A DNA stretch of 15,372 nucleotides from Planctomycetota bacterium (GCA_044225365.1 JBGAIQ010000086.1:1-15372); one strand, 5' to 3'; positions 1-15,372 are shown, counted from the stretch's first letter. Notes: a model not told the origin generated them from the letters alone. Numbers and translations: made by a program.

Positions 1-3
1 GAC

Positions 4-223
4 GGAGCCCGGCGGTCCGATATCGCCGGACCGCCAGGCTCTAGCCTGGCTCTTCTTCTTCCCTTCCGGGGCGGATCCCGGCGGTCCGGAAACGATGCCG
101 GGCTGGAGCCCGGCGGTCCGATATCGCCGGACCGCCAGGCTCTAGCCTGGCTCTTCTTCTTCCCTTCCGGGGCGGATCCCGGCGGTCCGGAAAAGATGCC
201 GGGCTGGAGCCCGGCGGTCCGAT
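4..223. repeat. 101-bp tandem repeat (2 full copies + partial third) built from inverted REP-like palindromes (BIME/REPIN-like)
   Basis: Units start at 4, 105 and 206; copies 1 and 2 differ only at 93(C)/194(A). Each unit holds GGACC-GCCAGGCT-CT-AGCCTGGC (28-50), a degenerate copy (~66-87) and the inverted GCCGGGCT-GG-AGCCCGGC-GGTCC (97-119). It may continue left of the window. Confidence 0.9.
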
Positions 224-1201
224 CTACCCGTCGGCCTTGCTGACGAAGCCGTCCTTGTTCTTGTCGAGGCGCTCGAAGATCGCGTCGGAACCCGGGAATT
301 CCTTGCGGCTCACCTTCTTGTCGGCGTTGAGGTCGAAGCGCGCGATGAAGTCGATCTCCATGTTCGCGAGTTGGAGGTCCTGCGCCGTCTTCAATGCCTT
401 GTCCAGTTCGGAGCGATTCGTGGCGCCGTCGCCGTCGGTGTCGTAGCGATCGAGCACCCCGCCGAGCGTGCCGCCGGCCTCGCCCTTCTCGATCTTGCCG
501 TCCTTGTTCTTGTCGAGCTTCTCCATCACGGTGTCGACGCTCTGATTCGCGATCGCGGCGAGGCCGTTGCCTTCGTGCCAGTCGATCTCGTCGGGCGAGA
601 GTCGTCCGTCCTTGTTCTTGTCGTGCGAGCGGAACTCCGCGTCGTCCGGCTTGAACTCGGTCCACTGCACGAGGCCGTCCTTGTTGCGATCGAAGCGATC
701 GAGGACGTGCTGCCCCTCGCCCGTGAATTCCTTGTTGAAGGCTCCGAAGTGCGCGATCTGATCGGCTTCATCGAGATCGATGGCGCCGTCCTCGTCGGCG
801 TCCGCCGCGGCGAAGAACAGCGCGCGGTGCTCGGACTCATCGATCTGGCCGTCGTGATTCTTGTCGTAATCGACGACGTCGAGGCGCTCGAGGCGATCCT
901 TGAGCGACGTGTTGTAGTCGCGTCCCTTCGCTAGTTCTCCGAGCACGAGATCCGGTCGCTTCTCGATCTCGGCGAGCGTCAGGAAGCCGTCCTTGTTGCC
1001 GTCGATCTCCTTGAAGATCGTCTTCTTCAGCTTCCACTCGTCGGGGCCGAGCTTGCCGTCCTTGTTGTAGTCGGTCGCCTTGAACAGCGTCTTGATCGGC
1101 GAGTCCTTCGCGGCTTCCTTGCCGTCCTCCCGCGCGAGGGCGCGCGACTCCAGGGCCGAGACGACGACGAGCAGGGCGATCGTGCTTCGGAGCGTGTTCA
1201 T
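224..1201 (-). CDS. Secreted multi-EF-hand calcium-binding protein (10 EF-hand loops)
   Basis: Signal peptide MNTLRSTIALLVVVSALESRALA with GAGG upstream of the ATG at 1201; an alternative ATG at 1231 overlaps the upstream stop (ATGA). Loops: DYNKDGKLGPDE, DGNKDGFLTLAE, DKNHDGQIDESE, DADEDGAIDLDE, DRNKDGLVQWTE, DKNKDGRLSPDE, DKNKDGKIEKGE, DTDGDGATNRSE, DLNADKKVSRKE, DKNKDGFVSKAD. Confidence 0.92.
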   Translation of the reverse strand: MNTLRSTIALLVVVSALESRALAREDGKEAAKDSPIKTLFKATDYNKDGKLGPDEWKLKKTIFKEIDGNKDGFLTLAEIEKRPDLVLGELAKGRDYNTSLKDRLERLDVVDYDKNHDGQIDESEHRALFFAAADADEDGAIDLDEADQIAHFGAFNKEFTGEGQHVLDRFDRNKDGLVQWTEFKPDDAEFRSHDKNKDGRLSPDEIDWHEGNGLAAIANQSVDTVMEKLDKNKDGKIEKGEAGGTLGGVLDRYDTDGDGATNRSELDKALKTAQDLQLANMEIDFIARFDLNADKKVSRKEFPGSDAIFERLDKNKDGFVSKADG

Positions 1202-1227
1202 GGCGAACCTCGGTTCCTCGTGCGGAC

Positions 1228-4200
1228 TCATTGGCCGTCCTGCTTCTTGTTCGGGTTCGAATTGGGCTTCTGCCTCGGATTCGGCGGTCCTCTGCCGTCC
1301 TCACCCGTCGTCGGCCCGGTCGGGATGGGCTTGCGATCGAGCGGGACCTTCAGGATACGGTCGACCTCGAGTCGCGTGAAGTAACGCGACCCGTCGTGCG
1401 AGATGTCCTTCTGCGGCGCGCCGGACTCATCGATCAGTCGATCGAGCGGGAACGTCTCGATGGCCGTCGCGACGGCTCCGCGCATTCCGGCGAACTGGGC
1501 GACGCCCATCGGTTCCTTGCTCTTGCTGACGTCGATGATCTCGAGCAGCGCTCCGCTCGTGACGACCGCGTAGGTCTGCAGGAACGGCGGATTGAAGAGA
1601 TGCATCAGCGAGACGTTGCGGCAGTCCGACGACAACCGCGCCGTTCCCACGATCTCGGGCTTGTAGGGGTTCGTGGCCTTCACGACCGCGAGCCGCCCCT
1701 GAGCCGCGTTCTGCGATGCGACTGTCACGTAGAAGTAGTCGTTCTCGACCGTCTTGATCGCGCCGTCCGGACTTCCGAGATCGACGTGCATTCCCGCGGC
1801 GACTCCCGTGACCGTCGTCTTGCCCACCTGATTGCGCCCCACCCTCCCGCCGAGCGCGCCGTATCCGAGCAGCGGGACGGGATGCGTGGGATCGGTGACG
1901 TCGGCGACCTTGAAACCATTCGCTTCGCACGCGAGCCCGACGAGGATCTGCATCTGCGAGCGCATCTCGAGCGCGCTTCCAGTGCTCGGACGCGACGGCA
2001 GCTGCAGGATCGCGATCTGTCGCGCGAGATTGCTGTCGGCTCCGACCTCGCCCTGCTCGAAGAAGCTGAGCTTCGACGCGACCTTCGGCTCGCGCGAGTT
2101 CGTGACGTCGACCACGACGAGCCCTTCTTCGTAATCGGCGACGAAGAGGTGCGGCCACTCGAGGACGAGATCGCGGGCGTCCTTCAGCTTGAGTTCGGAG
2201 AGCGGCTTCGGATCGAGCGGATCGGCGACGTCGTAGATCGCGAGCCCGCGCTTGCCCATCGCGACGTAGAATCGATCGGCGGCCTTCACGACGCTCTGCG
2301 CATCGTCGAGCTTCAGGAACTTCTTCTCCTTCGGGATGCCCGGGTTCGAGAGATCGACGACGTCGACGCCGCGACTCGCGCACGCGAGGTACGCGACCTT
2401 CGCGAATCCCTGCAGTGGATCGCATTCGAGCGCGATGTCGACGACTCCCAGTTCGGGAACGTTCGCGAGCGGAGTCGAGTCCGACAGCTTCTTCCTATCG
2501 ATGCCGAAGACGTCCATCCCGCGCGACGAGCCGACGAAGAAGAAGTTCCGCGCGAGGTGGAAGTTCGCGTTCGGCGACCCGAGACCGAGCGCAACGGGAT
2601 TGCGATGGCAGTCGACGCAGTCGCGCGCGACCTTGCGCGTCGTGTGCAGTTGATGGTGGATGAGCGTCATCCCGGACATGCCGGCGCCCGTCACGGGCAT
2701 CACCTGGTCGAGCACCGTCTTGCCCTGGGCGTCGGACACCGAGCCCATGCTCGAGAATCCGACGAGGTAGGGCGCGATCATCTTGTCGCTGTTGAACCCG
2801 AGGTAGAGACCCCGCATCGTCGCGAAGACCTTCTCCTGCGTGTTGACGCGCCCGATAGTCCGTTCGCCCGACATCATGTCGAGCTGCGTGAACTGCTCCT
2901 GACGTTCGAATTGGAAGCCGAAGAAGTTCGGGCTCCATGCGGCGTGACAGGTGTAGCACTCGAGTCGACCGTGCGCGCTCGTCATCGCTTCGGCCGCGCG
3001 GGCGTTGTAGTCCGGATGGCGCGGATTCACGATGTACGCCGCCTGCTTCACCTCGTGCTTCTCGCCCGTCACCTTCGAGACGAGGAAGTAGCTCGCGCCC
3101 TCCTTCACGAGGTTCTTGATCGGCGATCCGCGCGAAGTCTTCAGGTTGCTCGGCTGCTCGAACGTGCCATGACAGTCCGAGCACTCGATCTCGATCGCCT
3201 GCGGCATCTGCCCGTAGAGCGCGCCGTCGCCCATCACGTCCTTCACCGTGTGGCAATCGATGCAGGCCATCCCCTTTTCGTGATGGATGTCCGGTGGACA
3301 GAGATTCGGATCGTTGTTGTAGAAAGCGCGATTCTGCTGCGCCGACGTCGTTCCCTTCACTTCGGGGCCCGCCGGCTGACCGGGATAGAGCTGCGCGAGC
3401 CCTCGGAAGTTGAGTCCGACCGAGGCATCGCCGTAGTGGCAGTGCGTGCAGTTCTCCGTCGGGATCGCGGACGTGAGTCGATGGTGGCTCGGATGTCCCG
3501 GCTCGAACTTGTTCACCGTGGGATCGCCCGATTGCGAGAGTCCGTTGTCGGCGTAGACGACGTGACAGCCCGCGCATCCCTCGGATCGATAGTCCCCGTC
3601 GAAGCCGAGGCGACCCCGCAGCGCCTGCCCGGTCGAATAGAAATGACACCGCACGCAGTTCTTCGGCGCGAGATCGAGATAGTGCGTCGCGAACTGATCG
3701 CGCGGTTTCGTCGCGTCGAACGCGGGCAACGCGAGCAGGTGATCCGGAAGGACGGAGAACGACGGCTGGGACTTCTTGTCGGAACCCGCGGCTTCCGCGG
3801 TCCCCGCAACAGGATTCGCGCTCTTCGTATCGAACATCGCGAAACGCGAGCCGCGCGTCGGAAAGACGCCGCACTCGTACATGCCGTCGGACAGATGCCC
3901 CGCCGTCGTGCCGTGCAGTGATCGCGAGAAGTTCTCGCACAGACCGTGATGACATCCGCCGCAAGTCTGATCGAGGACGCGCAGATTGCTCGGGTTCTTG
4001 AATCGCAGGTAGTCGAGATCCGCCCAGTCGAGAGGCAGCACGCGCTCATCGTTCGGGAGCGGCTTCTTCGGTTTCACGTGCGCGAGTTCGCGCGTCTCCG
4101 CCTTACCGTTGCCACCGTGACAGGCAGTGCAGGTGAGCGACTCCCAGGGGTGCATCTCCTCGATGCCGAAGTGGCACGTGAGGCAGGTCTCCTCGTTCTT

Positions 4201-4308
4201 CACCGCGTTCGGACGCGGAGGCGTGGCGTCTTGGGCGATGCCACGCTGCGCGACCCCGAATCCGAGGAGCGCGACGAGGACGGTCGCGAATCGCGTGGAC
4301 TTCGACAT
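1228..4308 (-). CDS. Exported decaheme c-type cytochrome fused to a C-terminal LVIVD-repeat beta-propeller
   Basis: Sec-type signal peptide. Ten CxxCH motifs (CLTCH, CTACH, CGGCH, CVRCH, CAGCH, CTHCH, CIDCH, CSDCH, CYTCH, CVDCH) in aa 42-568, then LVIVD-like repeats (VDVVDLSNP, LAIYDVADP, LVVVDVTNS, FKVADVTDP, LAVVKATNP, LEIIDVSKS). Start overlaps the upstream stop (TGATG). Confidence 0.93.
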   Translation of the reverse strand: MSKSTRFATVLVALLGFGVAQRGIAQDATPPRPNAVKNEETCLTCHFGIEEMHPWESLTCTACHGGNGKAETRELAHVKPKKPLPNDERVLPLDWADLDYLRFKNPSNLRVLDQTCGGCHHGLCENFSRSLHGTTAGHLSDGMYECGVFPTRGSRFAMFDTKSANPVAGTAEAAGSDKKSQPSFSVLPDHLLALPAFDATKPRDQFATHYLDLAPKNCVRCHFYSTGQALRGRLGFDGDYRSEGCAGCHVVYADNGLSQSGDPTVNKFEPGHPSHHRLTSAIPTENCTHCHYGDASVGLNFRGLAQLYPGQPAGPEVKGTTSAQQNRAFYNNDPNLCPPDIHHEKGMACIDCHTVKDVMGDGALYGQMPQAIEIECSDCHGTFEQPSNLKTSRGSPIKNLVKEGASYFLVSKVTGEKHEVKQAAYIVNPRHPDYNARAAEAMTSAHGRLECYTCHAAWSPNFFGFQFERQEQFTQLDMMSGERTIGRVNTQEKVFATMRGLYLGFNSDKMIAPYLVGFSSMGSVSDAQGKTVLDQVMPVTGAGMSGMTLIHHQLHTTRKVARDCVDCHRNPVALGLGSPNANFHLARNFFFVGSSRGMDVFGIDRKKLSDSTPLANVPELGVVDIALECDPLQGFAKVAYLACASRGVDVVDLSNPGIPKEKKFLKLDDAQSVVKAADRFYVAMGKRGLAIYDVADPLDPKPLSELKLKDARDLVLEWPHLFVADYEEGLVVVDVTNSREPKVASKLSFFEQGEVGADSNLARQIAILQLPSRPSTGSALEMRSQMQILVGLACEANGFKVADVTDPTHPVPLLGYGALGGRVGRNQVGKTTVTGVAAGMHVDLGSPDGAIKTVENDYFYVTVASQNAAQGRLAVVKATNPYKPEIVGTARLSSDCRNVSLMHLFNPPFLQTYAVVTSGALLEIIDVSKSKEPMGVAQFAGMRGAVATAIETFPLDRLIDESGAPQKDISHDGSRYFTRLEVDRILKVPLDRKPIPTGPTTGEDGRGPPNPRQKPNSNPNKKQDGQ

Positions 4309-5504
4309 CAGGCGAACAGACTGCGGATCACCTTGCCGGACGCGTAGGGCGCGTCGACGCCGAGGATCTTCGCGACCGTCGGACAGACGTCGATCGTCGC
4401 GATCATCTCCTTCACCGTCTTGCCCGACTTGAACTCGGGGCCAGCGGCGATGAGTGCAACCTTCTGGAGATCCTCGGAGCCGTCGCCGTGATCGAGGCCG
4501 TTGCGTTCGTTCAGGTTCTTGTCACGCCCGAACTCGGGCAGGACGAGGATCGCCGTCGAATCCTTGAGCTCGGGATCCTGATCGATCGCCTTCATCATCG
4601 CGCCGACTTCGGCGTCGTTGCGACGGATGATCTCCTTGTACTGGTTGTAGCTCGCATGGGCCGCGTCGGCCTGCTGCAGTGCGACGCCGAGGAGCGTCGG
4701 CTTGAACACGCGGAGGATGTTCGTCGCGATGCGCAGCGCCTTCGCGTCGGCAGCGCCCGGACCCGTGAGATTCGTCGTCTGGCCCGTGATCTCCTTCAGG
4801 ATGAATTCCTCGACGCTTCGCTGCGAAGCGTGGTCGATGCCCTTGCTCGCCTTCACGCCGAGCGCGCCCCCATCGAGCATCGCCGCGAGTTCATCGACCT
4901 TCTTCGTCTCGCCCTCGGCCTGCACCTTGGGCCGACCGAAGGTGTCGAGGATGTCCTTGAACTCGGCGTTGAAGAGGCCCTCGGGCGCGATGAGGCTCGC
5001 TCCGTAGCGACCGCCGTACTTCGGATGCAGGCCGTACGAGAAGTTCACCTGCTGATCGCCGCCCGTCGTCGAGAGCCACACCGAGTTCGCGGAGACCTGA
5101 CCGTTCTTCCGCAGGTACTCGAAGATCGTGGGATTCGTCGAACGCGCGTTCTCGCGGATGCCGAACACTTCCGTGTTGCCGGTGAAGATCGAGAGCGCCG
5201 CGCCGTAGTGACCGACGTTCTCCGCCTTCACGTTCGGGAACACGCAGCCGCGCGTGCCGAGCTGCGTGAGGCTCGGGACGTTCTGCGGCATCCCGATCGT
5301 CTCCTTGCTTCGCACGCCGCCCGCGAACGCGATCACGACGACGTGCCGCGTCTTCGCGGGAGCCGAGGCGCCAAGCGCGCTGCGCCATGGGAAGAAGGCC
5401 GCCGCCGACGCGGCGATCGCGGAGGACTTCAGGAATTCGCGACGGAAGAGGGAGCTCGCCGCGGGGCGTGCGTCGTTCCGATCGAATCGCTCGTCGTTCG
5501 TCAT
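4308..5504 (-). CDS. Tat-exported DUF1501-like / alkaline phosphatase-sulfatase superfamily protein
   Basis: Twin-arginine signal FRREFLK plus hydrophobic stretch; motifs HVVVIAFAGGVR, DAAH, LPEFGRD..N...GLDHG and IDVCPTVAKILG; GGAGG RBS upstream of the ATG. Confidence 0.82.
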   Translation of the reverse strand: MTNDERFDRNDARPAASSLFRREFLKSSAIAASAAAFFPWRSALGASAPAKTRHVVVIAFAGGVRSKETIGMPQNVPSLTQLGTRGCVFPNVKAENVGHYGAALSIFTGNTEVFGIRENARSTNPTIFEYLRKNGQVSANSVWLSTTGGDQQVNFSYGLHPKYGGRYGASLIAPEGLFNAEFKDILDTFGRPKVQAEGETKKVDELAAMLDGGALGVKASKGIDHASQRSVEEFILKEITGQTTNLTGPGAADAKALRIATNILRVFKPTLLGVALQQADAAHASYNQYKEIIRRNDAEVGAMMKAIDQDPELKDSTAILVLPEFGRDKNLNERNGLDHGDGSEDLQKVALIAAGPEFKSGKTVKEMIATIDVCPTVAKILGVDAPYASGKVIRSLFA

Positions 5505-5559
5505 GACTCGTTGCCTCCAACACTCATCTTATCGTCGATTCGAGAGCCCGTTCATCACG

Positions 5560-8268
5560 TCAGTACATCTGGTATTCGGCGCTCGACAGGATCGCCTGCA
5601 GAACGAGTCGCGGCTCGGCCGAGGGATCCGCGAGTGCGCCCACGAATGCGGCCTCTTCCGAAGGAGTCGGGTCGCGGGCAAGGAACCGCTCGAAGACCTC
5701 GTTCACGAACGCCTTGGCATCGAGGCCCTGCTTGCTCGGAAGCGCGACCTGACCCGAATCGAGCATCACCTTGGACAGAACCGACCGCAAGGGACCGGAA
5801 TCGGCGAGCGCCTGTACGGCATTGCGGAAGTTTCGGAATTCCTCGAAGGTCGGCTTGCGGCCGAGCAGATCGACGAAGACGCCGCGGATCCACATGAAGT
5901 CGCTCTTGCGTCGGGGCGCCTTGGCGGCCGCGCGATAGGCATCGCTCTTCACCCACTCGAGGACGATCGCCGGATAGCTGGCTGGCTCGGCGCGGAAGCG
6001 ATCCGCCATGCTCGCGAGCTCCGTCGCGTTCGGCGGTGAACCGACGAGCCGTTCGTAGTGTCGCGCCATCAGCTTCGTCGCGTATGCGGGCTGCTTCAGC
6101 ACGATGCCCACGAAGTCGCTCTGGCTCGCGCCGGCCTCGTTGAAGACCGTGGCCTTGTAGCCGTCGTACATCTTCTTCCCGGTCTCGAGCAGACGCGTGT
6201 CGTCCTGCACCGTGATGCCGAGCAACTGCTCGAGCACGACCGTGACGAACGTGTCGTTGCCGGGATTGCGCGCGTTGAAGTACTGCGAGATCACGATCTC
6301 GCGCGTCGCGCCGCGCAGGTCCGTCTCCTTGTTGAGGAGGCGCGAGGGCAACGCCTCGAGCTGCGGCGTGCGGGGATGGAAGTTGTCGAGGAGGAGGAAG
6401 TAGTACAGCTCGAGCTGATATAGGTTCTCGTAGAACTCGAGCGAGTGGACGAGCTGCTCGGCGAGTCGATCGCGCGGGAGCGCTTCCGCCATGAGTCGCT
6501 CGATCGGCGTCGGCGTGCGGCCGAGGAGATCGAGATAGAGCGCGCGGATCTCGCGGGCCGCAAACGGCGTCGTCGCCGCGGCGGTCCTCGGCGCAACGAA
6601 GAACTGATCGATGCGCGGCGCGGTCTCGCTCGACGCGAACAACGTGATCGAGTGCTCGCCGGCGCGCAGGAAGCCGCTCGGCAGAGCATCCTGCGAGAGG
6701 TCGAACGAGCGCGCTTTGTCGGCGACCTTCAAGGTTCCGCTGGTGATCGCGAACGATCCGCGTCCGACGAGCGCGGGCGGCGCGAGTTTCCACGCGCCGC
6801 GCGGCGTCTCGATCACCTCGCCCGAATCCGACTGCAGGACGATGCGATCCTCGGTGACGTCGAGTCTTGATCGATAAGCCTGATCGGGCCGCAGTGGCAG
6901 CCGCTTCTCGGCGAGGAGCGTGCGCGCGCCGTTCTTCACGCGCTCGATCGCGTAGCGGTTCTTCCCGAACTCGATGCCCGCGACGACGGAGCCATCGGCG
7001 CCGCCGTCGAGTTCGACGAGCAACTCCTGCGTGGAGAGATCGCCGGAATTCGACTCCGGCCGCAGCCAGCGGGCCGTGAGGTCGATCGACGACGCCGCCT
7101 CGTCGAACTGCAGGCGCGCGGCGTCGAGCGATCCGCTCGCGATCGTGAGTTCCCCACCCTGGATCTCGACTTCGCCGAGCCGCGCATGAGCGAAGACCGA
7201 AGGCAGCGCGCCGTCACCCGACAGCGCTTGGATCTCGACCGTTTTGTATCCGCTGCCCGCCTCCGCAGAGAGCTCCGTCCTCTTTCCCGCGTCGAGGGAG
7301 AGCAGGAGCGCCGGACCGTCCGAAGAGGTCGCGTCGGGCTTCTTCTCGCCCGGCGTCGCGGCGATGCGCCCGAACACTCGGTAGCCGCCCCCCGAGGGCA
7401 ACGTGAAGCGGAGCTGCGCCTCGGCGGGCGTCTTCCCGCTCGCACTCTGGTCGACGGCGAGGGCGCGGTTGCCGCTCGCGGCTGCATCGCCCTTCACGTA
7501 GAAGCCGTGATCGATCGTCGCACCTTCCGCCTCGAGCGTCGCGAAGGGCAGGGAGTCGATCGTGACCGTCGTGGTCGAGGGGTCGCTCGCGCGCACTCCG
7601 TTGTCGACGACGAGCGACATCGTGTAGGCCCCGTCGCGATCGGCGCGAAAACTCGGGTTCGCCGTGTCGGCATGCTTCAGGATCGGCGTGCTGCCGTCGG
7701 GCTTCGATTCGACGATCCAACGATACTGGAGGGAGCCGCCGCGTCGCTCGCGGCTGTGGCTGCCATCGAGGGCGATCTCCTCGCCGCGTTTCCCGGAGCG
7801 ATCACTACCCGCGTCCGCGATGGGCGCGACGTTCGTCAGCTCCACGCCCGCGATCCAATCCGCGAAGATCTTGTACTCCTCGCTCGTCTTCCCGAAATCG
7901 TATTGCGCGCCGGTATGCGGCAGGCCGCCGTCCTTGACCCTCAGGGGCTTCAGAAGCAATCGGCTCTCGAGCGGTTTTCCGAACTCGACGAATTGGAGCG
8001 CGGTCGCGAGGTTCTTCGCCGTCGCCTCCTGCGAGTAGCGCCCTTGGAAGTCGGGCCGCTCGAGGAGGAGCCGCCCCGATCCCGGCGCGCCGTGGCAGCC
8101 GCTCGTTCCGCAGTTCGCGGCGAAGATCGGCTGGATGCGCTCCTCGAAGTAGACCGGATCCGGATCGCTGCGATCGGACGTCGCCATGGCGATCGCGGCG
8201 CTTCGTCCCTTGCAGACGATTGCGACGACGGAAAGGATCGCGAGGACGAGGGTGCGGGACGGGTGCAT
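5560..8268 (-). CDS. Exported multidomain protein: planctomycete-type cytochrome c domain (CX4CH), PKD/Ig domain, CBM-like beta-sandwich, DUF1549/DUF1553-like helical C-terminus
   Basis: Signal peptide; YFEERIQPIFAANCGTSGCHG...ESRLLLKP...PHTG...DWI; APIADAGSD...LDGSHS...YRW...GAYTMSLVVDNG (PKD-like); LEAE...ASG...YRVFGR...GEHSITL...IDQF (CBM-like); three repeats LYLDLLGRTPT / VFVDLLGRKPT / FERFLARDPT and terminal ILSSAEYQ. Confidence 0.85.
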   Translation of the reverse strand: MHPSRTLVLAILSVVAIVCKGRSAAIAMATSDRSDPDPVYFEERIQPIFAANCGTSGCHGAPGSGRLLLERPDFQGRYSQEATAKNLATALQFVEFGKPLESRLLLKPLRVKDGGLPHTGAQYDFGKTSEEYKIFADWIAGVELTNVAPIADAGSDRSGKRGEEIALDGSHSRERRGGSLQYRWIVESKPDGSTPILKHADTANPSFRADRDGAYTMSLVVDNGVRASDPSTTTVTIDSLPFATLEAEGATIDHGFYVKGDAAASGNRALAVDQSASGKTPAEAQLRFTLPSGGGYRVFGRIAATPGEKKPDATSSDGPALLLSLDAGKRTELSAEAGSGYKTVEIQALSGDGALPSVFAHARLGEVEIQGGELTIASGSLDAARLQFDEAASSIDLTARWLRPESNSGDLSTQELLVELDGGADGSVVAGIEFGKNRYAIERVKNGARTLLAEKRLPLRPDQAYRSRLDVTEDRIVLQSDSGEVIETPRGAWKLAPPALVGRGSFAITSGTLKVADKARSFDLSQDALPSGFLRAGEHSITLFASSETAPRIDQFFVAPRTAAATTPFAAREIRALYLDLLGRTPTPIERLMAEALPRDRLAEQLVHSLEFYENLYQLELYYFLLLDNFHPRTPQLEALPSRLLNKETDLRGATREIVISQYFNARNPGNDTFVTVVLEQLLGITVQDDTRLLETGKKMYDGYKATVFNEAGASQSDFVGIVLKQPAYATKLMARHYERLVGSPPNATELASMADRFRAEPASYPAIVLEWVKSDAYRAAAKAPRRKSDFMWIRGVFVDLLGRKPTFEEFRNFRNAVQALADSGPLRSVLSKVMLDSGQVALPSKQGLDAKAFVNEVFERFLARDPTPSEEAAFVGALADPSAEPRLVLQAILSSAEYQMY

Positions 8269-8398
8269 GGACGAGTACTACCCCGAGACGAACGACCGGG
8301 TGACAAGCTCCAACGGAATCCACTCTTCGTGACACGATCGGGCGGAGGACCCGCGCGTGAAACGGATTCCGCGCGATCGCTGGAATCGAACGAACGCG

Positions 8399-8794
8399 TC
8401 AGCCGAACAGCCCGAACGCCTTGAAACCGGCGAAGGCGGCCGCAATGCCGAGGACCACACTCAGGACAACGTAGCAGAAGAAGGCGCCGAACCGCCCTTC
8501 CCGGACCAGTTCCAAGGCGTCGATGCTGAAGGTGGAGAAGGTCGTGAATCCGCCACAAACGCCGACCCCGATGAAGGTCGCGAAGACCTTGGCCGACTCT
8601 TCCTTGACGACGAGGGAACCCATGAGCCCGGCGAGCCCGCCCAGTACGAGGCAGCCGACGACGTTCACGATCAGGATCGCGAGCGGAAAGCCGCCGGTCT
8701 GCGTCTTCGGCAGCGCGCTCGCCGCGGCGAATCTCAGTAGCGACCCCAAGCCGCCGCCGAGGAAGACGAGGAACGCATCACGCGGTGGGACCAT
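8399..8794 (-). CDS. crcB: Fluoride efflux channel CrcB/FluC
   Basis: 131 aa, 4 hydrophobic segments, VFLGGGLGSLLRF, FPLAILIVNVVGC and GVCGGFTTFSTF signatures. The start at 8794 is chosen because the longer ORF to 8980 runs through REP repeats. Confidence 0.95.
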   Translation of the reverse strand: MVPPRDAFLVFLGGGLGSLLRFAAASALPKTQTGGFPLAILIVNVVGCLVLGGLAGLMGSLVVKEESAKVFATFIGVGVCGGFTTFSTFSIDALELVREGRFGAFFCYVVLSVVLGIAAAFAGFKAFGLFG

Positions 8795-8801
8795 GGACAG
8801 C

Positions 8802-8829
8802 AGCGTAGGGCCTGGGTTGCCCGGTGCAA
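8802..8829 (-). promoter_or_regulatory. Candidate sigma70-type promoter of crcB, possibly leaderless
   Basis: Minus strand TTGCAC-16 nt-TACGCT, then 7 nt to the ATG; no SD motif. Confidence 0.4.
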
Positions 8830-8834
8830 TCGAA

Positions 8835-8974
8835 TGGGAGCGCCGGCTTGAAGCGCAGTCGTCCACCCAAGTGAAATCGCATTGGGAGCGCCGGGCTCCA
8901 GCCCGGCTCTTCCCTTGCGACACGACACGCCGCTCAGCATCCATCCGGATGCCGGGCTGGAGCCCAGCGCTCCC
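8835..8974. repeat. Inverted pair of REP-like palindromes (REPIN-like) plus a truncated third copy
   Basis: GGGAGC-GCCGGGCT-CC-AGCCCGGC (8884-8907) and inverted GCCGGGCTGGAGCCCAGCGCTCCC (8951-8974); TGGGAGCGCCGG also at 8835-8846. Same stem and flanks (TCTTCCCTT, GAT) as the repeat at 4-223. Confidence 0.85.
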
Positions 8975-9062
8975 GCTCATCGCGGCATACCGCGCGGCGA
9001 CGATTCCCGTCCCTCTCGCGTCGAGCGTCGGCGGTTGATCGCAGCGGATCGAAGATCGTTCG

Positions 9063-10298
<1,236 letters not shown>

Positions 10299-10487
10299 CT
10301 TGGGTCTCGGCAAGTTCGAGGGACGAAAGAGAACCCGCACTCTAGTTACCGCGCGCGATGGATGGAAGGCGGTTGATTCCGGAGGGCGGGAAGAGGACAA
10401 GCGGATTCGGAGAGTACGGGGGGATCGGACATCGGTCTCGGACGTCGTACGTCGTTCGTCGTACCGCGGACGCCCGCCGCATCGTCC

Positions 10488-10516
10488 TTCAACGAGTGGC
10501 CGTGAGCGCGTAGAAT
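10488..10516 (+). promoter_or_regulatory. Candidate sigma70 promoter for the FG-GAP gene
   Basis: TTCAAC (10488-10493), 17-nt spacer, TAGAAT (10511-10516); GAGGAG RBS at 10539-10544. Confidence 0.5.
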
Positions 10517-10551
10517 GGGCGTCCTACCCCCCGGGAATGAGGAGCGAAGCG

Positions 10552-12393
10552 ATGTCGTCGATGATTCGGTATTTCTTGATCGCCTGCTGCGTCGCGCCGC
10601 TGGCGGAGGCGCAGTTCGACGTTCAGTGGCTCACGTTGACGCCGGGGTCGGGCAAGCTCGTGAATCCCGATCTCGTGACGAACGCGGACCTCGTGGCGAA
10701 CACGGACGAAAAGGACTTCGCGATCGGCGACGTAGATCGCGATGGCTGGCCGGACCTCGCGGTCGGGAAGAAGGTACCGAATTCCTTTCCGGGTCCGCGA
10801 GAAGGTCGCCTGCTCCTGAATCGGAAGGGTGTGCTCGTCGATTTCACGGCGCAGCTCGCCAGCTCGTCCCTCACCGCGGGCGATCACGGCTTCAAGGAAC
10901 CACTCGACTGCCGTGACGTCGAGTTCGGCGATCTCGACGGCGACGGTTGGCTCGACCTCGTCAGCGTGCAGACCGATCTACTGAACAACACGACGGCCGC
11001 GGGAAAGCGGATCACCCACCCCCGCATCTACATGAATCTCGGAGAGGACGCCGCCGGCAACTGGCTCGGACTTCGTCATGAGGACGCGCGAATCCCGCAA
11101 CTCTTGACGATTCCCGGCAACGTGAACGGTGTCGTTCGCTTCAACGACTGCACGCTGGGCGACATCGATGGCGACGGCGATCTCGATCTCTACTGCGTGG
11201 ATTCGGACACGGACGAGACCCAACACAACGAACCGCCCTCTCTCGACCTCAACGACCGACTACTCGTCAACGACGGCCACGGGTTCTTCAGCGATGCAAC
11301 GGCGACCCACTTCGCAGCGACCGGGATGTGGTCCTCGCAATTCGGAACCGAGTGCGCATTTCACGATATGAACGGCGATGGAAAGCTCGACATCGTCAAG
11401 ATCTCGACCCTGACCGATTCCCCGAATCGCACCGAGGTCTCGTACAACGACCTCCTCCCCGCGGTCGCGCCGAACTTCCCCGGTGGCTTCGATTCGATCG
11501 CGACCATCGATTCTCAAACGGGTCAGGCGTACTCGATGGCCAACGCCGACCTCAACAACGACGGTCGCATCGACCAAATGGTCGGAAGCGAGGCCTTCGA
11601 TCATTACGAATTCAACAAGAGCAACGATGCCAATGGCGCGGCGGTCTGGTCTTCCCCGCTCAACTTCCAATGGCTCACGGGATCGGGGGATGACGGCTTC
11701 GTCGGCCAGATGTACGCCGTCGATTACGACCTCGACGGCTGGAACGACGCGATCATCACGGACGTCGATATCGATCTCCCAGGATGCACCCGTCGCACGA
11801 AGATCTACCACAACCAAGGCGGCACGCCCGGCGCCACGAACATCGTCCTGCGCGAGGAGGCACAGATGTCCGGTGCGTCCGGCTGGAAGGGCGCGGTCGG
11901 CTGGCTGATCGCGAACTCGAAGGGCGGCTTCGATGTCGCCAACATCGACATCGATCACGACGGAGATCTCGATATCGTGTTCGGGCGGTGCGTCGGCACC
12001 GACGTCTGGATGAATCAGACCAATCCCGTCGTCTGTCAGGCGAGCGTCGTGCCGGCCTCACTCGGGACCGCGTCGCTCACGGTCTGCGGACAACCGCTCT
12101 GGTCGAATCTCTTGGCCTCACTGAAGATCGCGGGCGGCCCGCCGAACACGGCGGCGCTGCTCATCGCAGGTCACGCGCCGACGACCCTCCCCACATTTGG
12201 CGGCCTCGTGATGTACCCGATCACCGTCGGCGCACTCTTGCAACTCGACGCCACGGGAACAGTCACGCTCTCCGTCGCCGGCGGCCTGGGAACGGCGGCA
12301 GGATCGGAGATCTTCCTCCAGGCTCTCCTCGGCCCGCCCGGCGGTCGCCCCAACGACATCACGAACATCGTGCGCGTCGAGATGCACGACTGA
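10552..12393 (+). CDS. Secreted FG-GAP/VCBS-repeat (integrin-alpha-like) 7-bladed beta-propeller with a C-terminal beta-rich domain
   Basis: ATG 10552 lies 7 nt after GAGGAG; signal peptide ending AEA-Q. Seven Ca-binding repeats: GDVDRDGWPDL, GDLDGDGWLDL, GDIDGDGDLDL, HDMNGDGKLDI, ADLNNDGRIDQ, VDYDLDGWNDA, IDIDHDGDLDI. Confidence 0.92.
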   Translation: MSSMIRYFLIACCVAPLAEAQFDVQWLTLTPGSGKLVNPDLVTNADLVANTDEKDFAIGDVDRDGWPDLAVGKKVPNSFPGPREGRLLLNRKGVLVDFTAQLASSSLTAGDHGFKEPLDCRDVEFGDLDGDGWLDLVSVQTDLLNNTTAAGKRITHPRIYMNLGEDAAGNWLGLRHEDARIPQLLTIPGNVNGVVRFNDCTLGDIDGDGDLDLYCVDSDTDETQHNEPPSLDLNDRLLVNDGHGFFSDATATHFAATGMWSSQFGTECAFHDMNGDGKLDIVKISTLTDSPNRTEVSYNDLLPAVAPNFPGGFDSIATIDSQTGQAYSMANADLNNDGRIDQMVGSEAFDHYEFNKSNDANGAAVWSSPLNFQWLTGSGDDGFVGQMYAVDYDLDGWNDAIITDVDIDLPGCTRRTKIYHNQGGTPGATNIVLREEAQMSGASGWKGAVGWLIANSKGGFDVANIDIDHDGDLDIVFGRCVGTDVWMNQTNPVVCQASVVPASLGTASLTVCGQPLWSNLLASLKIAGGPPNTAALLIAGHAPTTLPTFGGLVMYPITVGALLQLDATGTVTLSVAGGLGTAAGSEIFLQALLGPPGGRPNDITNIVRVEMHD

Positions 12394-12868
12394 CTCGCGT
12401 CGCGCACACCCGTCAACTCCTACGTAGGCCGAGCAGCGCGACGAAGCGATTCGGGTGGGCTCGAGATCGTCACGAAGCGGTCCTCGATTTCGGTGCCTGC
12501 GTACAATCTAGGTCGCTTCCGCCTCCCGCTCTTCAGGATCGAAAAGCGGAGAAGTATGCGGGCGGGCCTCGCGGCCTTGGCCGCATCTCCCGCGCTCGGG
12601 ATCGCGACGGCGAACCCCTGAATCATCGAGAACAGTCGCGTCTTGTGCGCGAGGCTGCTCCATTTCCTTCCGCGGGTCATGTCGAGGGATCGCCCATCGC
12701 GGCTTGATGTGGCTGTGTTTCACGAACCGTGAATCCCCGGACACTCGCTCCTCAATGGTTCTAAACGCTGTTGAGGTGCGTTGTAAATGTTTTTCGACTC
12801 GTTCTTTGCGACGTCGAACGAGCAAACGATACCAGAAACGCTAGCGCTCGGGTCGAAGATGTACTGGG

Positions 12869-12918
12869 TGCGAGCCCTTGCGAGCCCGTGCGATCTGGTG
12901 CGAGTTCGAACGAGTTGG
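12869..12918. repeat. Five degenerate 10-bp tandem repeats
   Basis: TGCGAGCCCT/TGCGAGCCCG/TGCGATCTGG/TGCGAGTTCG/AACGAGTTGG. Confidence 0.55.
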
Positions 12919-13019
12919 GAGTCGATCGGGTGAGGCCAGGAATTGGACGGATTGCGGCCGCCTGCCACGAAATCTGCCGTGACGTCATCGCGCGGCGGAT
13001 CGGCTTGGCGCGGCGAGCG

Positions 13020-13044
13020 TGGTAGACTGGTCCACACCGGTTCA
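13020..13044 (+). promoter_or_regulatory. Extended -10 promoter with overlapping imperfect palindrome (candidate TA operator)
   Basis: TG-G-TAGACT at 13020-13028; TAGACTGGT-CCAC-ACCGGTTCA imperfect inverted repeat (6/9 pairs); GGAG RBS at 13070-13073. Confidence 0.45.
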
Positions 13045-13079
13045 ATTCCAAGTAATCAGACGCCGTCCCGGAGTGAGTC

Positions 13080-13349
13080 ATGACCCGAAGTTCCGCTACC
13101 GCGAACACGGTCGGCGCGCACGACGCCAAGACGAACCTCAGCCAACTCCTCGATCGAGTGGAGCGCGGAGAGGCGATCGTGATCGTTCGGCACGGCGAGC
13201 CCGTTGCCCGCCTCGTTCCGTTCCAAGAACCTATCGACAAACGCAAAGTCGAGCACGCGATCGAGCGCCTCATGGCGCTCCAGAAGCGACAGACCCTCGG
13301 TGAGGGGCTCTCCGTCGAGGATCTCATCAACGAAGGGCGCGAAGCGTGA
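13080..13349 (+). CDS. Type II TA antitoxin, Phd/YefM (prevent-host-death) family
   Basis: TVGAHDAKTNLSQLLDRVERGEAIVIVRHGEPVARLVP is the Phd DNA-binding signature; stop overlaps the toxin start (GTGA). Confidence 0.93.
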   Translation: MTRSSATANTVGAHDAKTNLSQLLDRVERGEAIVIVRHGEPVARLVPFQEPIDKRKVEHAIERLMALQKRQTLGEGLSVEDLINEGREA

Positions 13350-13779
13350 GCTTCGTTCTCGATGCGTCGGTCTCGCTGACTTGGTGCTTCGCGGATGAGT
13401 CGACCGACCATTCGAACGCGGTCCTGCGATCGCTTCGCGACGTGCGGGCGATCGTGCCGGCGCTGTGGATCTTCGAGGTCGAGAACGCCCTCGTGAGCGG
13501 AGTTCGTCGCAAGCGAATCTCGAAGAAGGCGATCTCCGAATTCCGCGATGTGCTCGCCGATCTGCCGATCGACGTTCAAGCGCCGCCCAATCCATGGGGC
13601 CGTACCGCCGAACTTCTCCACGACATCGCAGTCGAGCAACAGATCACCGCGTACGACGCCTCGTACCTGACGATTGCCGTCGAACTGGGAATCCGCGACG
13701 CTCGACGGATCCGAGCTGCTGGGGCGACTGGAACACGCCGCTGGAGAAGTTCGGAGTCCGATTCTACGCTCCGAAGTGA
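13346..13779 (+). pseudogene. vapC: VapC/PIN-domain toxin, frameshifted near the C-terminus
   Basis: FVLDAS, VPALWIFEVENAL, ITAYDASYL..A.ELGI in the first frame. The expected ATLD motif lies in the +1 frame from 13695, and a plausible tail EKFGVRFYAPK* in the third frame (13744-13779). Confidence 0.75.
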
Positions 13780-13850
13780 GCCGCGCGGGATTGAATACCA
13801 ACTTCGAGCAGGATCGTCCGTGGAAACCCGCTGCTCCGATCTCAAGGGCC

Positions 13851-14913
13851 TCTCTCCAGTTCCTCGCCCCTTCGCCGGCATCGTGAACCGCCACCCGCAG
13901 CGCGTGATCGACTTCCCTGGTCGAGAAGAACAAGATCCTGAAGGCCGCGCTCGGCGACAAACGCGTCTGGTTCGCGGACGGCCGGCGCCGGAGACTCGCG
14001 ATCCTCGGCAAGGCGCTCGGCCGCGACTTGCTGGATCGCTTCGCGAGCATCGTCTCGACCGAAACGATCCTCCGCTGGTACCGACGGCGCAGGTCGCTTT
14101 GAAGTGGACCTTCAACAACGGCGCAGAGAATCGCCGCTGACGGCCGCGCGTGATGGCAGCAATCGAGATCCTCGTCGTAAAGATGGCGCGCGAGAACGCG
14201 ACGTGGGGGCCGGGAAGCGCATCCAGGGCGCGCTGAAAGCGGTCGGCCACACGGTCGCGCGCTCGACGATCTCGGCAATCCTCGAGCGCAATGGAATCGC
14301 GCCTTCTCCCGATCGCAAGACGTCATGGGCGACGTTCCTGAAAGCGCACTTCGACGGCCTCGCCGTGGCCGACTTCCTGAACGTCGAGGTCTGGACGCTC
14401 CGCGGCCTGCGCACCTTCGTTGTTCTGTTCGCGATTCGATTGAACACGCGCAAGGTCGAGATCCTCGGCGTCACCGACAAGGTCGATCCCGAGTTCGCGA
14501 CGAACGCCGCGAGGAATCTCGTCGATCCGGACGCGAATTCGATGAACGGCGTGGCGCATTTACTGATCGGCCGAGACTCTAAGTTCACGTCGGCGCTCAA
14601 GACGTTTCTGGAGAACGCCGGTGTGACGATCAAGCTCACGCCTCCAAGGTCGCCGAATTGCAATGCTATCTGCGAGCGTTGGGTCGGGACCCTACGGCGC
14701 GAATTGCTCAACTGGATGATCTTCTTCGGCGAGGCGAGCCTCCGTGCTGCCGTCAACGCTTTTGTCGCTCATTATCACGAAGAGCGATCACATCAATCGT
14801 TCGACAATTCGATCCTCGCCCCTCGCATCGATGTCGGGCGCGCTGTCGGTGCCGTGAAACGGCGCGACCGGCGGGGCGGCATCCTTCGCTATTACCATCG
14901 CGCCGCGGCGTAA
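13851..14913 (+). pseudogene. Integrase-core (rve, DDE) IS transposase pseudogene
   Basis: Joined frames read LQFL|FAGIVNRH..VIDF|LVEKNKILK..LG....FAD..RRRLA..GK.LGR..L..FASIVS.ETILRWYRR|..KW..*RPRV..I..LVVKMARENATWG|KRIQGAL..GH.VARSTI..IL...ADF..VE...PPRSPNCNA.CERWV...HYH.ER.HQ...GGILRYYHRAAA. Frameshifts at ~13869, 13916, ~14089, ~14212; in-frame TGA at 14138-14140. Confidence 0.88.
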
Positions 14914-15110
14914 TGAACCGCAAGAAACCCGTCTGGATGCTCGAGGGCGACACCCTCGATCGTGGAACACCACGTTCTCGTCGGGCAATTCGGCGAAATC
15001 GGGCCGTCGGAGCTTCGTCCTGCGGTCGATTTCGGCTGAAATCCGCCATAGCGAAGTCGAGGATCCTCACTCTGCACCGTATTCGAAACGCCGAACCAAG
15101 GGCGGCCGGC

Positions 15111-15190
15111 TTTTCGGACAGGACGGGAATCGGTCACGGCGCTTTTTTCGGACAGCACGCGACTCGCTGGCGGCTTATTATTCGGATAGC
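15111..15190. repeat. 34-bp-period degenerate repeats downstream of the transposase (possible IS end motifs)
   Basis: TCGGA(C/T)AG cores start at 15114, 15148 and 15182; units 15111-15144 and 15145-15178 match at 25/34 positions. Confidence 0.55.
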
Positions 15191-15372
15191 CCACCCCCGA
15201 TCGCGGAAGCAATGTCGCCGCAGTTCTTGCACCACACAGAATCACGTCAGGGGAGCAAATTTCACTGCTGTGGGACCAATCTAAAGCTGTCGATCGATGC
15301 TCGGAATGCGGATTCGAACTTTGAGAAATCCGACGACGCTGCCGTACCAGTGATCAAGTACGTTCGGGCCCC

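Follow-up and report, generated by a model that had tools for sequence, protein, structure and literature searches.

The window, a stretch of 15,372 nucleotides from a Planctomycetota contig, contains four genes in the same orientation on its minus strand. Gene A (5560-8268; a 902-aa ORF by translation) encodes an exported multidomain partner protein, gene B (4308-5504; 398 aa) a Tat-exported divergent DUF1501 protein, gene C (1228-4308; 1026 aa) a decaheme cytochrome fused to a beta-propeller, and gene D (224-1231; 335 aa) an exported protein with 10 EF-hand loops. ORF calls and direct reading of the sequence give tight junctions throughout. The A-B spacer is 55 nt (5505-5559) and holds a ribosome-binding-like GGAGG (5514-5518, minus strand), read from the sequence 9 nt upstream of the ATG of B; B and C share one base in a TGATG at 4308, and C and D overlap in an ATGA at 1228-1231. 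D has a second in-frame Met at residue 11, directly ahead of its hydrophobic stretch. These positions and junctions, and with them the four-gene exported cluster reported in the initial annotation, are confirmed. Its count of three Sec signals and one Tat signal holds firmly for the Tat signal of B, whose arginine pair is invariant; for A, C, and D, Sec-like N-termini were assigned by eye. Immediately past the D stop codon lies a GC hairpin resembling a terminator, with a T-rich run behind it (198-215, minus strand), inside a 101-nt tandem palindromic repeat (4-230). We count it as weak evidence: in a pattern scan terminator-like sites were no more numerous than in shuffled sequences. The contig has a G+C content of 64% and long spurious ORFs are common on it; we counted as spurious a plus-strand ORF of 896 aa that overlies gene C. 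The minus-strand frames are those with family matches and conserved relatives (80 loci).

The genes of the cluster stay together, and this is strongly supported. Across 80 related Planctomycetota loci, with the loci that have room as denominators, we found B at most 600 nt upstream of C in 65 of 72, the core of A adjoining B in 47 of 65, and an EF-hand region after C in 63 of 65 (57 by tblastn and 6 by motif count). A was absent from 7 of the 65 loci and B from 3 of the 72. An evenly drawn sample of 301 Planctomycetota genomes yielded C in 53 and B in 52; reading across the separate C and B tables of this sample, both are present in 46 genomes, in 43 as neighbors on a single contig and in 3 on separate contigs. 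The B subfamily occurs without C at strong scores in only one genome of the sample (G322, 76% complete). All organisms carrying related loci are represented by uncultured MAGs, and the evidence is computational throughout. Beside the cluster, the 80 loci show no conserved electron-transfer gene, whether for an outer-membrane porin, a quinol dehydrogenase, or another component, and the commonest flanking families, which include sigma factors and housekeeping enzymes, reach at most 14 of them. Gene order in other genomes had been named at the outset as what could refute the cluster; the genes are syntenic in many genomes and that reading is not refuted. We are highly confident that a linked four-gene module is real in a subset of Planctomycetota.

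Gene B is far from the canonical members of its family. It scores 28.6 bits against DUF1501 (PF07394), borderline to the cut-off of 27 that it reaches, and only 21.8 bits in a six-frame search of the genome, compared with 320-535 bits for the genome's 18 canonical DUF1501 genes; 2 of 12 B relatives reach the cut-off. Alignment of 30 B relatives with 12 canonical DUF1501 proteins of the genome by hhalign gave a probability of 60% (E 8.6e-5, 276 columns) and placed H99, D280/H283, E324-R327, and D338/H339 of B on the invariant H, WDxH, EFGR, and GRDH of the canonical proteins. Across the 30-sequence alignment N96, G98, H99, and H283 never vary, and D280, D338, and H339 hardly do. The twin-arginine motif RREFLK (residues 21-26, within SLFRREFLK; 5427-5444, minus strand) has its RR in 30/30 aligned relatives, and 5 of 12 relatives match Pfam TAT_signal at E<=0.01. 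B combines the DUF1501 signature residues and twin arginine with an upstream partner gene, whose core adjoins it in the 47 loci counted above. Profile scores and hhalign bear out the proposal that A and B are a divergent form of the planctomycete DUF1501 pair, and strongly support B as a divergent Tat-exported DUF1501 protein of the alkaline-phosphatase superfamily with the family His and Asp residues kept. The best solved relative of B is the S1_8A sulfatase (E 6.6e-8), and, among solved structures and Pfam families, sulfatases and nucleotide pyrophosphatases lie closest to B. H99 aligns with the formylglycine Cys of sulfatases, strongly supporting the placement of an invariant His at their catalytic-Cys position. 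The superfamily's first metal-binding Asp is replaced in B ('FAGGVR'), and the metal site may therefore depart from the usual form or be absent.

Gene A is built of several parts, and only its core (residues 560-902; 5563-6591, minus strand) is retained in most relatives, with tblastn matches mostly covering query residues from about 560 to 902. The core carries three DLLGRxPTxxE-type repeats and an RNPGxDTFVTVVxEQ motif. Most A proteins are ~340-390 aa and lack a Cys/His motif; no Cys or His is conserved in the core (alignment A4, 28 sequences), so that the core is unable to relay electrons itself. The best Pfam match of A within the helical partner families is DUF1800 (PF08811) at 25.5 bits, just below the cut-off of 26.1, which 1 of 12 short A relatives reaches (27.8 bits). 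PSCyt2/DUF1549 (PF07583) gave 22.1 bits, short of its cut-off of 29.8; since 4 of the 12 short relatives do reach that cut-off, as do 2 of the 3 of FHA type, the core is a distant relative of the PSCyt2 repeat family. The initial annotation had A as a DUF1553 protein, which is not upheld: A scores 16.1 bits against PSD1/DUF1553 (PF07587; cut-off 28.5, reached by 0/12 short relatives), and hhalign against the C-terminal parts of the genome's 12 canonical partners gave a probability of only 34% over 82 columns.

Ahead of the core, a regex search of A found no CxxCH and a single C-x4-CH motif, CGTSGCH (residues 53-59; 8092-8112, minus strand), in a weakly cytochrome-c-like N-terminal domain (Cytochrome_CBB3, E 0.023 only). 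This motif is conserved in the window's A and 5 long relatives; the domain around it occurs in 5 of 55 uncut related loci, and of the 50 that lack it, 7 have a membrane span and a cytoplasmic FHA domain in its place. It is followed by a PKD domain (residues 146-236; 7561-7833, minus strand; PKD_4, PF18911, E 2.7e-9, 37.4 bits against a cut-off of 27) and by a middle region (residues about 241-559; 6592-7548, minus strand) that belongs to no family, Pfam yielding nothing even at E<=10. The first Atlas match of the middle region (0.94, 154 shared features) clusters it with 3keto-disac_hyd/CBM-type families, and a lectin-like beta-sandwich is a lead only. We infer that the C-x4-CH, PKD, and beta-sandwich parts are a lineage-specific add-on that lies outside the core mechanism.

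Models of the A core with B predict binding between the two, as had been proposed as a check on the pairs, with ipSAE values of 0.75, 0.78, and 0.73 against 0.00 for the best of three controls. Of 157 solved complexes 116 attained the benchmark mark, as did 2 of 215 mismatched pairs; for A-B these figures are only rough, because alignments of our own were used. At least 86% of contacts are shared between the A-B runs, with a partner pLDDT of at least 82, and the predicted interface falls at core residues 225-342, the last third of the core, and covers conserved stretches in both proteins. The prediction has the helical A core clamping a conserved insertion of B.

Gene C has 884 homologues among 8000 candidates scored, and its AlphaFold2 model has a pLDDT of 79.6 and a pTM of 0.84. 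The ExtM-like cytochrome domain (residues about 38-580; 2569-4197, minus strand) contains exactly 10 CxxCH motifs, a number kept in 77/77 relatives examined. The initial annotation had counted 11 heme motifs in the cluster; the ten in C are canonical, and the eleventh is the atypical C-x4-CH of A. The domain matches ExtM (NF040943) at 168.9 bits and E 1.4e-49, with the equivalog cut-off of 800 not reached, and resembles free-standing multiheme cytochromes of 550-790 aa from Thermodesulfobacteriota. Ten further non-motif His residues are invariant in the domain (63 sequences), and one extra invariant His per heme site is, with strong support from the alignment, the pattern expected of a bis-His electron wire. 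The heme domain modeled alone was poor (pLDDT 67.1), so a putative bis-His state of every heme is read from residue counts alone. Matches to NrfA (6v0a, E 0.0038 over 33 residues) and OTR (1sp3_A, Z 3.0, rmsd 4.9, 225 aligned) are weak hints; ten extra His residues for ten hemes argue against an open distal site in C, making it less likely without proving the point.

The second half of C is a seven-bladed LVIVD/YVTN-like beta-propeller (residues about 584-955; 1444-2559, minus strand), assigned from PF08309 (39.2 bits, cut-off 20.2 reached) and from the model, in which its pLDDT is mostly >90. It superimposes on the YVTN propeller 1l0q_A with Z 32.3 and rmsd 2.1 over 281 aligned residues (VIA-align) and on lactonase-like propellers with Z 30-32, and it has no conserved Cys or His cluster suggesting a metal site. 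Gene D matches EF-hand_7 (PF13499) at 115.6 bits and E 1.3e-33 (cut-off 30 reached), and 11 regex matches, two of them overlapping, give 10 distinct EF-hand loops of the canonical 12-residue kind, the number first reported. Many C homologues of 1280-1330 aa carry the EF-hand, LVIVD, and cytochrome families together. Because C and the EF-hand region share a single reading frame in 22 of 65 loci, C and D form one functional unit; these relatives strongly support a single functional protein that was split in the lineage of the window.

We tentatively propose that the cluster encodes an extracytoplasmic redox enzyme system, a reading that we place ahead of its rivals and hold to be plausible though somewhat short of probable. 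Catalysis would lie with the A-B heterodimer, as an enzyme that depends on metal and is folded and loaded while still in the cytoplasm; through its decaheme domain, C would move electrons between A-B and either the respiratory chain or a partner outside, and the C propeller with a Ca-loaded EF-hand domain D would serve as a docking or structural platform. The synteny, the C-D fusion, the B residues, the A-B model, and the heme/His pattern of C all point this way, and the accessible text of a study of PVC bacteria pairs DUF1501 genes with cytochrome-motif proteins and proposes an electron-transport role (PMC3542564). Against a redox mechanism, the alkaline-phosphatase fold of B points to hydrolysis or group transfer, the first metal Asp of B is replaced, the A core lacks conserved Cys/His, and the linkage is not absolute. 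To our knowledge, no enzyme of the alkaline-phosphatase superfamily is a redox enzyme. A broader idea, which we regard as possible and rather unlikely, is that DUF1501 proteins are a new class of extracytoplasmic redox metalloenzymes on the alkaline-phosphatase fold, in which a His replaces the nucleophile and a helical DUF1549/DUF1800-type partner is the obligate second subunit. If so, this cluster would be the clearest case of the class, an enzyme hard-wired to a ten-heme conduit and a Ca-dependent propeller platform, and its solution would account for the hundreds of DUF1501/PSCyt paralogue pairs, puzzling in Planctomycetota and Verrucomicrobiota since 2004.

The working part could instead be C-D, a secreted or periplasmic decaheme protein that exchanges electrons with an insoluble or metal substrate (Fe/Mn minerals, metalloids), with the propeller and EF-hands holding the substrate or the cell surface and A-B acting as an accessory hydrolase or maturation factor without a redox role. 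The resemblance to free-standing Thermodesulfobacteriota cytochromes fits such a protein, as does that to ExtM, whose Geobacter cluster is linked in the accessible text to reduction of Fe(III), selenite, and tellurite (PMC5877670); LVIVD repeats are described as cell-surface associated in what is available of another report (bioRxiv 10.1101/2022.05.06.490989), and the selenium-binding protein 2ece is one among the propeller's many structural neighbors. We nevertheless judge it unlikely, since no electron-transfer gene is conserved beside the cluster, the flanking families being as scattered as described above, the propeller lacks a conserved Cys or His cluster, and the adjacency of B and C is tighter than a mere accessory would give. 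Equally, A-B may be an ordinary nutrient-scavenging hydrolase (phosphatase, sulfatase, or phosphodiesterase-like) that has only regulation or location in common with C-D and transfers no electrons. The nearest solved and Pfam relatives of B favor this, and DUF1800-DUF1501 pairs without cytochromes are described in Proteobacteria, for example beside chitin synthase genes (PMC5122149, accessible text). With an invariant His at the nucleophile position rather than Cys/Ser/Thr, the first metal-binding Asp gone, a one-base B/C overlap, and a B subfamily that is almost never without C in 301 genomes, it too has a low probability.

The specific electron path first proposed, from B to a single heme on A and then to decaheme C, is quite improbable. 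In its favor, the long forms conserve the C-x4-CH, and the domain around it has the layout of planctomycete cytochrome domains and weakly matches cytochrome c; however, the motif is missing from 50 of 55 uncut loci, including the 7 with FHA and a membrane span, it is not a canonical CxxCH, and it would at best be a lineage-specific extra. Chance neighborhood or partial mis-calling of ORFs, which the frequent spurious ORFs of this high-G+C contig might suggest, is already refuted by the synteny counts and has a negligible probability, as all four genes have family matches and, in dozens of genomes, conserved relatives arranged in this order. Overall, the earlier interpretation of the cluster is partly supported.

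Like lanmodulin and other multi-EF-hand periplasmic metal binders, D is exported and built of EF-hand loops, and the lanmodulin model NF053806 matches it with E 1.5e-12. Lanmodulin loops have Pro at position 2. The D loops lack this Pro and number 10 rather than 4, and D scores 47.7 bits against a cut-off of 135. C joins a c-type heme domain to a beta-propeller as cytochrome cd1 nitrite reductase and hydrazine synthase do; their structures 1dy7 and 5c2v_B are among the propeller matches, ranked under lactonase-like and YVTN propellers as generic likenesses, but no d1-heme or active-site residues were identified in C. ExtM (GSU2935) is described in the accessible text as a 12-heme cytochrome of the cytochrome-rich Geobacter extHIJKLMNOPQS cluster, which is proposed to carry electrons (PMC5877670). 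C is similar to it across the heme domain in three stretches but scores far below the equivalog cut-off, has 10 hemes, is fused to a propeller, and has none of the ext neighbors given there (porin, Rieske, cytochrome b) at the window's cluster.

The DUF1800-DUF1501 pairs of Proteobacteria and others have the same order of helical partner followed by DUF1501, and DUF1800 is the best Pfam match of A; A lies below the DUF1800 cut-off, however, and those pairs, as far as the accessible text describes them, lack cytochrome or EF-hand neighbors (PMC5122149). No described system of the A-B-C-D composition was found in literature and family searches, in keeping with the first impression. The closest layout is the PVC DUF1501 module, given in its four-gene form in the accessible text of Kamneva et al. 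2012 as DUF1501 / PPC-like / PSCyt1-Big_2-PSCyt2-PSD1 / PSCyt1-WD40 (PMC3542564). Identity with that cluster was rejected on composition, the layout being analogous only: B is far from canonical DUF1501, the A core is below the PSD1 and PSCyt2 cut-offs, the propeller protein has ten ExtM-type hemes and LVIVD rather than one PSCyt1 motif and WD40, and the cluster lacks the PPC protein and adds an EF-hand domain or protein. Both, within what that source describes, have a Tat-signal DUF1501 protein; an exported partner encoded upstream, in which DLLGR-type helical repeats accompany an Ig-like domain and a cytochrome-type motif; another gene that unites heme motifs with a beta-propeller; and a proposed electron-transport role. 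We read the cluster as a variant of the already known, uncharacterized DUF1501/PSCyt module.

The window, an entire contig of 15,372 bases from a 6.5-Mb Planctomycetota MAG, carries four minus-strand genes that we call A (a helical partner protein; 5560-8268, 902 aa), B (a divergent DUF1501 protein; 4308-5504, 398 aa), C (a decaheme cytochrome with a propeller; 1228-4308, 1026 aa) and D (an EF-hand protein; 224-1231, 335 aa). The initial annotation described them as co-oriented with tight junctions, and the ORF coordinates and all three junctions agree with this on re-reading: A and B are separated by a 55-nt spacer with GGAGG 9 nt 5′ of the B ATG, and the overlaps are of one base between B and C (TGATG) and of four between C and D (ATGA). 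The G+C content is 61-69% across the window, and both strands have long ORFs that are spurious. Three long antisense ORFs, at 7186-8424 (+) over A, 9138-10376 (+) over the acyl-CoA dehydrogenase gene, and 1231-3921 (+) over C, are probably artefacts of high G+C; the first two were scanned against Pfam and had no match. Pattern scans of the window found no promoter-like sites, and terminator-like sites at a frequency not above that in shuffled sequence. The 16 datasets containing window DNA are all DNA metagenomes, and the habitats in which this DNA occurs are of a bioreactor type.

The linkage of the four parts is conserved. Among 8000 candidates scored, 884 were C homologues at E ≤ 0.001, nearly all of them unnamed proteins of Planctomycetota MAGs, and a scan with one genome per species yielded 80 loci kept of 257 relatives. 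Of the 72 loci whose upstream DNA is long enough to judge, 65 have B ≤600 nt 5′ of C and 4 have it at a greater distance; in 3 it was not found. The core of A (residues 560-902) lies ≤400 nt from B in 47/65 loci (farther in 11, not found in 7), and an EF-hand region follows C in 63/65 (57 by tblastn and 6 by ≥4 EF loops; not found in 2), so the neighbourhood check proposed earlier shows the four genes to be syntenic across genomes. Across a sample of 301 genomes drawn evenly from the phylum, we found C (E ≤ 1e-50) in 53 and B (E ≤ 1e-40) in 52; by reading the two tables against each other we counted both in 46 genomes, adjacent on one contig in 43 of these, although these counts are not independent of the 80-locus counts because one species collection supplied the genomes for both. 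Genomes in which the two genes did not coincide are mostly weak or partial cases: those with C only include four with just a heme-domain paralogue (E about 1e-65) and one with C at a contig end, and those with B only include five with a B-like protein of 28-34% identity and one genome that is 76% complete. By family within this sample, the cluster is concentrated in some (f3 8/8, f1 4/5, f9 5/7) and was not found in several large ones (f8 0/15, f17 0/15, f26 0/10); the window's own order has a match in 38/41 genomes. Distant B-like proteins (E 1e-42 to 1e-56) with no C match were seen in genomes G112, G216, G262, G271, and G319 of families f16 and f29, and may form a sister subfamily with other partners.

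Beyond A-D, an all-against-all comparison together with Pfam found no neighbouring family in more than 14 of the 80 loci. Flanking families that recur are sigma-70 factors, CrcB, lipoyl synthase, E1 dehydrogenase, and CarboxypepD_reg, and some loci have inserts in the A-B or B-C gap encoding regulators, FG-GAP, CAP or unknown proteins. At one locus an FG-GAP protein is placed between B and C (L025:8196-9812); the window has an FG-GAP repeat protein at 10135-12393 (+), 2 kb off the cluster. Immediately upstream of A is a CrcB-type fluoride channel gene (8399-8980, minus strand), as also at locus L011; an acyl-CoA dehydrogenase gene is likewise upstream and on the same strand. Rfam gave no family at gathering score over the whole window, fluoride riboswitch included. 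From the D stop codon to the contig end (4-230) runs a tandem 101-nt unit with GC-rich palindromes (copies at 4-104 and 105-205, 99% identical, and a third beginning at 206), which may be a REP-like element and the cause of the assembly break. Near the other end, an ORF at 14104-14913 (+) encodes an integrase core domain (rve_3, E 4e-13) and is probably a transposase remnant, and a 521-aa ORF at 12761-14326 (-) is without a Pfam family.

C contains exactly 10 CxxCH motifs and thereby ten c-type heme sites, followed by a Pfam match to the LVIVD propeller. Exactly 10 CxxCH were also present in 77/77 relatives examined, and 63 aligned sequences share 10 additional invariant histidines, the number that, by count, bis-His ligation of every heme would require. 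The heme domain resembles ExtM (NF040943, E 1.4e-49), with a score far below the equivalog cut-off, and the sole notable match of the C profile to sequences of solved structures was a 33-residue stretch of NrfA (E 0.0038). The AlphaFold2 model of C (pLDDT 79.6, pTM 0.84) folds residues about 584-955 into a propeller of seven blades, with Z 30-32 to propellers of the YVTN and lactonase-like types, and a structure search with the whole model returned propeller matches only and none for the heme domain. Taken alone, the heme domain (residues 30-585) is poorly modelled (pLDDT 67.1); it had no Foldseek match at E ≤ 0.001 and a best VIA-align Z of 3.0, which is no evidence of a new fold. In four genomes (G163, G215, G246, and G276) the match to C is confined to the heme domain (residues about 46-594, at 34-36% identity); the open frames that contain it are 1173-1382 aa long, and in them the heme domain may be joined to something besides an LVIVD propeller.

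D is an EF-hand chain (Pfam, E 1e-33), and a recount of its loops gave 10, as first reported. In 22/65 loci the C frame continues into the EF-hand region, and a stop lies between them in the other 43; many C homologues are 1280-1330 aa long with EF-hand families included. Because the frame stays open in these 22 loci, C and D are one unit, present in the window in split form. The lanmodulin and XopAW models both fell under their cut-offs against D (XopAW 73.9 bits vs 120), matches that we read as generic EF-hand similarity, so lanthanide binding and a type III effector link were dropped. A link to anammox was also considered and dropped.

At 28.6 bits, B is just above the Pfam cut-off for DUF1501 (27). 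Since the same genome has at least 18 full-length canonical DUF1501 genes that score 320-535 bits, B is an outlier and a remote branch of the family. A profile of 30 B relatives aligned to 12 of these canonical genes across 276 columns, with a probability of 60% and E 8.6e-5, placing H99 before the 'TG' turn, D280/H283 (WDxH), EFGR 324-327, and D338/H339 (GRDH) of B on DUF1501 invariants. Among solved structures a sulfatase was the best match (E 6.6e-8), with H99 at the formylglycine Cys position; B has another residue in place of the superfamily's first metal-binding Asp. The twin arginine is invariant in 30/30 sequences. Its sequence identifies B as a predicted Tat-exported DUF1501-type protein with the His/Asp signature kept. 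All 12 canonical DUF1501 genes examined (loci L091-L102) have an upstream ORF ending in a PSD1-type tail.

A has four parts: an N-terminal domain with a C-x4-CH motif, a PKD domain (Pfam, E 2.7e-9), a middle region, and the C-terminal core. The middle region had no family match, and a lectin-like beta-sandwich is only a lead. The core contains three DLLGRxPTxxE-type repeats and no conserved Cys or His. It scored slightly below the DUF1800 cut-off (25.5 bits vs 26.1) and well below those of PSCyt2 and PSD1 in Pfam, and other A relatives have PSCyt2, DUF4214 or DUF1800 matches close to cut-offs. A distant DUF1549/DUF1800-type helical repeat is a fair description of the core. Because the PSD1 score is below cut-off and the C-terminal parts of the same genome's canonical DUF1501 partners matched only weakly in a profile comparison (probability 34%), the earlier label of A as DUF1553-like is unsupported. 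The initial annotation also had electrons relayed from B through A as a monoheme scaffold to C. However, A has no CxxCH and a single C-x4-CH (CGTSGCH) in a domain that is weakly cytochrome-like (E 0.023), this type of N-terminus occurs in 5/55 related loci uncut by a contig end, and no A relative has a CxxCH, so such a relay is not a conserved mechanism. The typical A protein is 340-390 aa long and consists of a signal-like N-terminus and the core. Seven of the 55 uncut loci (L028, L031, L051, L056, L059, L065, and L074) have an FHA-like N-terminal pattern instead, with Pfam FHA at E 7e-17 in 3/3 proteins tested and, in the six aligned (L051 excepted), a hydrophobic stretch between the FHA-like part and the conserved core. 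FHA on A would connect phospho-threonine signalling in the cytoplasm with the A-B unit in the periplasm.

The structure prediction proposed for protein pairs, run here for A and B, did yield an interface. With the A core and B residues 48-398 as inputs, each with its own alignment, ipSAE was 0.75, 0.78, and 0.73, as opposed to 0.00 for the best of three controls; 116/157 solved complexes and 2/215 mismatched pairs reach the ipSAE mark, counts that hold only roughly here because custom alignments were supplied. The runs agreed in ≥86% of contacts with partner pLDDT ≥82. The predicted interface joins core residues 225-342 (A 784-901), the last third of the core, to B residues 168-236, and both stretches contain invariant residues. 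The prediction supports an A-B heterodimer, which could be tested as a model of subunit organisation across the DUF1501 family.

The initial annotation's observations were thus confirmed, and its interpretation is supported in part, with the DUF1553 label and the monoheme relay set aside. We propose that A-B could be a metal-dependent catalytic unit, that the C hemes would wire it to an electron donor or acceptor, and that the propeller and a Ca-loaded EF-hand domain may dock or stabilise the assembly. The chief objection is that redox chemistry is not known from any enzyme of the alkaline-phosphatase superfamily, so an alternative that stays live is that A-B might be a hydrolase sharing only regulation with a cytochrome. 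A divergent DUF1501 pair almost always joined to a true decaheme cytochrome is the strongest genomic case yet for a redox role, the electron-transport proposal for DUF1501 having previously been based on single heme-type motifs only. Also live is the alternative that C-D would conduct electrons to minerals or metalloids, with A-B, for all its conserved linkage to C, as an accessory. DUF1501 and its cytochrome-motif partner are among the largest paralogue families still without an explanation in Planctomycetota and Verrucomicrobiota, and the cluster, which we favor as a catalytic A-B unit wired by C, is a compact three- or four-gene target for co-expression, metal analysis, and electrochemistry.

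In agreement with the initial annotation, we found no description of a cluster of this composition in the open-access literature searched. The main text of PMC5615132 does not mention DUF1501, and the HZS homologues in the accessible part of PMC12758564 are other proteins, irrelevant to the cluster. In the sections of Kamneva et al. 2012 (PMC3542564) available to us, DUF1501 genes of PVC bacteria are paired with PSCyt1/PSCyt2/PSD1 proteins, one form has four genes with a PSCyt1-WD40 protein among them, and electron transport is proposed for these modules with the function left open. DUF1800-DUF1501 pairs are described from Proteobacteria in the available text of PMC5122149, and that of PMC5877670 gives ExtM as a cytochrome with 12 hemes, belonging to a gene cluster conserved in Geobacter. 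As far as those sections of Kamneva et al. describe them, the PVC modules share with the window cluster the layout of partner, DUF1501, and heme-propeller protein, but every part is unlike its counterpart here. We regard the cluster as a variant of a known, uncharacterised DUF1501/partner module, tied to a real multiheme cytochrome.
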